Assembly: GCA_030645735.1 (NCBI GenBank) | Contig: JAUSNP010000006.1 | Location: 260,824-324,823 of the forward strand | From: Candidatus Moraniibacteriota bacterium | GTDB taxonomy: Bacteria; Patescibacteriota; Minisyncoccia; Moranbacterales; UBA2206 | Direction of reading: 5' to 3' | DNA: 64,000 bases | Shown here: positions 1 to 64,000 of the stretch, in pieces | Position numbering within the stretch: position 1 is the stretch's first letter | How the letters are laid out: each line of letters begins with the position of its first letter | The notes under the pieces: model-generated | What the model saw: only the letters and a program-made list of their open reading frames with translations | What the model was told of the DNA's origin: nothing | The model's database searches: none | Position numbers and translations under genes: made by a program

Positions 1-403
1 TTTTCCAAGAAAAAGTTTCCGGATATCGCTCAAACGACAAATCATGAATAGTGGAAATCAATTTAGTTTTTTGGCTCACACTGCCAAAGATGATGTTGGG
101 CATGAAAAAAATGTCCGCTCCGCCAATCAGCTGATCAATTTTCGGCCAATTCAAATACCAAAACAAAAAATTCAACAACTTATTAGGATAGTTGAATTTT
201 CGCAACGACACATTTGGATATTTTTCAAGCCAAGCAAAATCCGCTTTCGCAGAGCGAAAGGAATTGAAAAAAAGGACGAATTCATCCCGCGTGTCTAAAG
301 TGAAAATATTTTGCAAAAGATTGCGAGTATATTCTTCCACTCCCGTTCGCCGACCTTCCGCCAAGCATCTGACATCAATTCCGATTCGTGCCATATTTTT
401 TCT
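1..403 (-). CDS. Glycosyltransferase family 4 (group 1), 5' part only; the gene continues past the window start
   Basis: Minus-strand translation from the ATG at 401-403 reads MARIGIDVRCLAEGRRTGVEEYTRNLLQNIF..., a typical GT4 N-terminus. There is no stop inside the window, so the ORF track omitted it. Confidence 0.6.
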
Positions 404-413
404 ATTTCAATTC

Positions 414-1034
414 TTATTTCAAGTAATGTCGCAACATGATAATCCAAAATCCCAAAAATATTCCCATTGCCAACGAAGCTAGCAACAGAATAAGCGGACT
501 AACTCGATCCTGCACGATGACTGGATTTTGCGCCACTACCGCAAACCAAGTATTTTCATTTTGATTCTGATTCAAGGCTTCAGTGTTTTTAGTCACACCT
601 TCCAATACCGCTGAAGAAATTTTCTCAGCTGCATTTTCATCTTTGACTGAAAAAGAAACTGATACCACTTGTGAAGAAAGTTTTTCTGCTACAAAAGTTT
701 TTGACAGTTGGCGCAAACTCAAGCTAGCCGAATCCATTCCTGCCTTGTCCAGCACATCCGCCACTGTGCGTGGATTCTTGAGCCACTGCACAATTGTTTC
801 CGCAAATTTTTCATCCGCTTGCAGACGATAGAAATCATCATAGCGATAGTCGGCGGTTTGTTGAAAGCCACTACGCGTGATGTTTAGCGCTAATGAAGCT
901 GAAAATGAAATCGGCTTCAAGGTGAAATAGGCAAAAGTTCCCAGAATAACAATTGCAACAATGGACACAAATAACTTAAAGTTGTCTTTGAAGATTTTTA
1001 GATATTCTTTTAATTCCATATTCATTAAAATCAT
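414..1034 (-). CDS. Polysaccharide chain-length determinant (Wzz/Cap-like) membrane protein
   Basis: 206 aa with hydrophobic helices at both ends flanking a soluble domain. It sits between two glycosyltransferase genes. Confidence 0.5.
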   Translation of the reverse strand: MILMNMELKEYLKIFKDNFKLFVSIVAIVILGTFAYFTLKPISFSASLALNITRSGFQQTADYRYDDFYRLQADEKFAETIVQWLKNPRTVADVLDKAGMDSASLSLRQLSKTFVAEKLSSQVVSVSFSVKDENAAEKISSAVLEGVTKNTEALNQNQNENTWFAVVAQNPVIVQDRVSPLILLLASLAMGIFLGFWIIMLRHYLK

Positions 1035-1197
1035 AAATTCTAAATTACAAATACCAAATAAATTCTAAATTGCAATTTTCAAAATTCAAAACAGTTTTTT
1101 AAATTTTGGATTTTAGTTATTGTGATTTATTTAGGATTTGCAATTTTGGATTTTGGATTTTTCTTACTAATCCTAAAAAATACAAATTACACTGGCC

Positions 1198-2301
1198 TCA
1201 ATTTAATTTTTTAAACTTTTTATATTCACCTTCGATATATTCCTTTATTCTAGCCTTAAATAGGCTTTTGTCAAACTTTTTGGCCTTTTCTCGGCTATAT
1301 TCTGGGTCATATTGCAAAGCGTCCAACTTCTGAATAGCTGACACAATGTCTGAAACGGTCTGAGACTCAAAGAATATGCCTGATTTGCCTTCTTCTACAT
1401 GTTCCACCACATCTCCGCCTCGGAAGGCCACAATCGGCTTGCCAGAGGCCAGTGCTTCCATTGCTACAATTCCAAAGTCCTCCTCTTGTGGAAACAAAAA
1501 GGCTCGACATTTAGCATAATATTTCGGCAATTCCGAATCTGGCACACGACCCAAAAATTCAATATTTGAGTTAGCTAATTTCTGCAATCTTTTCATTTCT
1601 GGACCGCGACCAATGATTTTTAGCTTAAGCCCCAATTTATTGAAAGCCTTGATGGTGATGTCATGTCGTTTGTAGGCCACGAGCCTACCCACCATCAGAA
1701 ATGACCCGTCATTGTCGTTACTGACTGAGAATCTTTCTACATCCACGGGCGGATGAATGACGGTGCTATCGCGTTTATAATATTTTTTAATTCTTTTCGC
1801 TACAAAATTTGAATTGGCGATGATCTTATCTGGTCGTTCAGCGCTGACTCGATCCCAAATGCGAATATAGTTCATAAAAAACGGCACCAATTTCTTTACA
1901 ATATTGGGGAAATCAAAATCACTGGTATATTTCTGACAATCATCCCACGCATAGCGCATCGGGGTGTGCATATAGCACAGGTGCAATGTGTCTGGCCCGG
2001 TGATGATGCCTTTGGCATAGCTAGAAGAATCTGACAACACAATATCATAATTGGAAAAATCGAACTGCTCAATCGCCATGGGCATGAACTGCGGAAAAAT
2101 CCGATGATGCCTTTTGGCAAATGGCAATTTTTGAATAAAAGAAGTTTTGATTTTTTTGTCAGCAAAAACACCATGCATCAACTCTTTGTTGTACACCAAA
2201 GTATAAATTGGAGCATCAGGAAAAAGTTCAGTAAAACATTCCAGCACTCTTTCCGCTCCGCCATATTGAACCAAATAATCGTGAACTAAAGCTATGCGCA
2301 T
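1198..2301 (-). CDS. Glycosyltransferase family 4 (group 1 glycosyl transferase)
   Basis: 367 aa. N-terminus MRIALVHDYLVQYGGAERV. C-terminal GT4 motifs FLFPQEEDFGIVAMEALASGKPIV and EHVEEGKSG. The stop codon is TGA. Confidence 0.85.
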   Translation of the reverse strand: MRIALVHDYLVQYGGAERVLECFTELFPDAPIYTLVYNKELMHGVFADKKIKTSFIQKLPFAKRHHRIFPQFMPMAIEQFDFSNYDIVLSDSSSYAKGIITGPDTLHLCYMHTPMRYAWDDCQKYTSDFDFPNIVKKLVPFFMNYIRIWDRVSAERPDKIIANSNFVAKRIKKYYKRDSTVIHPPVDVERFSVSNDNDGSFLMVGRLVAYKRHDITIKAFNKLGLKLKIIGRGPEMKRLQKLANSNIEFLGRVPDSELPKYYAKCRAFLFPQEEDFGIVAMEALASGKPIVAFRGGDVVEHVEEGKSGIFFESQTVSDIVSAIQKLDALQYDPEYSREKAKKFDKSLFKARIKEYIEGEYKKFKKLN

Positions 2302-2921
2302 AAATTGAATCTTTTCTCTATTTTACCTTTTTTTCGAGTTTTGAACAAACAAAACTGAATTGATTAAAAAAGGGCTTGCAGATTAGCTAATCTGCAAGCC
2401 TTGCCCGAGCAACAGCATTACCCTCCTCCCCACCCCTTAGTAGATTTTGGTTTTATTTCCTTATTGCACTTTGTGCAAAAATATTTATCATCCACTAGAT
2501 AAACTCTTTCACCACACGCACAGGTTATATACCTCATTCTCCACCTCCCAAAGAACTATTTTTAGTTTTTCCAAACAAAAAAACACCCAGAAAGGTGCCA
2601 GCACTTGTTTCCACTCATCAACTCTGTTCATTTGACATGAACGACTTTGATTATCCCATGATTACGGAGGATGCCGAATTTTCACTCTATGCAAAAATCA
2701 CCTTTCCCGAGTTCTCGGGATAAACTAGACCCAACCCTCTGATATTATTCAGAGGATCTAATTTGTAGGTTTTGTAATTGTTAACTTGTATTCTCAGTAT
2801 AACATTATTATGTAAACTGTCAAAGGTATTTTCAAAAACTTTTTTTGAAAAACAAAAGAGGGATTCAAATCTGGCTAGATTTAAACCCCCCTCCCTCACT
2901 CGATTTTTCGAGCACACCCAA

Positions 2922-3570
2922 TCACTCAGTCACCGGACAATCGGGATAGTGCGGATTGTCATTAAACTTATCCGCAAAAAACTGAGCCCCCTTAACTTCA
3001 GGTATGCCGACATTGAAACTGAAGTCCGCAAGGACAGTGACAATGCGAAACTTCACCAAATCACTACATGGCCTTTGGGATAGCTGCCCGATGCCCTGTT
3101 TATGCTTCTGATACTCGCAGATTGCCTGCATAGTATCATCGCCAAGCAATCTTATGATGTCCGCAACCAAATCACGCTTCTCAATCCTCTCACCCAACAA
3201 CAGGATGACAGGTGAGGCATCCGAACTGCCACAATTCGCCATCTGCATAACTTCCTCCCGCTGTTGAATTCTTACTGAAGAAAAAGCACGGATTCTCATT
3301 AAGTTTTGTAGCAACTATTGCCACATTCACATCATCGCAAACACGCCGGCAAAAACGCAATGCTTCTAAGGTATGAACCAGAATGATCCCTTCTGCCCAC
3401 TCTCCAGAAAGATATTTGACATCCTCTGGATTATTGCCAGTGCTGTAGTTAAAAATTGCTTCCTTAATGTTGTCATCCAAGGAAGCTACTATCTCTTCAA
3501 GCACTCTTGCCATACACAACCCCCTCAGCAAAATTTTTTGATAAAAATCTCTCGTCAAGAGAAGTCTCAA
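2922..3570 (-). pseudogene. Two overlapping hypothetical ORFs (3190..3570 and 2922..3314) in different frames. This may be one frameshifted gene inside a GC-richer island.
   Basis: 126-aa and 130-aa ORFs overlap by 125 nt. Local GC is about 47% against about 36% in the flanks. No family is recognised. Confidence 0.3.
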
Positions 3571-3600
3571 CTAAGTTATTCAAAGAACACGAAACCTCTA

Positions 3601-5040
3601 TTAAAAATTCTTTCTTTTTCCAAACAAAACTCCAATTGTTTTGAGACATATCTGCACATCCAGCCACAACGACCAGTTTTCAATATAATATAAATCCAAT
3701 TTATACTCGTCTTCAAAATCCAAATCTGAACGACCAGAAACTTGCGCCATACCTGTCACGCCAGGTTTAATAGTCAACAATCTTCTGTGGTAATCCATAT
3801 ATTTTTCCACTTCTCGATGTTGGTGCGGACGTGGTCCCACCAAGCTCATCGAGCCAAACAAAACATTGAAAAATTGTGGCAATTCATCAATCGATAATTT
3901 TTCAATAAAACCACCAACCCTAGTTTTACGAGGATCTTTTTTGATTTTATACAATGGCCCCTTTCGAACACTTTGCGTTTCAATCAAATCTTTTTCCAAT
4001 TCCAAAGCTTCGTTCACTTTCGGGTTTTCACGAGTCACGCAACAATCCCATTTCATATAGCGGAATTTGTACACAAAAAAGCTTGCGCCATCGTTGCCCA
4101 CTCTTTCATTTTTATAAATAATTGGGCCCTTGCTATCAATCCAAATTGCCAGAGCTGTTAGAATCATAATCGGCGAAGTCAAAACAATTCCAATTACAGA
4201 AGCGACAATATCAAAAGTTCTCTTCAAAATCTTACCCCAACCATCCAGAGGCGTGTGCTTCACTTCAATCAATGGCTCGCCATTTAGGACACCAACTTCA
4301 TATTTAGAAGTCTGCAGGGTGGTCGGCATATATTTATATGTGATATTATTGAGCGCGCAATAATCGATTAATTTTGCCTGATCATCATCCGTCACTGATG
4401 GTTCACATAAAATTATTTCGTCGATCCCTTTTTCTTGGCGAATTATTTTAATCACTTTCAAATGCGCCGTTTCAATCTGATCGATAATGCGATAACCTAG
4501 ATTCTTATTCTGTTTGATTAGTTTGGCCATCGTATCCATCTTGCCATTGCGACCAATAAGCAAAACGCGATGCACGCCAATACCTCTACTCTTCAAAAGC
4601 CATTGTTGAAAAAGTTTCAAAATATATCTTCCCAGAATCACATAAGCCACTGCCATGAGCCAGGCAGCTAGAATTATAAAGCGCGAAGAAAACCATTCTC
4701 GTTTCAGGAATATCAAAATAATAATAATGACCAAACCAATGGAAGTGGCGCTGAAAATCTTCGCAGCTTCTTTCCAAAATTTTCTCGTCACGCGAATATC
4801 ATACAGCCCTTCGACGGCATAAATCAAAATAAAAAACGGCGCCGTAGCCAGAGCTATTTTTATATATTCATTTAAATATACACCATTGAGCGTCAATGAC
4901 TTTAATTGAAAATAATCCAAAACCATTGGCAATTCACGCACAGCAAAAGCACTGACCGCAGCCAGTACTATCATCAGAAAATCAATTGGAACTTGCAGAC
5001 CGCTAAAGAATAATTCGGATCGTTTCATAGTAAAACTCAC
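3601..5040 (-). CDS. Undecaprenyl-phosphate sugar phosphotransferase (WbaP/WcaJ-type priming transferase)
   Basis: 479 aa. N-terminal transmembrane segments plus the C-terminal bacterial sugar-transferase domain (RPMSLVGPRPHQ..., GVTGMAQVSGRSDL). Confidence 0.85.
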   Translation of the reverse strand: MSFTMKRSELFFSGLQVPIDFLMIVLAAVSAFAVRELPMVLDYFQLKSLTLNGVYLNEYIKIALATAPFFILIYAVEGLYDIRVTRKFWKEAAKIFSATSIGLVIIIILIFLKREWFSSRFIILAAWLMAVAYVILGRYILKLFQQWLLKSRGIGVHRVLLIGRNGKMDTMAKLIKQNKNLGYRIIDQIETAHLKVIKIIRQEKGIDEIILCEPSVTDDDQAKLIDYCALNNITYKYMPTTLQTSKYEVGVLNGEPLIEVKHTPLDGWGKILKRTFDIVASVIGIVLTSPIMILTALAIWIDSKGPIIYKNERVGNDGASFFVYKFRYMKWDCCVTRENPKVNEALELEKDLIETQSVRKGPLYKIKKDPRKTRVGGFIEKLSIDELPQFFNVLFGSMSLVGPRPHQHREVEKYMDYHRRLLTIKPGVTGMAQVSGRSDLDFEDEYKLDLYYIENWSLWLDVQICLKTIGVLFGKRKNF

Positions 5041-5131
5041 TAATTTAAGACAAATTTAAAAACTAATTTTCACGAATATTTGCGCTGATTTGTTTTTTAT
5101 TAGCATCTACTTCGCGAGTTCTTTGAATTGA

Positions 5132-5548
5132 GGATTTTCAAGGCAAATCTATAAGCCGGATTTTGTTGAAAGAAATCATTTATCTAGGCCAAACATTGCT
5201 GATTGGCTCTTGCAGTACCCGCCAATACGAAACACTATAAACTTCATCGAAACACTATCATGAAATTCACAATGCTTCGCATTGGCGTACGACCTTGCAT
5301 CTAGGTAAGGATTTAGCCGTTTCACTCCTCGACTTCACTCAGAGCAAGCCCTAAGTTTATTTCGAAGACTATTCCGCTTTTATACGGAATCTGCAATCCT
5401 TTCGAATTACAGCGTCTCTGCTCGCACCTCGTAGGTTACCCTAGACGGGTATTACCCGCTACCGATCCATTGCAAAGCAATGGTTGATGTCCGGACTTTC
5501 CTCCTCGACTTTGACGTCGAGGCGATTTCTCAATTTACCTTGAAAATT
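5132..5548 (-). ncRNA. rnpB: RNase P RNA, bacterial type
   Basis: Minus-strand reading contains the P4 5' strand GAGGAAAGTCCGGAC, the element GGCCTAGATAAATGATT (E. coli: GGCCUAGAUGAAUGACU), and the P4 3' strand ACAAAATCCGGCTTATAG. A P1 helix pairs tttcaaggtaaat with atttgccttgaaa at the two ends. Confidence 0.8.
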
Positions 5549-5639
5549 CCCAATTCAATTATTAAAAAACACTTCTTATCATAATTCATTTTTAGGACTT
5601 TGTCAATCATTGAAAACAAGTATTGCTTTATCTAAGCCA

Positions 5640-8249
5640 CTAAATCGCCTTCAAATTCTTTTTAAGCTCTTTCTGAATCTGCAATTTGTCCATATATTCG
5701 CCTATTCTAGTCTTTGTTGCCTCAAGAATCTCTTTCGGCGCTCCGGCTACAAAATTTTTGTTTTTGAGCATGCCTTCATTTTTGGCAATCAGATTTTCCA
5801 AATTCACAATCTCCTTGTCAATCGAGATGAGCTCTTTTTCCATATCAATTGATTTGGCAATGTTGAGTTGCAAAGCTCTTTTCCTTGTTGCCACCTGAAT
5901 CATTTTTGCTTTCACGCCTTTGCCGGTTTCAATTTTGACTCGCGCCAATCTTTCGATGATTTCTTTTTCTATTTTTTTCTTGCCAAAGCCCTCGATCAAA
6001 TTGACTGGGTCGATGTGATAGCTGGAACGAATGTTGCGAATCTTGGCAATCAATTCTTGCAAATCAGCAAAATCAATCTGCACTTTCGTATCGATACATT
6101 TTTTTGGATTCTTCGGCCACTGCGCCATCATCAGCATTTTACGACCATCAAACATTTGTTGATAAATTTCCTCAGTTACAAATGGTGTGAATGGATGCCA
6201 CAATTTCAAAATTTTATCTAAAACATAACCTAAAACCTTGGTGTTTTTTTCCAACTTGTGAATTTCCACATACCAATCTGCGAAACTGTCCCAAGTGAAT
6301 TTGCGCAAAGTATCTTGCGCCAAAGAAATGTTTTTGTCTTTCATAAACTCAGTCACGTTCCTTGTCGTTTCTTCGAGTTCGCACACAATCCAATTATCTG
6401 ACAAAGTTTTCAAATCTTTCTTGCTGATTTTTTCTACCAAGGCAAAGTTTTCATCTGCTTGGGTGCAATAACGGAAAATGTTCCACAGCTTGGTTACAAA
6501 ATTGCGGAAACCTTCAATTTTCTCTTCCGACAATCTTGAGTCCTGTCCTGGCGCAATGTCCATCACCAAACTCAAACGCAAAGCATCCGCGCCGAATTTA
6601 TTGATAATATCCATCGGGTCGATTCCATTGCCTTTTGATTTGGAAAATTTCTGCCCATCTTTATCACGCACTAGACCGGTGAAATACAAATTTTTGAAAG
6701 GTGTTTTGTCAGTGCGATAACTGCCCATCATCAACATGCGCGCTGCCCAGAAAAACAACAAGTCGCGCCCAGTAATCATGGCGTCAGTTGGATAGAAATT
6801 TTTTGCATCTTTGCCATTTGGATATCCCAGGGTTGAATATGGCCACTGACTGGAAGAAAACCAAGTGTCGAAAGTATTTTCATCTTGCACCCAGCCATCA
6901 CCTTTCGGTTTTTCCAATCCAACATAAATTTCTTGTTCCCCATTGACTTTTGACTTTCGACTTTCGACTTTCGACTTCTCTCGATACCAAACTGGGAATT
7001 GCGGACCCCACCAAATTTGTCGCGAGATGCACCAATCTTGCAAATTGGAAAACCACTGAATCAAAATTTTCTTGAAATTTTCTGGATAAATTTCCACCTT
7101 GCCAGACTTGATCAATTCCAAGGCTTGTTTCTTGAGAGAAATTTTCTCATCGTCAACTTTCACAAACCATTGATTGGAAATCAATGGTTCAATCACGGTT
7201 TTACATCTCTCGCAAACCGAAACATTGTTTGCCAAAGATTCTTCTTTTTCCAAAAATCCCAACGTCTGCAAATCAACCACAATTTTAGCGCGCGCTCCTA
7301 AAACATCAAATCCTTCATATTCTCCGCCATTGGCCGTGATTTTGGCCTTTTCATCAATCACAGAAATTTCTTCCAATTTGTGATCCTTGCCGATTTGCCA
7401 ATCCAATGGATCATGCGCTGGCGTGATTTTGACCGCGCCAGTTCCAAATTCCATATCGATGCGCCGATCAGCGATGACTGGAATTTCCCGATTCTGCAAT
7501 GGCAAAATTAGATTCTGTCCGATGAAACTCAAGAATCGCTTGTCCTTCGGATTGACGGCCACCGCCGTGTCACCCAGCATGGTTTCTGGACGCGTCGTGG
7601 CCACGGTCAAAAATTCCTTGGAATCTTTGACTGGATATTTAATATAATATAATTTTCCCGCTTGTTCTTTGTGCTCCACCTCCACATCAGCCAAAGCCGT
7701 GCCACAACGTGAACACCAATTGATGATGCGATGCCCTTTGTAGACTAAGCCGTCTTTATACATCTGCACAAAAGTTTCCAATGCAATTTTGAGGCCTGCT
7801 GGATCAAGAGTGAATTTTTCACGTGACCAATCTGCACTGATACCAATTTTCTTTTCTTGCGCGCGCATATACTGCGAACGATCCATACAAAAATCATAAC
7901 AAGCTTGATAGAATTTTTCCCGTCCCATCTCATGGCGGCTGATGCCCTGCTCGGCTTTGAGTTTTCGTTCAAACACCACTTGGGTTTGGATGCCAGCATG
8001 ATCCTTGCCTGGCAACAATAAAACCTTCTTACCTTGCATGCGCTCGAAACGTCCGAAGATATCCATCACGGTATAGCCACTAGCATGTCCCAGATGCAAT
8101 TCACCATTGGCATTGGGTGGTGGCAAAACATTGCAATATTTTTTAGTTGACTTGATATTGTCCGGGTTGAAAAAACTGCTCCCTTCCCAGAGTTTATATA
8201 TCGCGTCTTCGCGCTCCTTGAAATCAAATTGTTTAGAAATTTCTCGCAT
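5640..8249 (-). CDS. valS: Valine--tRNA ligase
   Basis: 869 aa. Class I HIGH (PPNANGELHLGHA) and KMSKS (KFSKSKGN) motifs, an editing domain, and a C-terminal coiled coil. It contains an in-frame 7-bp x5 tandem repeat at 6945-6979. Confidence 0.9.
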   Translation of the reverse strand: MREISKQFDFKEREDAIYKLWEGSSFFNPDNIKSTKKYCNVLPPPNANGELHLGHASGYTVMDIFGRFERMQGKKVLLLPGKDHAGIQTQVVFERKLKAEQGISRHEMGREKFYQACYDFCMDRSQYMRAQEKKIGISADWSREKFTLDPAGLKIALETFVQMYKDGLVYKGHRIINWCSRCGTALADVEVEHKEQAGKLYYIKYPVKDSKEFLTVATTRPETMLGDTAVAVNPKDKRFLSFIGQNLILPLQNREIPVIADRRIDMEFGTGAVKITPAHDPLDWQIGKDHKLEEISVIDEKAKITANGGEYEGFDVLGARAKIVVDLQTLGFLEKEESLANNVSVCERCKTVIEPLISNQWFVKVDDEKISLKKQALELIKSGKVEIYPENFKKILIQWFSNLQDWCISRQIWWGPQFPVWYREKSKVESRKSKVNGEQEIYVGLEKPKGDGWVQDENTFDTWFSSSQWPYSTLGYPNGKDAKNFYPTDAMITGRDLLFFWAARMLMMGSYRTDKTPFKNLYFTGLVRDKDGQKFSKSKGNGIDPMDIINKFGADALRLSLVMDIAPGQDSRLSEEKIEGFRNFVTKLWNIFRYCTQADENFALVEKISKKDLKTLSDNWIVCELEETTRNVTEFMKDKNISLAQDTLRKFTWDSFADWYVEIHKLEKNTKVLGYVLDKILKLWHPFTPFVTEEIYQQMFDGRKMLMMAQWPKNPKKCIDTKVQIDFADLQELIAKIRNIRSSYHIDPVNLIEGFGKKKIEKEIIERLARVKIETGKGVKAKMIQVATRKRALQLNIAKSIDMEKELISIDKEIVNLENLIAKNEGMLKNKNFVAGAPKEILEATKTRIGEYMDKLQIQKELKKNLKAI

Positions 8250-8255
8250 TATAAT

Positions 8256-9395
8256 TTATCTTAATTCCGCATTCAATTCCTTTTCAGTTTTTGTGCGGAT
8301 TTTTGCTTGGATCTCATTGATTTCTTCATTGGTCAAAGTTCTTTCAGATGAACGATAGGTTATGCGAAAGGTGTAGCTCTTTTTGTCCGCACCAAACTTT
8401 TCCTCATTCTCATATTCATCCAAAAGCTTCACTTCCTCAATTAGATTGTCCGCATAATCTCGAACGATTTCATAATAATTATTGAGGCTTATGTCCTTAT
8501 TAATGACAAATGAAATGTCTCTAGTAGTTGCGGGAAACTTGCTAACCTCTTTGAATTTACTGTTGATGTCTTTGAATTGACTTGTGATTCTTTCATCAGT
8601 CGACCAGATAATTCGAATATCCGGTATTTCCATTTTTATCATTGCCAATCTCTCTCCAAAACCAAAAGCCCAACCATTGTAGACTTCTGGATCTAGGCCA
8701 AAGTTTTTCAAAACAACCGGGCTAACTAGTCCAGCACCATTGACCTCCATCCAATCTCCGTTGAATTTGATATCCATCTCCAAACTCTCTACTGTGTATG
8801 GGAAATTGTCTTCCAAAAATTTATACTCAATGTCTGATCCAAAAATCCCCTTGGCCAAATCAATCTGAACATCTTTTAGATCCTGCTGAGTGACAATTTT
8901 TTTGTCTTTTTTGCAAATAAACAATCCATCAATTTGATGAAAAGCCGGAAAATGATGCCTGTCTATTTCATCTTTTCTAAAAACAATTCCTGGAGCCAAG
9001 GCCTTGATTTCACCTTCTTCTTCCAATTTTTTCAAAACCTCTTTGTCTTTCAAATAGAAAGACCAAAAAGCTGTCATCTGCGTTCTCAAGATATGCACAT
9101 CATCCAAATAATATGTGTCGGTTTCTCCTCGACTTGGATGATCCTTCGGAGCGTTCAAAAGATCAAAGCATTGCTCGACGGTTATGATTTTTGGAAATTC
9201 AACGATATCAAAGCCTTCAAATCTTGGTAAGTTTATTATTTGATCAAATAAAATTTTCACCGGTGAATGTTCTTTTTTTGTAAGGTCCGGCAAAGCCAAA
9301 AATCTTTTTATGCGCTCGGCTTTTATATCACTTCTTTTATTCAATTCTTCTATTAACTTTTTTTCATCATTGTCCTCAATAACAATCTTGCGCAT
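8256..9395 (-). CDS. pheS: Phenylalanine--tRNA ligase alpha-like catalytic subunit with a fused C-terminal FDX-ACB anticodon-binding domain (mitochondrial-type single-chain architecture)
   Basis: 379 aa. Class II motifs HPSRGETDTYYL, FRKDEIDRHHFPAFHQIDG and GWAFGFGERLAMI. The C-terminus FPATTRDISFVINKD...YTFRITYRSSERTLTNEEI matches the PheT C-terminal B8 (FDX-ACB) domain. Confidence 0.75.
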   Translation of the reverse strand: MRKIVIEDNDEKKLIEELNKRSDIKAERIKRFLALPDLTKKEHSPVKILFDQIINLPRFEGFDIVEFPKIITVEQCFDLLNAPKDHPSRGETDTYYLDDVHILRTQMTAFWSFYLKDKEVLKKLEEEGEIKALAPGIVFRKDEIDRHHFPAFHQIDGLFICKKDKKIVTQQDLKDVQIDLAKGIFGSDIEYKFLEDNFPYTVESLEMDIKFNGDWMEVNGAGLVSPVVLKNFGLDPEVYNGWAFGFGERLAMIKMEIPDIRIIWSTDERITSQFKDINSKFKEVSKFPATTRDISFVINKDISLNNYYEIVRDYADNLIEEVKLLDEYENEEKFGADKKSYTFRITYRSSERTLTNEEINEIQAKIRTKTEKELNAELR

Positions 9396-9405
9396 ATTTT
9401 TTTAT

Positions 9406-9876
9406 TTATTCTGATAAATTATTTATATAGTCTACAAATTTCATTCCGACTTCAGCCTTTTCATCCAAAACCATGATTCCACTGTGATCCGAGCCCAACC
9501 CAAGTTCATCCGCTGCGCAGAGCATTCCAAAAGATTTCACCCCGCGAATTTCGGCTTCTTTGATTTCAAGCCCATTGGACAATTTTGTTCCAACCGTTGC
9601 AACTGGCACAAGCTGACCAACTTGAATATTCGGCGCGCCACAGACAATTTGCAAAATTTCTCCTCCGATGTCTGTTTTTGTCACCTGCAACCTGTCAGCA
9701 TTAGGATGTTTTTCGATTTCCAAAATTCTACCCACCACCACGCCATCAAATTTCTGGGTCTGTTTTTCCAAGCCTTCAATTTCAGAAGAATCCACAGCCA
9801 AATCTTCCCCTTTTTCTTCTGGGGTTGATTTTGTTAGGCCTAAAATATTTTTTAACCAGTTGTAGTTATATTTCAT
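9406..9876 (-). CDS. Stand-alone PheT N-terminal tRNA-binding (B1, Myf/CsaA-like OB-fold) domain protein
   Basis: From Met10 of the listed ORF, 156 aa: MKYNYNWLKN..., VVVGRILEIEKHPNADRLQVTKTDIGGEILQIVCGAPNIQVGQLVPVA, GMLCAADELGL. It stops just after the B1 domain. Confidence 0.7.
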   Translation of the reverse strand: MKYNYNWLKNILGLTKSTPEEKGEDLAVDSSEIEGLEKQTQKFDGVVVGRILEIEKHPNADRLQVTKTDIGGEILQIVCGAPNIQVGQLVPVATVGTKLSNGLEIKEAEIRGVKSFGMLCAADELGLGSDHSGIMVLDEKAEVGMKFVDYINNLSE

Positions 9877-10169
9877 ACTTATTTTGCAAATTTTTTGCCT
9901 CATTCAAAGCAAAACATTCAATTTATAAAATTTCTTATTCTATTGCATTTCGATTCTTTTCCTCTTCTAATTCTACTTTCAAATGGGCAAAAAGTCAAAA
10001 CCAGCACAATAAAATAGGAAGGCCGTCAACACACTGGTCGACGGCCTAAAAAAGCAAAATCCTACATAATAAAGTTGTTCCTTTGTGCAACTTTATTCTA
10101 GCTCTGTTTTTCATTTTTCTGATACTTGGCAGTATCTTAAAATAATAACAAATTCCAAATAGATGAAAC

Positions 10170-10358
10170 CTAGTCACTTATCCCCTCCTCCCCATATTCA
10201 ACATAAATAACATGAACACCGCTTTCCTCAACTACCGAGTATCGAGTTAGCCCGCGTTTGATTGCATGCTCCTCAGCTTCATGCCTATCAAATGGAATTT
10301 TACGCCAAGCCACGGGATGTGGCTTTTCTAGTTCGCTTTTCATAACTAGCTCTGCCAC
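10170..10358 (-). CDS. Small hypothetical protein (about 62 aa), possibly DUF4258-like
   Basis: The listed ORF starts at TTG. A likelier start is the GTG at 10356-10358, 5 nt after GGAGGT. A rho-independent terminator hairpin (10021-10047) lies downstream. Confidence 0.35.
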   Translation of the reverse strand: MAELVMKSELEKPHPVAWRKIPFDRHEAEEHAIKRGLTRYSVVEESGVHVIYVEYGEEGISD

Positions 10359-10413
10359 GTCACACCTCCGTTTCAAAAATTTAAGTTTTTAAACAACCGA
10401 AGAAATATTCTAT

Positions 10414-11598
10414 CTAAAAAACAATTTTTGCAAAACCAAATTTTCCAACTTTCAAAACTGCGCCGTCATCAGATTTCGTCAAAACTTTCTGCCAGTCAGA
10501 TTCACGCGTGCCATTGATCTCCAATCCACCTTGTTCGATTTTTCGACGCGCCTCTCCATTACTCTTGGCCAAATCAGCCAATACTAAAAATTCAATCACC
10601 TTAATTTCTTCCCTATCCACCTTTACCTCCTTTACCTCCTCAGGTAGCTCCTTATTCGAAATTGTTTTCACAAAATATTCCTTGGCTTTTTCTGCCTCAA
10701 TTTCTCCATGATAAATCTTCACAATTTCTTGCGCCAAAACAATTTTAGCATCCCGCGGATTTTCCAGTTGCAAGAGTTTTTCGACTTCTTCCATTGGAAT
10801 TCTGGTACAATGGATTAGATATTCTTGCAGTAAAGAATCTGGGATGCTCATTATTTTTCCAAACATACTATTTGAGTCATCCAAAAGATTGATAGTGTTT
10901 CCCCAACTTGAACTCATCTTTCGACCATCTGTTCCAGAAATAATGTTGGTCATCAAAATGTCTTGTGGTTTTTGTCCAAATTTTTCTTGCAAAACTCTAC
11001 CAGCCAACAAATTGAATCGCTGGTCTTGTCCGCCCAATTCAACATCCGCTCGCAATTCCACACTGTCATAGCCTTGCATCAACGGATACAAAACTTCTCG
11101 CAAAGAAACTCGCTTGCCAGCGTCTAATCTTTTTTTGATATTATCTCTCGAAATAAATTCATGCAAAGAAAAACAATCAGCGTGCTCGCCAATTTCACGA
11201 TATCCCAATTTGTTCAACCAATCTGCATTATATACGACCTCAACTTTGCTCATATCCAAAAGCTTTCCGGCTTGCTCAGCATAGGCCTGCATATTTTTTT
11301 CTACCATTTCTTGAACCAACATTGGTCGCTCTGAGTCTTTGTCTGAAGTATCGCCAATCACCCCAGTAGCATTTCCCACCAAAAGAATGATGTGATGTCC
11401 CAATTCTTGCAGATCTTTCAATTTCAAAAGCAAAACCGCCCGGCCAATATGAATGTTTGGACTAGTCGGATCCATGCCAAACTTTATTCTCAGTTTTTCA
11501 CCGGAAAGTAGTTTTTTTCTTAAACTGTCTTTATTGATAGCCTCGGCAACGCCACGGCTCAAGATCTCATCTATTTGATTTTCCAAGTTTTTTTCCAT
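10414..11598 (-). CDS. tyrS: Tyrosine--tRNA ligase with C-terminal S4 domain
   Basis: HIGH-region GMDPTSPNIHIGRAV and the KMSSS motif. The listed ORF begins at a non-ATG codon; the first ATG is at 11598. Confidence 0.85.
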   Translation of the reverse strand: MEKNLENQIDEILSRGVAEAINKDSLRKKLLSGEKLRIKFGMDPTSPNIHIGRAVLLLKLKDLQELGHHIILLVGNATGVIGDTSDKDSERPMLVQEMVEKNMQAYAEQAGKLLDMSKVEVVYNADWLNKLGYREIGEHADCFSLHEFISRDNIKKRLDAGKRVSLREVLYPLMQGYDSVELRADVELGGQDQRFNLLAGRVLQEKFGQKPQDILMTNIISGTDGRKMSSSWGNTINLLDDSNSMFGKIMSIPDSLLQEYLIHCTRIPMEEVEKLLQLENPRDAKIVLAQEIVKIYHGEIEAEKAKEYFVKTISNKELPEEVKEVKVDREEIKVIEFLVLADLAKSNGEARRKIEQGGLEINGTRESDWQKVLTKSDDGAVLKVGKFGFAKIVF

Positions 11599-11646
11599 AT
11601 GTAAATAATACCAGCCTAAAGGCTTTCTTGCAACACTAATCAAAAT

Positions 11647-11678
11647 AAAACCAGCTTATTTGAAATAAGCTGGTTTTT
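11647..11678. terminator. Bidirectional intrinsic-terminator hairpin
   Basis: AAACCAGCTTATTTGAAATAAGCTGGTTT flanked by A and T runs, between the dsbA-like stop and the tyrS start. Confidence 0.5.
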
Positions 11679-11693
11679 ATATGAAAAGCTAGA

Positions 11694-12710
11694 TTATTGT
11701 CCAAATTTTTCATCAATTGTGCCTTGCAGGTCATCTTTACTGACTACGCCATTTTTGAGTTGATCATTGATGAAAGTGGCTGGTGTGCCAGAAAGTCCCA
11801 GACTGTCCGCCTCAACTTTGTTGGCATCAATGACAGATTGATATTGCTTTGAATCTAGACACTTGTTGAATTTATTGGTATCCAACTTGAGCGCTCGAGC
11901 ATAGTCCTTGAATTTTTGTGTGCCGGTGGTTTTACCCCATTCAGCCTGCGTGGCATAGAGCTTGTCGCCAAATTCCCAGAATTTATTTTGTTCCTGAGCG
12001 CAAGAGGCAGCCAAGGCCGCGCTATTGGCTTGTGGATGACTAGAAAGTGGCAAATGCTTATAGACAAACAAAGTCTTCTCGCCATAGGCCTTCATCGTTT
12101 CACGCACCGTGCTCCACATAAGCTTGCAATATGGGCATTGGAAATCTGAAAAAATCACCACTTTGACGGCTGAGTCTGTTTTGCCAAAAGTCGCATCATT
12201 TTCATTGACAGTCGGAGTTTGCAAATATTTCCCTGGTTCCAATCCCAATTCTTGAGTTTTCAAAACATAGTCTTCTTCTTTCTGATCAAACAAAACATTG
12301 GCTTGCGCAAAAAATTCTGTTTCTTCCAATCCCTTGTCAAAAATAAACGCTGGCAAAGTTTTGATGCTAAATTTCTCAATCAAATATTTTCCGTCCTGAC
12401 TGTTGGCATCCACTTCCTCCACTGCGATAGTTGGCAACACGCGATGGAACCACACCAACACTTCCGATGGATCACAGGCCACGCACGCATCATCACTCAA
12501 AACTTTCACGTTCATAGCTGGCTCACTATAGGCTACCCAGGTTTTGCCATTGGCTTCGAAGATGTCAGACTTGTTCAGATTTTTGGCAGAAAAACCGCCA
12601 CCCCGCACAACTTGCGCCACATCCACGAAAAGACTGCCCACAAAAAGTCCGGCCAACAAAATCACAATTGAGATTAGATTTTTAATTTTTGCTTCGTTAT
12701 TATGTTCCAT
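11694..12710 (-). CDS. Membrane-anchored DsbA-family thiol:disulfide oxidoreductase
   Basis: 338 aa. N-terminal transmembrane helix, CPYC active site, and tandem thioredoxin-like halves. Confidence 0.75.
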   Translation of the reverse strand: MEHNNEAKIKNLISIVILLAGLFVGSLFVDVAQVVRGGGFSAKNLNKSDIFEANGKTWVAYSEPAMNVKVLSDDACVACDPSEVLVWFHRVLPTIAVEEVDANSQDGKYLIEKFSIKTLPAFIFDKGLEETEFFAQANVLFDQKEEDYVLKTQELGLEPGKYLQTPTVNENDATFGKTDSAVKVVIFSDFQCPYCKLMWSTVRETMKAYGEKTLFVYKHLPLSSHPQANSAALAASCAQEQNKFWEFGDKLYATQAEWGKTTGTQKFKDYARALKLDTNKFNKCLDSKQYQSVIDANKVEADSLGLSGTPATFINDQLKNGVVSKDDLQGTIDEKFGQ

Positions 12711-12742
12711 AAAATTTATTTGATTTATCTAATTTAAATTGA

Positions 12743-13084
12743 TTATTCAGCTGGTTGATTTTCAGTTGTTTGTTGCTCAATGCTTTTCTTCGCCACCTCC
12801 AGTTGCATTTGATTGAAATCCACATCTTGTTTGACAATTTTCATCTGCCAATCATCATAGCCAATTGTAACTCGACGCGTGGCTTCTGTTTTAATGGCAA
12901 TACCTACTAGGATTCCAAGGATAAACAACAATCCAAATTCAATATAGCGATCCGTTTTTTTCTTGCGCTCAATTTCTTCCGGAGAAATTTCAGCTTCAGA
13001 AAAATCAACTTCGGCAACTTTTTCTATTTTTTCAACTTCTGCTTCCTGCACTGACTCATTCTCAGTTTTTATTTCCTCATCCAT
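12743..13084 (-). CDS. Hypothetical single-pass membrane protein with an acidic N-terminus
   Basis: 113 aa with a central transmembrane helix FGLLFILGILVGIAI. Confidence 0.4.
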   Translation of the reverse strand: MDEEIKTENESVQEAEVEKIEKVAEVDFSEAEISPEEIERKKKTDRYIEFGLLFILGILVGIAIKTEATRRVTIGYDDWQMKIVKQDVDFNQMQLEVAKKSIEQQTTENQPAE

Positions 13085-13267
13085 AAATTTGAATTTTTAC
13101 TAGGATTTATCGACTCCAAACTACTTTTAGATTAGCACAAACAAAAAAGCGCCACAACTTGCGCCCCATTTGCTTCTATTGCGTAATATTTGGTCTTCTG
13201 TATTTAAAAACCGCAGCCCAAGGTTTCCCTAGACTGCGGTTTACTGCATAGGCCCTGCTCGTTGAGT

Positions 13268-13453
13268 TTACAATATTTCAACGATCATTTTTGCTCCGTC
13301 CAAAACCTCCTTGCCCTTAGATTCGCCACTAGCGATATCTCGGACAAACTGCTTTAAAAGACCCTCCCTAAGCCCCGATGCCTCAACACCATCCTTCTTT
13401 GACAATGCAACCTTGATTCCATTGATTCTGTTTCCAATGTGTTCCAGTGTCAT
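13268..13453 (-). CDS. Small hypothetical protein (61 aa)
   Basis: Strong Shine-Dalgarno GGGAGGATGA before the ATG. A downstream hairpin plus T-run sits at 13208-13245 on the minus strand. GC about 47%. Confidence 0.4.
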   Translation of the reverse strand: MTLEHIGNRINGIKVALSKKDGVEASGLREGLLKQFVRDIASGESKGKEVLDGAKMIVEIL

Positions 13454-13582
13454 TATTCATCCTCCCGCTAAATTAATATCGCATAAACGACTCAATTACC
13501 TGCTTAGAAAAGTACTGTTCTAAAAGGAGATTATCATAAGTCTACTCGAAATGCAACTTGAATATCTATAGCTTTTATATTG

Positions 13583-14833
13583 TTACTCTTTGCGCAAGGC
13601 TTCCATCGGACTCAAAAGTGAAGCCTTGCGAGCTGGATAGAGTCCAAAAAGCACACCTGTGACCACCGAGAAACCCACGCCCAACAAAACTGAATAACCC
13701 GAAACGACAAAGTCCACAGCAAAACCAAAGTTGTGGGCGACTTTGCTTGCCAAAAATGCCAAACCGGCTCCCAACGCAATTCCGACCAATCCGCCTATGA
13801 CTGTGATGAAAATCGCTTCAAACAAAAACTGTTTCAAGATGATGGAATTTTTGGCACCCACCGCTTTGCGCAAACCAATCTCAGCTGTTCGCTCAGTGAC
13901 CGAAACATACATCACATTCATGATTCCCACCCCGCCTACAATCAAAGAAATCGAAGTCAAAGAAAGCAACAATGCATTGACAATCAAAAAGACTTTATCC
14001 AAAATGCCAGCCACCTCCGTGATGGAAGTGATGGCAAAATCATCTTTGTTGGGATCAGTGATTTTGTGTCGTTGTCGCATCAATCCATTGGCTTCATCGA
14101 TTGTCGCATCAGTTTGAGCCTTGTCTTTCATTTTTATAACCGAAGATTGGACATAATCAATGCCAGCAATTTTTTTCTGATAGGTGCGCATCGGCACATA
14201 GGCCAATTCATCGAAATTGAAAAAGCCTGTCGCCCCGCGTTCTTGCAGATAGCCAATCACACGATAATTGGCACCTTTGAGCTTGATATTTTTCCCAACT
14301 GGATTCTCATCAGCAAAAAGCGCCGTCTTGACCGCACTGCCCAAAACAATCACCTGATCCAAACTTTTATCCTCCTCGTCAGTAAATCCAACTCCACCAG
14401 CAAATTTCGTCTGCTGATCAATATCAAAAATTTGTGAAGTAGTCGCATACAGCATCGTCTGCTTGGTTTCCGGACCATAACTCGCAATAGCCTGTCCGAT
14501 ACTAGCCGCGTACCAGCCCGCTACATTGGACAATTTTCCCACGGCCTCAATATCTTCAATTTTCAAAGTTGTCACTGAACCACTCGAACTGCCTTGGATA
14601 TTCTTAGTTGAAGTCTTGCTTACTTGCGGTACCTTGACTTCCAAAGCAATGATGTCTGTGCCGAAGGCTTCAATTTGACCAACAATATAACCCTTCACGC
14701 CCAAACCAAATGACAAAACAACAATCACCGCCACCACGCCAATCACAATACCCAAAATCGACAAAGTCGTCCGACCAACATTGGCGCGCAGATTGTTGAG
14801 AGCTAATTTAATTGAAGTTACTATCTCATGCAT
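13583..14833 (-). CDS. ABC transporter permease, FtsX/MacB family
   Basis: 416 aa. N-terminal transmembrane helix, large periplasmic domain, C-terminal FtsX 3-TM bundle. Confidence 0.85.
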   Translation of the reverse strand: MHEIVTSIKLALNNLRANVGRTTLSILGIVIGVVAVIVVLSFGLGVKGYIVGQIEAFGTDIIALEVKVPQVSKTSTKNIQGSSSGSVTTLKIEDIEAVGKLSNVAGWYAASIGQAIASYGPETKQTMLYATTSQIFDIDQQTKFAGGVGFTDEEDKSLDQVIVLGSAVKTALFADENPVGKNIKLKGANYRVIGYLQERGATGFFNFDELAYVPMRTYQKKIAGIDYVQSSVIKMKDKAQTDATIDEANGLMRQRHKITDPNKDDFAITSITEVAGILDKVFLIVNALLLSLTSISLIVGGVGIMNVMYVSVTERTAEIGLRKAVGAKNSIILKQFLFEAIFITVIGGLVGIALGAGLAFLASKVAHNFGFAVDFVVSGYSVLLGVGFSVVTGVLFGLYPARKASLLSPMEALRKE

Positions 14834-14845
14834 AATATGATTCTT

Positions 14846-14950
14846 GTCATTCCGGCCTTGAGCCGGAATCTACTTATTGTAATTGCGAATTTAAATTTAA
14901 TTCAATGAAACACAGGGCAGATCCCGGGTCAAGCCCGGGATGACATTTTT
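14846..14950. mobile_element. MITE-like element with about 24-bp terminal inverted repeats, copy 1
   Basis: TGTCATTCCGGCCTTGAGCCGGAAT ... ATCCCGGGTCAAGCCCGGGATGACA. Each terminus is itself a hairpin. About 80% identical to the reverse complement of 56225-56320. Confidence 0.6.
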
Positions 14951-14955
14951 TTAAT

Positions 14956-16206
14956 TTATTCATATCTAAGCGCTTCCATTGGCGAAATTTTAGCAGCTTT
15001 GCGAGCTGGATAGAGTCCGAAAATGAATCCAATAGCAATTGAAACCGATGTCGCCACCAAGACCGATTGTCCGGAAACAATAAACTGCCAGTCATAACCC
15101 ATAAAATTCGTCACTACCGTAGAAATTATAAACGCCAGCGCAATACCCAAGACAATGCCGATTATGCCACCCGCTAGGGTTATCGTGGCCGATTCAATCA
15201 AAAACTGCAACATGATTGTGCCATTCTTAGCTCCCACGGCTTTACGCAACCCAACCTCACGAATGCGCTGATTGACTGAAATAAGCATAATATTCATAAT
15301 CCCCACTCCGCCAACTAGCAATGAAATTGAACCAACTGACAGCAAAAAATATTTCAAAATATCCGTGATGTTGGAAATGATCTTCAAAGCTGAAGCGGTG
15401 TCGCGCACCGAGAAATCATCATCCTTGGGATTTTTGATATCGTGCTGAATGCGCATGGTCTTGGCCACATCCTCCTTAGCCGCCGCAATTTCATCTGGAT
15501 TGGCAATTTTCAAACGGATATAGGACAAATGATCGATGCCCAAAATTATTTTTTGCGCCGTTTTGAGTGGCATCATAATCGCGTCGCTTGAACCACCTAC
15601 GCCAAACCCTGCGCTACCCTTGTCTTTCAACACTCCTACCACTGTGAAATTCTCGTCTTTCACTTTGATTTTTTTATTCAAGGCATCATCAATACCAAAT
15701 AAATCTTTCTTAGCGCCCGCACCTAACACGACAATGCGCGAAAGACTCACATCATCTTCTGGTACAAAAAAACGGCCTTGTTCCAATTCAACATTTTCCA
15801 CATTGATATAATCATGCGTCACGCCCATCACTGAAAAAGAAAAATCATTTTTTTGATAGCTCACTGTCTGCACGCCTTGCGCATAAGCACAGCCCGTTTC
15901 AACTTCGGGCACATTTTTCTTGTCCATCAAGGCTAAAAAATCCTCATACTTCAAAGTTGTGATGATGATGCCCAAGGCTTGTGCCGGTGGACCTTTTTCA
16001 TCCGAAGCACCAGGCAAAACTCCCACCAAATTTGAACCGATACCCGACACTTGATCCAAAATCAAAGTCTGCGCCGAACTGCCAATCGCCATAATCACAA
16101 TCACCGACGCCACGCCAATAATAATTCCCAGCACCGTCAAAAACGACCGAAATTTATTCGCCACCAAATTCCTATATGAAATTTTAACCGGATCCAAGAC
16201 TCGCAT
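14956..16206 (-). CDS. ABC transporter permease, FtsX/MacB family (paralog)
   Basis: 416 aa with the same topology as 13583..14833. Confidence 0.85.
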   Translation of the reverse strand: MRVLDPVKISYRNLVANKFRSFLTVLGIIIGVASVIVIMAIGSSAQTLILDQVSGIGSNLVGVLPGASDEKGPPAQALGIIITTLKYEDFLALMDKKNVPEVETGCAYAQGVQTVSYQKNDFSFSVMGVTHDYINVENVELEQGRFFVPEDDVSLSRIVVLGAGAKKDLFGIDDALNKKIKVKDENFTVVGVLKDKGSAGFGVGGSSDAIMMPLKTAQKIILGIDHLSYIRLKIANPDEIAAAKEDVAKTMRIQHDIKNPKDDDFSVRDTASALKIISNITDILKYFLLSVGSISLLVGGVGIMNIMLISVNQRIREVGLRKAVGAKNGTIMLQFLIESATITLAGGIIGIVLGIALAFIISTVVTNFMGYDWQFIVSGQSVLVATSVSIAIGFIFGLYPARKAAKISPMEALRYE

Positions 16207-16224
16207 AGCTCGTAAATCTCTAAT

Positions 16225-16950
16225 TTACTTTAAAAGTTCTCCGTCCATTGCAAAACGACGTGTAGTAATTTCTTTGTCGGAAACGATACCACCATCTTTC
16301 ATCAAGATGATGCGCTTGCCGTGTTCAGCAGTGAAGGTTTCGTGAGTGACGAGGATGATGGTTTTGCCAGCGTCGTTTAGGCCTTGCAAAATTTTCATGA
16401 CTTGCGTGCCGGATTTGGAGTCCAAGTTGCCGGTTGGCTCATCGGCAAAAATCACGCTGGGGTCATTGACCAAAGCGCGTGCAATGGCGACGCGTTGTCG
16501 CTCACCACCAGACAATTGATTGGAAAAATAATCCTTGCGATGTTCCATTCCCACGCTGCGCAAAGCTGACAAGACTTTGGCTGAATTGTCACCTGAGACA
16601 TCGCCATCATACAAAAGCGGCAACTCCACATTTTCATAAACCGTGGTGCGTGGCAACAGATTGAAAGTCTGGAAAACAAAACCGACTTTTTTGTTGCGAA
16701 TCTCCGCCAATTCATCATCCGAAAAACCGTTGGCATTTTGACCTTGAAATATATATTCTCCGCCCGTGGCGCGATCCAAAAAACCCAACATTTGCATCAA
16801 GGTTGATTTGCCCGAACCCGACGGCCCCATGATTGAAACAAATTCTCCCTCTGCCACATTGAAAGTCACACCGCAAACCGCCCGCGTCGAAACCCCCTCA
16901 TTCTCATAAGTCTTGCACAGATTCTTAACTTGGATTAATTGACTTGTCAT
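16225..16950 (-). CDS. ABC transporter ATP-binding protein (MacB/LolD-type)
   Basis: Walker A GPSGSGKST, signature LSGGERQRVAIARAL, Walker B IFADEPT. Confidence 0.9.
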   Translation of the reverse strand: MTSQLIQVKNLCKTYENEGVSTRAVCGVTFNVAEGEFVSIMGPSGSGKSTLMQMLGFLDRATGGEYIFQGQNANGFSDDELAEIRNKKVGFVFQTFNLLPRTTVYENVELPLLYDGDVSGDNSAKVLSALRSVGMEHRKDYFSNQLSGGERQRVAIARALVNDPSVIFADEPTGNLDSKSGTQVMKILQGLNDAGKTIILVTHETFTAEHGKRIILMKDGGIVSDKEITTRRFAMDGELLK

Positions 16951-16951
16951 C

Positions 16952-17950
16952 CTAGTTTGTTTTCGTAAAAGTCACAACCTTCTCCCCTGCTTTCAAATTA
17001 TTCAAAACTTCTACCATACCATTGTCGCCTGACAAACCAGTTTCAACATACACCTTTTCAACAGAGACGCCATCTGCTTTCAAAACTTCCACATATTGTC
17101 GTAGACCCTCGGTCTTAACTGCTCTTTGTGGAATCATCAAAACATCCTCAGCTTGCGCTGTCAAAACATCCACATTGCAACTCATGCCGATTTTGAGTCG
17201 CGCATCCGCACTGTCCAATTTCAATTTCACGCGATAATACACCACGTCTTGAATCACTGTTGAAGCTGGGTCAATTTCGACGACTGTCGCAGTGAAAATG
17301 TCTTTTTCAGTCAAAGCATCAAAAGTCACCAAGGCCTTTTGCTCAGTGGCAATTTTCACAATGTCTGCCTCAGGAATATTTGATTCTACAAATAAGTTGT
17401 CCGGATTGGCAATTGTCAGCACGGTTGCATTCATCACGGCTGTTTCATTGAGATCAATTTTTTTCTCAACTACTGTGCCATCCATTGGGGACACCATCAC
17501 TACATCACGCATTTGTCGCAAAACCGCATCACGCGCCGCCTCAAATTTCTGCACCACTGCTTTTTGCGCAACACGTTGGTCCCTTGAATACACATCATTA
17601 CCTTTCATATTATCTAGAGTGTTCTTCTGTGTTTTGATGTCCGCCTGCGCTTGTCGCAATTGTTCATTCAAAACACCTTTTTCAATCACAGCCAAGCGTT
17701 GACCTTTGGTCACCTTGTCACCGATTTCAACATTCATCTGTTCAATCTTGCCCGATGATTTGAATGACAAACCAACACTCTCATCTGATTTGAGTTCGCC
17801 AGTCACAGAAACAGTCTGTGTCAAATTGCCCTTCACCACATCTTCTGTGGTGTAGGTTGTGGTCGGCGCTTTGGGAGCAAAAAGTTTGTAACCACTAAAA
17901 ATCACCGCCGCGATGATAACTAACCAAATTATTTTCTTTTTATATTTCAT
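16952..17950 (-). CDS. Efflux periplasmic adaptor (HlyD/MacA membrane fusion protein family)
   Basis: 332 aa. N-terminal anchor, lipoyl-like beta hairpins, coiled coil, beta-barrel domain. Confidence 0.8.
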   Translation of the reverse strand: MKYKKKIIWLVIIAAVIFSGYKLFAPKAPTTTYTTEDVVKGNLTQTVSVTGELKSDESVGLSFKSSGKIEQMNVEIGDKVTKGQRLAVIEKGVLNEQLRQAQADIKTQKNTLDNMKGNDVYSRDQRVAQKAVVQKFEAARDAVLRQMRDVVMVSPMDGTVVEKKIDLNETAVMNATVLTIANPDNLFVESNIPEADIVKIATEQKALVTFDALTEKDIFTATVVEIDPASTVIQDVVYYRVKLKLDSADARLKIGMSCNVDVLTAQAEDVLMIPQRAVKTEGLRQYVEVLKADGVSVEKVYVETGLSGDNGMVEVLNNLKAGEKVVTFTKTN

Positions 17951-17964
17951 GATTTTTTTTATTA

Positions 17965-18387
17965 CTAAAATAATTTATTTTGCTCCGCGTCCAATGCTTG
18001 ATTCACCAATGCATCCGCCACTTTGTTTCTCTCACGAAAGACATGGGCAAATTCCACGGTTTTGAAATCCAACATCAAATTCCAAATTTCGATGAAAAAT
18101 CTTTGAATCCTTTCATCACTCAATTTATATTCATGATTCAACTGCTTCACCACCAATTCACTATCTAGATAGCACTGAATTTTCGATTGCTTGGAATTTT
18201 TGCCCAAAAGTTGTTTAAGTTTTTTTAAGCCAAAAATCAAAGCCATATATTCAGCTTCGTTATTGGTTTTCACTCCAATACACTCGCCATATTTCTTGCC
18301 GAGCGTTTCTATATAAACCCCAATACCAGCCGGCCCCGGATTGCCCCGTGAACCGCCGTCGGTATACATAACTATTTTTTCATTCAT
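17965..18387 (-). CDS. rnhA: Ribonuclease HI-like
   Basis: 140 aa. Motifs YTDGGSRGNPGPAGIG, NNEAEYMALIFGL, DSELVVKQL, RERNKVADALVNQAL. Confidence 0.8.
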   Translation of the reverse strand: MNEKIVMYTDGGSRGNPGPAGIGVYIETLGKKYGECIGVKTNNEAEYMALIFGLKKLKQLLGKNSKQSKIQCYLDSELVVKQLNHEYKLSDERIQRFFIEIWNLMLDFKTVEFAHVFRERNKVADALVNQALDAEQNKLF

Positions 18388-18502
18388 CCCGCACTAACTT
18401 TCCAACATAATCAATTTTTGAGATTACATTGAAAACATACAAATAATTAATTTCATGCGCAACCATGGAACTAGCCCACACAACTTGGAAAGTTAGTGCG
18501 GG
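18388..18502 (-). promoter_or_regulatory. Long stem-loop (18-bp perfect stem, about 79-nt loop) that abuts the rnhA start codon
   Basis: CCCGCACTAACTTTCCAA (18388-18405) is the exact reverse complement of TTGGAAAGTTAGTGCGGG (18485-18502). The left arm ends 1 nt before the rnhA ATG. Confidence 0.45.
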
Positions 18503-18517
18503 ACTCATACTCCTATT

Positions 18518-20239
18518 TTAACCTATTTTTAGTCGCAAATCAACCAATGCCAATTGCATCTTTTTGTTGCCATTCCACTCATCTTCCTGCAAATTGAAGA
18601 CCACATCCACCTTGTCGCCTACTTTCAAGTCTAGGAATTTGTCGCCAAAGCTGAAACCAATAGCTTCAAAAGTTTTTGGACTCGCTTGCGCACGCAAAGA
18701 CAATTTCAAATGCTTACTCCCATTGCCCACGGTTTTCAAATCATCAATCAGCAAATCTTTCATCAAGAAAATCGGCTCTTCGTTGCCTTCACCAAATGGT
18801 TGCAAGGCTTTGATGGCATCCACCAAATCCCAATTCACGTCCGCGGGTGAGATTTCCAAATCAATTTCAATAGTTGGCGTGATGTCCAAGCCCACCAATT
18901 CTTCTTCAATCAAACCAGAAAGTTTGTCATAAAACTTTTCCATGTTCTCATACTTAACTTGCACGCCTGCCGCTTGCGAATGTCCGCCATAACGAATGAG
19001 TAGTTCGGAGCATTTTTCCAAAGCTTTGATGATGTTCATTTGATCGATACTACGGAATGATCCCACAAATTGATCACCTTGTTTTTGAAAGACCGCCGTC
19101 GGCTTGTTGAATTCATCAGCCACGCGCCCAGCAATGAGTCCCAAGATTCCCACCTGCCAATGCTCGTTGGAAGCAAAAATCAATTTTTTGTCTTTGAAAG
19201 AATTTTCCGCCAAGGCACGCACTTCGCGCGTGATTTCTTTGGTTACCTTTTGTCGATCTTTATTTTTTTCTTCCACCTCCAGTGCCATCAGACGCGCTTT
19301 GACCACATCACGCTCAATCATCAACTCATAGGAAATGCTAGCATGATCCATTCTTCCGGCCGCATTGATTCTGGGCGCAATTTGAAAACCAATTTTTTGC
19401 GTGTCTGGCACAGAATTTTCATCAATCGCAATGCGTCCCACCTTGAACATTTCCAAAAGTCCAACCCGTCGAGTTTTGGACAACACTACCAAACCATATT
19501 TAGTCAGCACCCTATTCTCACCAACCAATGGCACGCAATCCGCCACAGTGCCAATCACCACCAAATCCAACAACCATTTCAACTGTTCCATCTTCGAGTC
19601 ATCCACTTTTTTCTGCACGGCCTGCGCCAGTTTGAAAGCCACGCCCACGCCAGCCAAATTCTCAAAAGGATAACCGCAACCTTCCACATGCGGATTGATG
19701 ATTGCCACAGCTTGAGGCAAAATTTTCGGAACATAATGATGATCAGTGATGATCACTTCGATGCCTAGTTCTCTAGCCTTTTCCACTTCAGCAATATTGG
19801 TGATGCCACAATCCACCGTGATGATGAGCGTCGCGCCTTCCTTGGCCAAAAATTCAATAGCTGGTTCGTTCATGCCATAGCCCTCCGTTTGTCGATCTGG
19901 AATGTAGGCAATGATTTTTTCAAAACCCACATTCGTCAGCGCCTCATACATCAAAGATGTTGCGGTCACGCCATCCGCGTCATAGTCACCAAAGATAGCA
20001 ATTTTTTCTGAATTCTTTTTGGCCAACAAAATCCGCGCCACTGCTTTTTCCATATCAGCGAAAAGAAATGGATCATGCACATCTTTGTCATAGTCAAAAT
20101 CAAAAAACTTCTCCAAAGTCTCCTCACCCACCACACCACGATTGGCCAACAATTGCAAAACCACTGGATGAAATCTCTCTTTCAACTCAGCACTCACCCC
20201 ACCCAACTTCTCCTTCACCTGCCAGATTTTATTTGTCAT
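18518..20239 (-). CDS. recJ: Single-stranded-DNA-specific exonuclease RecJ
   Basis: 573 aa. DHH motifs (IFGDYDADGVT, ITDHH), a DHHA1 domain, and a C-terminal OB fold. Confidence 0.85.
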   Translation of the reverse strand: MTNKIWQVKEKLGGVSAELKERFHPVVLQLLANRGVVGEETLEKFFDFDYDKDVHDPFLFADMEKAVARILLAKKNSEKIAIFGDYDADGVTATSLMYEALTNVGFEKIIAYIPDRQTEGYGMNEPAIEFLAKEGATLIITVDCGITNIAEVEKARELGIEVIITDHHYVPKILPQAVAIINPHVEGCGYPFENLAGVGVAFKLAQAVQKKVDDSKMEQLKWLLDLVVIGTVADCVPLVGENRVLTKYGLVVLSKTRRVGLLEMFKVGRIAIDENSVPDTQKIGFQIAPRINAAGRMDHASISYELMIERDVVKARLMALEVEEKNKDRQKVTKEITREVRALAENSFKDKKLIFASNEHWQVGILGLIAGRVADEFNKPTAVFQKQGDQFVGSFRSIDQMNIIKALEKCSELLIRYGGHSQAAGVQVKYENMEKFYDKLSGLIEEELVGLDITPTIEIDLEISPADVNWDLVDAIKALQPFGEGNEEPIFLMKDLLIDDLKTVGNGSKHLKLSLRAQASPKTFEAIGFSFGDKFLDLKVGDKVDVVFNLQEDEWNGNKKMQLALVDLRLKIG

Positions 20240-20408
20240 TTCTTGTATATGTAAAATAGCAAATTTATTTCCGAAAAATTCCTGTCTGAGAATACAAATT
20301 TTATCTGAAATTTTCCTATGGCCGTCATTTGATTGAGGGAAAATTTCAGCAATAAAATTTAGTGCTCGAGTTTAATTTTGAGGAAATAAATTTGCTATAA
20401 TATTTAAT

Positions 20409-22481
20409 TTATCCGACAATTATTTTCACATCCACCGCCACTGCACTCTTCCCGTCATTATAAATCAACACTGGGTTGATATCCAACTCTTTGATATCTG
20501 CAATTTCTTGCGCCAATTCCGACACCCCCAACAACATCTGCGCCATCTCATCCGCATTGTGCGCTTTTTGTCCGCGCGTTTCTTCGAATAAAAATTTGAT
20601 CTTACTGCGCATCAATGATTTTTTTATTTCAGCCAGATTCAATGGCGGCACCAAAAAATTCACCATCTTGAAAACTTCGGTGTAAATCCCACCCAACCCA
20701 TACACCACAATCGGACCAAATATACTATCCTGTTTGATGCCCATAATCAATTCGGTTTTGATAGACAACATTTCTTGAATGATCAAATTTTCTCCTGGGA
20801 AATTGACTTTCATTTGCGCCTGCGCCTGTTGCAATTCCTCTTGATTTTTGATATTCAAAATCACGCCTTGCTTGTCAGTCTTGTGCAAAACTTTGTCACT
20901 ATCCACTTTCATCACCACTGAGAATTTAGCAATTTCCGGCAAATCATCATCCACTGTCAAATTGCTCACCGCTGGCGTCGCGATGCCATACATTTTAGCT
21001 ACATCGCTGGCTTCAGAAAATGACAAAGCCGTGCGTTTTTCTTTTTTGACTTTCGCAATTATTTTGGAAACTTCTGCTTGTCGCGCAATGTTCACCACAA
21101 ATTCTTTCCGATTAGCCACGACTTCTTTTCTATTTTCATTCCAGACATAATAGTCGTTCAGTGCGTTGACGGCCTCATCTGGGAAAACAAAATTCGGCAC
21201 TTCATTCTCATGCAGTCGGGCAATTTCTTTTTCCACTCTTTCGCCACCAATAAAAATTGTCGCCACCATTTTGTTGGTTCTGTTTTTGAATTCCACAATC
21301 TTGCTGACAATCTTCCCGACTGGAGTTTGATCTTGCGCTGTCAGCACGCACAAAATTGCGCCAATTTTTTCATCCTGTTCCAAAACCTCTAAAGCTTTTT
21401 CATAACGATCTTCCATCGCATCACCCAAAAGATCGATTGGATTTTCCACCGATGATTCCGCTGGCAAAAAAGCCCGCAAACTTTTTTTTGTTTCTTCGCT
21501 CAAATTCACCAATTCAATCGTCTTGCCGCCAAAAGCATCCGTGGTCAAAACCCCTGGGCCGCCCGCATTGGTGATGATAGCCACGCCTTTTTCTTTGGGC
21601 GCGCTTGCCACTGACATAGTTTCAATCAAAGCAAAAAATTCTTCCAAATTTTCCGCCCGCAACACGCCGGCTTTTTCAAAAACCGCATCCATAATTTCAT
21701 TACTGCCGGCCAACGCGCCCGTGTGGGAAGAAATAGCCTTCTGCGCTTTTTCAGTTTTGCCCGCTTTCAAAATCACGACGGGTTTTTTCTGCGCAACGCG
21801 TGAAGCCACTTCAATAAACTTCTGACCATTTTCGATGCCCTCCAAATACATACCCACGACCTTGGTGCTTTCGTCATTCTCCAAATATTCCAAAACTTCT
21901 GCTTCGCTCAGTTGCATCTTGTTGCCCACAGAAATGATGTTGGCGAACTTGATGTTTTCTTTGCGCGCAATGTCCATAATTGCCACTGCTAATGCACCCG
22001 ATTGTGACACAAAAGAAATGTTTCCAGCTTGTGGCATGCCACCCGCAAATGAAGCATTGAGTTTCAATTTTGGAATGATGAAACCCAAACAGTTTGGTCC
22101 CAAAATGTTCAAATCTTTTTCCTCAGCCAACTTTTTCAATTCTTCTTCGCGCGCCTTGCCTTCGGCGTCAGTTTCGGAAAAACCTGCCGAAATCACCACA
22201 AAGTTTTTGATTTTGTCTGACGCCTCACGAATGACTGGCACCACAATTTTCGATGGCAAAACAATGATAGCTAAATCAACTTTCTCAGTGATATCCGTCA
22301 AGCTTTTGAAAGTGCGCTGATCAAAAAGTTTCTCATGTTTCGGATTGACCAAAAAAATCTTGCCAGCATAGCCCAACTCCAGAATGTTTCGCGTGATCAC
22401 ATTCCCCACCTTGCCTCGCTCCTGCGAAGCGCCGACGATGGCGATGGATTGAGGATTGAATAATTTATTTAGTTTCGACAT
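20409..22481 (-). CDS. Acetate--CoA ligase, ADP-forming (fused alpha/beta acyl-CoA synthetase, NDP-forming)
   Basis: 690 aa. CoA-binding N-terminus IAIVGASQERGKVG, succinyl-CoA-synthetase-like domains, ATP-grasp C-terminus. Confidence 0.8.
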   Translation of the reverse strand: MSKLNKLFNPQSIAIVGASQERGKVGNVITRNILELGYAGKIFLVNPKHEKLFDQRTFKSLTDITEKVDLAIIVLPSKIVVPVIREASDKIKNFVVISAGFSETDAEGKAREEELKKLAEEKDLNILGPNCLGFIIPKLKLNASFAGGMPQAGNISFVSQSGALAVAIMDIARKENIKFANIISVGNKMQLSEAEVLEYLENDESTKVVGMYLEGIENGQKFIEVASRVAQKKPVVILKAGKTEKAQKAISSHTGALAGSNEIMDAVFEKAGVLRAENLEEFFALIETMSVASAPKEKGVAIITNAGGPGVLTTDAFGGKTIELVNLSEETKKSLRAFLPAESSVENPIDLLGDAMEDRYEKALEVLEQDEKIGAILCVLTAQDQTPVGKIVSKIVEFKNRTNKMVATIFIGGERVEKEIARLHENEVPNFVFPDEAVNALNDYYVWNENRKEVVANRKEFVVNIARQAEVSKIIAKVKKEKRTALSFSEASDVAKMYGIATPAVSNLTVDDDLPEIAKFSVVMKVDSDKVLHKTDKQGVILNIKNQEELQQAQAQMKVNFPGENLIIQEMLSIKTELIMGIKQDSIFGPIVVYGLGGIYTEVFKMVNFLVPPLNLAEIKKSLMRSKIKFLFEETRGQKAHNADEMAQMLLGVSELAQEIADIKELDINPVLIYNDGKSAVAVDVKIIVG

Positions 22482-22533
22482 ATGCTTATTTTAGCGTATT
22501 TAAAGCAAAATTTTATATAGCTTAGACATCTAT

Positions 22534-22561
22534 TGACTTTTTTATATTTTTGTGCTATTAT
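22534..22561 (+). promoter_or_regulatory. Sigma70-like promoter candidate for the small ORF at 22637
   Basis: TTGACT, 16-nt spacer, TATTAT. Confidence 0.35.
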
Positions 22562-22636
22562 TGCAAATCAGTAGTTCTTTATTAAATCAACTGCCCGCTC
22601 CCGAGGCCGTAGAAAAAATTTCGGAGAGGAGAAACC

Positions 22637-22834
22637 ATGAAAACATTGATGATCATCAGTGCCGTGGCGGCCCTGGGTATGCTGGCAGGGGCCTTGCTCG
22701 TCGGTTTGAACATTGACGAGTTGGCCAAGATCTCCGAGAGCTTCACAAAGCTCGGAGTAATCTTATCCGTTGGTACGCTGGCCAGCACGGCAGTATACTG
22801 CGCCACAGATCTATCTCTGAGCAAGAGGAACTAG
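22637..22834 (+). CDS. Small hydrophobic protein (65 aa; two predicted membrane helices)
   Basis: Strong Shine-Dalgarno GGAGAGGAG before the ATG, its own promoter and its own terminator. GC about 55% against about 38% background. Confidence 0.5.
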   Translation: MKTLMIISAVAALGMLAGALLVGLNIDELAKISESFTKLGVILSVGTLASTAVYCATDLSLSKRN

Positions 22835-22855
22835 AAGACCCCCTTTGCTCGACCA

Positions 22856-22900
22856 ATCACCATTCGCCAGTCTCATCGGCGCGTGGTGATTTTTTTATTT
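22856..22900 (+). terminator. Rho-independent terminator
   Basis: ATCACCA...TGGTGAT stem followed by TTTTTTTATTTTT. Confidence 0.6.
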
Positions 22901-23881
22901 TTAAATTTCACTTTCTTTTAATAATCCTTCCACCGCTCCATATTTTTGCACCACGCTGCTACTATTGCTGATTCCCCAATTCAAACATTCTTGCAAACTT
23001 TTTTCTTTCAGATGCGCCGCAATGAAACCACTCGAAAAGGCGTCACCGGCACCCAAAGTGTCGGCCACTTTTTCTTTGCGTGCCTCCACATGCACAAATT
23101 CTTGTCCAGAAAGTCCCCAAGCGCCACGCGCGCCATCAGTCAAAGCCACAATTTTTGCGCCCAATCCGTTCAATTTTTCAGCTAAAAACTTTTCGTCGTT
23201 CAATTCTTCTATTGAAAACTCACCGACCTTTTCTACAATCTCCAATGCTTCATCCTTATTCACAATCACCATTTCCGATTGCACAATCGTGGCCATGACT
23301 TTAGCAACATCGCTCTTGAGGTTTTTTTGTCCCGGATTGAAAATCAATTTTACATTCTCGTCTTTGGCCAATTGCAAAACTTTGTCCAATTTGCTTTCCC
23401 AATTTTCCTGTGCGTTGCCATTGAGCGAACTGACAAACATCCATTGCGCGCCAACTTTTTTCATTCCATCAGAATCTATTTCTAATTTTTCATTTGAATC
23501 ACGATCAGAAAAAATAATGCGGTCTTCGCTCGGAATGTGCGCCACGATTGTCGACAAATCTGAGTGATGATCACCAGCCTGAACCAAATCAATGTCCACA
23601 CCATTTTTCTGTAATTCCTCCTTGATCCAATCACCAGCTTGATCTTGACCTACGCGCGTGCAGCAAAGAGTTTCCACTCCCAAGCGTGCCAAACCACAGG
23701 CCACATTAGCCGCGCACCCGCCGATGGCTTCATGTCGAGCTTGTGTAACTTGATATTTCGCGCCCAACTCAAAAACGATCTTTCTTTGCGCCTCCAGATC
23801 TTCCGGTGTTTCAATCACCACACCATCCGTGATGGGAAAGATAATATCCTTAGTTGATGAGCCAATACAAATTATTTTCAT
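22901..23881 (-). CDS. PfkB-family carbohydrate kinase (ribokinase-like)
   Basis: 326 aa. GGCAANVACGLARLG and the C-terminal TLGAGDAFSSGFIA motif. Confidence 0.75.
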   Translation of the reverse strand: MKIICIGSSTKDIIFPITDGVVIETPEDLEAQRKIVFELGAKYQVTQARHEAIGGCAANVACGLARLGVETLCCTRVGQDQAGDWIKEELQKNGVDIDLVQAGDHHSDLSTIVAHIPSEDRIIFSDRDSNEKLEIDSDGMKKVGAQWMFVSSLNGNAQENWESKLDKVLQLAKDENVKLIFNPGQKNLKSDVAKVMATIVQSEMVIVNKDEALEIVEKVGEFSIEELNDEKFLAEKLNGLGAKIVALTDGARGAWGLSGQEFVHVEARKEKVADTLGAGDAFSSGFIAAHLKEKSLQECLNWGISNSSSVVQKYGAVEGLLKESEI

Positions 23882-23899
23882 AAAATAAAAATTATTTAG

Positions 23900-25453
23900 T
23901 TATCCTAATAATGAACTCTCTTTCATGACTTTCGGTTTCTTGATGCCCAAAATATCTAAAATAGTTGGCGCAATATTGCCCAGTTTACCTTTTTTGATTT
24001 TCTTATCTTTGAATTTTTCACCAATCACAATGAATGGCACTGGATTTTTTGAGTGGAAAGTGTTGATTTGCTCCGAGTCAAAATCAATCATATCATCCGC
24101 GTTGCCATGATCAGCCGTGATAATCAAATTTCCACCGCGCTCCAAAATTTCTTTCGACAAAATTTCAATTTGTTTGTCCAACACTTCCACGGCCTCCACG
24201 GTCGCTTTCAAATCACCTGTGTGCCCCACCATATCGGCATTGGCATAGTTAATTGCGATAAAATCATAGGCGTCGTTTTTAATTTTATCCATCACAAATT
24301 GCGTAATCGCCTGCGCCGACATTTCCGGACACTTCGCATAGGAATCCACTACTTGGGATTTTATCATCACTCGATCTTCGCCATCTACGGGATCCGCGTA
24401 ACCGCCATTCAAAAAATATGTGACATGCGCAAATTTTTCTGACTCGGCAATATATAACTGCTTGAGATTTCCCAGGGCCATCGGCAAAGTCGCTGAGATA
24501 GTATGTTCTGGAAAAGCCGTGTGCTCATCCAGGCCTGGTCCGAAATCAGTTAGGGTCACGAAATATAAATTCTGCAGTTTATCAATGATAGGCATGTCAT
24601 CACTCAAAATGCTTTTTTGATCATTAGCTACGAAAAGCTTACTAAACTGACGCGCCCGATCGGAACGGAAATTGTAAAAAACTATTGAGTCATTGGCTTT
24701 TATTTTAGCCACCGGATTTCCATTTTCTGTGATAAAAGTTGGCAATAGATATTCATCGGTTAAATTGCTTGCGTAAGCTTTTTCGATAGCTTCTTCCGCT
24801 GATTGAGCTTGCTCACCGCGCCCAAAAACCATCACGTCATAGGCTAAGGCTAATCTTTTCCAATTTTTCGCTCGATCCATAGCATAAAATCTTCCAGAAA
24901 GCGTGGCGATTTTTCCAATGCCCTCTTCGTCCATAATTTTACGAAAATTTTTCAAATGAGTCAGCGCGCTTTTGGGATATGAATCACGACCATCCGTAAA
25001 AAGATGACAGAAAACTTCTTTGACTTTGTGTTTTTTGGCTAATTTTAAAATAGCTCTGAAATGATCTGGGTCGGCATGCGGACTGTCTGAGTTGCCCATC
25101 AGTCCCATCACATGAAAATTGCCCTCTGATTTTTCAACATGTTTAACCGCGCCAATAATAGCTGGGTTCATAAAAAAACTTTCATCTCGGATACTATCAG
25201 AAATATATTTTGAATCTTGCGCAACAATCCGACCCGCGCCAATATTCATATGCCCTGCTTCCGACCCACTCATTTTGTGATCTTCCAAGCCAACACAAGT
25301 CCCAGTTGCGCATAATGTATTGGAAGGATAAATCTCAAATAACCGATCAATGGTCGGTTTTTTAGCGAGGGTTATGGCATTGCCTTTTGATGGAGGCGCA
25401 ATGCCATAGCCATCCAAGATAACTAAAACTGTGGGTGATTTCTGCTCAGACAT
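23900..25453 (-). CDS. gpmI: 2,3-bisphosphoglycerate-independent phosphoglycerate mutase
   Basis: 517 aa with an iPGM N-terminus VLVILDGYGIA and metalloenzyme motifs. Confidence 0.85.
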   Translation of the reverse strand: MSEQKSPTVLVILDGYGIAPPSKGNAITLAKKPTIDRLFEIYPSNTLCATGTCVGLEDHKMSGSEAGHMNIGAGRIVAQDSKYISDSIRDESFFMNPAIIGAVKHVEKSEGNFHVMGLMGNSDSPHADPDHFRAILKLAKKHKVKEVFCHLFTDGRDSYPKSALTHLKNFRKIMDEEGIGKIATLSGRFYAMDRAKNWKRLALAYDVMVFGRGEQAQSAEEAIEKAYASNLTDEYLLPTFITENGNPVAKIKANDSIVFYNFRSDRARQFSKLFVANDQKSILSDDMPIIDKLQNLYFVTLTDFGPGLDEHTAFPEHTISATLPMALGNLKQLYIAESEKFAHVTYFLNGGYADPVDGEDRVMIKSQVVDSYAKCPEMSAQAITQFVMDKIKNDAYDFIAINYANADMVGHTGDLKATVEAVEVLDKQIEILSKEILERGGNLIITADHGNADDMIDFDSEQINTFHSKNPVPFIVIGEKFKDKKIKKGKLGNIAPTILDILGIKKPKVMKESSLLG

Positions 25454-25456
25454 ACA

Positions 25457-26725
25457 TTATTTTTTATTTTTCAATTCCTCTTCAATTCTCAAAAGTCGGT
25501 TATATTTACAAATTCTTTCTCCTCTGGAAAGCGAACCGGACTTGATATACTCCGCTTGCGCGCCCACCGCCAAATCCGCGATGAAATCATCGGTGGTTTC
25601 GCCACTTCGATGCGAAATCACAATCTTCATCTTGTTTTTCTTGGCTAGCTTGATGCAATTGATGGTTTCAGTCAGTGAGCCAATTTGGTTCACCTTGATC
25701 AAAACTGAATTGCAGGCTTTTTCTTTGATGGCAGTTTCCAATCTTTTCACATTGGTCACCAAAAGATCATCACCGATTGTCATAACCTTATCGCCAATTT
25801 TCTCATTCATCGCACGCCAACCTTCCCAATCCTGCTCATGCAAACCATCTTCCACAGAAATTACATTATATTTTGTGATCCATTCGTTATAGATGTTCAC
25901 CAACATCTCTCGCGTGATGCCATTACTTTCTGGTTTGAAAATATATTGCCCTTCTTTTTCGTCAAAAAATGATGAAGCGGCGGCGTCGATACCAGTATTA
26001 ACTTCGGTTCCTTTTTTATAACCAGCCTCCTCAATCGCTCGATTCATAAGCTCTAATGGTTTTGAATTGCTTTCAAGGCGTGGCGCAAAACCACCTTCAT
26101 CACCCACAGCCACACTTTGTCCTTCGGAAGCCAGGATATCTTTCAATTTATGAAAAATTTCACTGCCAGCGCGGAATTGTTCTTTGAAAGTTTTTATGCC
26201 GTTAGGTACAATTTTATATTCCTGAATTGAAAGCCCAGAGTCACTGTGTTTTCCACCATTGATGACATTGAACATTGGAATCGGCATTTTTAAGTTCTTG
26301 GTTGGTAGTTTGTAGTTAGTAGCGATATATTTATACAACGGCAAATTTTGCTCCGTCGCTGCGGCTCTACAAACAGCCAAGGAAACACCTAGAATTGCGT
26401 TAGCTCCTAAATTAGTTTTATTTTCTGTGCCATCCAAATCTAACATTGCTTGGTCAATTAACTCCTGATCTCCAGCCTCCATACCAAGCACTACTTTTTG
26501 AATTTTCTGATTCACATTCTCCACCGCTTGCAAAACTCCCAGACCATTGAATCTTTTCTTGTCGCCATCGCGCAACTCTAAAGCCTCGAAAGTTCCCGTT
26601 GAAGCGCCAGATGGCACAGCTGCCATTGCCTTCACGCCTGATTCCAGTGTCACCTCGACTTCGACTGTCGGATTGCCTCTGGAATCCAAAATTTCCCGCG
26701 CGTATATTTTCTTAATTGCTGACAT
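25457..26725 (-). CDS. eno: Enolase
   Basis: 422 aa. IYAREILDSRGNPTVEVEV N-terminus; SHRSGETTD. Confidence 0.9.
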   Translation of the reverse strand: MSAIKKIYAREILDSRGNPTVEVEVTLESGVKAMAAVPSGASTGTFEALELRDGDKKRFNGLGVLQAVENVNQKIQKVVLGMEAGDQELIDQAMLDLDGTENKTNLGANAILGVSLAVCRAAATEQNLPLYKYIATNYKLPTKNLKMPIPMFNVINGGKHSDSGLSIQEYKIVPNGIKTFKEQFRAGSEIFHKLKDILASEGQSVAVGDEGGFAPRLESNSKPLELMNRAIEEAGYKKGTEVNTGIDAAASSFFDEKEGQYIFKPESNGITREMLVNIYNEWITKYNVISVEDGLHEQDWEGWRAMNEKIGDKVMTIGDDLLVTNVKRLETAIKEKACNSVLIKVNQIGSLTETINCIKLAKKNKMKIVISHRSGETTDDFIADLAVGAQAEYIKSGSLSRGERICKYNRLLRIEEELKNKK

Positions 26726-26803
26726 AGATTTAATTTTTCACACTTATTGTGCGATTCATATTATGTGTATTATATGACTATTATATCACAGGAATAGCCA
26801 AAC

Positions 26804-26830
26804 AAAAAACGGGCTTTTTACCCGTTTTTT
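26804..26830. terminator. Bidirectional terminator hairpin
   Basis: AAAAAACGGGCTTTTTACCCGTTTTTT. Confidence 0.55.
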
Positions 26831-26846
26831 ATACACTCCAAATAAT

Positions 26847-27884
26847 TTATGCTTTCAAAACCTCAATCCCTGGCATCACATTGCCAGCCACAAAGTCTAG
26901 CATAGCGCCACCGCCAGTTGAGACAAAAGAAATGTCATCCATCGCATGATTTTTTTCCAAAATTTCCAAGGTTTCTCCGCCACCCACCAAAACAAAAGCA
27001 CCACTAGCGACGACCGCCTCCAGAATATCATTGGAACTCTTGGCGTATTTTTCATCTTCAAATTTGCCAGTTGGGCCATTCCATGCAATGGTTTTGGCAC
27101 CAGCAATAATTTCCTTGAATTTTTCCACTGTTTTTGGACCAATATCCAAGCGGTCATCTACAAAATCAGTTGGTAGAATCACCTTGTCAGAAAATTCGAT
27201 TTTTTGGTCAATGGCTTCATTGGCAATTTTGCCACCGACTAAAATATAATCGTATTTTTCCTCAAAAAACTTGATGACTGGCAGTTTAGTTTCAATCTTG
27301 GCTCCACCAATAATCGCCACTGCTGGCGCAATCGGATGGTCTTTGATGATAGTCATTTCATGAATCTCCTCTAGCAAGCGAAAACCTGCACAGCTTGGCA
27401 AAATCTTGGTCACGCCAGTGACAGAGGCCTGATCGCGATGACACACGGAAAAAGCATCATTTACAAATACATCAAAATTTTCCGCTAATTGTTTGGCAAA
27501 TTCTGCGTCATTAGTTTCATCGCCTGCGTAAAATCGCACATTTTCCAAAAGCAAAGCTCCACCCAACATATCATCCATAGCTGTGGTAACTTTTTCACCC
27601 ACACAATCCGAAACAAAAGTGAGATTGGTGGCCAAAATTTCTTTGGCATCAAAAACGATTTGCTCAAGTGAAAACTCCGGATTTGGCACGCCACCGGGTC
27701 GGCCAAAATGGGAAATCATCGCCACCTTGCAATTCTTGTTCAATAGATAATCCAAGGTTTCTTTAGCAGCTGCAATCTTGAAAGACTCTTTGACTTTGTC
27801 ATTTTCAAGAGACACATTGAAATCCACCCGCAATAAAACTTTTTTACCCTCCAAATCCATGTCCTGAATTCTTTTGATCTCCAT
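26847..27884 (-). CDS. pgk: Phosphoglycerate kinase (short form)
   Basis: 345 aa. LRVDFNV and GGGA...G motifs. Confidence 0.8.
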   Translation of the reverse strand: MEIKRIQDMDLEGKKVLLRVDFNVSLENDKVKESFKIAAAKETLDYLLNKNCKVAMISHFGRPGGVPNPEFSLEQIVFDAKEILATNLTFVSDCVGEKVTTAMDDMLGGALLLENVRFYAGDETNDAEFAKQLAENFDVFVNDAFSVCHRDQASVTGVTKILPSCAGFRLLEEIHEMTIIKDHPIAPAVAIIGGAKIETKLPVIKFFEEKYDYILVGGKIANEAIDQKIEFSDKVILPTDFVDDRLDIGPKTVEKFKEIIAGAKTIAWNGPTGKFEDEKYAKSSNDILEAVVASGAFVLVGGGETLEILEKNHAMDDISFVSTGGGAMLDFVAGNVMPGIEVLKA

Positions 27885-27908
27885 AATTTTGAAAAAATTA
27901 AAAAAATA

Positions 27909-29018
27909 TTAAAAATTACCTCTACCCATTCCCAACACCGCGATAATCACTCCAATCATCGCTGTCACCATCGTGAAAATCCAAGCGCGCATTGTGACTT
28001 TTGTTTCTGGCCAGCCCAAGGCTTCAAAGTGATGATGAATTGGCGCTGCCAAAAAAACTTTGCGCTTGAAAAATTTTTTCGAAGTCAACTGGATAACTAC
28101 TGATCCAGATTCAATGATATAGATGAAAACTATGACAAACAAAGCAATAGCAGAATTGGTCAGCATCGCTACTACACCTAATGTCGTTCCTAACGCGATT
28201 GCTCCTGTGTCGCCCATAAAAAATCTGGCTGGATGAATATTGAACCACAGAAAGGCCAAGAGGGCACCCGCAATGGCCGCACAGAAAGCCGCTAAATTCA
28301 TTTTGTTATGAAAAAAAGAAATGAACGCGAATGAACTAAAGGCAATTGAAAGCACTCCCGCATTAAGACCATCTAGACCATCAGTTTCATTAGATGAGAT
28401 AGCTGAAAAAAGAATCACAAAAATAAACAGCGGGATGTACCACCAGCCAATCTCAAAATTGCCCATAGCTGGGATATGAATTGAATTCCAATTTAATTTG
28501 AAATAAAACCACCAAGCCCCCAAAGCGGCAATCAGAATCAACCAACCAAATCGCATGATGAAACGCATACCACCACCTTTATTGCTTCCAATTCCCCGAA
28601 TACTCATCCAATCATCAAACAGCCCAAGAATTCCCGCCGTCACCAAGGTAAAAAGTGGTAGCCAGGTTTGAGAGCGGCTCAGAAAATCCAATCGTGCGAT
28701 AAAATTTGTGTTAGTCCACTTAGCAATAATTGGGAACAAATAATGTGAAAGAAAAATCATAATCAGAACTACCACCCAAATCAAAATTCCGCCCATCGTT
28801 GGCGTGCCACTTTTGTTTTTGTGTAACTCATTAACGAAGGTTAATTTTTCACCATCAACTGAATTTTGTTTGATTTTGATGCCAATTTTATACTTATATA
28901 AAAAATGCGTCATCACTGGCGCTAACAAAAAAGCCACGACAAAAGCGGTGAAGCCTGTCACTAAAACTTTTAAAATATCCACTACCACCGGAATTTGTTG
29001 TATTTGCGCAAAGCCCAT
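27909..29018 (-). CDS. mraY: Phospho-N-acetylmuramoyl-pentapeptide transferase
   Basis: 369 aa polytopic membrane protein. MGGILIW, DGLDGL, HHHFE motifs. Confidence 0.85.
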   Translation of the reverse strand: MGFAQIQQIPVVVDILKVLVTGFTAFVVAFLLAPVMTHFLYKYKIGIKIKQNSVDGEKLTFVNELHKNKSGTPTMGGILIWVVVLIMIFLSHYLFPIIAKWTNTNFIARLDFLSRSQTWLPLFTLVTAGILGLFDDWMSIRGIGSNKGGGMRFIMRFGWLILIAALGAWWFYFKLNWNSIHIPAMGNFEIGWWYIPLFIFVILFSAISSNETDGLDGLNAGVLSIAFSSFAFISFFHNKMNLAAFCAAIAGALLAFLWFNIHPARFFMGDTGAIALGTTLGVVAMLTNSAIALFVIVFIYIIESGSVVIQLTSKKFFKRKVFLAAPIHHHFEALGWPETKVTMRAWIFTMVTAMIGVIIAVLGMGRGNF

Positions 29019-29038
29019 AAATATATTTTGTTAAAATA

Positions 29039-30088
29039 TTATTGCCATTTATAATTTTCAAAAACCCAATTGACCAGTGTCCGCATGTCATCCCAGCGCT
29101 GTTCATCATTCAGGAGAACAGAAATTATTTTATGTTTGCCAGTAGGATCTTCTGCTCCAAGCATCAATGATTTGCCTGCCATGGGCGTGAAACCAGTTTT
29201 TCCTCCCACACAACCTGGCAATGTTTCCAAAAGCATATCAGTGTTTTTCAACTCGTGCATATATTTCCCATCCGTTGAATAAAACTTTCCGTCTGGAATT
29301 TTCATAATGTCCCAAATCTTATTATATTTTAAGGAATAAGCAGAAATCCTAGCTAAATCATAGGCGCTGGAATAGCATTGATCTTCTTCACCATCAATTT
29401 CCAGGCCAGAGGGGGTGCAAAAATGCGTATCTTTGAGACCCATATCCTTAACTTTGTCATTCATCATTTCAACAAATTTTTTCGGACTGCCAGCAATGTG
29501 TGTTGCCAAAGCCGTGGCCGCATCATTGGCGCTGTTCATCAGCATCGCTTTCATCAAATCAATGGCACGAACTTTTTCACCCACATACATCCGATTTGCA
29601 TTGCAAAAAATACTAGTTGGACATCCCACGATTGTACCAACCACATTCAAATCTTCCTTCGTCAAAATCACTTCTTCATCTAAATTTTTGATATTTTCCA
29701 TTGCCAAAATAGCTGTCATCATTTTTGTGAGCGATGCGATTTGTGTTCTTTTGCGACCATTGTCATAGTGAATAACCGTTCCAGTGTCCACATCAATCAC
29801 CACTGAAGATCCAGCCCAAACTTTGAGATCAACCACATTTTTTTTGCGTATCGGAAAAAGCCCTGAAGCCATGGCTGAGTTAATTGGAAAAATGCTGTGA
29901 TTTTCAATGTCTTTTGACTCAAAAGGAACTGGATTTTCTGCCACCGCTGGCAATCCACAAACATCTGCCGTCTGACAAGATGCCTCCACAACAGCCTCAT
30001 GACTGCTAGAAAAATTTCCAGCCAAATCACCATAGAACCAAAGAGGCGCAAATGGCATTATTAAAAATGTGATGACTAAATTCAACAT
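29039..30088 (-). CDS. D-alanyl-D-alanine carboxypeptidase (PBP5/6-type, S11)
   Basis: SLTK (SxxK), SANDAA (SxN), KTGFT (KTG) motifs. N-terminal hydrophobic signal. Confidence 0.8.
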   Translation of the reverse strand: MLNLVITFLIMPFAPLWFYGDLAGNFSSSHEAVVEASCQTADVCGLPAVAENPVPFESKDIENHSIFPINSAMASGLFPIRKKNVVDLKVWAGSSVVIDVDTGTVIHYDNGRKRTQIASLTKMMTAILAMENIKNLDEEVILTKEDLNVVGTIVGCPTSIFCNANRMYVGEKVRAIDLMKAMLMNSANDAATALATHIAGSPKKFVEMMNDKVKDMGLKDTHFCTPSGLEIDGEEDQCYSSAYDLARISAYSLKYNKIWDIMKIPDGKFYSTDGKYMHELKNTDMLLETLPGCVGGKTGFTPMAGKSLMLGAEDPTGKHKIISVLLNDEQRWDDMRTLVNWVFENYKWQ

Positions 30089-30691
30089 CTATTCTTTATT
30101 ATCCAGAACTTCCTGCCCGCTAACCGGCGCAGACTCTGGGATATGATTAGATCCGATTATACTATCAATTCTATCATCCTTAGAAAGAGTTTCATAGTCC
30201 GGCAATTTATCAATGCTTTCAATGCCTAATTTTTTCAAAAAATCGAAAGAAATTTTATACAAATAGCCTCGATTATCCTTGGGATTTTCAATTCGCTCCA
30301 AAAGTCCCCGCATCATCAGTGAGCGCACTGTAAAACTGCAATTTACGCCACGGATAGCCTCAACTTCCACGCGCGTAATCGGTCCGCGATAAGCAATAAT
30401 TGAAAGCACCTCCAGCCCTGCTCGGCTCAAATTTTCTTGAATTTCACTTTTTACCAATTGATCAATCAGTTGAGCATTTTCAGGATCAGTCGCCATTTGG
30501 ACTTCTTGCTCTTTACGCAAAATCACAATACCCCGTTTGCCACCGACATATTCGTCTTTTAGAATTTCCAAAACCGCTTCAATCTCAGGCACCGTCGAAT
30601 CAGTCACCTTGGCAATTTTCACCAAACTCACTGGTTCACCACTGACAAACAAAATGCTTTCAATCGCTGATTTTAATTTTGCATTCTCCAT
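30089..30691 (-). CDS. scpB: Segregation and condensation protein B
   Basis: 200 aa with tandem winged-helix domains. Adjacent to scpA. Confidence 0.8.
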   Translation of the reverse strand: MENAKLKSAIESILFVSGEPVSLVKIAKVTDSTVPEIEAVLEILKDEYVGGKRGIVILRKEQEVQMATDPENAQLIDQLVKSEIQENLSRAGLEVLSIIAYRGPITRVEVEAIRGVNCSFTVRSLMMRGLLERIENPKDNRGYLYKISFDFLKKLGIESIDKLPDYETLSKDDRIDSIIGSNHIPESAPVSGQEVLDNKE

Positions 30692-30695
30692 AATT

Positions 30696-31406
30696 TTAAA
30701 TTGATGTTTTATTTTTTAACATTATTTCATGAAATAAATCTCCTTGCTCAACATCCACAATTCTTTGTTTAACCATTTCTAGCATTGCCAAGAAAGACAA
30801 TATGACATCAATTTTATTTTCGGCTCCACTTGTCAATTCAGTAAAGGACATTTCCACGCGTTGGCGCAAAGTGTTTTGCAAATCATTGATTCGTTCTTCT
30901 AGGGTGATGACTTCTTGCACCACTTCTTCATCCAGTTTTTCAATAATCGGAATCTCATTTAGAACCAACAGGAAATATTTCTTGAAATCATACACATTCA
31001 AATCTTCTGGCGGATAGAAAAGCGCTTGCACACCTGCAAAGCCGGCTCGGTCATAACTAATTCTGCCAGCTTCGGCCATCCTGCCCAAAACCATTGAAGC
31101 GTCTTTGAATTTTTTGTATTCTTCCAATTGCTTGGCCAAATCCTTGATTTCTTCTTCCTCCTCCTCAGTGAATGTCAAAAGTGGCAACAGCGCGCGCGAC
31201 TTGATCAAAATCAGCTTGGCCGCGATAGACAAAAATTCAGCCAAATGACCCAGTTTGATATTCGTATCTCCCTTGATGTATTCCAAATATTGGTCTGTCA
31301 CATGCGCCAAACTCAATTCAGTGATGTTGAGCTTTTCTTTCTCAATCAACTCCAAAAGCAAATCCATTGGACCCTCAAATTTATCTGTTTTTATGTTATA
31401 TATCAT
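30696..31406 (-). CDS. scpA: Segregation and condensation protein A
   Basis: 236 aa, FEGPMDLLLELI N-terminus. Confidence 0.8.
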   Translation of the reverse strand: MIYNIKTDKFEGPMDLLLELIEKEKLNITELSLAHVTDQYLEYIKGDTNIKLGHLAEFLSIAAKLILIKSRALLPLLTFTEEEEEEIKDLAKQLEEYKKFKDASMVLGRMAEAGRISYDRAGFAGVQALFYPPEDLNVYDFKKYFLLVLNEIPIIEKLDEEVVQEVITLEERINDLQNTLRQRVEMSFTELTSGAENKIDVILSFLAMLEMVKQRIVDVEQGDLFHEIMLKNKTSI

Positions 31407-31542
31407 ATTGGGGTAATTTTAGCCGTTCACAGCCTTTTTTGAGCGTTTGAATCACTCTAATATCATACCATTTAGTCGGTTTTTTTTCAAATAAAAACAG
31501 CGCCCTAATTTCAGGCCCTGCTCTCAACGCAAAGCATCGCCC

Positions 31543-32742
31543 CTATCCCTTCACGAGATCATTTTCACAGCCATTATCTACCAATTTGAAAGCCGGATAC
31601 AGAGCTGACAAAACCACTAGGCCAGTGAAAATGAAAGCAAATTTGATTGGCAGAAAGAAAAGAATAAACGACGAAAAGGTGGTAGCGGCGATATAGGCCA
31701 CTGGCAAAGAGGTGCGAAAGAAATTAATGATGTCCACATCGAAAGCGTCCACTTTCTTGAAAAAATAGGAATCGCGTAAAATTTCAATCAACGACGCACC
31801 GATTCTAGTGACAAACAAAACAACTGCCCACACAACCACACTGCCCGAACCAATGAAATAGATTGCAATGGTTGAAATAGCCATCGTAAAAATTGCGAAG
31901 AGCAAAAACTCTTTTTCACCGAATTTTTTGTCTGCCAAGACACCCATAGGATATTGCAACAGCACAAATGGCGCCAGCATGATGGTGAAAATCAAACCGA
32001 TACTTTCCCACGAATAACCCAAATCACGCAGATAGATTGGAGTGTAGATGGTCATCAAAGCATAAAAAAATTCCAATACAAAAGAAACATAATAAATTCT
32101 CATAATATCCTTTTTAGCTAAAACTTTTCTAATTACATCTAGAACTTTTAATTTCTGTTCAAACCTATGGTTGATGTTCCTAAAGCCCAACAGACCAAAA
32201 ATAAGCACGAAGCAATTGAAAATCAGAGCGAAAACAAAAATTCCCTCAAAACCAATTTTATCCAAAACATACACTGAGGCAAACGGTCCAAACCAAAAAC
32301 CCGCGTTGAGAATTGTGAGATGCAGCCCGCGAATCCGACCTGATTTGTTGTCCACCGAAAAACTTTCCACAATCACATCCAACGCTACCCATTCAATATG
32401 CCCCATAATAATATACAGCATCAACAGCAAAACGCCTGACAATGATGGATTAGTAAAAATCAGAACGGTTGAAATAATAATATTAAGCAACACGGAGAAA
32501 TAAAAAACATTCGACTTGCCCAGGAGCCGCACCAATTTGTGCAAATTCAACAAAATAAGCAAGAAAATCAAATACGAAACGCCATAAAAAATTCCGACAC
32601 TTTCTGTGCCAGTCGCTAATTTAAAATACGAAGACATGACATAGACCAATACAGCTTGTGAAAAGCCCATCAAAAAAGTCACAAAACTCGATAACCGCAA
32701 CCTGTTTTCGTCCAAATTTTCTTTGTGTTTATTTTTTAGCAT
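31543..32742 (-). CDS. MFS-type transporter
   Basis: 399 aa, about 12 predicted transmembrane helices. Confidence 0.6.
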   Translation of the reverse strand: MLKNKHKENLDENRLRLSSFVTFLMGFSQAVLVYVMSSYFKLATGTESVGIFYGVSYLIFLLILLNLHKLVRLLGKSNVFYFSVLLNIIISTVLIFTNPSLSGVLLLMLYIIMGHIEWVALDVIVESFSVDNKSGRIRGLHLTILNAGFWFGPFASVYVLDKIGFEGIFVFALIFNCFVLIFGLLGFRNINHRFEQKLKVLDVIRKVLAKKDIMRIYYVSFVLEFFYALMTIYTPIYLRDLGYSWESIGLIFTIMLAPFVLLQYPMGVLADKKFGEKEFLLFAIFTMAISTIAIYFIGSGSVVVWAVVLFVTRIGASLIEILRDSYFFKKVDAFDVDIINFFRTSLPVAYIAATTFSSFILFFLPIKFAFIFTGLVVLSALYPAFKLVDNGCENDLVKG

Positions 32743-32802
32743 CGTTTGTTTTTATTTTAAATTAAAAAGTTGAGGCGATTTTTATTTCGCCTCAAATATT
32801 TA

Positions 32803-34122
32803 TTATGGTGTCAATCTTTTCACATCGCGCGGAAATAGAATTGCTTCCTTGATACTGCCAAGCCCAAGAATTTTTTGCACAATTCGTTCTGATCCAAGTC
32901 CCCAACCGCCATGTGGAGGAATACCATATTTGAAAATATCCAAATAATGTTTGAAATCTTCTGGATTCAATTTATGTTTTTGCATGCTAGCCACCAATTG
33001 ATTGTAGTCATGAATTCGCTGACCGCCACTGGCAATTTCCACACCCATAAACAGAAGATCGAAGGTTTCCGTATACTGTGGGTCAGCGCTAGGCATCGAA
33101 TAGAATGGACGAATACTGGTCGGGTAGTGTGTCAAGAAAACAAAATCGCAATTATGATTCTTCTTAACCCAATCACAAATCATTCGCTCGCCTTCGGCAT
33201 CGATATCAACTTCTTCCATTTTTTTGCCATATTCTTTATCTAAAATATCCAGAGCTTCTGTTAATTTCATTCGCGGAATTTTTTCTACCGGTAGAATCTG
33301 CGCCTCATATTTTTCCAAATCAGCCTGACAATTTTTGGCAATTGACGCCATCACAAGTATCATTATTTTTTCCAATTGAGCCATCACGTCCTCAAAACTA
33401 TCCACAAAAGCCATCTCGCCGTCCAAACCGATAAATTCATTCACATGACGAGTCGTGAAATGCGGTTCCGCACGGAAAAGCGGTCCGATTTCAAAAACCC
33501 TTTCAAACACGCCTGCCATAGCTTGTTTATAAAATTGCGGACTTTGTGCTAAAAAGGCATCTTGTTCAAAATATTTTATTTTGAAAAAGTTTGCTCCGCC
33601 TTCCGTAGCCGCGTTCAAAATTTTCGGGGTTTTTATTTCCGTAAATCCTGCTTGATTCATAACTTCAGCATAGCTACGCAAAAGCTCAGAATAGATTCGG
33701 AAGATTGATTTTATCTTGTCATTGCGCAGAGCAATAGTTCGATTATCTAAGAGTGTGTCTAAATTCAAATTCAAATCCTCAGTTGACACATCAATTGGCA
33801 ATTCCACTTCAGGCTTAGAAATTATGTTCAATTTTTCTACTTCAATTTCCACGCCACCAGTAGGAAGTTTTTCATTTTTTGCTCCACCCGGACGTGCTTT
33901 CACCAATCCCTCAACTTCAATAATATATTCACCACGAATTTCTTTGGCCGCTTTGTGTGCTTCTTCTTTATCCGGAATAATCACCATCTGAATCTTGCCG
34001 CTGCGGTCGCGCAAATCGATAAAAATCAGTTTGCCATGATCGCGCCTGATATTGACCCAGCCTTGCAATTTTACAACCTGACCTATGAGTCCAGGCGTTT
34101 CACCAATCATCGTTCGTTCCAT
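32803..34122 (-). CDS. aspS: Aspartate--tRNA ligase, archaeal/eukaryotic type (probably non-discriminating Asp/Asn)
   Basis: 439 aa. Anticodon-binding OB-fold, class IIb motifs FRAEPHFTTRHVNEF and GGWGLGSERIVQ, and the AspRS-specific QSPQ loop (LAQSPQFYKQ). Confidence 0.8.
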   Translation of the reverse strand: MERTMIGETPGLIGQVVKLQGWVNIRRDHGKLIFIDLRDRSGKIQMVIIPDKEEAHKAAKEIRGEYIIEVEGLVKARPGGAKNEKLPTGGVEIEVEKLNIISKPEVELPIDVSTEDLNLNLDTLLDNRTIALRNDKIKSIFRIYSELLRSYAEVMNQAGFTEIKTPKILNAATEGGANFFKIKYFEQDAFLAQSPQFYKQAMAGVFERVFEIGPLFRAEPHFTTRHVNEFIGLDGEMAFVDSFEDVMAQLEKIMILVMASIAKNCQADLEKYEAQILPVEKIPRMKLTEALDILDKEYGKKMEEVDIDAEGERMICDWVKKNHNCDFVFLTHYPTSIRPFYSMPSADPQYTETFDLLFMGVEIASGGQRIHDYNQLVASMQKHKLNPEDFKHYLDIFKYGIPPHGGWGLGSERIVQKILGLGSIKEAILFPRDVKRLTP

Positions 34123-34146
34123 ATTTTCAATTTACTTTTTTTAAAA

Positions 34147-34956
34147 TTATTTATTCAAAATTCTGCTGACTTCTTTGCTCAATTCGTTGGGGGTGATTTG
34201 AGTTTTAATGAAAAAACTTTCTATGCCCATTTCCTTGACTCTTTTTATCACATCGCCTTCCACGGAGGCTGACAGCACAATGATTGGAATATTCTTTGTT
34301 TGATCTTCCATTTTAAGTTTAGTAATCATCTCTTCGCCTGTCATGGCCGGCATAATCATATCTATCACAAAAAGATCGAATTTGTCGCGCAAAGCTTCTT
34401 TCACTCCCCAAGCGCCATTGGTGGCCGACTCGACTGCGAAACCATCTTGCCGCAACTTTTCTCCAAACATTTCAATAAAAATCTCTTCATCTTCTATGAT
34501 TAGAATTTTTTTCTTGTCAGCATCATTCTGAACATTGCTCGACTCTGCCAAAGCAGTCGCCCTGCTTTCATTTTTCTGTTGCTCCTGAAATTGTCCCATC
34601 AATCTTTGAATCTCTTTCACTAGCTCACTTGGACTATGTTCAGACTTGGCTACAAAACCATTAGCTCCCAAAGCGATAGCTTTGTCTCGATCCTCCTTCT
34701 GGCTCAAATTGCTCGTCACAATAATTCTGATGTTTGGATCAAACTCGCCATTGCGCAAACTTTCAATCACTTGAAAACCATCCATTTTCGGCATAATCAA
34801 GTCTGTCATCACCACATCCACTTTTTCAGTTCGCGCCACATTCAAAGCTTGCTCGCCATTTGTCACGGCAAAAACCTCAAAACCTGAATCAGTGAACTTC
34901 TTGTTATAGATCTCCGAAATCATCGGATCATCTTCGACTATAATAATTTTAGTCAT
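34147..34956 (-). CDS. Response regulator with two tandem receiver (REC) domains and no output domain
   Basis: Two CheY-like units (DLIMPKMDG and DMIMPAMTG) joined by a Gln-rich linker. Confidence 0.7.
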   Translation of the reverse strand: MTKIIIVEDDPMISEIYNKKFTDSGFEVFAVTNGEQALNVARTEKVDVVMTDLIMPKMDGFQVIESLRNGEFDPNIRIIVTSNLSQKEDRDKAIALGANGFVAKSEHSPSELVKEIQRLMGQFQEQQKNESRATALAESSNVQNDADKKKILIIEDEEIFIEMFGEKLRQDGFAVESATNGAWGVKEALRDKFDLFVIDMIMPAMTGEEMITKLKMEDQTKNIPIIVLSASVEGDVIKRVKEMGIESFFIKTQITPNELSKEVSRILNK

Positions 34957-35013
34957 AATGCCAATACTTTTTTATATTTAACTATCCCTTATTATATAGG
35001 CAATTCAACATTT

Positions 35014-35871
35014 TTACAACTTTTCAATCCGAGCTAGCACGCCTTCAATGATCCAGTCTGGTGTCGAAGCCCCCGCCGTCACCGCCACCTTTTCCAAACC
35101 AGAAAACCACTCGTCCGTCAAATCTTCAGCTCTCTCAATGAAGATTGTTTTGGGATTCACACTCGTGGCGATTTCAAACAAGCGATTGGAGTTGGCGCTG
35201 TCCGGTGAACCGATCACCACCACGCCATCATTGTCCCGCGCCAAATTCTTGATTTCGTCTTGTCTTTGATCAGTGGCCAAACAAATCGTGTCCAGACTTT
35301 CCGCATTGGGATATTTAGCCTTCAAAAACTCCACCACTTCTTTCACAAAATCCTTGCTCTGCGTGGTTTGAGTGAGCACCACAACCTTTTCCAAACCGCT
35401 CAAATCCAAATTGCGCAATTCTTCTTGATTAGAAACCAGCAAAGCTTTCTCTCCGCCCCACTCAAAAATGCTTTTCACTTCTTTATGATCCCTGTCTCCG
35501 ACCAAGATGATGGTATAGCCTCGATTGAAATAGACCTGCGCCAAACGTTGCACCTTGATCACACGTGGACAAGTCGTGTCAATGATTTCAATGCCTTTCA
35601 CTTTGGCAATCTCATAAATTTTCGGCCCCGCCCCATGCGCGGTGATTATCAATGTGCCGATTTCTCCAGCCTTGGAATCCAGAAAAGTTTGCATATCGAT
35701 TTTCGCAATGCCTTTCTCCTCTATTTTATTCACCACATCCTGATTGTGCACCAAAGACCCCAAAACAAAAACTGGCTTTTTGATCTTTTCCGAATCAATA
35801 TTCTGCACAATCTCAAATGCCCTCCGCACTCCATCGCAAAACCCCGCAAATTGACTCAGTGTGATTTTCAT
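35014..35871 (-). CDS. ispH: 4-hydroxy-3-methylbut-2-enyl diphosphate reductase
   Basis: 285 aa. FCDGVRRA and ITAHG motifs. Three conserved Cys. Confidence 0.85.
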   Translation of the reverse strand: MKITLSQFAGFCDGVRRAFEIVQNIDSEKIKKPVFVLGSLVHNQDVVNKIEEKGIAKIDMQTFLDSKAGEIGTLIITAHGAGPKIYEIAKVKGIEIIDTTCPRVIKVQRLAQVYFNRGYTIILVGDRDHKEVKSIFEWGGEKALLVSNQEELRNLDLSGLEKVVVLTQTTQSKDFVKEVVEFLKAKYPNAESLDTICLATDQRQDEIKNLARDNDGVVVIGSPDSANSNRLFEIATSVNPKTIFIERAEDLTDEWFSGLEKVAVTAGASTPDWIIEGVLARIEKL

Positions 35872-35898
35872 AAAATTTACAAAGATTAAAAATTATTT

Positions 35899-37707
35899 TT
35901 AATCAACATCTCCGACTTGCTGCAATTGTAACAATTTTTGGTAGAGTCCGCCATCGGATTTGGCCAGTTCGAAGTGGCTGCCGAATTCGATGACACGGCC
36001 TTTTTCTAGGACGATGATTTTGTCAGCTTTTTTGATGGTGCTCAAGCGATGCGCGATCAAAATCACGGTGCGATTTTTGGAAATTTTGTCCATGGCGTCT
36101 TGAATGAGTTTTTCACTTTGCGAATCCAAATTGCTGGTGGCTTCATCAAAAATTAAGATGCGCGGATTGGCCAAAATGGCGCGTGCGATGCCGATTCTTT
36201 GCCGTTGTCCGCCAGACAATTTGATGCCACGCTCACCAGCCATCGTGTCATAGCCATCTGCAAATTGAGAAATGAATTCTTCGGCATTAGCCACCCGCGC
36301 CGCCGCTTGAATTTCTTGGAAAGTCGCGTTGGGTCTGGCATAACTAATATTATCTTTCAAGGACGCGCTGAAAATTTCCACGTCTTGCGGCACAATCGCC
36401 AAAAATTTGCGGAAACCTTGCAAATCATATTCTTTGATATTCTTTCCGTCCAACAACACTTCGCCCTTGTTGGCATCATAGTGGCGATAGATCATGCGCA
36501 CCACCGTGGTTTTGCCGCCGCCCGATGGTCCGACCAAAGCTGTCACGCAATCTTCCTGGATTTTGAAACTGACTTTGTCCAAAGCTTTCAAGGCGTTGTC
36601 TTTGTAGGCGAATTCAACATCTCTGAATTCAATTTCTCCCCGCAAATTTTTTGGCTTCAAACCATTGGCTGGATTTTCAATGTCAGATTTTTCCAAAGAC
36701 AAAAAATATAATCGATCCACAGCTTCAGCACTTTCCATAATGCGATCATATAATCGAGAAATTCGATAGAGTGACAACAAAGCCTTTTCTGAAATCGTGT
36801 AAACAAAAACCATTGTTCCAATTGTGATCATGCCATGATAAATCAAATACATGCCGGAAATTATGATCAAAACCCGACCAGAATCAATTACAAAATTTCT
36901 TTTCAAATTTTGTTTAATAATTTTCCAAAATTCAAATAGAACTTGTACGCGTATCTTTTCTCTAATTTTACTGAATATATTTATTTCCCGATCTTCCTGT
37001 ACAAATGACTTTACGGCATTGATGTTGATGATAGCTTGAGTCATCATGCCCGAAGCCTCTTCCTCTATGCCAAAGCGCGCTTTGCGATATGGATAAACAT
37101 CCTTATTAATCGCAATTGTCAGATAAATAAATACGGTCGCAAAAACCAAAACTATCAAACCAAAATACCAACTGATAAAAAACAATATTCCTACCGTGAA
37201 GAAAAGCTGCATACTAGATGGTGCCACATCCCAAAAAAAGTTTCCCATCAATTCATTGATCTTATTCGCCCCTCGCTGGATTTTGATTATCTTATTACCA
37301 GTATTTTCTTTTTCATGATAACCCAAACCCAAAGAAACCATCTTAGTAAATGCATTAACATAAAGATAAACTTCGGATTCAGTCAGAATCCTAAAAATCC
37401 TTCGATCTTGTAAATACGCCAGAATTGAAGTTGTCTGGTTAGCCAAAAACATTGCGACAATGAAAATCAAAAGTTGTTTTATTTCAATCCCAGCTGTTGA
37501 AAAAGTTGTGATCAAGTCAATGATTAGCTTCAAGAAATATGGCCCCACCAAACGCATTGACTCAAGACAAAAAGTCACTACAAACAAACGCAAAATCTGC
37601 TTACGTGAAGGCTTCAATAAAATCCAAAGGCGCACCCAAAATCCATTGATATTGGGTTTTTTAACTTTTTTTATTTCAATTTTTTCCTTTTCTGCTTTTT
37701 TACTCAT
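35899..37707 (-). CDS. ABC transporter, fused permease/ATP-binding exporter (MsbA-like)
   Basis: 602 aa. Six-TM domain plus nucleotide-binding domain (GPSGGGKTT, LSGGQRQRIGIARAIL). Confidence 0.85.
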   Translation of the reverse strand: MSKKAEKEKIEIKKVKKPNINGFWVRLWILLKPSRKQILRLFVVTFCLESMRLVGPYFLKLIIDLITTFSTAGIEIKQLLIFIVAMFLANQTTSILAYLQDRRIFRILTESEVYLYVNAFTKMVSLGLGYHEKENTGNKIIKIQRGANKINELMGNFFWDVAPSSMQLFFTVGILFFISWYFGLIVLVFATVFIYLTIAINKDVYPYRKARFGIEEEASGMMTQAIININAVKSFVQEDREINIFSKIREKIRVQVLFEFWKIIKQNLKRNFVIDSGRVLIIISGMYLIYHGMITIGTMVFVYTISEKALLSLYRISRLYDRIMESAEAVDRLYFLSLEKSDIENPANGLKPKNLRGEIEFRDVEFAYKDNALKALDKVSFKIQEDCVTALVGPSGGGKTTVVRMIYRHYDANKGEVLLDGKNIKEYDLQGFRKFLAIVPQDVEIFSASLKDNISYARPNATFQEIQAAARVANAEEFISQFADGYDTMAGERGIKLSGGQRQRIGIARAILANPRILIFDEATSNLDSQSEKLIQDAMDKISKNRTVILIAHRLSTIKKADKIIVLEKGRVIEFGSHFELAKSDGGLYQKLLQLQQVGDVD

Positions 37708-37765
37708 ACTATTACTATAACGAATTACCGCTCCGTTTTAGCGGAGCGGTAATACTTGTCTCGGA

Positions 37766-39013
37766 TTATTTATTCTGAAAATATTTGACTATTTCAGAAT
37801 TATCCAAAGATACATATTCAACTGCTCCACTTTTTCTATTTTTAATTTCCACTTGGTTGTCACGAATGTTTTTCTCGCTGACAATCACTTGATATGGCAA
37901 ACCGATCAAATCTGCATCGGCAAATTTCACGCCCGCATTTGCCTCTCGATCATCAAACAAAACTTCTAGGCTCTTTTCAGTCAAGGCATCATAAATTTCT
38001 TGTGCCTTGTCATTTTGATTCAAGCTCAACAAATGAATTTTGAACGGCGCCACTGTTTCCGGCCAAATCATTCCCTTGTCATCATGATGCGTCTCTGCAA
38101 TCGTACCCATCAATCTTGAAATTCCTATTCCATAAGAACCCATAAAAACCAACTGACTCTCGCCTTTCTCATCCTTGTATTTCAAACTGAACGGCTCGGA
38201 AAATTTATGGCCCAACGAAAATATATTTCCTACTTCAATAGCTTTCCTCTCAACCAAACTGTTTTTATCCAAACCAAGATCTTTCAAAACTTCATCTGTA
38301 TAAACCTCTTTGTTAACAGCAATGCCTTTTTTCTCATCAATATAAATTATATCTTCACCCGCCTCACTGATTGTTTGAAATTCATGTGAATATTTGGAAA
38401 AAGATCCGCCTGAAGCGAATGTCATAAAAGTTTTATCGCCCAAACCAACTCGTTCAAAAACATTTTTATACGCAACCTTGGCTTTTTCATAATATTCATC
38501 ATGTTGCGTCTCATTTTTTGAAAAAGAATACAAAGCTTTCCAGAAAAATTCCTTGCCCCGCATGATGCCTGATTTAGCACGCGCTTCATTTCGAAAAACA
38601 GTCCTAATATCATAGACATACACTGGCAAATCTTTGTATGATGAAATAAAATTGGTCATCATATTTGACATCGGTTCTTCGTGTGTGAAAGCCAGGGCCA
38701 GTTCAGTTCCGTTTTTCAATTTAGTCTTAAACCAATTGTCCACCAAGTCATCATCCCATCTGTTGGTTTTCTTCCAAACTTCTTGTCTTTGCAACGCCGT
38801 TGATTGCATCTCAACACCACCAGTTTTATTCATTTCATCCCTGACAATATCAGCGATTTTATTCACCACTCGAAGACCCAAAGGTAAAATTGCATATACA
38901 CCTGCCATTTCCTTATATATAAACCCTGCCCGAATCAAAAGTTGAGCGTTAATACTCACTTCGTCTTTCAGGGCATCTTTTTGAGTTTTCGTAAACAGTT
39001 TTGATTGTTTCAT
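37766..39013 (-). CDS. proS: Proline--tRNA ligase, short form without the INS editing domain
   Basis: 415 aa. LLIRAGFIYKEMAGVYAILPLGLRV N-terminus, class II core, anticodon-binding domain. Confidence 0.8.
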   Translation of the reverse strand: MKQSKLFTKTQKDALKDEVSINAQLLIRAGFIYKEMAGVYAILPLGLRVVNKIADIVRDEMNKTGGVEMQSTALQRQEVWKKTNRWDDDLVDNWFKTKLKNGTELALAFTHEEPMSNMMTNFISSYKDLPVYVYDIRTVFRNEARAKSGIMRGKEFFWKALYSFSKNETQHDEYYEKAKVAYKNVFERVGLGDKTFMTFASGGSFSKYSHEFQTISEAGEDIIYIDEKKGIAVNKEVYTDEVLKDLGLDKNSLVERKAIEVGNIFSLGHKFSEPFSLKYKDEKGESQLVFMGSYGIGISRLMGTIAETHHDDKGMIWPETVAPFKIHLLSLNQNDKAQEIYDALTEKSLEVLFDDREANAGVKFADADLIGLPYQVIVSEKNIRDNQVEIKNRKSGAVEYVSLDNSEIVKYFQNK

Positions 39014-39071
39014 AAATTTTTCTTTAATATATGTATAATATTACAAAATAGCTCATTTGCCAAGTCACTTG

Positions 39072-39101
39072 GAGAGGCATCGAAAGATTTCGATGCCTCT
39101 C
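39072..39101. promoter_or_regulatory. Perfect 14-bp-arm palindrome between the proB stop and the proS start
   Basis: GAGAGGCATCGAAA ga TTTCGATGCCTCTC. Confidence 0.4.
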
Positions 39102-39114
39102 ACTTTTGGTTAAA

Positions 39115-39864
39115 TTAATAGAATCTGGTTCCAAAATCCCTCTCTTCACAAACTGCCCGTAAAATGAAATTGTCTTCCCTGGCTGGCATCAGACAAACTT
39201 GCATCCTAGCCCGTGCCAATTCAACTAGAGTTAAGACTTTTGTTCGCATACCATCAGACCCATGACCCAATTCACTACCGCCCTTGGCACATTGCAAAAT
39301 GCTTTCAATTTCACAAGCTTTGATGCGATGCATCACTTGACCATCTAGACTCAGAAAGCCTAATTGATCAAAACCAATCACAGCTACATCTGCCTCAACC
39401 AACAAACACATCAATTTGAAAAGTTTGTCGTTATCAGCACATTGCTCGAGAGCCCTAATTTCCTCATTATCAATCACATCATTAGCATTGATAATTGGAA
39501 CCACATCAACCAGAAACGCTTCTTGCATAATCTTTTTTGTCAGACAAGTTTTCTGACTAGACACATCAATCAATTGCTCATCGGTCAACAGCATCTGCGC
39601 GCCATCGATGCCAAATTTTTCCAGCGCCAAACGAAATTCATTGGCAATGCGTATTTGTCCAACCGCTGAGCGCAAATTTTTTGAACGATTCTGATTTGCA
39701 TCACTCGCAATTGCTCCCGAAGTCACTAGAAAAACTCCCCAACCATCTCGCACAAGTTTTGCAACTTGTCTACAAACTTGCCCAATCAATTGAGAGTTGA
39801 TTTTTCCCGCACTCACCAATGTAGTTGAACCCAATTTTATGCCAACAATCTTTTTCTTTTCCAT
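39115..39864 (-). CDS. proB: Glutamate 5-kinase (no PUA domain)
   Basis: 249 aa. VGIKLGSTTL, VTSGAIA, AVGQ, GQMLLT, PIINANDVI, GSDGMRTK motifs align with E. coli ProB. Confidence 0.75.
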   Translation of the reverse strand: MEKKKIVGIKLGSTTLVSAGKINSQLIGQVCRQVAKLVRDGWGVFLVTSGAIASDANQNRSKNLRSAVGQIRIANEFRLALEKFGIDGAQMLLTDEQLIDVSSQKTCLTKKIMQEAFLVDVVPIINANDVIDNEEIRALEQCADNDKLFKLMCLLVEADVAVIGFDQLGFLSLDGQVMHRIKACEIESILQCAKGGSELGHGSDGMRTKVLTLVELARARMQVCLMPAREDNFILRAVCEERDFGTRFY

Positions 39865-39944
39865 CTTATTTAACCTCTTTAATTTTTTATACTAGGGCGA
39901 ATAAGTATTTTTTACTTATTCGCCCCACTCTTGATTCCTTTTTT

Positions 39945-40502
39945 TTACAAAGTACGAAAGAAGATTCCACGCTCATCCGGCACAGAAACAATCTTGCCTT
40001 CCATGAATTTTCTGGAAACAACCCGTTGTGTCCCAATGATTCTATAGCCATTTTCTTCGAAGATGGGTCGCATTTTTGAATCGAGATTTGTCCGCCCAAT
40101 TGCATACAAAAATCCATTTTGTTTGGCAATGTTCAAACACTCCTCATGCAGCTTGCTTGCGATTCCCAAGTTACGACTACTCCTTTTCACAAAGATATCG
40201 GCAATATAAATCACTTCTTCAACCTCAATACTCTGTGGAACAAAAACAACAACATCACTCTTGAGGCTAACTGGAAAAGCAAATGCTGCCCCGACAATCT
40301 TACCAAGATATGATTGCCAGCCTAGAGAAATATTTTCTGGATAGCGAATCATCTCCCTGAGCCAAGCCGCAGCCTCACCTGATGCAAAAACTTCACACCA
40401 TGGATATTCTGCAAAACACAACTCATATGTCTTGGCCAGTCTCCGCGTCATTGCGCGAGTGACCATCACACTTCTTCCCAATATTAACATGTGCTTCTTC
40501 AT
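39945..40502 (-). CDS. GNAT-family N-acetyltransferase
   Basis: 185 aa. The acetyl-CoA-binding region RNLGIASKLHEECLNIAKQNGF. A perfect hairpin GGCGAATAAGTATTTTTTACTTATTCGCC lies downstream (39896-39930). Confidence 0.6.
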   Translation of the reverse strand: MKKHMLILGRSVMVTRAMTRRLAKTYELCFAEYPWCEVFASGEAAAWLREMIRYPENISLGWQSYLGKIVGAAFAFPVSLKSDVVVFVPQSIEVEEVIYIADIFVKRSSRNLGIASKLHEECLNIAKQNGFLYAIGRTNLDSKMRPIFEENGYRIIGTQRVVSRKFMEGKIVSVPDERGIFFRTL

Positions 40503-40589
40503 ACTCTTAGCTCCTCGTTGTTTTGTTTGAAATCAAAATGAGCAACTCGTTATTGAGCTGCTCATATGTATTAAAAAGTTTTTTATTCT

Positions 40590-40670
40590 ACTTCAAAAAA
40601 ATTTCAAACACATAAAAACCGCCCAATTCTCTGGGGTTATTGTGTTGCGGATGATTGTTTATGTTTTTGA
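40590..40670 (-). repeat. Copy A of a ~110-bp 3'-flank element (hairpin-terminator plus 30-codon micro-ORF at 40578..40670)
   Basis: About 80% identical to 41545-41625. The hairpin CCCAG-agaa-TTGGG is followed by CGGTTTTT (minus-strand sense). Confidence 0.55.
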
Positions 40671-40708
40671 AATTATTCATACATTTAATTAGTACTGCGT
40701 GATTTAGT

Positions 40709-41449
40709 TTACATTTTTTGCTTATTTATCTCGTACAATACATTACTATTTTTAATCTTTTTTAATTTATAACAAACTAGATCTGGATATTGACCCACGA
40801 AAAGTGGGTAAAAGTTTTTCATCTTTTTCCAATCTTCCAACTTCAGAGTTTTTTTATTTTTTCTTTTAATTTGCCCTATGACACTAAAAAATTCTCTATT
40901 CTTCATTTCTTTTTCAATATCCACATTCCTATCGGAGTTTTTCAAAAAATCTAATAATATCTTTTTTAATTCTCTTTTTATTCCATTATCTGATTTTTCA
41001 CCACTTTCTATTTCAATGCCAACCCCATTTTTTGCAAATGTAACCAAAGAACCCTTGGTTGCACTTGAGCTAGGCCAGATTAAAATTCTTTTGATATTAA
41101 AAAGCAACGCCAGTCCTAAATTTTCTAAATTCAACTTAGTCATTATGATGAATATGCCAGTCTTTGAAACACTTCCATGCAAATCTATAACGCAATCATA
41201 TTTTTGAATTTTCTTAAAAAGCATTTCGGCTCGTCTTTCTTCATAATTGCCCATTACATCTCCTGGAAAAACCCTATTCAAATCAGACTCAATAAATCGA
41301 ACCTTCTTTTTCAAAGCCCTTGGATTTGCAATAATAGATGCAAATTTTCCACATAACTTAGTTTTGTTTATTTCTCTTATAACTTCCACGCCAATTGACT
41401 CATCACCATGCACGGCGGTTACAAGCAATATTTTCTTGTTATTTTTCAT
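40709..41449 (-). CDS. Succinylglutamate desuccinylase/aspartoacylase-family zinc hydrolase
   Basis: 246 aa. AVHGDESIG and DLHG zinc-ligand motifs. Confidence 0.6.
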   Translation of the reverse strand: MKNNKKILLVTAVHGDESIGVEVIREINKTKLCGKFASIIANPRALKKKVRFIESDLNRVFPGDVMGNYEERRAEMLFKKIQKYDCVIDLHGSVSKTGIFIIMTKLNLENLGLALLFNIKRILIWPSSSATKGSLVTFAKNGVGIEIESGEKSDNGIKRELKKILLDFLKNSDRNVDIEKEMKNREFFSVIGQIKRKNKKTLKLEDWKKMKNFYPLFVGQYPDLVCYKLKKIKNSNVLYEINKQKM

Positions 41450-41544
41450 AGTTTTTCATTGTCATTTTTAAAAGTTAAAAAAAAACAGCCCTTTCTAGGC
41501 TGGTTCTACATGCTTTCAAAAAATTATATCCATCTATTTCATAA

Positions 41545-41625
41545 TAATTTCAATCGCACAAAAACCGCCTAGTTTGCTAGGATGCCAATTTCGCGGGTGA
41601 TTGTTTATATTTTTGAAATTATTCA
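41545..41625 (-). repeat. Copy B of the ~110-bp 3'-flank element (micro-ORF at 41533..41625)
   Basis: The hairpin CCTAG-caaa-CTAGG is followed by GCGGTTTTT. It lies 3' of the HIT gene. Confidence 0.55.
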
Positions 41626-41659
41626 TATGCCTAATTAATAACATGCGTTAAATTTTTTG

Positions 41660-42112
41660 TCAACCGTTGATTTTTTTCGTCAACTCAGCTAATTTTTCAT
41701 CATCAGCTCGCTTATAGTCATGCGAGGACATGTAGCCTTCGTATGTTTCAAAGTATTTTTCAACATTGGAAGCGTGTTTGCGCCATTCGTCTGTCTTGGT
41801 GCCGTGCATGGGGAAAAGTTTGGCGTGCAAGTGATCGACGCCGAAACCTTCAAACATCAAGCCAGTGCGCCCAACGTCGGGCAATTTTTCGTCCAACAAT
41901 TTGCCGACTTTTTTGGCCGCGCCAACCAAACCCTGCAAAACTTCTTCTGGCGCGTCAAAAGCATAGCTCGGATGATGCGCTTTGGTCACCACTACCGAAA
42001 AACCTTCCGTGTTGGGAAAAATAGACAGAAAAGCTAAATGCAAATCATCCTCCCAAATTTTGTGACTCGGAATTTCACCAGCAACAATTTTACAAAATAT
42101 ACAATCAGACAT
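41660..42112 (-). CDS. HIT-family (histidine triad) nucleotide hydrolase/transferase
   Basis: 150 aa. CIFCKI N-terminus and the histidine triad VDHLHAKLFP. Confidence 0.8.
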   Translation of the reverse strand: MSDCIFCKIVAGEIPSHKIWEDDLHLAFLSIFPNTEGFSVVVTKAHHPSYAFDAPEEVLQGLVGAAKKVGKLLDEKLPDVGRTGLMFEGFGVDHLHAKLFPMHGTKTDEWRKHASNVEKYFETYEGYMSSHDYKRADDEKLAELTKKING

Positions 42113-42156
42113 ATAAAACTATTTTTTATCTCGTAGGGGTTTCACCCCTACATTGT

Positions 42157-42813
42157 TTATTCTAATTCTGGTGCCGTGCTCGCGTCAGAGCTGATTGGGC
42201 AAACATCAGCGGTTGTGCTGTCACAAGGCGCAGTAGTTTCAGCACTCGCATCTTCACTTGCAACTTCCTCATCAACCACGCATTCTGCATCAGTTGCTGG
42301 ATCACATTCTTCTTCAACTACACATTCTTCATCCACCTCTGGATCGCACTCCTCTTCAACCACACACTCCTCATCAACTTCTGGATCGCATTCTTCTTCC
42401 TCAACTGGATTTTCTTCGGTATACACAATTGGATCATTACAGGAAGAAGCGTATTGTTCTTCCATATTGGTCTCGTCACAGAAAATATATTCACATTCTG
42501 GTTCATTTTCTCCACAAGTCAACGCATCACATTCTTCATCATTGGGATCGCACAATGGAATTCGACTAGCATTTCTTTTAATCACTTGAAAATACCAACT
42601 GTTTTCCTCTGGATCTTCCACGCAAGCTTCACCTTCTACAGTCGATTCCGGATCGCATTCCCACAAGAAACATTTTTCCGCATATGGGTCACAATCAGTT
42701 TGCGCTTCGATAATATAATCCTTTTTGACCATTATCTTCCAATAAGTCACCGCCACCGAACCCACAATCAACAAGGCAAAAACCGCGAAAAGAATTTTAG
42801 ATTTTTTGTCCAT
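42157..42813 (-). CDS. Membrane-anchored acidic cysteine-rich repeat protein (about seven CDPxxDEEC-type repeats)
   Basis: 218 aa. N-terminal transmembrane helix. Then TDCDPYAEKC, WECDPEST, LCDPNDEEC and three near-identical EECDPEVDEECVVE units, which are visible as 42-bp tandem DNA repeats. Confidence 0.6.
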   Translation of the reverse strand: MDKKSKILFAVFALLIVGSVAVTYWKIMVKKDYIIEAQTDCDPYAEKCFLWECDPESTVEGEACVEDPEENSWYFQVIKRNASRIPLCDPNDEECDALTCGENEPECEYIFCDETNMEEQYASSCNDPIVYTEENPVEEEECDPEVDEECVVEEECDPEVDEECVVEEECDPATDAECVVDEEVASEDASAETTAPCDSTTADVCPISSDASTAPELE

Positions 42814-42868
42814 AGTAAGATTTTTATTTTATTTTTTATATCTTTATTATACCACCTACTGACCACCC

Positions 42869-42897
42869 TTGACAACCTCGCCAAACCTTGCTATACT
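42869..42897 (+). promoter_or_regulatory. Near-consensus sigma70 promoter
   Basis: TTGACA, 17-nt spacer, TATACT, about 100 bp upstream of the DEAD-box helicase gene. Confidence 0.45.
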
Positions 42898-43000
42898 AGC
42901 TTTTTATGTTAATACTTTGTCTTTGAAGCTCTTTTATAGAGTTCTAGTCTATTCCTTAAGTTGAAACATAAAATTTTTAATTTTTTATGTTTTAACAAAC

Positions 43001-44239
43001 ATGTACAACAAATCACGACGCGGACCGTCCGCGGCAGGTAGACCTGCTCAAAACTCAAGAAACCGCAGTGCTCGTCCAGCTGGACCACGAAGCTTTAGTG
43101 GCAACAGTCGCCCGAAAAGAGGCGGATTTACTGGCGCCTACATTGACCCCAAGATGTTTATCAACAAAGCCGTAGCCGCTCTGCCGGAAGAACCGCATGT
43201 AGTGAAAACTCTTTTTGCCGATCTCGCCCTCAATGATCAATTAAAGCATGCTATTGGCAAACGCGGATATCTGCATCCAACTGACATTCAAGCTAAAACT
43301 ATCCCCCATATTCTGGAGGGCAAAGATGTGATTGGTTTAGCTAACACTGGAACTGGCAAGACTGGCGCCTTTCTTTTGCCAATGATCAACAAGATTATGC
43401 AAGACCCGCGACAAAAACTTTTGGTCGTCGTGCCAACGCGTGAATTAGCTATTCAAATTCAAGATGAATTTTTCGCTTTCACCGAAGGACTTCGTATTCA
43501 ATCCGTTGTAGTGGTGGGAGGAGCCAATATTCGTCCGCAAATTCAAAGACTGCGCTCTCGACACAATGTAGTCATCGGAACTCCTGGACGACTTAAGGAT
43601 GTTATCAACCGCAAAGAATTGAAATTGGAAGGCTTCACTAATATCGTACTCGATGAAGCTGACCGCATGCTAGACATGGGATTCATTGCAGATGTGAAAC
43701 TTTTGATGTCACTTCTTTCTTCCCCACGACAAACATTATTGTTCTCTGCGACACTTTCCAAGGAAATTGAAGCGTTGGTGCAACAATTCTTGACTGATCC
43801 AGTGCGTGTTTCAATCAAATCGCGAGAAACATCAGCGCAAGTTGATCAAGACATCGTGCGTGTCGGCAAAGATGAAGACAAGGTGGAAGTTTTGCGAGCC
43901 CTTTTGGCTCAAACTCATTTCAAAAAAGTTTTGATTTTCGCTCGCACTAAACGCGGAGCTGAAAAATTAGCTGACGCTTTATACAAAATGGGCTTCAAGG
44001 CTGATTCAATCCATGGTGACAAATCACACTATCAACGTCAACGATCATTGCAACTTTTCAAAGATAATCGCGTGGAAATTCTGGTCGCCACCGATGTTGC
44101 CGCTCGCGGACTTGATATCCCTGATGTTAGTCATGTTATCAACTTCGACCTACCCGGCAGTTATGAGGATTACATCCACCGCATCGGCCGAACTGGTCGC
44201 GCTGGAAAAACTGGAACGGCGTTGACTTTCATCAATTAG
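43001..44239 (+). CDS. DEAD-box ATP-dependent RNA helicase with an N-terminal Arg/Ser-rich extension
   Basis: Q-motif, GTGKTGAF, DEAD, SAT, HRIGRTGRAG. Confidence 0.85.
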   Translation: MYNKSRRGPSAAGRPAQNSRNRSARPAGPRSFSGNSRPKRGGFTGAYIDPKMFINKAVAALPEEPHVVKTLFADLALNDQLKHAIGKRGYLHPTDIQAKTIPHILEGKDVIGLANTGTGKTGAFLLPMINKIMQDPRQKLLVVVPTRELAIQIQDEFFAFTEGLRIQSVVVVGGANIRPQIQRLRSRHNVVIGTPGRLKDVINRKELKLEGFTNIVLDEADRMLDMGFIADVKLLMSLLSSPRQTLLFSATLSKEIEALVQQFLTDPVRVSIKSRETSAQVDQDIVRVGKDEDKVEVLRALLAQTHFKKVLIFARTKRGAEKLADALYKMGFKADSIHGDKSHYQRQRSLQLFKDNRVEILVATDVAARGLDIPDVSHVINFDLPGSYEDYIHRIGRTGRAGKTGTALTFIN

Positions 44240-44253
44240 ACCGATCGCCCACC

Positions 44254-44291
44254 AAAAAAATACACTTGCTTTATGCAAGTGTATTTTTTTT
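44254..44291 (+). terminator. Rho-independent terminator
   Basis: ATACACTTGC ttta GCAAGTGTAT followed by a T8 run. Confidence 0.65.
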
Positions 44292-44429
44292 GTCTAAGCA
44301 ACGAGCCCAAAACTAAACAGATTGACTTTTGTTTATTCCCATGCTACAACTACAGCATAAAAGGGTTGTTTTAAATAATTAGAAGTGACCTAGAAAGGAT
44401 CATCTTTAATTAATCTAATATACAATCAT

Positions 44430-44669
44430 ATGGGTATTCTTATTTGGGTCATCTTTGGCGCTTTAGTTGGTTGGGTCGCCTCCATGATTATGGGTTCTGG
44501 TAGTGGAATAATTCAAGACATTATTGTTGGTATCGTCGGCGCCTTGTTTGGAGGCTGGCTCATGAGCTTCTTCGGCAAAGGTGGTGTATCTGGTTTCAAC
44601 TTATACAGCTTTCTCGTCGCCTTGTTGGGCGCCGTCGTCCTAATCGCCATTGTGCGCGCCTTGCGTTAA
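44430..44669 (+). CDS. GlsB/YeaQ/YmgE-family transglycosylase-associated membrane protein
   Basis: 79 aa. G-rich transmembrane helices (GALVGWVASMIMG...GIVGALFGGWL). Confidence 0.65.
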   Translation: MGILIWVIFGALVGWVASMIMGSGSGIIQDIIVGIVGALFGGWLMSFFGKGGVSGFNLYSFLVALLGAVVLIAIVRALR

Positions 44670-44718
44670 ATGCAAAACTCGCCACAAATAAAAACAAGAC
44701 TCGCTAGAGTCTTGTTTT

Positions 44719-45837
44719 TTATTCAGAACTGTTTCTAATAAGTGTTTTTATTTTATTTTCCGCCTCATCCTGCTTTGTTTTGAATTCCTCATATTGTTTC
44801 TTGAACACCTCATAAGCTTGACGATCAATTTCAATCGTCCTTCCACTTTCACTAACGAAAGAATATTTATCATCGGAACCAAAATTGCCTTGCATAATTC
44901 TCTCCAACGCACCTCTTTGCTCTCGATAGCCCGAAGCGTATTCGGCAACATCATCCAGTCTGATTCCGCTATAACTCATTCCCCTATCGGATTTGATATG
45001 CTGGTAGCGTGGATCTTTCTGAAGGGCAATCATCAGACGTGCCACATCTTCTTGATTGGCAAAATTAGTTACAAACCTAGTTTCTTTTCCATCTTTTTCA
45101 AATGGATATGTTTTGGCTTCATCCAAATATTTGAAAGCAATAGCAATTTTTTCTTTGCTTGCGACATCTATCACTAAATCACGAAGTAAAATCATATCCT
45201 TAAGTGGAATATCAAAATAAATCCGTTCCTTACCCCATTCAAGCGTCCCAGACTCTTTCATTTTTTTGGCTTCTTGATTGCGATATTCATACCAAAAAAC
45301 ACCTTCAACAGTTTCGCCATTTTTAACTCTAAAAGTATTAAAGGTGTCTTCTGCTTCAGTATTGGTTGGAACCTCTGGGCCTTGCGTTGGAAGACCCGCC
45401 CTCTTTCTAATTTCATCGGCTGCCATTTGATCATTTTCTCCTTCCTCATCCTTTTCTGATTCTTTTATTTGATCAGCCGACTCTTTATTTCGCAAAGCTT
45501 TGATGGCTAATATTTTTTTCTTTTGTTCACTTTGAGTTTTTTCCGAATCCACATACATTGGAATTATCCAAATATCTTCCAAAACTTCAGCTGGGATTCC
45601 CTCATATTGAGGTGGGATCAAATTCAAACCATCCACATTGTCTTCGGATTGAGAAGCCGGCTCATTTTTTTCTTGCTTCTTTTTATTTCTTTCTACATCT
45701 ATTCCACTACGAAATGACAACGGCAGTTGTTCTATCTCTCCCTCGGTTAAATTCCCAGCTTTAAAACGAGCTAGATATTCCGCCGCCTTAGCTTCTCCGC
45801 CTGTCAAAACTGGCGTTTGTTTATCTGGTTTTAGCAT
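44719..45837 (-). CDS. Hypothetical protein (372 aa; acidic, no recognised domain)
   Basis: Intact ORF flanked by terminator hairpins (44690-44722 and 45940-45960). Confidence 0.5.
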   Translation of the reverse strand: MLKPDKQTPVLTGGEAKAAEYLARFKAGNLTEGEIEQLPLSFRSGIDVERNKKKQEKNEPASQSEDNVDGLNLIPPQYEGIPAEVLEDIWIIPMYVDSEKTQSEQKKKILAIKALRNKESADQIKESEKDEEGENDQMAADEIRKRAGLPTQGPEVPTNTEAEDTFNTFRVKNGETVEGVFWYEYRNQEAKKMKESGTLEWGKERIYFDIPLKDMILLRDLVIDVASKEKIAIAFKYLDEAKTYPFEKDGKETRFVTNFANQEDVARLMIALQKDPRYQHIKSDRGMSYSGIRLDDVAEYASGYREQRGALERIMQGNFGSDDKYSFVSESGRTIEIDRQAYEVFKKQYEEFKTKQDEAENKIKTLIRNSSE

Positions 45838-45969
45838 AATTCTTTATTATCTTTTTATAATTCAATTATATCACATCCTACGCCATATTTTTTTGTGCCT
45901 CACAAAAACATTTATCCACCTCACTTTCTTATACGCAAAAACGCTCACAATGAGCGTTTTATATATTAG

Positions 45970-46040
45970 CACGGGTGGAAGGAGTCGAACCCTCACCAAA
46001 GGTTTTGGAGACCTCCGTTCTACCGCTAAACTACACCCGC
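45970..46040 (-). tRNA. tRNA-Trp (anticodon CCA)
   Basis: Cloverleaf: acceptor GCGGGTG/CACCCGT, anticodon loop CTCCAAA, T-loop TTCGACT, discriminator G. Confidence 0.75.
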
Positions 46041-46167
46041 CCGCCTCATTTGCCAATGAAATGAAAAATACCTACTCTCCGATTTTCATTAAGCTATAAA
46101 AATCATATTCGTAAAAATAATCTCACTAGCAAATGTGGCGGGCACGCCCAAATGGACATACCAAAGA

Positions 46168-46332
46168 TTATTTCGCTTCTTTGTGCACTGTGTGAACCTT
46201 GCATTTCTTGCAATGTTTTTTCATTTCCAACTTTTCTTTCAACATCTTCTTGTTACGAGTTGTGAAATAGTTAGTTGATTTGCAGACTTCGCATTTCATC
46301 TTCGCTAGATTGTCGTTGCCTTTTTTTGCCAT
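46168..46332 (-). CDS. rpmG: 50S ribosomal protein L33
   Basis: MAKKGNDNLAKMKCEVCKSTNYFTTRNKK...KKHCKKCKVHTVHKEAK (54 aa from the ATG at 46332). The listed ORF is over-extended at its 5' end. Confidence 0.85.
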   Translation of the reverse strand: MAKKGNDNLAKMKCEVCKSTNYFTTRNKKMLKEKLEMKKHCKKCKVHTVHKEAK

Positions 46333-46428
46333 AATATTTTCGTGGAACGTGGAACGTGGAACGTAAATCATTGATAGGATATACGTTTCGCGTTATGCGT
46401 TTTGCGTTATATGATTTACAAATTATTA

Positions 46429-46501
46429 ATTTCGCTTGAGCCGTTGAGCAGAATCGAACTGCTGACCTCATCCCTACCAAGGATGTGCTCTACCAACTGA
46501 G
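46429..46501 (-). tRNA. tRNA-Thr (anticodon GGT)
   Basis: GCCGTTGTAGCTCAGTTGGTAGAGCACATCCTTGGTAGGGATGAGG...TTCGATTCTGCTCAACGGCT. Confidence 0.8.
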
Positions 46502-46626
46502 CTACAACGGCAACTTCATTACAATAACCAAATTCCAAGATACAAACATCAAACAAATTTCAAAATTCAACATGGATATTTTTTGGAATTTGTTATTTGT
46601 TTTTTTGGTTTTTGTCACGAAGTGAC

Positions 46627-46712
46627 TGGTGGGCAGAGAGGGAGTCGAACCCCCGTAGACCGAAGTCGACAGATTTACAGTCTGTTGTAATTGACCACTC
46701 TACCATCTGCCC
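46627..46712 (-). tRNA. tRNA-Tyr (anticodon GTA), long variable arm, CCA encoded
   Basis: GGGCAGATGGTAGAGTGGTCAATTACAACAGACTGTAAATCTGT...GGGGGTTCGACTCCCTCTCTGCCCACCA. Confidence 0.8.
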
Positions 46713-46728
46713 ATTTTCAACAACCCAG

Positions 46729-46800
46729 AGCCGCCTTTCGGATTCGAACCGAAAACCTACTGTTTACAAAACAGTTGCTCTACCGTTGAGCTAAGGCGGC
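46729..46800 (-). tRNA. tRNA-Thr (anticodon TGT)
   Basis: GCCGCCTTAGCTCAACGGTAGAGCAACTGTTTTGTAAACAGTAGGTTTTCGGTTCGAATCCGAAAGGCGGCT. Confidence 0.75.
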
Positions 46801-46845
46801 ATAAATTTTTAAAACACCAATAACCAAACATCAAATCACAAAATT

Positions 46846-47625
46846 CTATCTTCTGTGCATAATTGTCTCCAATCTTTTCATGCGATATCTAACATTGCGA
46901 TTTTTCGGATCTAATTTCAAAACTTGCTTGAAACATTCCTTGGCATCATTCAAACTGTCAATTTCCATATAATATTCCCCTAGTCTTTCATAGGCTTCCG
47001 TGTCTTTCGGGTTAGCCGCGATTCTTTCAATCAAAAGATCTTCCAAACGGTCTTTCATTTCCGTGCGCGCTTGCGGAGTCACCACTCGGTCGCTCACAGT
47101 CGGTCTAATCACCTTTTCTTCCTGATTTATCACAACTGCCTGCTGCTCGGCTTTGCTAGCCTCAATCTTATCAGAAGAAACAGATTTTTTCAATCTATTC
47201 AGATAACCAGCTTTCTTTTCCGGTTGATAATTTTTAACCTTATTTATTATATCATCTTCTTCGATATTTTCTAGTGTTGCTCTATTCTTTTCAATTTGTT
47301 TCGAATTGCCATTTCTTGTGTTACGAATTGAATCGCCTAAATCCTTCGAGTGACTTTCTAATTTCAAAAACACTATGCGAGCTCTGCGAGTCATTTTTTC
47401 CAAAACAATCAACAAAAAATGCTTGATATCATTCCAATGGATATTCTTTGTTCGAATAATAATTCGACGAAAAAATCCAGCCTCAGCCAACATTTCGATT
47501 CTTTCTTGGTCTAGCATCGCCGAATCATCCAAATTAGCAACTTGAGGCGCCTTCTTCATAAAAAAAATTACGATTCCGACCAAACTCAGGATTATTAATA
47601 TTGGAGGTATGATTTGATACAACAT
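46846..47625 (-). CDS. Membrane-anchored TPR-repeat protein
   Basis: N-terminal transmembrane helix and C-terminal TPR-like helices (AYERLGEYYMEIDSLNDAKECFKQVLKLDPKN). Confidence 0.5.
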   Translation of the reverse strand: MLYQIIPPILIILSLVGIVIFFMKKAPQVANLDDSAMLDQERIEMLAEAGFFRRIIIRTKNIHWNDIKHFLLIVLEKMTRRARIVFLKLESHSKDLGDSIRNTRNGNSKQIEKNRATLENIEEDDIINKVKNYQPEKKAGYLNRLKKSVSSDKIEASKAEQQAVVINQEEKVIRPTVSDRVVTPQARTEMKDRLEDLLIERIAANPKDTEAYERLGEYYMEIDSLNDAKECFKQVLKLDPKNRNVRYRMKRLETIMHRR

Positions 47626-47626
47626 A

Positions 47627-48403
47627 TTACTTTATATCTTCTTTTTTTACTGATACATATTTGCCTGTTTCCAGTTTCACCTTGATTTCCTGCGTGATGG
47701 CATTCACTTCAATCACAAAACCTTTCCCTTCGGTCGTGTTCACCGTGCTATGCAATTCTGGCATACCTACTAACATTTCTTTATATTGTTGTGCTTCATA
47801 CACTAAGCAACACATGAGTCGTCCACATAAGCCAGAAATTCGATCCGTTCCGCGATGAGCAATTTGCTGAACTCTAGCCATATCAGTAGTGATGCTTTGC
47901 ATATTCCCGCCATTTCTCACACAGCACAATTCCCGACCGCAAATGCCATAGCCACCCAATTTTCGCGCTTCATCTCGAGAACCAATTTGTTGCATACGAA
48001 TTGATTTCTTGAATTGCTTGGACAAATTTTTCACCAAATCACGGAAGTCAATGCGACCATCGGCCGTAAAGGCAAAAACAATTTGTTTGCCATCCAAGCT
48101 CAAGCGCACATCAATCAATTTCATTTCCAAACCAGTGGTTTTGATTTCCGCACGACACACATCCAAGCATTCTTTTTTCTGACTTTCCTGTTGCGCAAAA
48201 ACTTCTCGATCTCTTTCTGTGGCAACACGCAAAATTCTGTCTTTCGGTTCATCTTTTGTGTCCACTTCTACATCCTCCACAATTCCGATTTCATTAGAAT
48301 ATTCCGTGGCAACGATAACCTTATCGCCTTTCGCCAATTTATAATCACTTGCGTATAATTTGGGATTTTCCCAGGAATATAAACTAACTAAGACTTTAAT
48401 CAT
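47627..48403 (-). CDS. PSP1 C-terminal domain protein (RicT/YaaT-like)
   Basis: Cysteine-cluster motifs GICGRELCC and LCGRLMCCL. Confidence 0.6.
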   Translation of the reverse strand: MIKVLVSLYSWENPKLYASDYKLAKGDKVIVATEYSNEIGIVEDVEVDTKDEPKDRILRVATERDREVFAQQESQKKECLDVCRAEIKTTGLEMKLIDVRLSLDGKQIVFAFTADGRIDFRDLVKNLSKQFKKSIRMQQIGSRDEARKLGGYGICGRELCCVRNGGNMQSITTDMARVQQIAHRGTDRISGLCGRLMCCLVYEAQQYKEMLVGMPELHSTVNTTEGKGFVIEVNAITQEIKVKLETGKYVSVKKEDIK

Positions 48404-48494
48404 AAACTCACTAACTCAATACGAATTATTAACTAATCAACACGAATTTTCGCTTCCATTCGTTTTTCATTAGCTTCCAATTCGCGAGTCTCTA

Positions 48495-49079
48495 TTATAC
48501 TTCCAAGCGGGAAAATTCTCCAACTTGAATGTTTTCTCCTATTTTACTTATCTTTTCTGTAATCAATTCTCCCACAGTTTGATCAGGATTCTTCACAAAC
48601 GGTTGAGTCAACAAAGAAATTTCTTCACGGAATTTCTTTTCCTTGCCCTCCAAAATCGTTTTCATAATATCTTCCGGTTTTTTTTCTTCCGCCAATTGCG
48701 CTGTCCAAATTTCTCTTTCTTTTTCCACCAATTCAGTTGGGACTTCTTCCGGTTTCAGATATTTTGGAGAGGCTGCTGTGATGTGCATTGCAATGTCTTG
48801 CGCCAAAGCTTTGAATTCCTCATTGCGTCCAACAAAGTCAGTTTCGCAAAGAAGCTTCACAACTGCACCCACACGTCCATTGGAATGGATATATGATGCA
48901 ATCACGCCTTCGCCAGCTACTCGATCAGATTTCTTCATGGCTTTTTCCTGGCCTCTTTTTCTCAGAATTTCAATTGCTTTTTGATCATCGCCTTGCGCTT
49001 CGTCTAATGCCTTTTTAACCTCCACAACTCCAGCACCAGTTCTTTCGCGTAAGTTTTTTATTTGTTCTAATGTACTCAT
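48495..49079 (-). CDS. tsf: Elongation factor Ts (short form)
   Basis: MSTLEQIKNLRERTGAGVVEVKKAL... from the ATG at 49079. The listed ORF begins at an upstream GTG. Confidence 0.85.
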   Translation of the reverse strand: MSTLEQIKNLRERTGAGVVEVKKALDEAQGDDQKAIEILRKRGQEKAMKKSDRVAGEGVIASYIHSNGRVGAVVKLLCETDFVGRNEEFKALAQDIAMHITAASPKYLKPEEVPTELVEKEREIWTAQLAEEKKPEDIMKTILEGKEKKFREEISLLTQPFVKNPDQTVGELITEKISKIGENIQVGEFSRLEV

Positions 49080-49186
49080 TTTTTTATACCGATTCGAACC
49101 CACGAATGAATGCGAATCTACGAACTTATTTTTTAATTTTTATTCGCGATTATTCGAGCCACATTAGCGTCGATTCGCGAGTTATA

Positions 49187-50011
49187 TTATTTAGCTTCTG
49201 TTTTAGCAGTAGCTACAGTTTCTTTCATTGTTTTGGCTTTTTCTTTTCCAGCCAAAACTGCTTTTGTTACATAGGCAATCATCAAACGAAGGGCTGAAAC
49301 AGCATCTTCATTGGATGGAATTGGATAATCGATGTTGTTTGGATTTACATTGGTGTCAACCAAAGCGATGATTGGAATGTTTCTTTTCATAGCTTCTTTG
49401 ATAGCCAAATCATCCTCAATCACACCAGTTACAAAAATTGCCGCTGGAAGTTTCATCATGTTCTTGATTCCACCCATTCTTCGCTCCAATCTTTCCAATT
49501 CCTCAGCAATTTTCATTTGTTCAAATTTGGTATATTTTTCATATTCACCATTTTTGGTTTTCAATTCTCCATCACGCAAGAATCTGGTTCGGCCTGACAT
49601 CACGCCGAAGTTAGTGAAAGTTCCACCCAACCATCGGTCAATCACGAAAGGTGATCCACATTTTCTTGCAGCTGATTCAACTAATTTCTTGGCTTGCTTT
49701 TTTGTTCCTACAAAAAGGACTTCTTGACCTTCAGAAACAATCTTTTCAATGAAAGTTGAGGCTTCTTGCAATTTAGCAACCGTCTTTTGCAAATCTAGGA
49801 TATTTACACCATTTCGAGTACCGAAGATGTATTCATCCATTTTTGGGTTTTTTCTTGATTTTTGGTGTCCGAAATGTACACCAGCTTTCAACATCGAATT
49901 CATATCGATGGTCAAACCGGCAAAATCAAAATCAGCGAAATAGTCTTCGCTGGCCTTTTTTGAAACTGGTTCCACTACAGCAGTTTCCACTGTTTTCTTT
50001 TCCTCTGTCAT
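49187..50011 (-). CDS. rpsB: 30S ribosomal protein S2 with an N-terminal extension
   Basis: LKAGVHFGHQKSRKNPKMDEYIFGTRNGVNILDLQKT. Confidence 0.9.
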   Translation of the reverse strand: MTEEKKTVETAVVEPVSKKASEDYFADFDFAGLTIDMNSMLKAGVHFGHQKSRKNPKMDEYIFGTRNGVNILDLQKTVAKLQEASTFIEKIVSEGQEVLFVGTKKQAKKLVESAARKCGSPFVIDRWLGGTFTNFGVMSGRTRFLRDGELKTKNGEYEKYTKFEQMKIAEELERLERRMGGIKNMMKLPAAIFVTGVIEDDLAIKEAMKRNIPIIALVDTNVNPNNIDYPIPSNEDAVSALRLMIAYVTKAVLAGKEKAKTMKETVATAKTEAK

Positions 50012-50184
50012 TTTATTGTGTCCTTAATTTATTATTTCCCGTCCCGAGTACTCGGGACTGAGACCGCTACTTTTTGTTTAAATTTAGCCCTTATTCCCTC
50101 TTTAGCTTGAGCTAGAAAGGGCAGGAATAGGCCCAAAAAGTATGTGTTTTTTATACCTAGATAGTATATCAGCCCCCTCACCCC

Positions 50185-50213
50185 TTGTCAATTCCACCTA
50201 CTCATGCTAGACT
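50185..50213 (+). promoter_or_regulatory. Promoter candidate for rpmE
   Basis: TTGTCA, 17-nt spacer, TAGACT. The perfect palindrome GTCCCGAGTACTCGGGAC lies upstream at 50040-50057. Confidence 0.3.
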
Positions 50214-50294
50214 CTATAGGTAATTTAAACCACTATTATATAACTATAATCCGTATAAAACAGTTTTGTGCGTGATTTGTAATTTTGTAGACAT

Positions 50295-50549
50295 ATGAAA
50301 AAGAAGATCCACCCAGAGTACCATGAAGACGCGAAAATCACTTGCGCTTGTGGCAATATTATTGAAACGGGCTCAGTAGTCAAGGAAATGAAGGTTGACA
50401 TTTGCAGCGCTTGTCATCCTTTCTACACTGGCAAGAAGAAATCACTCGACACAACTGGTCGCGTTGATCGCTTCAAGAAGCTGGCTGAAAAAGCTGAAGC
50501 TAAAAAAATTGTCAAGAAAACAACTCGAGTTTCAAAAAACAAGAAATAA
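50295..50549 (+). CDS. rpmE: 50S ribosomal protein L31
   Basis: [27 protein letters not shown]...[13 protein letters not shown]. Confidence 0.9.
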
Positions 50550-50574
50550 TCTCACTTCGATATCAAAAAACTCA

Positions 50575-50820
50575 TCCGCAAGGGTGAGTTTTTTGATTAC
50601 ACGTCATTTTTATTTCATAAAAATTACGGTTTGTCCATTTTCTTTGGCAGCAAAGAAAGTGGACGAAAAGAAACTGCTGCCCAGACTCGTGCTGTCTAAA
50701 TTTCTAGCGTACTCGCTAAAATTCCAATAAGAACGCTAAAAGGAAAACTAGTATGTAATTTCTTAACGCTCGTGCGCTGAAATTTAGAAACGCACTTCGT
50801 TATGGGCGAAAGTTTTTTTT
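50575..50820 (-). repeat. Dispersed ~250-bp intergenic repeat, copy B, inverted relative to copy A
   Basis: The reverse complement aligns at about 75% to 55290-55550 (GTGCGTTTCTAAATT...GAGCGTTAAGAAATT...AATTTTAGYGAG...TTTAGACAGCAC...CTTTGCTGCCAAAGAAAATGGAC). It includes a terminal terminator hairpin. Confidence 0.6.
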
Positions 50821-51724
50821 AAATTTTAAATATTAATTCGGCCGTCATTCCCTGTTTACGTTTGCGGTGCTTGATGGCACCTAGGAAGTGCGATTCTTTT
50901 TCAGTGAAACCAACTGAGACAATTAGATTTTGCCATCGTTCTATTGATTTATATTGCATTGTCCAAGGCATGTAGGTGTTTTGTAGATTCATCAACCAAT
51001 CATTGATGAACAAAAATTTTATTTTGTCTTCTGGGGACAACTGCAAGAAATCAGCGGTCACCTCTGACATTTGCAAATTGAATTTGGCCAAATATTTTTC
51101 GATTTCTTCCACTTCACAATTTGTCTCCGGAAAAGATTCTTCAAAAACGATTAGTTTCCCATCTGCCTTCAAAACCCGCCTGAGTTCTGCAAAAATCCCC
51201 TGCGACTCCTGCTCACTTTTCAAATGATGCAAAACCAGTTTGATTGTCACCAGATCCACTGACGCATCTACAATTTCACTCAGACTTCGGTGAAATTCAA
51301 TGCGGGTGTCCAGCCCATTCAAAACCGGCTGGCTCTTCAAATCAATTCCAATCAATTTTTTGATCTCCAAATTTTTCTCAGCCATGTTTTTCAAAAACGC
51401 CAATTTGCCACAACCGAAATCCAACATCGTTTCCACACCCCGCAAATCCTCTTCAATCATTTCCAAAAACATATCCCCTGGCTTGCCCAAGTCCAAGCTG
51501 TCATCGCGAAACTCTTTCAACTTTTTTTGATACAACTTGTTGATTTCTCGATTCGATCCAAGATTTTTGATTTCCGCAAAAAACGCTTCCACAAATTTTT
51601 CTGGGTCAATCAGATTTTCATGATTGGCAACCCAATGTTTTTTGAGCACAGCCAAAATATCCTTGGATGCCAAAATATCCAGAGGGTTTTTCAGTATTTC
51701 AGAATCAACAATATTCTTTAGCAT
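50819..51724 (-). CDS. Class I SAM-dependent methyltransferase
   Basis: 301 aa, motif I MLDFGCGKLAF. Confidence 0.6.
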   Translation of the reverse strand: MLKNIVDSEILKNPLDILASKDILAVLKKHWVANHENLIDPEKFVEAFFAEIKNLGSNREINKLYQKKLKEFRDDSLDLGKPGDMFLEMIEEDLRGVETMLDFGCGKLAFLKNMAEKNLEIKKLIGIDLKSQPVLNGLDTRIEFHRSLSEIVDASVDLVTIKLVLHHLKSEQESQGIFAELRRVLKADGKLIVFEESFPETNCEVEEIEKYLAKFNLQMSEVTADFLQLSPEDKIKFLFINDWLMNLQNTYMPWTMQYKSIERWQNLIVSVGFTEKESHFLGAIKHRKRKQGMTAELIFKI

Positions 51725-51733
51725 AAATCAGTT

Positions 51734-52288
51734 CTATTTTTTAGTTGCCAAGACATCCATATCACTAGCATCATGAACTGCTTCAATTATAGACTGCAAT
51801 TTATTTCTTATTTCATTCTCGTCACCAGTCCTTGGTATATTTGGCACAACTCCTGGCCTACCAGAAAGCGACCCGTCATTATCTCTGAAGAATCTAAATA
51901 ACAATTTTGCCGACCAACCAATTTCCATTATCTTATCAAAATGTTCTCTTTCGTGTTCAACAAGTTCCTGAGCTAACTCCTTATTATGCAATAGATCTGC
52001 TAGAAATTCCCTCATTTCATCCAAGCCACTAAGTTCAATCTCCCCTGGTTTTAAAATTCCAAATTGCGTTGAGTCATTAGCATTAAATTCTTGTAAGCTT
52101 ATGCGTCCATGAATAAAATTATTTACCGACATAGCAGATTCTTTATCTTCTGCTTCAACCTCAATGAGTTGTCGCGCCTCTTTCTTTGCTAAAAGAGTTC
52201 TAGCTACTAAATTTTGCAAATCCTCCTTTTCTACAAATGCATCTTTCTTACTTGGCTTATCATACATATTCACATGTGGTATTTCCAT
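51734..52288 (-). CDS. Hypothetical protein (184 aa)
   Basis: Intact ORF immediately upstream of the methyltransferase and co-directional with it. No recognised domain. Confidence 0.45.
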   Translation of the reverse strand: MEIPHVNMYDKPSKKDAFVEKEDLQNLVARTLLAKKEARQLIEVEAEDKESAMSVNNFIHGRISLQEFNANDSTQFGILKPGEIELSGLDEMREFLADLLHNKELAQELVEHEREHFDKIMEIGWSAKLLFRFFRDNDGSLSGRPGVVPNIPRTGDENEIRNKLQSIIEAVHDASDMDVLATKK

Positions 52289-52416
52289 AAAAGTAGTTAT
52301 TAAATAAATTAGATATTTTCACAAACCAATGTAATCTTTTTGACTTTATACCCTTAATAAAGTATAATCTACTAAGGTTTGAATGTAAATCAGACTATTT
52401 TAAAATAACAAAAAAC

Positions 52417-53478
52417 ATGAATCCGATTGCACTGGAAGTCAAAAAAGAATATGCCGAAATCGAAGCTCAGCTCAACTCGCCTGAGTTGCTTTCTGATATG
52501 CCAAAAATGGCCAAACTTGGCAAACGCCAAGCGGAGTTAGCTGACACGATGCGCCTCATTCAAGAAATGGAAACGATTGAAAAGAATATGAAAGACAATG
52601 CTGGCCTCATCAATGCAGATGAAGATGCTGAGATGAAACAAATGGCTATGGATGAAAACGTTCAACTGGCGCAAAGAAAAGAGCAAGTCGAAAAAGACTT
52701 GGAAGAATTGCTCATTCCCAAAGATCCCAACGATGACAAGAATATCATCGTGGAAATCCGTGCCGGTGCGGGTGGCGATGAATCAGCCTTGTTTTCGGCC
52801 GAACTTTTTCGCATGTATTCACGCTTGGCTGAAAAAAATGGTTGGCGTGTGGTTTTGCTCAACTCCAATGTCAATGGCGTAGGCGGATATAAGGAAGTCA
52901 CTTTTGAAATCAATGGTTTCGGTGTCTATGGCAAAATGAAATTTGAATCCGGCGTACATCGTGTGCAAAGAATCCCAGAAACAGAAAAGAATGGTCGCGT
53001 TCACACCTCCACTTCCACGGTAGCTGTTTTGCCTGAAGCGGAAGAAATGGATTTCAAATTGGATGACAACGACATTCGCGTAGACACTTTCTGTTCATCT
53101 GGTCCGGGCGGTCAATCAGTCAACACCACCAAGAGCGCTGTGCGCTTGACTCACATTCCCACAGGCCTGATTGTTTCCTGCCAAGATGAAAAATCACAAA
53201 TCAAGAACAAAGAAAAGGCCATGAAAGTTTTGCGTTCTCGCCTCTTGCAATTGGAAGAAGATCGTCGCGCCAAAGAATTGGGCGACGCGCGACGCGATCA
53301 AATTGGCACCGGTGACCGCAGTGAAAAAATCAGAACTTATAACTTCCCGCAAGACCGCATCACCGACCACCGCATCAAACAAAACTGGAGCAACATTCAT
53401 GGTGTCATGGAAGGCAATTTGGATGAAATTATCAAAGCCTTGGCTGAAGAAGAAAGAAAACTAAAAATGCAACAATAA
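52417..53478 (+). CDS. prfA: Peptide chain release factor 1
   Basis: GGQ motif ([11 protein letters not shown]) and an RF1-type tripeptide region, RVQRIPETE (PET in place of PAT/PVT). Confidence 0.85.
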
Positions 53479-53576
53479 AAATAAAAAAAATAATCACTTT
53501 TGAGTTCTTATTTTTTATATACACAAATTCTAGGATTTAATTTAAAATTCTGGAAACAACATTGGGGAGATGAAAA

Positions 53577-53879
53577 ATGTCAGGAGGAAAGAAAAAGCTG
53601 GTTACACCTATTTGGGGAAATCCTTTTGAGGTCGACATATCCAATGAGGCCTGTGGCAAATTCGAATTTGTACACAACGATATTACGCAACATTTTGTGC
53701 ACGGTCAAGTCTTTAAACATCCACAACACGGAACTGGAGTTGTGGAGGGAGTTGCATCCTCAGTAGGCGGACCAGATCCTGGGCCTAATGTCCTTTGGAT
53801 AATCTTTGAAGAGGATGTGAAAAAATGTGGGAAATTGGTCGTATCCTTCTGCGCCGAAATCAAGGAAGTTTCTAAATGA
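53577..53879 (+). CDS. Hypothetical protein (100 aa)
   Basis: Strong Shine-Dalgarno GGGGAGATG. A downstream nested terminator hairpin plus T-run at 53895-53940. Confidence 0.45.
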   Translation: MSGGKKKLVTPIWGNPFEVDISNEACGKFEFVHNDITQHFVHGQVFKHPQHGTGVVEGVASSVGGPDPGPNVLWIIFEEDVKKCGKLVVSFCAEIKEVSK

Positions 53880-53948
53880 AGCTTTACCGCTTCAAGAACC
53901 GCCAAGAACCTAAATGGTTCCAGGCGGTTTTTTATTTAAAAATAGATA

Positions 53949-54290
53949 TCAGATATTCATCAACACCACACCCACCATTGCCAAGCTAATTCCAACCCCC
54001 TGTGTCAGGGAGATTTTTTCACCAAAGATAAGCAGGCCAGATAGGATAATTGTCAGTGAATAGAAAACGATATGGATGTTGCCCGCAATGCTCAAGTCCC
54101 AGTGACGTCGAAAGACAAAAATGAAAAAAGAAACTTGCACCAAAATCAGAAGCAGAATCACTGCCATCCATGGGCTTTTGAGCGCTGACCAGAAACTGCC
54201 AGTCAAAGCAATTCTTTTGATCAATGAATCAGCAATACCCACCGACACGCCAGCCATAATCACTGCCAATAATTGTAGAATATTCGGCAT
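53949..54290 (-). CDS. Small 4-TM membrane protein (SMR/EamA-like small transporter of the drug/metabolite transporter superfamily)
   Basis: 113 aa with four hydrophobic helices. Confidence 0.5.
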   Translation of the reverse strand: MPNILQLLAVIMAGVSVGIADSLIKRIALTGSFWSALKSPWMAVILLLILVQVSFFIFVFRRHWDLSIAGNIHIVFYSLTIILSGLLIFGEKISLTQGVGISLAMVGVVLMNI

Positions 54291-54363
54291 AAATTTGTCT
54301 GTTACACGAAGTTATGATATTGTTTAGCCTGTAATTTACTATGCTCATAGTAACATAAATCAG

Positions 54364-55272
54364 ATGCAAATCGAAACTATTGGTGACCTGCAAAAAGAAT
54401 ACTTTGGCAAAATCGATCATCTCGATTTGGATTTGATTGTGGCGCATTCAATCAAAAAAACTCGGGAATTCGTGATGTCACATCCCGAACACAAGCCCAC
54501 AGGCGCCCAATTGGCCAAAATCAAGACATTTGCCCAGCGAAGGGCCAAACACGAGCCCTTGGCCTATATTTTGGGTCACAAAGAGTTCTTCGGCCTGAAT
54601 TTCAAAGTTTCGCCGGATACCCTGATTCCCCGACCGGAAACGGAGTTGCTCGTTGAACTCGCAATGCAAAACGTGGAACGTGAAACACAAAACGCAAAAT
54701 CGTTACACGATATGCGTTACACGATATGTGACATCGGCACTGGCAGTGGGAATATAATAATCTCAGTTGCAAAAACAATGACCATTGACCGATTACCGAT
54801 GATCAACTTTTTTGCTATCGACATTTCCAAAGAGGCTTTGAAGATTGCCAAACAAAATGCCAAGATCAACGCAATTTCTGACAAAATAAAATTTATCCAT
54901 GGAAATCTATTAGATCCAATTATAAAAAATCCTACCAACTACCAACTACCAACTACCAACTTAGTTATTCTGGCTAATCTTCCCTACCTCTCTCAAGAGA
55001 TTTATTCCGCCACCCTGCCCAATGTCAAAAAGTTTGAACCCAAGTCCGCCCTCTGGAGCGCCAAAGAAGGTTTGGATCATTATGAAAAATTATTACAACA
55101 AATTGCAGAGCTAAAATCGTGTTATATATTTCATGTTTCATGTTTCATGGAAATTAGCCCCGAACAAAAAACCAAACTTCCCAAAATTATCAAAAAGCAT
55201 CTTCCTCAAGCAAAAACACAATTCCACAAAGACTTAGCTGGCAAGTGGAGAGTTTGTGCAATTAAAGTTTAA
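54364..55272 (+). CDS. prmC: Release factor glutamine N5-methyltransferase (HemK)
   Basis: LAYILGHKEFFGLNFKV, RPETE, DIGTGSGNI, and NLPY in place of NPPY. It contains a 7-bp x4 tandem repeat at 54932-54959. Confidence 0.75.
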   Translation: MQIETIGDLQKEYFGKIDHLDLDLIVAHSIKKTREFVMSHPEHKPTGAQLAKIKTFAQRRAKHEPLAYILGHKEFFGLNFKVSPDTLIPRPETELLVELAMQNVERETQNAKSLHDMRYTICDIGTGSGNIIISVAKTMTIDRLPMINFFAIDISKEALKIAKQNAKINAISDKIKFIHGNLLDPIIKNPTNYQLPTTNLVILANLPYLSQEIYSATLPNVKKFEPKSALWSAKEGLDHYEKLLQQIAELKSCYIFHVSCFMEISPEQKTKLPKIIKKHLPQAKTQFHKDLAGKWRVCAIKV

Positions 55273-55289
55273 AATTTAAAAAAATAAAT

Positions 55290-55575
55290 CCGCGCCTTGG
55301 CGTTAGTGCGTTTCTAAATTCCAGATTGTGAGCGTTAAGAAATTTTTCGCTGCTCCTCTTAGCGGAAAGTCGTCCCTAAAATTTTAGTGAGCAATCTGAG
55401 AATTTAGACAGCACAAGCCGGCGCCGGCGGTTTCTTTTTGCCACTTTCTTTGCCGCCAAAGAAAATGGCGAACTGTTTTCTTTGCTGCCAAAGAAAATGG
55501 ACACTCTGTTCTTTTGCTGCCAAAAGAAAGTTAGAGCTGAAAATCAAAAACCCGCATGTTAGCGGGTTTTTGATA
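55290..55575 (+). repeat. Dispersed ~250-bp intergenic repeat, copy A
   Basis: Conserved 5' block CCGCGCCTTGGCGTTAGTGCGTTTCTAAATT. Three tandem hairpins with CNGC loops (TTTCTTTGCCGCCAAAGAAA, TTTTCTTTGCTGCCAAAGAAAA, TTCTTTTGCTGCCAAAAGAAAG). A terminal terminator AAAAACCCGCATGTTAGCGGGTTTTT. Confidence 0.6.
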
Positions 55576-55671
55576 TGCTTTTAAGTTAATCATTCAGGAA
55601 CACTTATTCTGCCGGTACCAGCAAGATACTTGTTCTAGTAGATTAGTTAAAAGTTGATAGTTTATCTAAGA

Positions 55672-55827
55672 CTATTTCTTTTTCTTTTTTGCTACAACTT
55701 TCTTTTTAGCTACTTTCTTTACTGCCTTTTTAGCTACTTTTTTTACAGCTTTTTTTGCAACTTTTTTTACTGCCTTTTTTACAGCTTTTTTTGCAACTTT
55801 TTTTACTGCTTTCTTTTTTGCTGCCAT
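55672..55827 (-). CDS. Lys/Ala-rich histone H1-like 'KKAV' repeat DNA-binding protein (51 aa); not in the supplied ORF track
   Basis: Manual minus-strand translation from the ATG at 55825-55827: MAAKKKAVKKVAKKAVKKAVKKVAKKAVKKVAKKAVKKVAKKKVVAKKKKK, ending at TAG. Shine-Dalgarno AAGGAAGGTGA lies 8 nt upstream. Confidence 0.6.
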   Translation of the reverse strand: MAAKKKAVKKVAKKAVKKAVKKVAKKAVKKVAKKAVKKVAKKKVVAKKKKK

Positions 55828-56224
55828 GTGGGTTTCACCTTCCTTTCTATTTTTAGTTTTATTTTTATACTTTTTTGTTTCGACCTTTTTATTTCGTCAG
55901 GAATATTTTTTAAAATTAAAAAATATTTCTCAACTACATAAATTATATAACATTTAAATTTATTTGCAATAGCAAAAAGTTATCCACAGGGCAAATTTTT
56001 TAACTTTCATTTTTTATTTTCTATTTTAAAAAATAATTTATTTTGCTTTTTGAAAAACATTGGGTGATTCTAAGTTAAAAGTTAAAAAATTAAAATTACA
56101 AAATCCAAATCACAAATCACAAACAAATCACAAATCTCAAAATTTTAAATAAAATCTAAATTTAAAAATTTAAAAAAACTTTCCGCGCCTTGCGTAGTGC
56201 GTTTCTAAATTTAATTGTCATCCC

Positions 56225-56320
56225 AGGCTTGACCTGGGATCTTCCTTACAATTCATCCAATAAATTAAATTTCGCGATTACAGTGAGTAGATTCCGGCTC
56301 AAGGCCGGAATGACAGACTT
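56225..56320. mobile_element. MITE-like element, copy 2 (inverse orientation), adjacent to a partial copy of the 250-bp repeat
   Basis: TGTCATCCCAGGCTTGACCTGGGAT ... ATTCCGGCTCAAGGCCGGAATGACA. The reverse complement aligns to 14846-14950. It is preceded by CCGCGCCTTGCGTAGTGCGTTTCTAAATTT at 56185-56225. Confidence 0.6.
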
Positions 56321-56383
56321 AAAAACATTTTAATAGAGAAAGTTAGCCCCGATATTATGCCCAAAATGCCATTTTTTGTCTAG

Positions 56384-56412
56384 TTGACGCACTGCTCAGA
56401 TGCGTTTAGAAT
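56384..56412 (+). promoter_or_regulatory. Sigma70-like promoter candidate
   Basis: TTGACG, 17-nt spacer, TAGAAT, about 100 nt upstream of the ATG at 56513. Confidence 0.4.
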
Positions 56413-56512
56413 TTATAGACAGAGACAATTTGGTCGGAACTACCCTAAAAAGGTAGATAAGCTTCAACGAAAGCCCCTTAACAATTAATATAGAAAGGAA
56501 GGTGAAACAAAC

Positions 56513-57091
56513 ATGGAAGAAGAAATCAAAACTGAAGAAGAAATGGATCAAGAAATTTCAACCAAGCAATGGCTTCAAGACAACCTTCGCATCATCATTA
56601 GCATCCTAATCGTGGTTGCTATCGCTGGCGGAATCTATTCATACTCAAACCGAGGAGAAGATTCAGCTAAGAATGATCAGGAAGTTGCTCAACAAGAAGA
56701 ATCAACTGGCGATAATTCAGAAGTTACCATAGACAAAATTTCTGAAACTACCCCAGCAGCTAAAACTGAAACTGTTGCATCTAGCCAAGAAACTGAAAAA
56801 TCTTTTATTGAAAAGGCTGGAAAGGGAGATGGCTCAACCGTTCTTGCTCGCAGAGCTCTAGCTAATTTTCTAGAAAAGAACCAAGACTCAGCCCTAACAG
56901 CAGAACACAAAATCTATATTGAGGACTATCTGCGCAAGAATGTTTCCCACAAAGGAAGCGTGCACATTGGAACTTCGATAGAATTCTCTAAAGACCTAAT
57001 TCAAGATGCGATTGCAAAATCGAAGAATCTGAACGAAAAACAATTACAGAATTTGCACAAGTATGCCGTTAGAGTTCCCTCTCTAGCATAG
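56513..57091 (+). CDS. Hypothetical membrane-anchored protein (192 aa)
   Basis: Acidic N-terminus, one transmembrane helix. Its ribosome-binding context ATAGAAAGGAAGGTGAAAC is nearly identical to that of the KKAV gene. Confidence 0.5.
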   Translation: MEEEIKTEEEMDQEISTKQWLQDNLRIIISILIVVAIAGGIYSYSNRGEDSAKNDQEVAQQEESTGDNSEVTIDKISETTPAAKTETVASSQETEKSFIEKAGKGDGSTVLARRALANFLEKNQDSALTAEHKIYIEDYLRKNVSHKGSVHIGTSIEFSKDLIQDAIAKSKNLNEKQLQNLHKYAVRVPSLA

Positions 57092-57220
57092 TTTTTCTTG
57101 CTAGAAGATAAATCAAGAAAAAATTTCATTGCTCCTTATCTCATAGTTAAGTATATTACTACTTTCTAATAACAAAACCCCTCGATGAAAATCGGGGGGT
57201 TTTGTGTTTAAAAATAAATT

Positions 57221-58249
57221 TTAAACTTGTTTCTTTTCGTCTAATTTTTTATTTATGAAAATCAGGGCAATCGCCATAATCACAACCGTAGCTATCAAGG
57301 TTATGCTCTTACCAATCATACGCGTATTGAGAGCCACAATCGCTATCATCGCAGTGACAGAATAATAATATAGCGCGATTTTTCTTTGTGACCATCCCAA
57401 TTCCAATAATTTGTGATGTAAATGATTATTATCTGGTCTGAATATAGATTTACGATTTTTGAAGCGCTCGCCAATCACCCAAACAAAATCAATCATCGGC
57501 AGAGCCATCACTAGAATCGCCGTGGCAATTTTAGTCCCAGCAAAAATTGCCAAAAAGGCCAAAGCAAAGCCCATAAACATTGAGCCGGCTGTGCCTGCCA
57601 AAATCATTGAGGGATAGAAATTGAAAATGAGAAAGCCCAACGAAGAGCCTGCCAAAATCATTGCCAAAATGGCCACCGGTGGTTGATTGACTTCTGGACG
57701 CAAGCTCAAAAAGAAAATCGTCAGCGCGCCAATGAAAGAAATGCCACCCGAAAGGCCGTCAATTCCATCCAGCCAATTCATTGAATTGATCATCAGCACT
57801 GCCCAAAATATGACCAAGGCAATGGAAAAAATGACGGCCAAGCCAGAACTCAAGTCAATTGTGCCACCACCCAGCGGATGTGTTACAAAATAGATTCGTA
57901 CGCCAAAAATAAAAATGATGATAGCCGCCGATACTTGATAAAAAAACTGAGTTTTCCAAAAAACTTCGCGCACATCATCCCACACGCCAACTGCTAAAAT
58001 AATCAACAGCGCCGCGATTACGCCATAAAGTTGCATACTTATATATAAATCTGCATTTAGAAAAATTGTTAGGATGAAAGACAAAATCATCGCAATACCA
58101 CCCAATCGGAAAGCATTTTTTTTGTGAATGTGCCGACTAGATTTTCGACAAACCCAATTAATTTTGGTTGCCGCAAATTTCAGCAAAAAAATGAAAACCG
58201 CGGTGAGAATGAAGGCAGTGATAAAAGGAATTATGAATTTTGTCATCAA
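57221..58249 (-). CDS. UDP-GlcNAc:undecaprenyl-phosphate GlcNAc-1-phosphate transferase-like (WecA/TagO, MraY-WecA family)
   Basis: 342 aa polytopic. VWDDV, NSMNWLDGIDGL, HLHH motifs. Confidence 0.75.
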   Translation of the reverse strand: MMTKFIIPFITAFILTAVFIFLLKFAATKINWVCRKSSRHIHKKNAFRLGGIAMILSFILTIFLNADLYISMQLYGVIAALLIILAVGVWDDVREVFWKTQFFYQVSAAIIIFIFGVRIYFVTHPLGGGTIDLSSGLAVIFSIALVIFWAVLMINSMNWLDGIDGLSGGISFIGALTIFFLSLRPEVNQPPVAILAMILAGSSLGFLIFNFYPSMILAGTAGSMFMGFALAFLAIFAGTKIATAILVMALPMIDFVWVIGERFKNRKSIFRPDNNHLHHKLLELGWSQRKIALYYYSVTAMIAIVALNTRMIGKSITLIATVVIMAIALIFINKKLDEKKQV

Positions 58250-58250
58250 T

Positions 58251-58682
58251 TTAATAGTTTATAAGAATTACGCTGACAGAAGCGACAATTAAACTCAACT
58301 GAATCATTAGCGTTGCCATCAACAAAATATAACTGGCGATGCGCTCCTTTCTTTCATAGAAAAATACTGAAAGAGTCAGATTAATTGCAAACAAAATTAT
58401 TCCAATAAGTGGCAACAGATAAGCCTGCTTATAATCACCTATTGAATCTACTCCAAAATAGACATTGTAATGTAAAATAATAGAAAAATCCACCGGTTTG
58501 ACCCAGATTTTCAAAATAAGCCAATTGATCAAATTAGACGCCAAACTCAAAATTAAAAGCCAGATTACAATATGGCTTTTAAAATATTCGTGCGCCAAGA
58601 ATTCCATCACCTTTGATTGCGGGCTGATTTCGATGAGGTGCCCGGAATGTTTCAGGCTAAATTTTTTCATTTTATTCAACAC
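58251..58682 (-). CDS. Hypothetical membrane protein (143 aa)
   Basis: Three to four hydrophobic helices. Confidence 0.4.
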   Translation of the reverse strand: MLNKMKKFSLKHSGHLIEISPQSKVMEFLAHEYFKSHIVIWLLILSLASNLINWLILKIWVKPVDFSIILHYNVYFGVDSIGDYKQAYLLPLIGIILFAINLTLSVFFYERKERIASYILLMATLMIQLSLIVASVSVILINY

Positions 58683-59757
58683 TTGGTTTATCCAGCATTA
58701 TTGGCTCAATACTTTTTTCCACTTCGGTAATCTTAGAAACATCCTTGTCAATTTTGCCCAATTCTTTGTAAGCAACATTGAAATGATTCACCGTTGTTCC
58801 CAGACTGCCTTGTACTTTTTTCATATAATCCTCAAAAGCTACGATGTGCTTGCCTAGTTTTTCCACATTGATTCGAATTTCTTTGGCGCTTTCCTCAATT
58901 TGCATCGCCCGCAAGCCCTGCAAAACTGTTTGCAAATAGGCCAAAAAAGAAGTTGGCGAAACAATAATAACTTTTTTATCACGGAAAGCATATTCAATCA
59001 AGTCGCGCGTGTTGACCTGCACTGCGCCAACTTTATTCACCAAGAGATCATAGTAGATGGCCTCAGAGGGAATAAACATAAAAGCAAAATCCATCGTACC
59101 CTCCTCCGGTTTGATATATTTGGAAGTTTCGTCGATGCGATTTTTCAAATCCTGTTTGAACATTTTCTCAAAAACTTCTTTTTCCTGCACATCCTTGGCA
59201 TTCAAAATCCGCTCATAATTCTCCAAAGAAAATTTGGAATCAATCGGCACCACCTTGTCTTTCACGAAAACCACCGCATCCACAATCACAGCGTCAGAAA
59301 AGGCATATTGCATTTTGTATGAATTGGGTGGCAAAACATTGCGCAAAGTTTCTTCTAGAAAATATTCACCCAAAATTCCTCTTTGCTTGGGATTTTTCAA
59401 AATGTCCTGCAAATTTTGCAGCTGAGCCGAAAAATTCACCACTTGCTTGTTGGTTTCATCCAGTTTAGTCAATTTTTCAGTTACATCAGAGATGAGCTTA
59501 TGTGATTGACCACTGATGCCCTGCACGGTTTGAATAGTCTGGTTGATTTGCGATTGGGTTGAGCGATGGGTTTCTGACAGTTTGCGATCCACCATATTGC
59601 GCAAATCTTCATTTTGCTGTGACAGCATCTTTAAGCGTTCCACAATTGCCACTGCGTCATTACTTTTGTTGCCTTGGCTATTGCGTAGAAAAAAATTCAG
59701 CCACAACAAAAATGCCGCGCCCGCCAAAATTAGAAATATTATCAAAATATAGGTCAT
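58672..59757 (-). CDS. rmuC: DNA recombination protein RmuC
   Basis: N-terminal transmembrane helix and coiled coil. RmuC core ILGEYFLEETL...PIDSKF...FAFMFIPSEA. Confidence 0.75.
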   Translation of the reverse strand: MTYILIIFLILAGAAFLLWLNFFLRNSQGNKSNDAVAIVERLKMLSQQNEDLRNMVDRKLSETHRSTQSQINQTIQTVQGISGQSHKLISDVTEKLTKLDETNKQVVNFSAQLQNLQDILKNPKQRGILGEYFLEETLRNVLPPNSYKMQYAFSDAVIVDAVVFVKDKVVPIDSKFSLENYERILNAKDVQEKEVFEKMFKQDLKNRIDETSKYIKPEEGTMDFAFMFIPSEAIYYDLLVNKVGAVQVNTRDLIEYAFRDKKVIIVSPTSFLAYLQTVLQGLRAMQIEESAKEIRINVEKLGKHIVAFEDYMKKVQGSLGTTVNHFNVAYKELGKIDKDVSKITEVEKSIEPIMLDKPSVE

Positions 59758-60350
59758 TTTATCTTCGCAATCAAATGTTTAAGTCCTGGGATTTTATTAA
59801 TCAATTCCTCATGTGGACCTTCTAAAAATTCTAGGATAAATTTGTCCAGCATATTCAAACGATATTTGAATTCCTCTCCGCTCATCAAAACAAAGTCAAT
59901 CTCTTTGCCAATTTCAGCTTCTAGACTCGCCATCAAATTTTTCAAACGTGCCCGGCGGATGTCATCGCCAACAATAATCATATCCGCCTTGCCCTTTTGA
60001 TAGTTGATAAACACGCCGCTGATGGCCGCTAGCTTTATGTTGCCAATCTTAGCAATGTTGGCCAAGCTTTTGCATTGCGGATAAACATTTGATTTTGAAA
60101 TCAAATTTTTCAATTCCGGATAGAAGCTGAAATTTTGATTCAGGACATAGGAAATCTTACCTCTTCTGGAGTGCTTCAAAATGAATTTTATTTTACTCAA
60201 GCGTTCCACTTCTTTCTTGGCTGTATTTTTCAACATATTCCTGCGAGCTATCTCTAGGTAGGTATACTCCTGATCGGGATTCTGCAAAAAAAATCTAAGT
60301 AAACTCGCTCTCTCCTTTGAACCAAAAAGACTCTCTAGAATTTCTAACAT
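59754..60350 (-). CDS. Hypothetical protein with an N-terminal winged-helix and a C-terminal minimal nucleotidyltransferase-like region
   Basis: SKERASLLRFFLQNPDQEYTYLEIARR (wHTH-like). ADMIIVGDD...IDFVLMS (NTase-like). Confidence 0.35.
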   Translation of the reverse strand: MLEILESLFGSKERASLLRFFLQNPDQEYTYLEIARRNMLKNTAKKEVERLSKIKFILKHSRRGKISYVLNQNFSFYPELKNLISKSNVYPQCKSLANIAKIGNIKLAAISGVFINYQKGKADMIIVGDDIRRARLKNLMASLEAEIGKEIDFVLMSGEEFKYRLNMLDKFILEFLEGPHEELINKIPGLKHLIAKIK

Positions 60351-60491
60351 TGGGTTATGTATTAGTTTATTATGTCTGGATATGCCTATTTATAGTATAA
60401 TATCTACCACCCAAAAAGTAAACTACCTTCAAAACCGCCGGATTTCTGAAAATCCAGTTTTTATGCTACAATACAAGCAAACTAAGAAGCT

Positions 60492-62714
60492 ATGACTAAA
60501 AGAAAATCTGAAAATAAAATAGTTGAAATTCAACCAGAATTTGAGAATATTCTAGTTTGCAACGACCGGCAAATGACTCCGTATGTTGAGATTCTCGTTC
60601 AAGAGCCAGAAAATATCAGCAATCAAAATCTAGGCACCCTCATCGGGGTTTTTGAGGTTACTGACACAACCGAAGATTCTTCCTATATCGTCAACTACCT
60701 AATTTCCATCATCAAGAAGGAATATTTTTCCAAGCCCAAGCGCGGACCGATTGAAAGTCTTGAATCAGCTCTGCACAAAGCCAATCTAGCTCTATCCAAT
60801 TTGGCTGAACACGAAAACATTGGCTGGCTCGGAAAATTAAATGTGCTAATTGCGGTTATTGAAAAAAATAGCTTGCACCTTTCTCAGGCTGGAAATGCTT
60901 GCGCCTTGCTTTTGCGCTCCAAAACTATCACAGATGTCAGTGAAGGGCTGGCGCCAGCCAAATCAGAACTAAATCCGATGAAAACTTTTGTCAGCGTGTC
61001 TAGTGGCCGACTTGAAAAAAATGACAAGCTGATTCTGACTACGGACAGCATTTTTGATATTTTCTCATTAGAGGAAATCAAAAAAAGCTCCTTGCGTTTC
61101 TCCGACAAAAATTTCGTCCAATTTCTGAAAACTGCCCTTGGCTCAGAACTGGAAAGAGCCGCTGTTTTGATTGCCGACCTCAAGGATCAACAAGAAATAG
61201 CCCAGCCAGAACCGCAAAAACAAAAACGCGACCTCAATGTTTTCAGCAAAGACGCTTTTGCAAAAACAAAAAAAGCAAAGACTGAACAAAATGCACAAAT
61301 TACGCAAGATTTGCAAAAAGAGATTCAGTATGAAAAAGCTGGCTTTGTTGATGAAAAAACTGGGCATATCTATATCAAAGATGATTTTCAAACAACCTTG
61401 GCGCAGGACGCTGGCCCAACTTACACTGAAAAAATTCTACAGAAATCTGCCAATCTGTCCTCTGATACGGCTAAAATGGCTAAGAACTTGGCAGTCAACA
61501 CTCTACGCAATATCCGCCTGCCCAAATTTTCCAACCTACAATCCAAGGCGCGCAAACTGCAACCAGATTATCAATCTATCATTGAAACCGTCCGGACACA
61601 GGCCAAGGCACGCGCTAAGACAGCTGGTTCTGCCTCCACCGTATTCATTGAAAAATCAACCGTTTTGGCAAAAGTTGTTTTTTCACAAAAAAATGGACGC
61701 CTTGCAATCTTTGTTTGCAAAAATATTTACCACAAAATCATTTCCCTTGTGCGTCTAGCTCTGCCAAGATTTGATAAAATACGAGATATTTTGCGTAAAA
61801 TGGATTATCAACAAAAATTATACGTGGCCTTGATTTTTGTGCTAATTTTTATCGTACCCCTAGTCGGCATCAATATAAAAAACAATCTTGATGCCAAAAG
61901 AGCCGCCCAAGTGGCCGTCGCCAACAAGCCCGCTCCTTTACCGCTCGAACAAGACAAAAATGTTTTGCGCATTGACACACCCATGTTAATTTATACTGGC
62001 AATGATATTCTAAAAACAATAAACTTGAATAACAAAATTTTTGTTGTTACCAGCTCTAATATAGTTGATTTAGAAAAAAATCAGTCATTTGCCATTCCAC
62101 AAGAATTCACTAACCCAGCCCAAGTGGCTGGCATGCAAGACTTGAATTTGATATTTTTGCTGAACAAAAACAAGCAAATCATGTCTTTCAGTCCAATTTC
62201 AACTGAATTCAAAAACAACAACCTGACTGTCCCAGTTGATGCCACCATAACTGGCATGGGAACTTATCTGACCTATATCTATCTACTGGATTCAAAGAAT
62301 AATCAAATCTATCGTTATCCACGAGCTGAGGGTGGTTTTGGTGAAAAAACTAACTGGCTCAAAGAAACACTCGACCTTTCCAATACGAACGGTTTAGCAA
62401 TGAATGAAAATATTTTCATCTCCAACAACACTGGAATTTTGAAATTGTTCCGTGGTCAAAAACAAGATTTTTCAATTGAAGAAACTGCCACACCAATCAG
62501 CATCAGCAAAATTGCCATCGGAGAACAAAGTGGCACAATCTTCATTCTTGATACACAAAATTCCCGCGTGATTCATCTGGATGGTGAAAACAAAATAGTG
62601 GCACAATATTATAACCCCAAAATAAATTCCGCTACTGACATTACTATTAGTGAAAATAATAATACTATCTACATTTCCAACAATGCCACTACTGAAGCTA
62701 TTGCGATAAACTAA
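60492..62714 (+). CDS. Large hypothetical protein: PP2C-like (probably catalytically degenerate) domain, one TM helix, C-terminal beta-propeller-like repeats
   Basis: N-terminal 230 aa with PPM-like motif positions (IGVFEVTD, SQAGNACALLLR, LILTTDSIFD, AAVLIADL) but non-canonical acidic residues. TM helix LYVALIFVLIFIVPLVGI. C-terminal repeats (IYRY, GTIFILD, NNTIYISNN). Confidence 0.45.
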   Translation: MTKRKSENKIVEIQPEFENILVCNDRQMTPYVEILVQEPENISNQNLGTLIGVFEVTDTTEDSSYIVNYLISIIKKEYFSKPKRGPIESLESALHKANLALSNLAEHENIGWLGKLNVLIAVIEKNSLHLSQAGNACALLLRSKTITDVSEGLAPAKSELNPMKTFVSVSSGRLEKNDKLILTTDSIFDIFSLEEIKKSSLRFSDKNFVQFLKTALGSELERAAVLIADLKDQQEIAQPEPQKQKRDLNVFSKDAFAKTKKAKTEQNAQITQDLQKEIQYEKAGFVDEKTGHIYIKDDFQTTLAQDAGPTYTEKILQKSANLSSDTAKMAKNLAVNTLRNIRLPKFSNLQSKARKLQPDYQSIIETVRTQAKARAKTAGSASTVFIEKSTVLAKVVFSQKNGRLAIFVCKNIYHKIISLVRLALPRFDKIRDILRKMDYQQKLYVALIFVLIFIVPLVGINIKNNLDAKRAAQVAVANKPAPLPLEQDKNVLRIDTPMLIYTGNDILKTINLNNKIFVVTSSNIVDLEKNQSFAIPQEFTNPAQVAGMQDLNLIFLLNKNKQIMSFSPISTEFKNNNLTVPVDATITGMGTYLTYIYLLDSKNNQIYRYPRAEGGFGEKTNWLKETLDLSNTNGLAMNENIFISNNTGILKLFRGQKQDFSIEETATPISISKIAIGEQSGTIFILDTQNSRVIHLDGENKIVAQYYNPKINSATDITISENNNTIYISNNATTEAIAIN

Positions 62715-62730
62715 AATTCATCTACCCAAC

Positions 62731-62762
62731 AAAAAAGCAGAGTTTTTAAACTCTGCTTTTTA
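62731..62762. terminator. Bidirectional terminator hairpin
   Basis: AAAAAAGCAGAGTTTTTAAACTCTGCTTTTT. Confidence 0.55.
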
Positions 62763-62801
62763 ACTTTCCGAAGGTTGAACCTTCGGAGCTAAATTCGAAG
62801 C

Positions 62802-63320
62802 TTATATTTTACCCACAAGCGTACAGTTAGTAGAGTTCGTTCCGCATTCGCCATAAGTGCATGTAGCACCAGTTTGCAGTTGTCCATTACAACCTCTTGA
62901 CCAATTCCAGAAGCCATAACCATAACAGATTTGGCTTAATGCTGGACAACTATACACATTTGTTGTTCCTGTCGCTGACGACGCCGCCCAACTCGCATTT
63001 CCGCTTGCGTCCGATGTCAAAACTTTACCTGCGCCTGGCGCGCCAGATGTGATTTGCAAGGCGCCTTTTAATATAGTGCTCCCACTTTGGACAGTCAATC
63101 CATTTACAGCTCCGCCAGTATTGAGGATTAGTCCGCCAATTTTTGTTTGACCAATATTGCTGGTGTTGATTGGCGCACCGAGATTGCCTCCTGGCGGAGT
63201 GGCGGATGGCGCCACCCAAGCATTGGAAATAGATAGTCCGATGAAAATAATGAACGCTAGCGTTAGGCCAGTAGACATTATTCCAACTTCTTTGACGCTA
63301 TTTTTGATTTTTTGCAACAT
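62802..63320 (-). CDS. Secreted or membrane-anchored Gly/Thr/Ser-rich protein with a C-terminal Cys-rich module
   Basis: N-terminal hydrophobic segment, G/S/T-rich middle, and C-terminal CPALSQICYGYGFWNWSRGCNGQLQTGATCTYGECGTNSTNCTL. Confidence 0.5.
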   Translation of the reverse strand: MLQKIKNSVKEVGIMSTGLTLAFIIFIGLSISNAWVAPSATPPGGNLGAPINTSNIGQTKIGGLILNTGGAVNGLTVQSGSTILKGALQITSGAPGAGKVLTSDASGNASWAASSATGTTNVYSCPALSQICYGYGFWNWSRGCNGQLQTGATCTYGECGTNSTNCTLVGKI

Positions 63321-63355
63321 ATTTTTATTATATTAAAAAAATTATTTATTATTTC

Positions 63356-63652
63356 TTAATTATTTTGAGCTGTTGTGCTGTCTAACATCTCTTGACTGAT
63401 GTCTGGTTTGCTATTTTTGGGTGCTGAAATGCTATCTAACACTTCTTGACTAATTTCTTCTCCACTGCCTTCTGGCGCAGTAATGCTTTCGCGCATTTTT
63501 TCTTGTTCTGTTTTTTCTTTCTCAGAAATATTTTTCACAGCAGCATTTTGAATAGCTATCTTCTGATCTTTTTTCAACTTCACATACAAAAAACCAACCG
63601 TCAAAGCAACAGCGATTATGATGGCAATTGTTATTTTTATAATTCTGGACAT
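63356..63652 (-). CDS. Small membrane-anchored protein with an internal repeat (ISQEVLDSISAPKNS / ISQEMLDSTTAQNN)
   Basis: 98 aa. N-terminal transmembrane helix. The internal repeat is visible at DNA level (63370-63480). Confidence 0.45.
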   Translation of the reverse strand: MSRIIKITIAIIIAVALTVGFLYVKLKKDQKIAIQNAAVKNISEKEKTEQEKMRESITAPEGSGEEISQEVLDSISAPKNSKPDISQEMLDSTTAQNN

Positions 63653-63712
63653 TTTTTTATTTACCCCGTTGAATTCCGCCCTAGGCGGACATATTCAACT
63701 GGGGTTATCTTT

Positions 63713-64000
63713 TTAGTTAGGTGAAACTTCGCGCCAATTCAAAGTTCTTTTGCTACACGCTGGACAAATCACATCTGAACAAGTTTTTCCAGCAGTGATA
63801 CAATCAGCCTGAGCAGCTGATGTAGTTCCACAATTATCTGTCTTCATACAATACCAAGTGTTGGTTGTCGGTGTTGCTCCACAAGCGCCACAAGATGATG
63901 ACACGCCACAACTATATGTGAAGTTTCCATCCGACACACACGCGGTTGGAACGGCCACTGACATTTTTGAAAAATCTATCCAGCCCAGCTCACCTGACCA
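63713..64000 (-). CDS. Cys-rich secreted protein, 3' part only (paralog of 62802..63320); the gene continues beyond the window end
   Basis: The frame is open to the window edge. ...VAVPTACVSDG... resembles AWVAPSATPPGG of the paralog, and the C-terminus is Cys-rich. Confidence 0.4.
   Translation of the reverse strand, partial: WSGELGWIDFSKMSVAVPTACVSDGNFTYSCGVSSSCGACGATPTTNTWYCMKTDNCGTTSAAQADCITAGKTCSDVICPACSKRTLNWREVSPN

Follow-up and report, generated by a model that had tools for sequence, protein, structure and literature searches.

Pneumococcal BOX and RUP, enterobacterial ERIC/IRU, the Correia elements of Neisseria and the REP/BIME/REPIN sequences are structured intergenic repeats or MITEs of bacteria. 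Among RNAs, H-type pseudoknots with major-groove triples are found in telomerase RNA and in the SAM-II and preQ1-II riboswitches, and in the omega RNAs of TnpB/IscB and the sgRNA scaffolds of Cas12 a pseudoknot or triplex adjoins the 3′ guide. The triple helices of MALAT1 and MENβ and of viral and transposon ENEs are the subject of two articles (PMC13541005, PMC7583470), and transposable-element RNAs also contain ENE-like elements; the prokaryotic triple-helix cases named in passages of the 2026 review are riboswitches and group II introns (PMC13541005/PMC7583470). Our search of the literature on Moranbacteria and CPR repeats, MITEs and triple helices found nothing relevant. In this study, we analysed a window of 64 kb (the whole stretch of DNA under study), which contains two sequences, A and B. 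These are solo copies of a previously undescribed multi-copy folded element of ~190 nt from Moranbacteria-type CPR bacteria.

The element resembles the BOX, RUP, ERIC/IRU, Correia and REPIN families in that it is multi-copy, non-coding and strictly intergenic, and often lies at the 3′ ends of genes or inside operons. It shares with them imperfect palindromes, a modular build, a variable number of tandem hairpins (as in boxB), REPIN-like inverted doublets, probable co-transcription with neighbouring genes and recombining copies. However, it has no sequence relation to these families. Each unit, hereafter called an arm, is ~190 nt long and has a complex fold with a long-range closing helix, a conserved internal loop and a mirror tract, whereas the palindromic units of REP/BIME/REPIN are 20–40 nt; inverted doublets are present in the element too. 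Furthermore, its covariation is far above that of decaying MITEs, no TIR/TSD was found, nor a RAYT or IS partner at up to 1.5 kb from the arms in 131 loci, and a large number of copies have been retained at orthologous positions although the genomes are very small.

The features of the window are listed in Table 1. The sequence and coordinates given by the first-pass annotation were rechecked and confirmed. Copies A and B are ~75% identical, their inverted-repeat arms are 76–85% complementary, and both fold far better than shuffled sequences (z = −7 to −9). The stop codons of prmC and of the gene for a 301-aa methyltransferase mark the start of their homology, which lies at or within these codons. 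The leader of copy A matches the corresponding leader at copy B by 92%, and an A-rich leader is present ahead of nearly all arms of the family. The 16-mer AGTGCGTTTCTAAATT occurs at exactly three sites in the window (55305, 50781 on the minus strand and 56196) and AATTTAGACAGCAC at exactly two, and the hairpin TTTCTTTGCNGCCAAAGAAA is found at 55445, 55477 and 50639 (minus strand), with a chance expectation of 0.2 matches. When the covariance model was run with filters off, no full copies besides A and B were found in the 64 kb. The truncated third copy, previously placed at 56185, does exist; it is a head fragment (copy C) with the refined boundaries in Table 1, beyond which the covariance model gives no further match, and it is followed by an inserted unrelated repeat, a second copy of which (91%) lies at 14845–14945.

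Table 1. Features of the element and of its host genes in the 64-kb window.
Feature	Position	Strand	Remark
Copy A, full core arm	55284–55477	+	Covariance-model match, 194 bits
Copy A, A/T-rich head leader TAAAATTTAAAAAAATAAATCC	55270–55291	+	First TAA is the prmC stop codon
Copy A, 5′ rod domain	55292–55424	+	Helices 1–9, compensatory changes in nearly all pairs
Copy A, long-range closing helix GCGCC/GGCGC	55292–55296 / 55420–55424	+	
Copy A, inner rod helices GUGC/GCAC, UCUAAAUUC/GAAUUUAGA, CAGAUUG/CAAUCUG	within 55292–55424	+	
Copy A, conserved rod loop GAGCGUUAAGAAAUU/AAUUUUAGUGA	55330–55344 / 55380–55390	+	Plus variable apical stem
Copy A, GGCGG	55426–55430	+	Complementary to H1 loop CCGC(C) 55453–55457; pseudoknot-type
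Copy A, pyrimidine tract UUUCUUUUU	55431–55439	+	Parallel mirror of purine strand AAAGAAAA (55458–55465); predicted Hoogsteen third strand
Copy A, hairpin H1 GCCACUUUCUUUG-CCGC-CAAAGAAAAUGGC	55440–55469	+	Helix 10: compensatory changes in 12/12 pairs
Copy A, two extra tandem H1-like hairpins	55476–55528	+	55476–55497, 55509–55528
Terminator of prfA-prmC operon, intrinsic	55543–55582	+	Host feature; bidirectional, also for convergent 51-aa ORF
Copy B, full core arm	50626–50815	−	178 bits; head adjoins methyltransferase stop codon 50819–50821
Copy B, 3′ domain	50633–50680	−	GCAGCAG 50674–50680; tract UUUCUUUUC 50665–50673; H1 in next row
Copy B, hairpin H1 GUCCACUUUCUUUG-CUGC-CAAAGAAAAUGGAC	50633–50664	−	Minus-strand reading
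Terminator common to rpmE (+) and methyltransferase operon (−), intrinsic	50564–50595		Host feature; bidirectional
Copy C, head fragment of ~55 nt: leader, small hairpin, AGTGCGTTTCTAAATT	56157–56212	+	Truncated by insertion of another repeat
Unrelated ~100-bp repeat, terminal hairpins TGTCATCC...GGAATGACA	56213–56316		Inserted into copy C

The first-pass annotation had defined the family by three tandem CNGC-loop hairpins and a terminator. This definition does not hold for the family: only the first hairpin (H1) is conserved, and it is the sole U/A hairpin conserved family-wide. By a strict count, three tandem hairpins occur in one of 136 arms, namely copy A; copy B possesses one such hairpin and one A/U hairpin. 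The extra hairpins of copy A are a local amplification and not family-defining. A CRISPR or TIGR-like array was considered as the source of the tandem hairpins and rejected, on the basis of the sequence: the two sides of the hairpins are conserved and self-complementary, the would-be "spacers" measure ~10 nt, and a tandem arrangement is found only in copy A. The terminators belong to the neighbouring genes: in other copies they are absent or different, there is no conserved G+C-rich hairpin with a U-run at the tail, and the rpmE terminator of a close relative (L031) differs from that in the window.

That the copies form a real dispersed family, and not neutral debris, was borne out by scans beyond the window. 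One exact-pattern scan of GTDB genomes found 28 further copies in ~9 Moranbacteria/Parcubacteria MAGs, and a metagenome scan found at least 120 loci among the matches listed. The covariance model (R1) recovered 159 arms in two sets (42 and 117). Arms are only intergenic and occur in both orientations. Approximately half of the genome copies are arranged head to head with a diverged inverted paralogue across a spacer of 20–45 nt, forming a palindrome of ~450 bp. As read by eye, composites of ~400 bp that lie at unrelated positions within one genome, and also in a second species, are ~97% identical; in the sole composite pair with homologous flanks (L050/L033), the flanking coding DNA is ~75% identical by the same reading. 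Modules (apical stem and tails) are swapped between copies at orthologous loci, and synteny breaks and orientation flips are observed at element sites. For example, an arm is inverted relative to rpmE in a relative with 90–97% amino acid identity. A simple A/B inversion is logically excluded as the source of this flip, because recombination between inverted repeats leaves the junction with the outer flank unchanged. Arms are also retained at orthologous sites (prmC, methyltransferase and uvrA) among relatives with only 50–68% protein identity; those adjoining prmC at three loci (L035, L088 and L134) have the same orientation and a nucleotide identity comparable to that of coding sequence. A terminator-like hairpin with a T-run lies ~15 nt before 19% of solo heads. 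A target-site preference for terminators was rejected, given that this value is much like that on the tail side (16%). The reverse complement of the head is itself a terminator-like site, which could, as an idea only, explain the head-to-head pairs.

The fold of the family is strongly supported by covariation. The first-pass annotation had proposed covariation as a check, with random decay predicting none, and the outcome was very strong: compensatory changes, in which both sides are altered, were found in 42 of 46 pairs. In the alignment, 92.6% of cells were paired, as compared with 70.7% after shuffling and 35–56% with slid partners; the observed pairing values were reached by none of 500 shuffles, a type of control that ignores the relatedness of the copies. 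The RNAalifold consensus contains the long-range closing helix, where R:Y covaries (11 GC, 10 AU). The apical stem is hypervariable and exchangeable between copies. The strands are not equivalent: in the rod, G·U outnumbers A·C by 195 to 51 (~4:1), and of 142 arms, 120 fold more stably as the sense strand than as the antisense strand (mean difference, −6 kcal/mol). The GAGCG/AGCGA internal loop was inspected as a possible kink-turn. Tandem G·A pairs are possible in it, but this assignment was rejected because copy A has no 3-nt bulge.

In the 3′ domain, the pyrimidine tract of an arm is a mirror image, in parallel register, of that arm's purine strand, and the two co-vary through at least ten sequence variants, among them U3CU5/A3GA4, U4CU3/A4GA3, U2CU5/A2GA5, U2C2U4/A2G2A4 and U3CU3C/A3GA3G. 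The longest parallel run of tract and purine strand has a mean of 7.70, against 6.78 ± 0.055 for permuted partners. Among 122 arms, the parallel run exceeds its antiparallel counterpart in 84 and falls short of it in 7; a model in which tract and purine strand form antiparallel Watson-Crick pairs was rejected as a poorer fit. This mirror covariation predicts a helix of 8–10 U·A-U and C+·G-C triples in the 3′ domain. H-DNA would be equally compatible with the mirror symmetry, as would a purine-motif triplex formed by the opposite strand. H1 has a conserved C·A mismatch, at which the opposite strand would have a G·U pair. In many subfamilies, the segment preceding the tract co-varies with the H1 loop, with at least five distinct complementary pairs (for example, GGCGG:CCGC, GGCAG:CUGC, GGCACA:UGUGCC and CUUGAA:UUCAAG). 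The loop complementarity is 3.47 observed versus 3.19 ± 0.086, and several subfamilies lack it. A completely paired loop and a completely closed H1 cannot coexist for steric reasons, since the connecting loops would then be of zero length; with 0–1 nt between the hairpin stem and the loop segment, the top of H1 would have to open. The long-range closing helix, the mirror tract, the pseudoknot-type complementarity and the head-to-head pairing were all absent from the first-pass annotation.

As in MALAT1 and the ENEs, the predicted U·A-U stack is broken by C+·G-C, the strands co-vary in a way that would keep the triples, and the order of strands is Hoogsteen U-rich, Watson-Crick U-rich and then a genomically encoded 3′ A-rich strand; the copies in the window also lie at a predicted transcript 3′ end. 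In contrast to MALAT1 and the ENEs, the host is bacterial and the domain is a contiguous paperclip of 40–45 nt (tract, 0–3 nt, hairpin) in which no U-rich internal loop clamps a distant tail. The likeness to H-type pseudoknots is that the hairpin loop would pair with a segment located on the 5′ side of the U-rich tract, and that the U-rich connecting strand would follow the major groove in parallel with the purine strand. However, the loops on the other side are of zero length, the loop pairing is absent in several subfamilies, the predicted triplex is two to three times longer, and the element has no ligand or riboswitch context. With the omega RNAs and sgRNA scaffolds, it has in common a structured RNA of ~150–250 nt that is tied to a repeated or mobile element and has, in the arms by prediction, a pseudoknot or triplex near its 3′ end. 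Unlike these scaffolds, the arms have no tnpB, iscB or cas beside them in 131 loci, and head-to-head pairs do not fit IS200/IS605 ends. It is possible, although somewhat unlikely, that the 3′ domain is a bacterial RNA triplex of 8–12 consecutive triples, a compact paperclip counterpart of the MALAT1/ENE 3′-end stabilisers within a self-propagating structured RNA element of CPR bacteria.

Copy B lies 3′ of rpmE in inverse orientation, as had been described; its sense partner, however, is the methyltransferase gene (50819–51724, minus strand), directly 3′ of which it is placed. Both A and B, read in the sense direction, follow the final stop codon of an operon (prfA...prmC for A; the 184-aa/301-aa methyltransferase operon for B) and precede its intrinsic terminator, and therefore should be made as 3′ UTRs. 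Predicted strong divergent promoters at 52340–52389 drive both operons outward into the arms. Thus, the earlier description as a structured 3′-UTR element is fair for A and B, but such a position is not obligate across the 103 solo arms. In these, gene 3′ ends are faced by the tail in 50 arms versus 23, and by the head in 28 versus 40. Between co-directional genes, solo arms are antisense more often than sense (23 versus 9), and therefore most copies cannot be sense 3′ UTRs of the upstream gene. The proposal of a small RNA family holds for the existence of a real structured family, but not for an independent sRNA gene with a conserved promoter: no conserved −35/−10 was found upstream of 95 solo heads, and promoter-like matches were weak (9 of 12) and no commoner than expected in A/T-rich DNA.

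Comparison with Rfam, which had also been suggested, gave no match to the element. With Rfam 15 at gathering score, only RNase P and four tRNAs were found in the whole window. In E-value mode, the region 50400–56600 and two further loci (L032 and L038) gave chance-level matches only (E ≥ 0.29, with scores far below gathering), and HEARO was not matched. In 131 loci, the DNA up to 1.5 kb from the arms contained no transposase or other recurrent mobile-element gene. Clustering of 779 neighbouring ORFs gave only housekeeping families, the recurrent ones being uvrA, comEC-like, prmC and a methyltransferase. The arms have no conserved reading frame (frames of the longest stop-free stretch 65 versus 48 with a fixed anchor); peptides from the longest stop-free stretches are 20–46 aa and have no conserved start. 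A viral origin was rejected, since all 23 of 23 IMG/VR matches to the 16-mer are chance matches of at most 23 nt. As for MITEs, the arms are small, non-coding and multi-copy; solo arms have no TIR, and no duplication is present at the sharp homology boundaries of near-identical copies.

The explanation that we favour, with about an even chance of being right, is that the arms are lineage-specific structured elements whose sense-strand RNA acts as a compact nuclease-resistant 3′ module or is the source of a stable 3′-UTR-derived RNA, the family being also a selfish, recombining repeat. We infer that the ~190-nt arm is selected to fold as a single strand in the head-to-tail reading, most probably as RNA. 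The fold would have three parts. The first is a rod of ~135 nt, which the long-range helix closes and which contains the conserved internal loop and an apical stem that can be exchanged. The second is a short G/C segment with complementarity to the H1 loop, and the third a fold-back paperclip composed of the pyrimidine tract, a U-rich strand, a loop and an A-rich strand. In the predicted structure, the tract would occupy the major groove of H1 and form 8–10 U·A-U and C+·G-C triples, and the A-rich 3′ strand would be sequestered in this triplex. In the window, A and B would be transcribed as operon 3′ UTRs. Near-identical copies at unrelated loci, inverted pairs, flips and synteny breaks suggest the selfish, recombining side of the family. 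Points against this explanation are the mirror symmetry that suits H-DNA just as well, the predominance of antisense over sense solo arms, the conserved C·A in H1, the steric conflict between loop pairing and a closed H1, the missing pseudoknot in subfamilies, and the lack of an element-owned promoter or terminator.

Many of the same properties would be expected of a purely selfish, non-autonomous DNA element (MITE-like or foldback), in which the folds and the triplex are ssDNA signals for an enzyme encoded elsewhere and transcription and host effects are incidental. The multi-copy, exclusively intergenic distribution in both orientations, the palindromic head-to-head pairs, the near-identical copies beside much more diverged flanks at unrelated loci and in different species, the module swapping at orthologous loci, and the synteny breaks and flips all fit such an element; in addition, DNA hairpins tolerate G·T pairs too, and a fifth or so of the solo arms lie just past a terminator-like site. 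However, target-site duplications and short terminal inverted repeats are missing at well-defined boundaries, no transposase or other recurrent gene lies within 1.5 kb in the 131 loci, terminators are not enriched on the head side, and retention at orthologous sites with coding-like nucleotide identity is unexpected for junk in ~1-Mb genomes. We consider this explanation unlikely. If each arm were instead an independent sRNA gene, with a promoter in the A/T-rich head flank, pairs would be divergent genes and the product would act in trans (as protein sponge, as scaffold or through the apical stem). The sense strand is under structural selection, yet arms are often convergent with the upstream gene, a combination that would call for a promoter belonging to the arm itself; TAAAAT-type hexamers are present in the head leaders of A and C and in pair spacers, and the hypervariable, exchangeable apical stem also suits this idea. 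Against it, besides the weak promoter-like matches and the missing −35/−10, many heads lie 10–25 nt past a terminator or 25–45 nt from a divergent start codon, so that there is no room for a promoter; the pair spacers are only 20–45 nt and the tail is without a conserved terminator. This makes sRNA genes improbable.

A function of the duplex DNA, as H-DNA and cruciform palindromes serving as recombination, replication-pausing or nucleoid-protein sites, seems very improbable. A homopyrimidine mirror repeat is the classic H-DNA motif, and the tract with the U-rich hairpin strand is such a repeat; moreover, pairs are long palindromes, and rearrangement breakpoints coincide with the element. The strand asymmetry is nevertheless unexpected for duplex DNA, the long-range helix and the loop complementarity require a single strand, and the hairpin gives in cis a purine strand that H-DNA does not need. 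We give practically no weight to neutral remains of a segmental duplication within this genome. The window, with only two full copies of ~75% identity, would be compatible with this, but the genes flanking A and B, including those upstream, are unrelated, dozens to hundreds of copies are present in many genomes, and compensatory changes are pervasive; the duplication is thereby refuted.

In CPR bacteria, non-coding DNA makes up a very small share of a genome of ~1 Mb. The element family holds many sites of 200–450 bp per genome, some of which are position-conserved across distant relatives. To our knowledge, long triple-helix motifs have so far been documented mainly in eukaryotic and viral RNAs. 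With its more than 150 diverse copies, the family already yields a deep alignment, which supports a complex fold and a rare parallel-mirror covariation indicative of a long triple helix. Should the triplex exist in RNA, the element would be a small portable 3′-end stabiliser and a new test case for triplex prediction; with 8–12 triples, the triplex would surpass all other natural RNA triplexes of prokaryotes in length, and the element would be a new device of RNA stability or RNA mobility. If the element is a DNA signal, it would mark an unknown mobilisation mechanism in an uncultured phylum. Either way, the model can be used in RNA and repeat libraries and for better annotation of Moranbacteria genomes.

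The first-pass annotation described one repeat stretch at 55290-55575 and an inverted one at 50575-50820, and both were confirmed in sequence and coordinates. The 16-mer AGTGCGTTTCTAAATT matches exactly at 55305 (+), 50781 (-) and 56196 (+), AATTTAGACAGCAC occurs exactly twice, and the hairpin TTTCTTTGCNGCCAAAGAAA occurs three times (0.2 expected). Copies A and B, the two full units, fold far better than shuffled sequence on either strand (z = -7 to -9). Copy A lies directly 3' of the prmC stop. Copy B has the opposite orientation to rpmE, but it is sense and directly 3' of the stop codon of a 301-aa methyltransferase gene. Because the proteins encoded upstream of the two copies are unrelated to each other, segmental duplication was rejected as their origin. 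Strong divergent promoters drive two operons outward, and both operons end with a unit followed by an intrinsic terminator. The supposed truncated third copy (copy C) is indeed a head of only about 55 nt, truncated where an unrelated repeat interrupts it.

Features of the window
Feature	Position	Strand	Remarks
RNase P RNA, bacterial class A	5136-5541	-	123 bits
Unrelated ~100-bp repeat, second copy	14845-14945		terminal hairpins TGTCATTCCGGCCTTGAGCCGGAATC ... GATCCCGGGTCAAGCCCGGGATGACA bound both copies
Four-gene tRNA cluster	45970-46800	-	
CGTGGAA-like repeats adjoining tRNA cluster	46341-46411		
Ribosomal protein L31 (rpmE)	50295-50549		Pfam check
Copy B	50626-50815	-	full arm
Class-I SAM methyltransferase, 301 aa	50819-51724	-	Pfam check
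Strong divergent promoters	52340-52389		
RF-1	52417-53478		Pfam check
PrmC	54364-55272		Pfam check
Short tandem repeats in prmC coding sequence	55126-55150, 54658-54728		TTTCATG x3, CGTGGAA/CGTGAAA runs, CGTTACACGATATG x2
Copy A	55284-55477	+	full arm
51-aa Lys/Ala/Val-rich ORF	55672-55827	-	tandem 12-nt repeats (KKAVKKVAKK...); convergent with prmC; no Pfam match
Copy C	56157-56212	+	head fragment
Unrelated ~100-bp repeat	56213-56316		insertion within copy C; inverted relative to the second copy, 91% identity over 55 nt

In the prmC orthologue of L035 (L numbers denote loci with the repeat in other genomes or metagenomes), GTTACGA occurs four times at the equivalent relative position, in the upstream part of the gene.

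The core unit of about 190 nt, here called an arm, was defined by an alignment of 26 copies (A2), RNAalifold and a covariance model (R1). With filters off, R1 found no further arm in the 64-kb window. An arm begins with an A-rich leader and is closed by a long-range helix, in which GCRCC pairs with GGYGC about 125 nt downstream and R:Y covaries (11 G-C, 10 A-U). The rod contains the helices GUGC/GCAC and UCUAAAUUY/RAAUUUAGA (the first and last conserved blocks of the first-pass annotation), a variable helix, and a near-invariant internal loop GAGCGUUAAGAAAUU / AAUUUUAGCGA (its middle blocks). The apical stem differs wholly among subtypes and is always paired (UUUUUA/UAAAAA, UAUCA/UGAUA, UUCCC/GGGAA, CUCUCA/UGAGAG, UUGCUGGU/ACCAGCAA). 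3' of the rod lie, in this order, a G/C segment, a pyrimidine tract and a single hairpin (H1). When 110 distinct metagenome copies were aligned to R1, 92.6% of cells paired, compared with 70.7% in shuffled controls and 35-56% when partners were slid, and 42 of 46 pairs had changes on both sides. These values were reached by no shuffle; the alignment is model-fitted and the shuffles ignore relatedness, but the effect far exceeds these caveats. No conserved reading frame was found in the family. Family and fold are both established.

The GTDB species genomes were scanned with one pattern, the 5' block and its pairing partner (GTGCGTTTCTAAATT-N62-92-AATTTAGA). This gave 28 loci, of which 27, holding 28 matches, were true copies. 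Every one of them comes from a MAG of Candidatus Moranbacteria/Moraniibacteriota or of unclassified Parcubacteria, and a single MAG holds at most nine copies. At least 120 loci were obtained from metagenomes with the conserved internal-loop pattern, so the proposal of a dispersed family held. Rfam gave no match at the copies. Viral matches to AGTGCGTTTCTAAATT were chance only, and a viral origin was rejected.

Two other proposed family features did not hold. The strong terminators after copies A and B, which also act for convergent host genes, are missing or different in other copies, and three tandem hairpins are present in copy A only (1 of 136 arms by a strict count). Arm tails are variable, and a different A/U hairpin is often present.

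Arms are intergenic without exception. A diverged paralogue (L arm; 55-100 bits with R1) accompanies 16 of the 29 genome copies; it lies 20-45 nt upstream, inverted head-to-head, and the two together make up an imperfect ~450-bp palindrome. The L arm shows numerous compensated differences; GUGC/GCAC, for instance, is replaced by AUACCAAG/CUUGGUAU. Metagenome loci contain the same pairs and two tail-to-tail pairs. Among 103 solo arms, which have no inverted partner, the tail points to the 3' end of a gene in 50 and to a 5' end in 23, and the head in 28 and 40, respectively. The reverse complement of the head (a small G+C hairpin or rod base, then a U-run) resembles an intrinsic terminator, and in about 19% of solo arms the head is preceded, at a distance of about 15 nt, by a terminator of the same direction. 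Either feature could be relevant to the origin of head-to-head pairs or to how genes that read into the arm from its tail are terminated. Housekeeping genes recur beside arms because the sites are orthologous.

At orthologous prmC sites, conservation of the arm is similar to that of coding DNA (nucleotide identity 71-75% and 58-71%, respectively). At other sites, composites of roughly 400 bp share, by eye, about 97% identity across unrelated loci of one MAG and across species; between L050 and L033, which have homologous flanks, identity of the flanking coding DNA is about 75%, also by eye. Apical stems and tails are swapped among copies at orthologous loci. Moranbacteria GW2011_GWA2_39_41 shares 90-97% protein identity with the window over rpsB-tsf-rpmE. 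When the window is compared with this close relative, synteny stops 15 nt 3' of the rpmE stop, and the orientation of the arm to rpmE is inverted. The rpmE terminators differ between the window (50550-50830) and this genome (L031, 2056-2320; 90-97% aa identity); by eye, the L031 arm is followed by a putative T-box leader and a putative thrS. In other relatives, the gap between rpmE and the methyltransferase gene holds an arm in the opposite orientation, or an arm and a partner remnant. At this site, L071 (500-880) has what remains of the hairpin of one arm, together with a complete inverted L-type arm into whose pyrimidine tract an additional GC hairpin is inserted. L157 (1460-2040) has an additional 51-aa ORF and an arm in which an R-type rod is joined to an L-type 3' domain.

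The tract directly 5' of H1 repeats the hairpin strands neither directly nor in inverted form. Instead, it mirrors the U-rich strand and is hence a parallel complement of the purine strand, and this relation holds across many variants (tract/purine strand: UUUCUUUUU/AAAGAAAA, UUUUCUUU/AAAAGAAA, UUCUUUUU/AAGAAAAA, UUCCUUUU/AAGGAAAA, UUUCUUUCU/AAAGAAAG, UUUUCUUUUCUU/AAAAGAAAAG, UUUUCUUUCCUC/AAAAGAAAGGUG). The mean longest parallel U.A/C.G run was 7.70, compared with 6.78 +/- 0.055 when tracts and hairpins were randomly re-paired; for the antiparallel Watson-Crick alternative, the values were 6.96 and 6.77 +/- 0.067. Of 122 arms, 84 had the longer run in the parallel register and 7 in the antiparallel one. 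Because we know of no mutational process that generates mirror repeats, the simplest reading is that Hoogsteen U.A-U and C+.G-C triples have been selected for. The linker between tract and hairpin, 0-3 nt long, suits a third strand that would fold back, its 3' end reaching the base of H1. In many subfamilies, the 4-6 nt 5' of the tract show Watson-Crick complementarity to the H1 loop, with differing sequences (GGCGG:CCGC, GGCAG:CUGC, GGCGC:GCGC, GGCACA:UGUGCC, CUUGAA:UUCAAG, GAAA:UUUC); in others this is missing, and the overall score is 3.47 vs 3.19 +/- 0.086. Since the connecting loops have zero length, full loop pairing is incompatible with a fully closed H1, and the predicted pseudoknot is treated as partial or alternative. 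The 3' domain resembles MALAT1/ENE and pseudoknot triplexes in principle, but differs from both in topology. The prokaryotic RNA triplexes named in the consulted part of a 2026 review are short ones, in riboswitches and group II introns. The chance that the triplex represents a truly novel RNA device of bacteria is substantial, though less than even.

Within the rod, G.U pairs are more frequent than A.C mismatches (195 vs 51), as they are outside H1 in the genome set (60 vs 5), and for 120 of 142 arms a more stable fold was computed for the head-to-tail strand than for the complementary one (mean difference, 6 kcal/mol). This bias points to a single strand read head-to-tail, RNA or single-stranded DNA. 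However, a conserved C.A mismatch in H1 would be a G.U pair on the opposite strand. A duplex-DNA signal (H-DNA or cruciform) is less likely. So is an independent sRNA gene; no conserved promoter was found 5' of arm heads. Neutral debris is excluded, as the first-pass annotation had suggested. The strongest competing explanation is a selfish DNA-level element, mobilised in trans by some enzyme. The element behaves like BOX, ERIC, Correia and REPIN, structured intergenic repeats or MITEs, but is a member of none; neither TIR/TSD nor, near arms, a transposase or other recurrent mobile-element gene was found.

The best-supported mechanism has two layers. The arm would act as a single folded strand, most likely of RNA, with a 3' paperclip that would sequester its own A-rich strand in a triplex, and it would also be a repeat that multiplies and recombines. 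The suggestion of a 3'-UTR element fits the position and orientation of copies A and B, but most solo arms between co-directional genes are antisense (23 vs 9 sense). The sense orientation of the window's copies is thus a minority configuration; others are at prmC in L035, L088 and L134, rpmE in L031 and infB-rbfA in L040. From their position and orientation, the two copies are predicted to be 3' UTRs of two operons, and we infer that they might serve as a nuclease-resistant 3' module or a source of stable RNA.

Follow-up and report, generated by a model that had tools for sequence, protein, structure and literature searches.

A Lys/Ala/Val-repeat peptide gene with a DnaA box at its promoter in a Moranbacteria genome: a candidate nucleic-acid-binding polycation of Patescibacteria

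Described Lys/Ala-rich proteins and the KKAV peptide

The C-terminal domain of the linker histones H1/H5 is Lys/Ala-rich, very basic and of low complexity; it attaches to DNA of any sequence, where it offsets the charge and causes condensation, and it reportedly becomes helical when bound. The tail, ca. 100 residues long and containing Pro, Ser and Thr, accompanies a winged-helix globular domain. The chlamydial proteins Hc1 (hctA) and Hc2 (hctB), which are small to medium-sized, Lys/Ala-rich and nucleoid-condensing, are expressed developmentally, and we know of no link of either to a DnaA box. Hc1 has a conserved non-repeat N-terminal region (PF07432); Hc2 (PF07382) carries Lys-rich pentamer repeats over 165–237 aa, and its length differs by repeat number (PMC2848022). 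Targets of methylation by SET enzymes include Hc1 of Chlamydia, which interacts with its methylating enzyme, and MC1-alpha of an archaeon (PMC3980110). AlgP (AlgR3) and PhaF of Pseudomonas begin with a folded N-terminal domain of over 100 aa, after which comes a Lys/Ala repeat that is predicted to be disordered and whose four-residue unit, KPAA, contains a single Lys and a single Pro; such tails bind DNA, polyP or PHA granules (PMC9239181), and that of PhaF also binds specific mRNAs and acts as an activator of translation (PMC12818456). Tails of the same polycationic kind occur in mycobacterial HupB and Ku (PAKKA tails), in Streptomyces TopA, DdbA and HupS and in Bordetella BpH-type proteins, as appendages on folded proteins, and Lys/Ala-repeat tails raise nucleic-acid affinity or processivity (PMC3553676, PMC5714199, PMC3643593). 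DnaA-regulated promoters (dnaA autoregulation, Borrelia dnaX-ebfC and the B. subtilis DnaA regulon) carry TTATCCACA beside a sigma-70 promoter; DnaA control of the operon of a nucleoid-associated protein has a precedent in Borrelia (PMC9879097; PMC4447404).

The window (the whole 64-kb stretch of DNA that was analysed) contains on its minus strand, at 55672..55827, an ORF with an ATG start for a peptide of 51 aa, MAAKKKAVKKVAKKAVKKAVKKVAKKAVKKVAKKAVKKVAKKKVVAKKKKK (ORF analysis), which is identical to the product quoted in an earlier reading that was made from the letters of this DNA alone (the sequence-only reading). The peptide, here called KKAV, consists of 27 K, 12 A and 11 V (53 % K, 24 % A and 22 % V) with no Pro, Ser or Thr, a net charge of +27 and a mass of 5.55 kDa. 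It is filled by an (A/V)KK(A/V) unit with a period of four residues and two Lys per unit; all 51 residues are repeat, and there is no globular or N-terminal domain. A single helix over residues 3–50 was predicted with a pLDDT of 86 (AlphaFold, single sequence), a result that A/K-rich peptides give trivially. The hydrophobic moment is 0.61 in a local 18-residue segment and 0.07 for the whole peptide, the low value being due to the spiralling of the Lys stripe around the helix; the mean hydrophobicity is −0.40.

The sequence-only reading likened these repeats to H1 C-terminal tails, Hc1 and AlgP-type proteins. The likeness stands for composition, which resembles that of H1 C-tails and of bacterial "H1-like" proteins, and a nucleic-acid-binding polycation is for this reason the natural reading. 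Family membership did not stand: the profile searches that had been proposed were run, and no Pfam or NCBIfam match to Hc1, Hc2, AlgP or H1 was found at E≤10. For the linker histone winged-helix domain (PF00538) there was no Pfam match at this threshold and there is no space for such a domain in 51 residues; for Hc1 (PF07432) neither Pfam nor NCBIfam gave a match at E≤10; and for Hc2 (PF07382) no Pfam match was obtained in a test that the composition filters of HMMER weaken. Searches of PHROGs and the PDB with the peptide gave no matches or chance-level ones. The resemblance to H1 is one of composition, without demonstrable homology, and KKAV differs in its shortness, its lack of a domain, its 22 % Val and its lack of Pro, Ser and Thr. 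From AlgP and PhaF, KKAV is set apart by two Lys per unit, the absence of proline and of an N-terminal domain, and a predicted helix; from Hc2, by its period of four and its 51 aa; and from Hc1, by the absence of a non-repeat region. In the other proteins named above the tail is an appendage, whereas here it is the entire protein, encoded by a gene that has a promoter, a DnaA box and a terminator to itself. By analogy, KKAV plausibly works like an H1 tail.

Coding status, family and gene neighbourhoods

The whole transcription unit spans ca. 395 nt: a DnaA box and a sigma-70 promoter precede an A-rich leader, which carries a strong Shine–Dalgarno (SD) sequence and is followed by the 51-codon ORF and an intrinsic terminator; the unit is self-contained and probably strongly expressed. 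That the minus strand carries a genuine protein-coding gene, as the sequence-only reading proposed, was borne out by its own promoter, SD and terminator and by mostly synonymous change across many genomes. Among 25 orthologue pairs, 617 differences were distributed 59/80/478 over codon positions 1/2/3, and 412 codon changes were synonymous versus 100 non-synonymous. The window differs from the related strain L001 by two substitutions, both synonymous, from L018 by 32 synonymous and no non-synonymous codons and from L002 by 24 synonymous and 2 non-synonymous ones; in the ungapped pair L020/L040, 16 of 17 differences lie at third positions. AAA/AAG usage shifts freely with genome G+C while the amino acids are kept, and the frame is under purifying selection. 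The coding tract is periodic at 12, 24 and 36 nt, each divisible by three, and contains runs of 6–8 A.

On the plus strand, a 95-aa Phe/Leu/Tyr/Cys-rich ORF (55654..55941) lies in codon register with the KKAV gene. It was rightly called spurious: the antisense frame is open in 66/66 family genes, since K, A and V codons yield no antisense stop codons, and its product is not conserved, because the varying sense third positions are antisense first positions. The description of the KKAV gene as unannotated needs a caveat. No match to the peptide, to six homologues or to four rival ORFs turned up in exact look-ups of protein clusters, but a gene caller had called exactly this ORF on a related Logan contig (L001, 3713–3868). 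The flanking genes correspond to the GenBank proteins MDO8241266.1 and MDO8241268.1; as exactly one accession number lies in between, GenBank probably already holds a CDS at this locus.

Stand-alone relatives were defined as peptides of 23–75 aa that start with M-[AP]-[AVM]-K-K, consist of at least 90 % K/A/V/T/P/R and contain KKAVKKVAKKAVKK; they were found by scanning DNA with a degenerate pattern, and the matches were then checked by codon position and gene architecture. KKAVKKVAKKAVKK is encoded in more than 119 species-representative genomes. Among the matches listed, 66 candidate stand-alone genes of up to 75 aa were found, that is, the window gene, which fits the definition, and 65 others; about 60, of 23–70 aa and mostly from CPR lineages, are left after removal of four likely C-terminal tails of longer ORFs. 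A terminator-like hairpin with a T-run follows within 140 nt downstream in 58/66 members and in 31/31 of those labelled CPR. The family, which rests on motif, architecture and synteny, is conserved across CPR/Patescibacteria and sporadic elsewhere, and part of it could be convergent. HMMER and BLAST are unable to establish homology for such a composition: tblastn confirmed none of 600 pattern matches among related loci, presumably because of their low complexity, an exhaustive phmmer search gave five weak matches, mostly to unrelated low-complexity proteins, and a protein homologue search gave one marginal match, which led to locus L002. A search of the literature returned nothing on such stand-alone peptides. 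KKAVKKVAKKAVKK is also present in Bordetella-type proteins of 125 aa (L060, L105). Fusions of this very 14-residue module were found with SWIB, sigma-70 RpoD, Rho, the N terminus of IF-2 and a BlaI-type repressor, and, as a weaker match below the Pfam cut-off, with a DksA/TraR zinc finger; it is also found on adenylate kinase, a partner without a nucleic-acid link.

In the window, prfA and prmC are the neighbours of KKAV, and the order prfA-prmC→ ←KKAV hyp192→ is conserved in at least ten Moranbacteria-type genomes; hyp192 (56513–57091, plus strand) is a divergent gene for a hypothetical membrane-anchored protein of 192 aa. Synteny of the KKAV gene is conserved over genomes of 35–58 % G+C. In at least 30 CPR loci outside the Moranbacteria, secA lies immediately 3′ of KKAV on the same strand, with gaps of ca. 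85–200 nt; secA is absent from the 64-kb window, and the window and the Moranbacteria-type loci have the prmC→ ←KKAV hyp192→ arrangement. A SET lysine-methyltransferase gene is found directly upstream of KKAV in nine Paceibacterota loci, a gene pair that the Hc1–SET interaction parallels, and in several lineages KKAV abuts 16S rRNA or RNase P RNA (rnpB) genes.

Promoter, DnaA box, leader and terminator

A sigma-70-type promoter (TTGCAA-16 nt-TATAAT, 10/12 consensus matches) is located at 55942..55969 on the minus strand, from which we infer a transcription start near 55935. Ten nucleotides upstream of the −35 hexamer stands a perfect DnaA-box 9-mer, TTATCCACA (55980..55988, plus strand), which reads TGTGGATAA on the KKAV strand and belongs to the extended motif AAAAAGTTATCCACA; it is the only perfect DnaA box in the window. 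Promoter and leader are 100 % identical in L001, though the neighbouring proteins there are 84–90 % identical; the identity begins exactly at the DnaA box, and the remaining intergenic region is scrambled.

The association of DnaA boxes with KKAV genes is new. Among the matches listed, 37 of the 66 stand-alone genes have a perfect TTATCCACA within 350 nt upstream, and four such 9-mers occur elsewhere in ca. 445 kb of KKAV loci, which corresponds to an enrichment of ca. 180-fold against flanking DNA; in a de novo count TTATCCACA was the top non-low-complexity 9-mer. In 24 loci the box stands 17–20 nt from the −35 hexamer; in four others the distance is 27 nt, longer by one turn of the helix. 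Moranbacteria group A shares the arrangement of box, −35 and −10 with the window, and in these loci together with the window (six in all) the box is reversed and was read as 10 nt from the −35 hexamer; a spacing scan of the six gave 10 nt in four and an alternative match at 5 nt, in the same layout, in L040 and L072. Moranbacteria group B and Falkowbacteria-like loci are without a DnaA box. As the box is perfectly conserved, precisely phased and adjoins the promoter, the sequences suggest that DnaA sets KKAV transcription; a single box could instead be a titration site. The described DnaA-regulated promoters differ from the single perfect box with fixed phasing found here across several CPR classes. 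A literature search returned no description of such a box before one tiny gene in several CPR classes, and nothing on DnaA boxes in CPR. The sequence-only reading had overlooked the two most informative features, namely the promoter's DnaA box and how widely the family is distributed.

An origin of replication at this site was considered and rejected; there is one box only, and the GC skew does not change sign.

The A-rich 5′ leader (55828..55935, minus strand; ca. 108 nt) is 100 % identical in L001. It contains a predicted 5′-proximal A/U hairpin (55899–55930), a predicted small GAC/GUC hairpin with a AAAUAAAAA loop (55882–55898) and the SD core AGGTGA (55840–55835), 7 nt from the ATG, so that the strong SD previously noted was found again; the sequence immediately 5′ of the start reads ...ATAGAAAGGAAGGTGAAACCCAC-ATG. 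In 11/11 Moranbacteria leaders a hairpin of varying sequence comes first and is followed by CGAAATAAAAA. The window leader folds no better than its shuffles (z −0.5 to −1.4), no consensus structure emerged when RNAalifold was applied to six Moranbacteria leaders, whose hairpin arms MAFFT could not align, and a naive stem test beside the GGUCG motif yielded 6.7 bp versus 5.9 bp at control anchors, which were not beaten. Rfam at the gathering threshold contained no leader family for the window or 18 related loci, and matches at E≤10 were at chance level only. Conserved sequence features are thus all that is proposed for the leader, without a claim of structured RNA.

The 3′ UTR (55536..55671, minus strand) ends in an intrinsic terminator, a hairpin at 55543–55574 followed by a U-run; its position 97 nt past the stop codon agrees with the terminator predicted about 100 nt downstream. 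The 13-bp stem (−22.2 kcal mol−1; z=−5.1 against shuffles, minus strand) is fully conserved in L001. Since the hairpin is symmetric, termination from two sides is possible, and it could end prmC transcripts from the opposite side as well.

The recurrence of the ribosome-binding context was confirmed: the 64 kb contain two copies of the 19-mer ATAGAAAGGAAGGTGAAAC and no more, one at 55832–55850 (minus strand) in the KKAV leader, where it includes the SD, and an inverted one at 56490..56508 (plus strand) in the ribosome-binding region of hyp192, against a chance expectation of 0.07 even with three mismatches. All hyp192 orthologues have cTAGAAAGGAAGGTGA, which makes the hyp192 position the ancestral site; KKAV orthologues have GAAAGGAGGTG, and the hyp192-type sequence stands before KKAV in the window and its close relative L001 only. 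By this distribution the recurrence is real but lineage-specific. The idea that the inverted copies are the ends of an invertible segment was rejected, as the 19-mer is ancestral at hyp192 with a lineage-specific copy at KKAV and as the DnaA-box promoter points in the same direction as in relatives.

Proposed function and alternative explanations

On balance, KKAV is probably a nucleic-acid-coating polycation, and somewhat more likely than not an abundant one that acts chiefly on DNA and is under DnaA control. The peptide would serve as a sequence-independent counter-ion of nucleic acids, chiefly of chromosomal DNA; it would be unfolded when free and would form a single long helix after charge neutralisation, with Lys pairs every ∼6 Å. 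With a period of 4 residues, against the 3.6 of a helix, these pairs would spiral about the helix axis, so that one peptide could contact the phosphates of more than one duplex and bridge or condense DNA like the H1 C-terminal tail. DnaA at the box would set transcription and thereby tie the supply of peptide to replication status. The sequence-only reading went further in speaking of a dedicated nucleoid-compaction protein; this was not supported, compaction being what we infer, and binding to RNA or ribosomes is a live rival.

According to that rival, KKAV is an RNA- or ribosome-associated polycation, comparable to the Ala/Lys extensions of ribosomal proteins, or a hibernation or translation-modulating factor, and not a chromatin protein. 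We consider it unlikely, though several observations speak for it. KKAV stands directly upstream of secA in the 30 or more loci mentioned, the slot that in Bacillus subtilis is held by the ribosome hibernation factor gene hpf/yvyD; it follows prfA-prmC in the window and adjoins 16S rRNA or RNase P RNA genes in several lineages, and its module is fused to IF-2 and Rho. These translation- and secretion-linked neighbours fit an RNA or ribosome role at least equally well. Furthermore, PhaF uses its KPAA tail to bind specific mRNAs and to activate translation (PMC12818456), and uS19 of Parcubacteria is extended at its C terminus by an Ala/Lys-rich stretch (PMC9297842). DNA is favoured instead by the DnaA box beside the promoter, by the adjoining SET methyltransferase, which has precedents among chromatin proteins, and by the module's fusion to SWIB, to sigma-70, to a BlaI-type repressor and, weakly, to DksA; all of these are compatible with dual binding of DNA and RNA.

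Three further explanations were considered. E. coli secA is controlled by the upstream ORF secM, and KKAV could likewise be a regulatory upstream ORF whose Lys-rich, A-rich message stalls or slows ribosomes and tunes read-through into the next gene (secA in most CPR), the peptide itself being functionless. The tight and ancient linkage to secA across the short gaps given above and the runs of 6–8 A in the window CDS agree with this, but KKAV is convergent with prmC in the window, whose 64 kb lack secA, and in all Moranbacteria-type loci; in 58/66 loci a strong terminator stands behind the ORF; an extended −10 (TGnTAAAAT) that belongs to secA itself appears, as read by eye, to lie just before the secA ATG; the amino acids are kept while AAA/AAG varies (32 synonymous and 0 non-synonymous codons against L018); and the same module tails many proteins, which makes the explanation very improbable. 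Fainter still are the prospects of a cationic amphipathic peptide released by an episymbiotic CPR cell as an antimicrobial or for attack on its host. KKAV is short, strongly cationic and predicted to be helical, and its local 18-residue moment of 0.61 is close to that of known antimicrobial peptides, but it lacks a signal peptide as well as any Leu, Ile, Phe or Trp, its mean hydrophobicity of −0.40 compares with 0.0–0.2 for magainin, melittin and MAP, its moment as a whole is 0.07, no transporter or immunity gene lies close by, and both the putative DnaA-box control and the presence of the module on cytoplasmic proteins argue against it. Least credible of all is that there is no gene and that an A/T-rich simple repeat happens to be open on both strands. 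The tandem 12/24/36-nt periodicity, the open antisense frame and the lack of a database profile match would allow it; however, the codon-position pattern contradicts a non-coding A/T repeat (478 of 617 differences at third positions, 412 synonymous versus 100 non-synonymous changes), ATG, SD, promoter and terminator are conserved, and synteny is kept over genomes of 35–58 % G+C.

CPR bacteria, whose cells and genomes are very small, account for a large share of bacterial diversity; to our knowledge, DNA packaging and regulation in them are essentially unstudied. More tentatively than the DNA-coating role itself, we suggest that KKAV may be an undescribed minimal chromatin protein of CPR, a proline-free, helix-forming (A/V)KK(A/V) polycation of 3–7 kDa that belongs to a conserved DnaA regulon and is SET-modified in some lineages. 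If so, DNA-condensing capacity would track replication by way of a promoter-phased DnaA box, the smallest known cells would possess a bacterial "writer plus histone-tail" pair, and the peptide could cause the tightly packed DNA that Luef et al. reportedly saw in ultra-small cells in 2015. Were KKAV the main DNA counter-ion, it would be a minimal model of H1-tail-like condensation and a first candidate member of a DnaA regulon in CPR, and its SET neighbour would offer testable lysine methylation of a bacterial chromatin protein. Genes of this kind escape the usual routes: tryptic proteomics is blind to a peptide that is cut into pieces of 1–4 residues, profile and BLAST searches miss the gene through composition filters, and annotation by ORF length prefers the antisense ORF. 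A practical recipe for finding them is to scan DNA with a degenerate pattern and then to check the matches by codon position and gene architecture.

Peptide gene and evidence for coding

Minus-strand reading and an ORF listing of 55300-56700 placed a 51-aa ORF, termed KKAV, at 55672-55827 of the minus strand, encoding MAAKKKAVKKVAKKAVKKAVKKVAKKAVKKVAKKAVKKVAKKKVVAKKKKK (27 Lys, 12 Ala, 11 Val, 1 Met; net charge +27; 5.55 kDa). Its Shine-Dalgarno context is ATAGAAAGGAAGGTGAAAC-CCAC-ATG, with the AGGTGA core ending 7 nt before the ATG. A putative sigma-70-like promoter (TTGCAA-16-TATAAT; 55969-55942, minus strand) was identified by sequence match, and a predicted terminator hairpin (55543-55574; 13 bp, G+C-centred, flanked by A- and U-runs; -22.2 kcal/mol, z = -5.1 against shuffles) lies 97 nt past the stop codon. 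The ORF, the strong Shine-Dalgarno and a terminator about 100 nt downstream had been claimed in the sequence-only reading and were all recovered. The locus is compact and conserved, and its layout seems suited to expression. It is flanked by prmC (54364-55272; GenBank MDO8241266.1) and the divergent hyp192, encoding a 192-aa hypothetical protein (56513-57091; GenBank MDO8241268.1); one accession is missing between these two, which suggests that one CDS is probably already in the public record here. The exact ORF was predicted by a gene caller on one related Logan contig.

The gene is periodic at 12, 24 and 36 nt, each divisible by three, and a non-coding simple repeat was weighed as the alternative. 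At L001, a related locus whose neighbour proteins are 84-90% identical to those of the window, the 156-nt ORF shows two differences only, both synonymous; the 165 nt before the ATG are 100% identical, with identity starting exactly at the DnaA box, and the remaining intergenic region is rearranged. The order prfA (RF1) and prmC forward, KKAV reverse, hyp192 forward was found in at least ten further species-level genomes by tblastn with the window's neighbours as queries (L018, L020, L024, L025, L027, L040, L047, L052, L072, L073). Over 25 pairwise comparisons of orthologues, nucleotide differences at codon positions 1, 2 and 3 numbered 59, 80 and 478, and codon changes were 412 synonymous against 100 non-synonymous. 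Between the window (38% G+C) and L018 (55% G+C) there were 32 synonymous and no non-synonymous changes; the third position accounted for 16 of 17 differences in the ungapped pair L020/L040. A second genomic context, with the gene between RNase P RNA and secA (L002/L003), has unalignable flanks and differs from the window gene by 24 synonymous and 2 non-synonymous codons.

The antisense 95-aa ORF (55654-55941, plus strand), which shares the codon register, had been called spurious, and this view holds. Among the matches listed, the antisense frame is open in 66/66 family genes because Lys, Ala and Val codons yield no antisense stops; its product is not conserved, since variation concentrates at sense third positions, where the antisense codons have their first base. 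The simple-repeat reading was therefore rejected on the codon-position pattern, the conserved synteny, the L001 and L002/L003 comparisons and the automatic antisense frame. Judged by these alignments, the ORF is a real gene whose frame is under purifying selection.

DnaA box, leader and apparent mosaic structure

A perfect DnaA box (TTATCCACA; 55980-55988, sequence match) lies 10 nt upstream of the peptide promoter -35 and occurs once in the 64-kb window. Among the matches listed, a perfect box was present within 250 nt upstream of the ATG in 31/66 stand-alone genes and within 350 nt in 37/66; outside these stretches the loci hold four perfect boxes in ~445 kb, a density ratio of ~180-fold. 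A de novo count of all 9-mers ranked TGTGGATAA, AGTTATCCA and GTGGATAAC highest (37, 36 and 36 loci; 4, 1 and 1 elsewhere in the same loci), giving the extended box motif AAAAGTTATCCACA.

The box-to-promoter geometry is fixed. Paceibacterota, Saccharibacteria, Nomurabacteria and Wolfebacteria carry a coding-strand box; its distance upstream of the -35 is 17-20 nt in 24 loci, and four loci have 27 nt, an additional helical turn. Moranbacteria group A and the window (six loci) have it in the inverted orientation, read as lying 10 nt before the -35; the inverted-box scan gave 10 nt in 4/6 of them, and L040 and L072, with the same layout, yielded an alternative 5-nt match. Moranbacteria group B has a TTGACA-17-TATAAT promoter without box. 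By taxon label, the box was found in 25/31 CPR, 7/13 unlabelled and 5/22 non-CPR loci among the matches listed, and three of the last five are CPR-like by synteny. Two non-CPR loci (L015, L086; Aestuariivirga, Alphaproteobacteria) carry a perfect reverse-oriented box at most 350 nt upstream of a stand-alone peptide gene; no recognisable phased promoter was found at these boxes.

A replication origin at the window box is unlikely because the box stands alone and GC skew, negative throughout the window, never changes sign. From its position, the box would be a DnaA-dependent promoter element; two papers give precedents for control of transcription by DnaA, in one case of a nucleoid-protein operon (PMC4447404, PMC9879097).

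All 11 Moranbacteria-type leaders start with a hairpin, its sequence varying by lineage, followed by CGAAATAAAAA. In 29 forward-box loci (e.g. L002 4225-4317, L058, L074) the leader carries GGTCG (or GGTCA/AGTCG) and then an ATCAYCAC-like arm complementary to GTGRTGAT further upstream; GATC sites are frequent. This stem was not significant against control, RNAalifold on a MAFFT alignment of the leaders gave no consensus structure, no Rfam family matched, and the window's own leader folded no better than shuffles; therefore, only conserved leader sequence features are claimed. The GGTCG feature could be a regulatory RNA or DNA element.

The ribosome-binding context said to recur before the 56513 gene proved to be an exact 19-mer, present in two copies only (55832-55850 and 56490-56508), as an inverted pair before the two divergent start codons. 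All hyp192 orthologues carry cTAGAAAGGAAGGTGA and KKAV orthologues carry GAAAGGAGGTG; the hyp192-type sequence precedes KKAV only in the window and L001. By this distribution, a strong ribosome-binding region was copied to KKAV in one lineage and does not characterise the gene at large. The window gene looks mosaic in sequence, combining a Moranbacteria group A promoter and DnaA box, a group-B-like leader start (hairpin and CGAAATAAAAA) and the hyp192 19-mer.

Family, neighbours and possible role

HMMER/BLAST-type searches are uninformative because of the peptide composition. A degenerate DNA pattern for KKAVKKVAKKAVKK, run on one genome per GTDB species, gave at least 119 loci; among the matches listed, 66 are candidate stand-alone genes of at most 75 aa, four of them probable C-terminal tails of longer ORFs (L068, L069, L087, L108). 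Typical peptides start MA[AV]KKK and end KKK, AKRA or AKRK. Among the matches listed, the family is concentrated in CPR (Moranbacteria, Paceibacterota, Nomurabacteria, Saccharibacteria, Wolfebacteria, Falkowbacteria), with longer forms in Gracilibacteria and Peribacteria and scattered cases in Elusimicrobia, Alphaproteobacteria, Acidobacteria and one Woesearchaeota archaeon. A hairpin with T-run, resembling a terminator, follows within 140 nt in 58/66 of the stand-alone loci listed, including all 31 that are CPR-labelled. The archaeal locus (L121, a DPANN MAG; complement of 3955-4146) encodes a 63-aa stand-alone peptide without DnaA box or bacterial-type terminator. Six loci (L004, L009, L027, L073, L101, L102) share synteny or an almost identical architecture with CPR loci and belong to MAGs labelled Fimivivens, Gammaproteobacteria, Bdellovibrionales or Bacteroidetes; mis-binning or mislabelling of the contigs is probable.

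The identical 14-residue module KKAVKKVAKKAVKK forms a tail on SWIB, sigma-70 RpoD, Rho, the IF-2 N-terminus, adenylate kinase and a BlaI-type repressor, and on a DksA/TraR zinc finger whose domain score is below the Pfam cut-off (L007, L029, L034, L043, L050, L059, L071, L077). These fusions occur in Proteobacteria, Verrucomicrobia, Planctomycetes and Acidobacteria; the module also makes up long Bordetella- and Xanthomonadales-type 'H1-like' proteins.

At least 30 CPR loci outside Moranbacteria have secA as the next gene on the same strand, ~85-200 nt beyond the peptide gene (listed: L002, L011, L013, L016, L017, L021, L032, L035-L037, L056, L062, L066, L074, L080, L089, L093, L094, L097, L100, L102, L103, L106, L107, L113, L114). 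Read by eye, the gap holds a terminator and an apparent extended -10 (TGnTAAAAT) ~8 nt before the secA ATG. This linkage is ancient and CPR-wide; in Bacillus, hpf occupies the position upstream of secA. Nine Paceibacterota loci have a SET-domain gene (PF00856) directly upstream on the same strand (L017 3810-4388, L058 4088-4645(-), L064, L079, L097, L099, L100, L103, L113). It is notable that a gene for a lysine methyltransferase stands next to one whose product is 50% lysine. Chlamydial Hc1 is bound and methylated by SET enzymes, and an archaeal SET enzyme methylates MC1-alpha (PMC3980110); by analogy with cpnSET and Hc1, the two may be a writer/substrate pair. The peptide gene directly adjoins rnpB or the 16S rRNA 3' end in several lineages. 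None of secA, SET, rnpB or 16S rRNA neighbours it in the window, whose class A RNase P RNA and four tRNA genes (Trp, Thr, Tyr, Thr) lie at 5136-5541(-) and 45969-46800(-).

Single-sequence AlphaFold predicted one helix (residues 3-50, pLDDT 86). The 4-residue period sets Lys pairs every ~6 Å along it, precessing by ~40° per repeat; whole-peptide hydrophobic moment is 0.07 and mean hydrophobicity -0.40. Such a modelled rod, charged on all sides, would fit lining or bridging of phosphate backbones, not membrane insertion, and the peptide would act as a sequence-independent polycation for nucleic acids. Its mode of action is plausibly like that of the H1 C-tail, the AlgP/PhaF tail or Hc2-type polycations. 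Of the claimed H1/Hc1/AlgP likeness, this polycation resemblance stands and family membership does not: no Pfam/NCBIfam profile matched, and the peptide, having no globular or N-terminal domain and no proline, falls short of what defines H1, AlgP/PhaF and Hc2-type proteins.

A DNA/nucleoid role is somewhat favoured, because the DnaA box, the adjacent SET gene and the proteins fused to the module point to the chromosome. An RNA or ribosome role is less probable; it draws support from the neighbours secA, prfA-prmC and rRNA, from RNA binding by the KPAA tail of PhaF (PMC12818456) and from the Ala/Lys tail of Parcubacteria uS19 (PMC9297842). Little probability goes to an antimicrobial function, to a regulatory uORF or to the absence of any gene. 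In the literature searched, of limited coverage, no description was found of the stand-alone CPR peptide, the phased DnaA box or the secA/SET linkages. New here would be the minimal, predicted helix-prone, stand-alone form conserved across CPR, the precisely phased perfect DnaA box at its promoter and its secA and SET linkages.

Repeats around the gene

A direct repeat of ~60 nt (55260-55320 and 56153-56211; 78-100% identical) brackets the whole peptide cassette and contains the exact 17-mer TAGTGCGTTTCTAAATT, with a third partial copy 4.5 kb off (50781-50797); it may be a dispersed intergenic repeat or recombination scar. Between the prmC stop and the terminator, three tandem 32-nt units (55445-55540), each with a TTCTTTGSYGCCAAAGAA-type hairpin, are also present in L001. 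L001 lacks a ~150-nt segment (~56190-56340) that carries two G+C-rich hairpins, TCATTCCGGCCTTGAGCCGGAATC and ATCCCAGGTCAAGCCTGGGAT, and looks like a small MITE-like insertion in the divergent intergenic region. The A/T-rich stretch that separates the two divergent promoters carries tandem heptamers CAAATCA/TGATTTG (56101-56141).

Follow-up and report, generated by a model that had tools for sequence, protein, structure and literature searches.

A hairpin doublet within the remnant of an RNA-like repeat in Moranbacteria DNA

The composite locus upstream of the 192-aa gene

Analysis of the window (the whole 64,000-nucleotide stretch of DNA studied here, which is candidate-phyla-radiation (Parcubacteria) DNA from a host genome of ~40% GC) revealed a composite locus directly upstream of a 192-aa membrane-protein gene (56513-57091). 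This locus, designated copy C, is probably a pseudogenised third paralogue of a multi-copy RNA-like family, the interior of which was replaced by a hairpin doublet of the Neisseria Transformation Sequence (NTS)/Ssn-related motif (SRM) type and a further 21 nt. Both ends of copy C were homologous to the RNA-like family and the element was ancestral at the site; there was no target-site duplication, and both copies of the doublet found in the window were lineage-specific.

The original prediction had reported that the 5′ block of a "250-bp repeat", here the RNA-like element, was repeated at this locus, and this was confirmed with small coordinate corrections. The retained block (CCGCGCCTTGCGTAGTGCGTTTCTAAATTT) comprised the first ~30 nt of the element and was located at 56183-56212 (+). 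Alignment of the partial copy with the intact copies A and B showed that homology began at ~56157 and included an AT-rich, promoter-like upstream block (..ATTTAAAAATTTAAAAAAACTTT; 56157-56182, +) common to copies A and B; the equivalent of this block in copy A contained a promoter-like match, TGGAGA-18-TAAAAT. Three bases (AAT) separated the 5′ block from the doublet at 56216-56315. The junction was as abrupt as predicted, but the ATTGT at which the break had been placed represented at most 3-5 nt of ambiguous microhomology, TGT also being the start of the doublet.

Orthologous loci, the comparison of which formed part of the original prediction, were found via homologues of the 192-aa protein, and synteny was conserved. 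At the copy C site, L004 (74% protein identity) contained a complete RNA-like element, L005/L006/L007 (74%) contained one full and two partial copies, and the copy of L003 (83%) was reduced to the 5′ block, one GC-rich hairpin and a single 3′ hairpin module. No RNA-like copy was present in L002 (90%), the closest relative. The hairpin doublet was absent from the copy C site in L002, L003, L004 and L005/L006/L007. As these relatives carried a full copy, multiple copies, a reduced copy or no copy, and never the doublet, the RNA-like copy is ancestral here and the doublet arrived recently.

An alignment of the window with L004 showed that homology halted at TCTAAATT, restarted at AAGTTAGC and then ran through the promoter and leader of the 192-aa gene. 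Past TCTAAATT, the window continued with the doublet and L004 with the interior of the element, ~190 nt of which was missing from the window. Homology to the full L004 copy resumed with a 13-nt 3′-terminal remnant, AGAAAGTTAGCCC (56337-56349, +). The end motif AAAGAAAGTTAG closed the copies in window A, L003, L004, L058 and L088 and is the normal 3′ end of the element. Because the L004 homology stops and resumes in this way, both extremities of the ancestral copy were kept and ~190 nt of interior was lost. Copy C and the orthologous L004 copy had the same TTGCG-AGTGCG spacing. The doublet was separated from the 3′ remnant by 21 unassigned nucleotides (GACTTAAAAACATTTTAATAG; 56316-56336), which showed no similarity to the RNA element or to the flank of the other doublet copy.

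In L278 and L279, whose neighbouring genes were 96% and 81% identical, respectively, the orthologous spacers did not contain the other doublet (copy 1, 14845-14945). As relatives lacked the doublet at both sites, both copies are gains specific to this lineage and thus speak for turnover or mobility. The mobility and nested history originally proposed were right in outline, but without a clean filled-versus-empty pair: as this exact lineage yielded no empty-site allele, insertion followed by deletion is not distinguished from one-step replacement, and since L002 lacks both elements, loss and gain are not finely polarised. The only other assembly of this strain (L001) ended within the doublet, as expected of a repeat. 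The composite itself is an ordinary instance of repeats turning over in a variable spacer; its main use is as a dated marker of presence and absence.

The events at copy C may be reconstructed as follows. The spacer upstream of the 192-aa gene would ancestrally have held a full RNA-like element, of which three pieces would remain: the promoter-proximal block and the first ~30 transcribed nucleotides (together 56157-56212), and the 13-nt 3′ end (56337-56349). In place of the ~190-nt interior there would now be the 100-bp doublet and the 21 nt. The doublet would have arrived by a hairpin- or single-strand-dependent, duplication-free route at a recurrent breakpoint after GTTTCTAAATT(T), and the interior would have been lost in the same illegitimate recombination or in a later deletion. 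The remnant would be non-functional as an RNA gene.

Had a MITE been cleanly cut and pasted into an intact repeat copy, as in the original prediction, this would account for the abrupt junction, for the defined TGTCAT/ATGACA ends common to both doublet copies and for their absence from the orthologous sites of relatives. A copy did pre-exist at the site, as the orthologous spacers of L003-L007 indicate, but this was not a simple insertion: the repeat did not resume after the doublet and ~190 nt was missing. The target-site duplication that had been proposed as a check was found at neither window copy (flanks ..ATGATTCT / TTTTTTTA.. and ..AATTTAAT / GACTTAAA..), and no direct repeat was seen flanking 71 related doublets from metagenomic and viral contigs. 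We know of no transposase for NTS/SRM-type arms or with matching ends. A clean insertion is unlikely. The label MITE fits the shape of the doublet, but not its NTS/SRM-type arms, the differences between which were compensated within each arm.

It is also improbable that the 5′ block is an independent module (a promoter and a short leader hairpin), in which case copy C would never have been full length and the doublet would have landed beside it. Such a module would be consistent with the recurrence of the break after TCTAAATT(T) at nearly the same base in the first partial copy of L005 (…TCTAAATTTTAAT…), and with the L058 chimera, in which the 5′ block ended ~5 nt further, after TCTAAATTCCAGT. 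However, the 13-nt 3′ end of the element persisted downstream at the expected position, a full copy was present at the orthologous L004 site and the isolated 5′ block had no significant fold alone (z = -0.5). The break in copy C is best read as a recurrent weak point.

A functional chimera, in which the old sRNA promoter would drive a two-hairpin transcript regulating the 192-aa gene, seems very unlikely. The upstream block was kept, and the MFE fold of 56183-56512 paired the 5′ CGCCUU with the Shine-Dalgarno region; however, this pairing was a single low-frequency MFE feature, the 192-aa gene had its own conserved promoter downstream of the composite and the relatives manage without the doublet. 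That the shared 40 bp is a chance low-complexity match is scarcely credible even in an AT-rich region, as the 16-mer AGTGCGTTTCTAAATT occurred exactly three times (50781-50796(-), 55305-55320(+) and 56196-56211(+)) with 3 mismatches in each of the other two window matches (chance expectation by our arithmetic ~3e-5 exact matches in 128 kb), a profile from 10 family members matched window 56181-56214 at model positions 3-37 of 182 (E = 1.9e-07 within a 321-nt region), and the 5′ block was also found in other Moranbacteria genomes.

The RNA-like family

In addition to copy C, the window contained two intact members of the family. Copy A (55283-55575, +) had a long-stem domain and three 3′ hairpin modules, together with an intrinsic terminator. 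Copy B (50565-50818, -) was a divergent paralogue with a bidirectional terminator shared with rpmE. The two copies folded alike (z = -6.6 and -5.1, respectively). The shared shape consisted of outer and GUGC/GCAC stems, a long UCUAAAUU...AAUUUAGA stem, an inner domain, one to three CCACUUUCUUUG...CAAAGAAAAUGG hairpins and the intrinsic terminator. Both arms of the long stem were almost invariant in sequence.

An alignment of 13 copies from several genomes had 95.1% of cells paired, and 19 of 45 pairs showed changes on both sides. None of 500 shuffles reached the observed values on four of five measures; for the remaining measure, further pair types, 2/500 did so. When the structures were slid by 1-3 columns only 36-47% of cells were paired. 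G-U pairs outnumbered A-C pairs (44 vs 7), marking the sense (folding) strand; this asymmetry would also fit a role as single-stranded DNA. A search of the window with the Rfam covariance models returned no match to the family at the gathering score; a search over 50300-57200 up to E = 10 gave chance-level matches only, and a search of L088 gave no match at E ≤ 1. The family appears to be undescribed.

Extra copies were recovered from other Moranbacteria/Parcubacteria assemblies. The metagenome-assembled genome (MAG) UBA2282 (L006, L088, L119) contained at least 5 copies, and MAG JBAYWF01 (L012, L058, L075) at least 5 matches, at least 3 of which were full copies. A 15-mer scan of a genome collection gave mostly chance matches; at least 10 loci were true among the matches listed, and true copies lay in L012, L037, L049, L058, L075, L079, L087, L088 and L119, some with a second match. 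The only match to the RNA 5′ block in a viral collection was inside a long ORF and was attributed to chance. The genes flanking the copies were unrelated housekeeping genes, with no constant protein partner.

Subtypes were common to several genomes: the A-type, CCAGATTGTGAG, was found in the window, L005, L049 and L088, and the B-type, TTCAGCGCA, in L005, L119 and window B. Copies of two subtypes (type 1 AGTGCGTTTCTAAATT, type 2 GGAATACCAAGGTACAAATTGAAAC) were frequently paired head to head, as in L012 (6385-6760), L049 (2478-2892), L088 (1692-2138) and L119 (7049-7475). The 5′ ends in these pairs were only ~25-45 nt apart, which leaves little room for separate promoters. Some RNA-like copies also contained GC-rich palindromic mini-insertions of 20-45 nt (L003 3451-3470; L005 6412-6431 and 6539-6580; type-2 copies of L049, L088 and L119). 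In type-1 copies (L003, L005), in which the palindromes measured 20-42 nt, the insertion site was always GTTTC^T^AAATT and in type-2 copies it was in the 3′ arm. These mini-insertions are reminiscent of the mobile GC clusters of AT-rich genomes.

On the strength of these alignments and folds, the family is read as a set of paralogous structured small-RNA genes under purifying selection. Sibling small-RNA gene families are the comparison system for the "250-bp repeat". Like them, the family had several paralogues per genome, subtypes conserved across genomes and helices held by compensatory change, together with promoter-like upstream blocks (all three window copies) and intrinsic terminators (the two intact copies). 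Unlike them, it had no Rfam match, its long-stem arms were near-invariant and its copies were frequently head to head. To our knowledge, almost no non-coding RNAs are known in candidate-phyla-radiation organisms, and this strongly covarying multi-copy family, absent from Rfam, is the more interesting by-product of the analysis of the composite.

The hairpin doublet and its GIY-YIG relatives

Doublet copy 2, the "MITE" of the composite locus, was 100 bp in length (TGTCAT...ATGACA) and consisted of a left arm (56216-56241), a centre (56242-56289) and a right arm (56290-56315). Doublet copy 1 lay in the opposite orientation between two MacB/FtsX permease genes, where it took up 101 of the 122 nt of the spacer. 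The two copies were 83% identical over aligned 150-nt stretches, and similarity ended outside TGTCAT...ATGACA. BLAST of the whole doublet, including the centre, against ~280 loci matched only the two window copies.

The 26-nt arms were inverted in both copies, and terminal inverted repeats are thus present. Each arm comprised TGTCAT, an 8-bp stem, a 5-nt CTTGA loop (on the TGTCAT-reading strand), the return stem and a C; this pattern had 4 matches in the window and 0 in 100 shuffles. The arms of copy 2 were identical at 20/26 positions, and by manual count the 6 differences made up 3 compensated pairs within the arms. A CCCGGG arm in copy 1 versus a CCCAGG arm in copy 2 represented another compensated pair difference. 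Folded as single-stranded DNA, copy 2 gave z = -4.3 (+ strand) and -3.8 (- strand) with the arms as separate 8-bp hairpins; the predicted fold of copy 1 was one long arm-to-arm hairpin. As the arm differences were compensated within each arm, it is apparently the local hairpins, and not the identity between arms, that are under selection.

In flank, palindrome and trailing base, the arms match the NTS/SRM-type hairpin class recognised by small GIY-YIG single-strand nucleases (Ssn). The NTS is CGTCATTCCCGCGMAVGCGGGAATCYRG, and the wider SRM are single-strand hairpins that are bound and cut by ~94-aa GIY-YIG nucleases; ssn genes are typically flanked by the motif, and its trailing C is reported to be the most important base for binding (PMC11893778). 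The older dRS3 repeat of neisserial mosaic elements, ATTCCC-N8-GGGAAT, falls within the NTS (PMC1797815). Common to the window arms and the NTS are the GTCAT flank, the palindromic GC-rich stem and the C right after the palindrome. The SRM 5′ flank, HGTCWY, was represented by TGTCAT on 4/4 window arms, and all four ended ..GGAATC or ..GGGATC and so carried the trailing C. The published SRM pattern, HGTCWYN(0-2)YYVSBRHN(0-5)WNVSBRGN(0-2)RNCYNB, fitted one of the four arms (14917-14945, -) against a random expectation of 0.09 per window; on manual inspection the other three missed 1-2 stem positions. The window arms differ from the NTS in their 8-bp stem and CTTGA loop, which give AT[TC]CC-N11-GG[AG]AT rather than ATTCCC-N8-GGGAAT. 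Like NTS/SRM, the window class was oriented, mostly intergenic, very widespread and found as inverted pairs around a small GIY-YIG gene (L155).

Scanning with the arm pattern identified at least 120 loci in metagenomes, on contigs of 31-68% GC, and 34 loci in a viral collection. The two N3 blocks of the metagenome arms were complementary in nearly all cases, with a few single mismatches. The usual layout was TGTCATTCC-stem-CTTGA-stem-GGAATCCAG, 5-60 nt, then CTGGATTCCCGC-TTTCG-GCGGGAATGACA, and there were at least 71 complete related doublets, mostly of 55-120 bp. Two metagenome contigs (L226 6390-6530 and L225 72-400) contained tandem arrays, in which hairpin motifs recurred every 36 nt and whole doublets every 109 nt.

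The L155 unit, on a Parcubacteria-like contig, was organised as TGTCATTGCGAGC..GGCAATCCAGAG - GIY-YIG gene - CTCTGGATTGCC..GCAATGACA and represents the presumptive hairpin-gene-hairpin parent form. Its small GIY-YIG gene matched Pfam PF01541 (E = 1.3e-16), and the closest proteins were from Parcubacteria. No GIY-YIG gene was found in the 64-kb window by six-frame phmmer.

A third miniature element (18387-18503, 117 bp), whose 17-bp terminal inverted repeats, TCCCGCACTAACTTTCC / GGAAAGTTAGTGCGGGA, were perfect, was located between the RNase H and recJ genes. Its repeats, at 16/17 positions, also flanked a small GIY-YIG gene in L087 (733-1026; PF01541, E = 3.7e-15), which points to the element as a second gene-less derivative of a GIY-YIG unit in the window. 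Searches of NCBIfam (both GIY-YIG proteins) and of PDB sequences (the L155 protein only) gave distant or no matches, and membership of these proteins in cd10448 was for this reason not confirmed. The inverted repeat GAAAGTTAGTGCG (window 18488-18503; L087 1021-1036) contained GTTAGTGCG, which is the A-type 5′ block, and also GAAAGTTAG, the usual 3′ end of the RNA-like element. This overlap may be fortuitous, or it may connect the RNA-like element with a GIY-YIG nuclease.

Taken jointly with the reading of copy C as a pseudogene, the doublet is probably a gene-less miniature form of hairpin-GIY-YIG gene-hairpin units, standing to them as a MITE does to an insertion sequence. GIY-YIG proteins are a family of nucleases and are not known to carry out transposition.

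REP/BIME/REPIN elements are mobilised by RAYT (IS200/IS605-like) transposases. The doublet resembled them in being an inverted pair of imperfect palindromes of ~100 bp, in having no target duplication and in being a presumed single-strand hairpin substrate; it differed in its 5′ flank (GTCAT, not a GTAG-type tetranucleotide) and in its associated protein class (GIY-YIG, not HUH/Y1). The Correia elements are classical bacterial MITEs. The doublet was likewise small and non-coding, with terminal inverted repeats and several copies, but lacked a target-site duplication, and its arms were maintained as local hairpins, not as a matched pair of ends for transposase binding. The presence/absence polymorphism of classical MITEs was also shown by the doublet at both orthologous sites, although the empty site was in neither case a precise excision footprint.

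Neisserial dRS3 repeats and mosaic elements (NIMEs) are likewise hairpin repeats around short AT-richer segments, clustered in variable spacers that differ between related genomes (PMC1797815). The partner arms in many metagenome doublets fitted ATTCCC-N8-GGGAAT exactly, whereas the window arms (AT[TC]CC-N11-GG[AG]AT) fell outside the dRS3 consensus (PMC1797815), and the window had isolated doublets rather than the long arrays of NIMEs.

A related doublet was present in L004 (2441-2518), in frame within a methyltransferase gene and adding 26 codons (CHSRENGNLVNQTKICDWIPNQVGND). The window orthologue of this gene (50819-51724) was without a doublet. The filled L004 site and the "empty" window site were too diverged to give an exact insertion point. 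Rickettsia palindromic elements are likewise found in frame; they belong to another sequence family, and the window doublet copies were intergenic.

NTS/SRM hairpins were previously characterised in Neisseria and mostly Gram-negative bacteria, in an article that makes no mention of Patescibacteria (PMC11893778). The present results suggest that doublets of this type also occur in the reduced genomes of the candidate phyla radiation, both gene-less and as hairpin-GIY-YIG-hairpin units, and these doublets bear on whether Ssn nucleases mobilise their own motifs. A more ambitious joint proposal, which we regard as possible and advance tentatively, would have two parts. The RNA-like elements would form an undescribed, Moranbacteria/Parcubacteria-specific structured RNA family, of which each ~1-Mb genome would have at least 5 paralogues; its two subtypes would frequently lie head to head, its stem sequences would be near-invariant, and GTTTC^T^AAATT would be a fixed hot spot that repeatedly takes up GC-rich hairpins and other sequence. 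The TGTCAT doublets would derive from hairpin-GIY-YIG-hairpin units as genuinely non-autonomous elements, which Ssn-type nucleases of candidate-phyla-radiation bacteria would move via single-stranded DNA and which could insert in frame into genes.

Genetic setting of the locus

The gene order around the locus was rpmE, copy B, methyltransferase, prfA, prmC, copy A, a 51-aa ORF (-), the AT-rich spacer and the 192-aa gene. The spacer had been described as an AT-rich gene desert with heptamer repeats. The repeats were present as an AAATCAC array of 6.4 copies (56101-56141), but the spacer was not empty. A DnaA box and a promoter with a leader of ~100 nt, both conserved, lay within it, as did a promoter-like match upstream of the Lys-rich ORF.

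The promoter, a sigma-70-type match (TTGACG-17-TAGAAT; 56384-56412, +), and the leader of the 192-aa gene, which extended to 56512 (+), were both conserved in L002-L005 and lay outside the repeat. The sequence GAATTTATAGACAGAGAC at 56409-56430 was considered as a 3′ arm of copy C, a reading in which the locus would be a full-length copy with an insertion, and was rejected because the orthologous loci showed it to be the -10/start region of this promoter. Within the leader (56413-56512), invariant flanks, GGTCG ... GCTTCAACGAAAGCCCCTTAACAATTAA, bracketed a stem-loop whose sequence differed among L002, L003, L004 and the window; by eye, self-complementarity was apparently kept. The leader is a candidate cis-regulatory RNA.

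The DnaA box (TTATCCACA; 55980-55988) was the sole perfect box in the window and was conserved in position in L002-L005. Lying between the Lys-rich ORF and the 192-aa gene, it could have a regulatory role. The AT-rich region containing it was rejected as a replication origin, since GC skew was negative throughout with no sign change and there was only one perfect box. The 51-aa Lys/Ala/Val-rich ORF (55672-55827, -) contained 12-nt repeats (AKKAVKKV...) and had a histone-H1-like composition. It had a small minus-strand counterpart in the same place in L002-L005, and a Pfam search with it returned no match.

An AT-rich repeat of the AAATCAC / CAAATCACAAA type apparently recurred, by eye and as the reverse complement, at ~1935-2000 of L278, where it occupied exactly the spacer orthologous to the doublet copy 1 site (14845-14945). 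Elsewhere, the window encoded a class A RNase P RNA (123.5 bits; 5136-5541, -) and four clustered tRNA genes (Trp, Thr, Tyr, Thr; 45969-46800, -).
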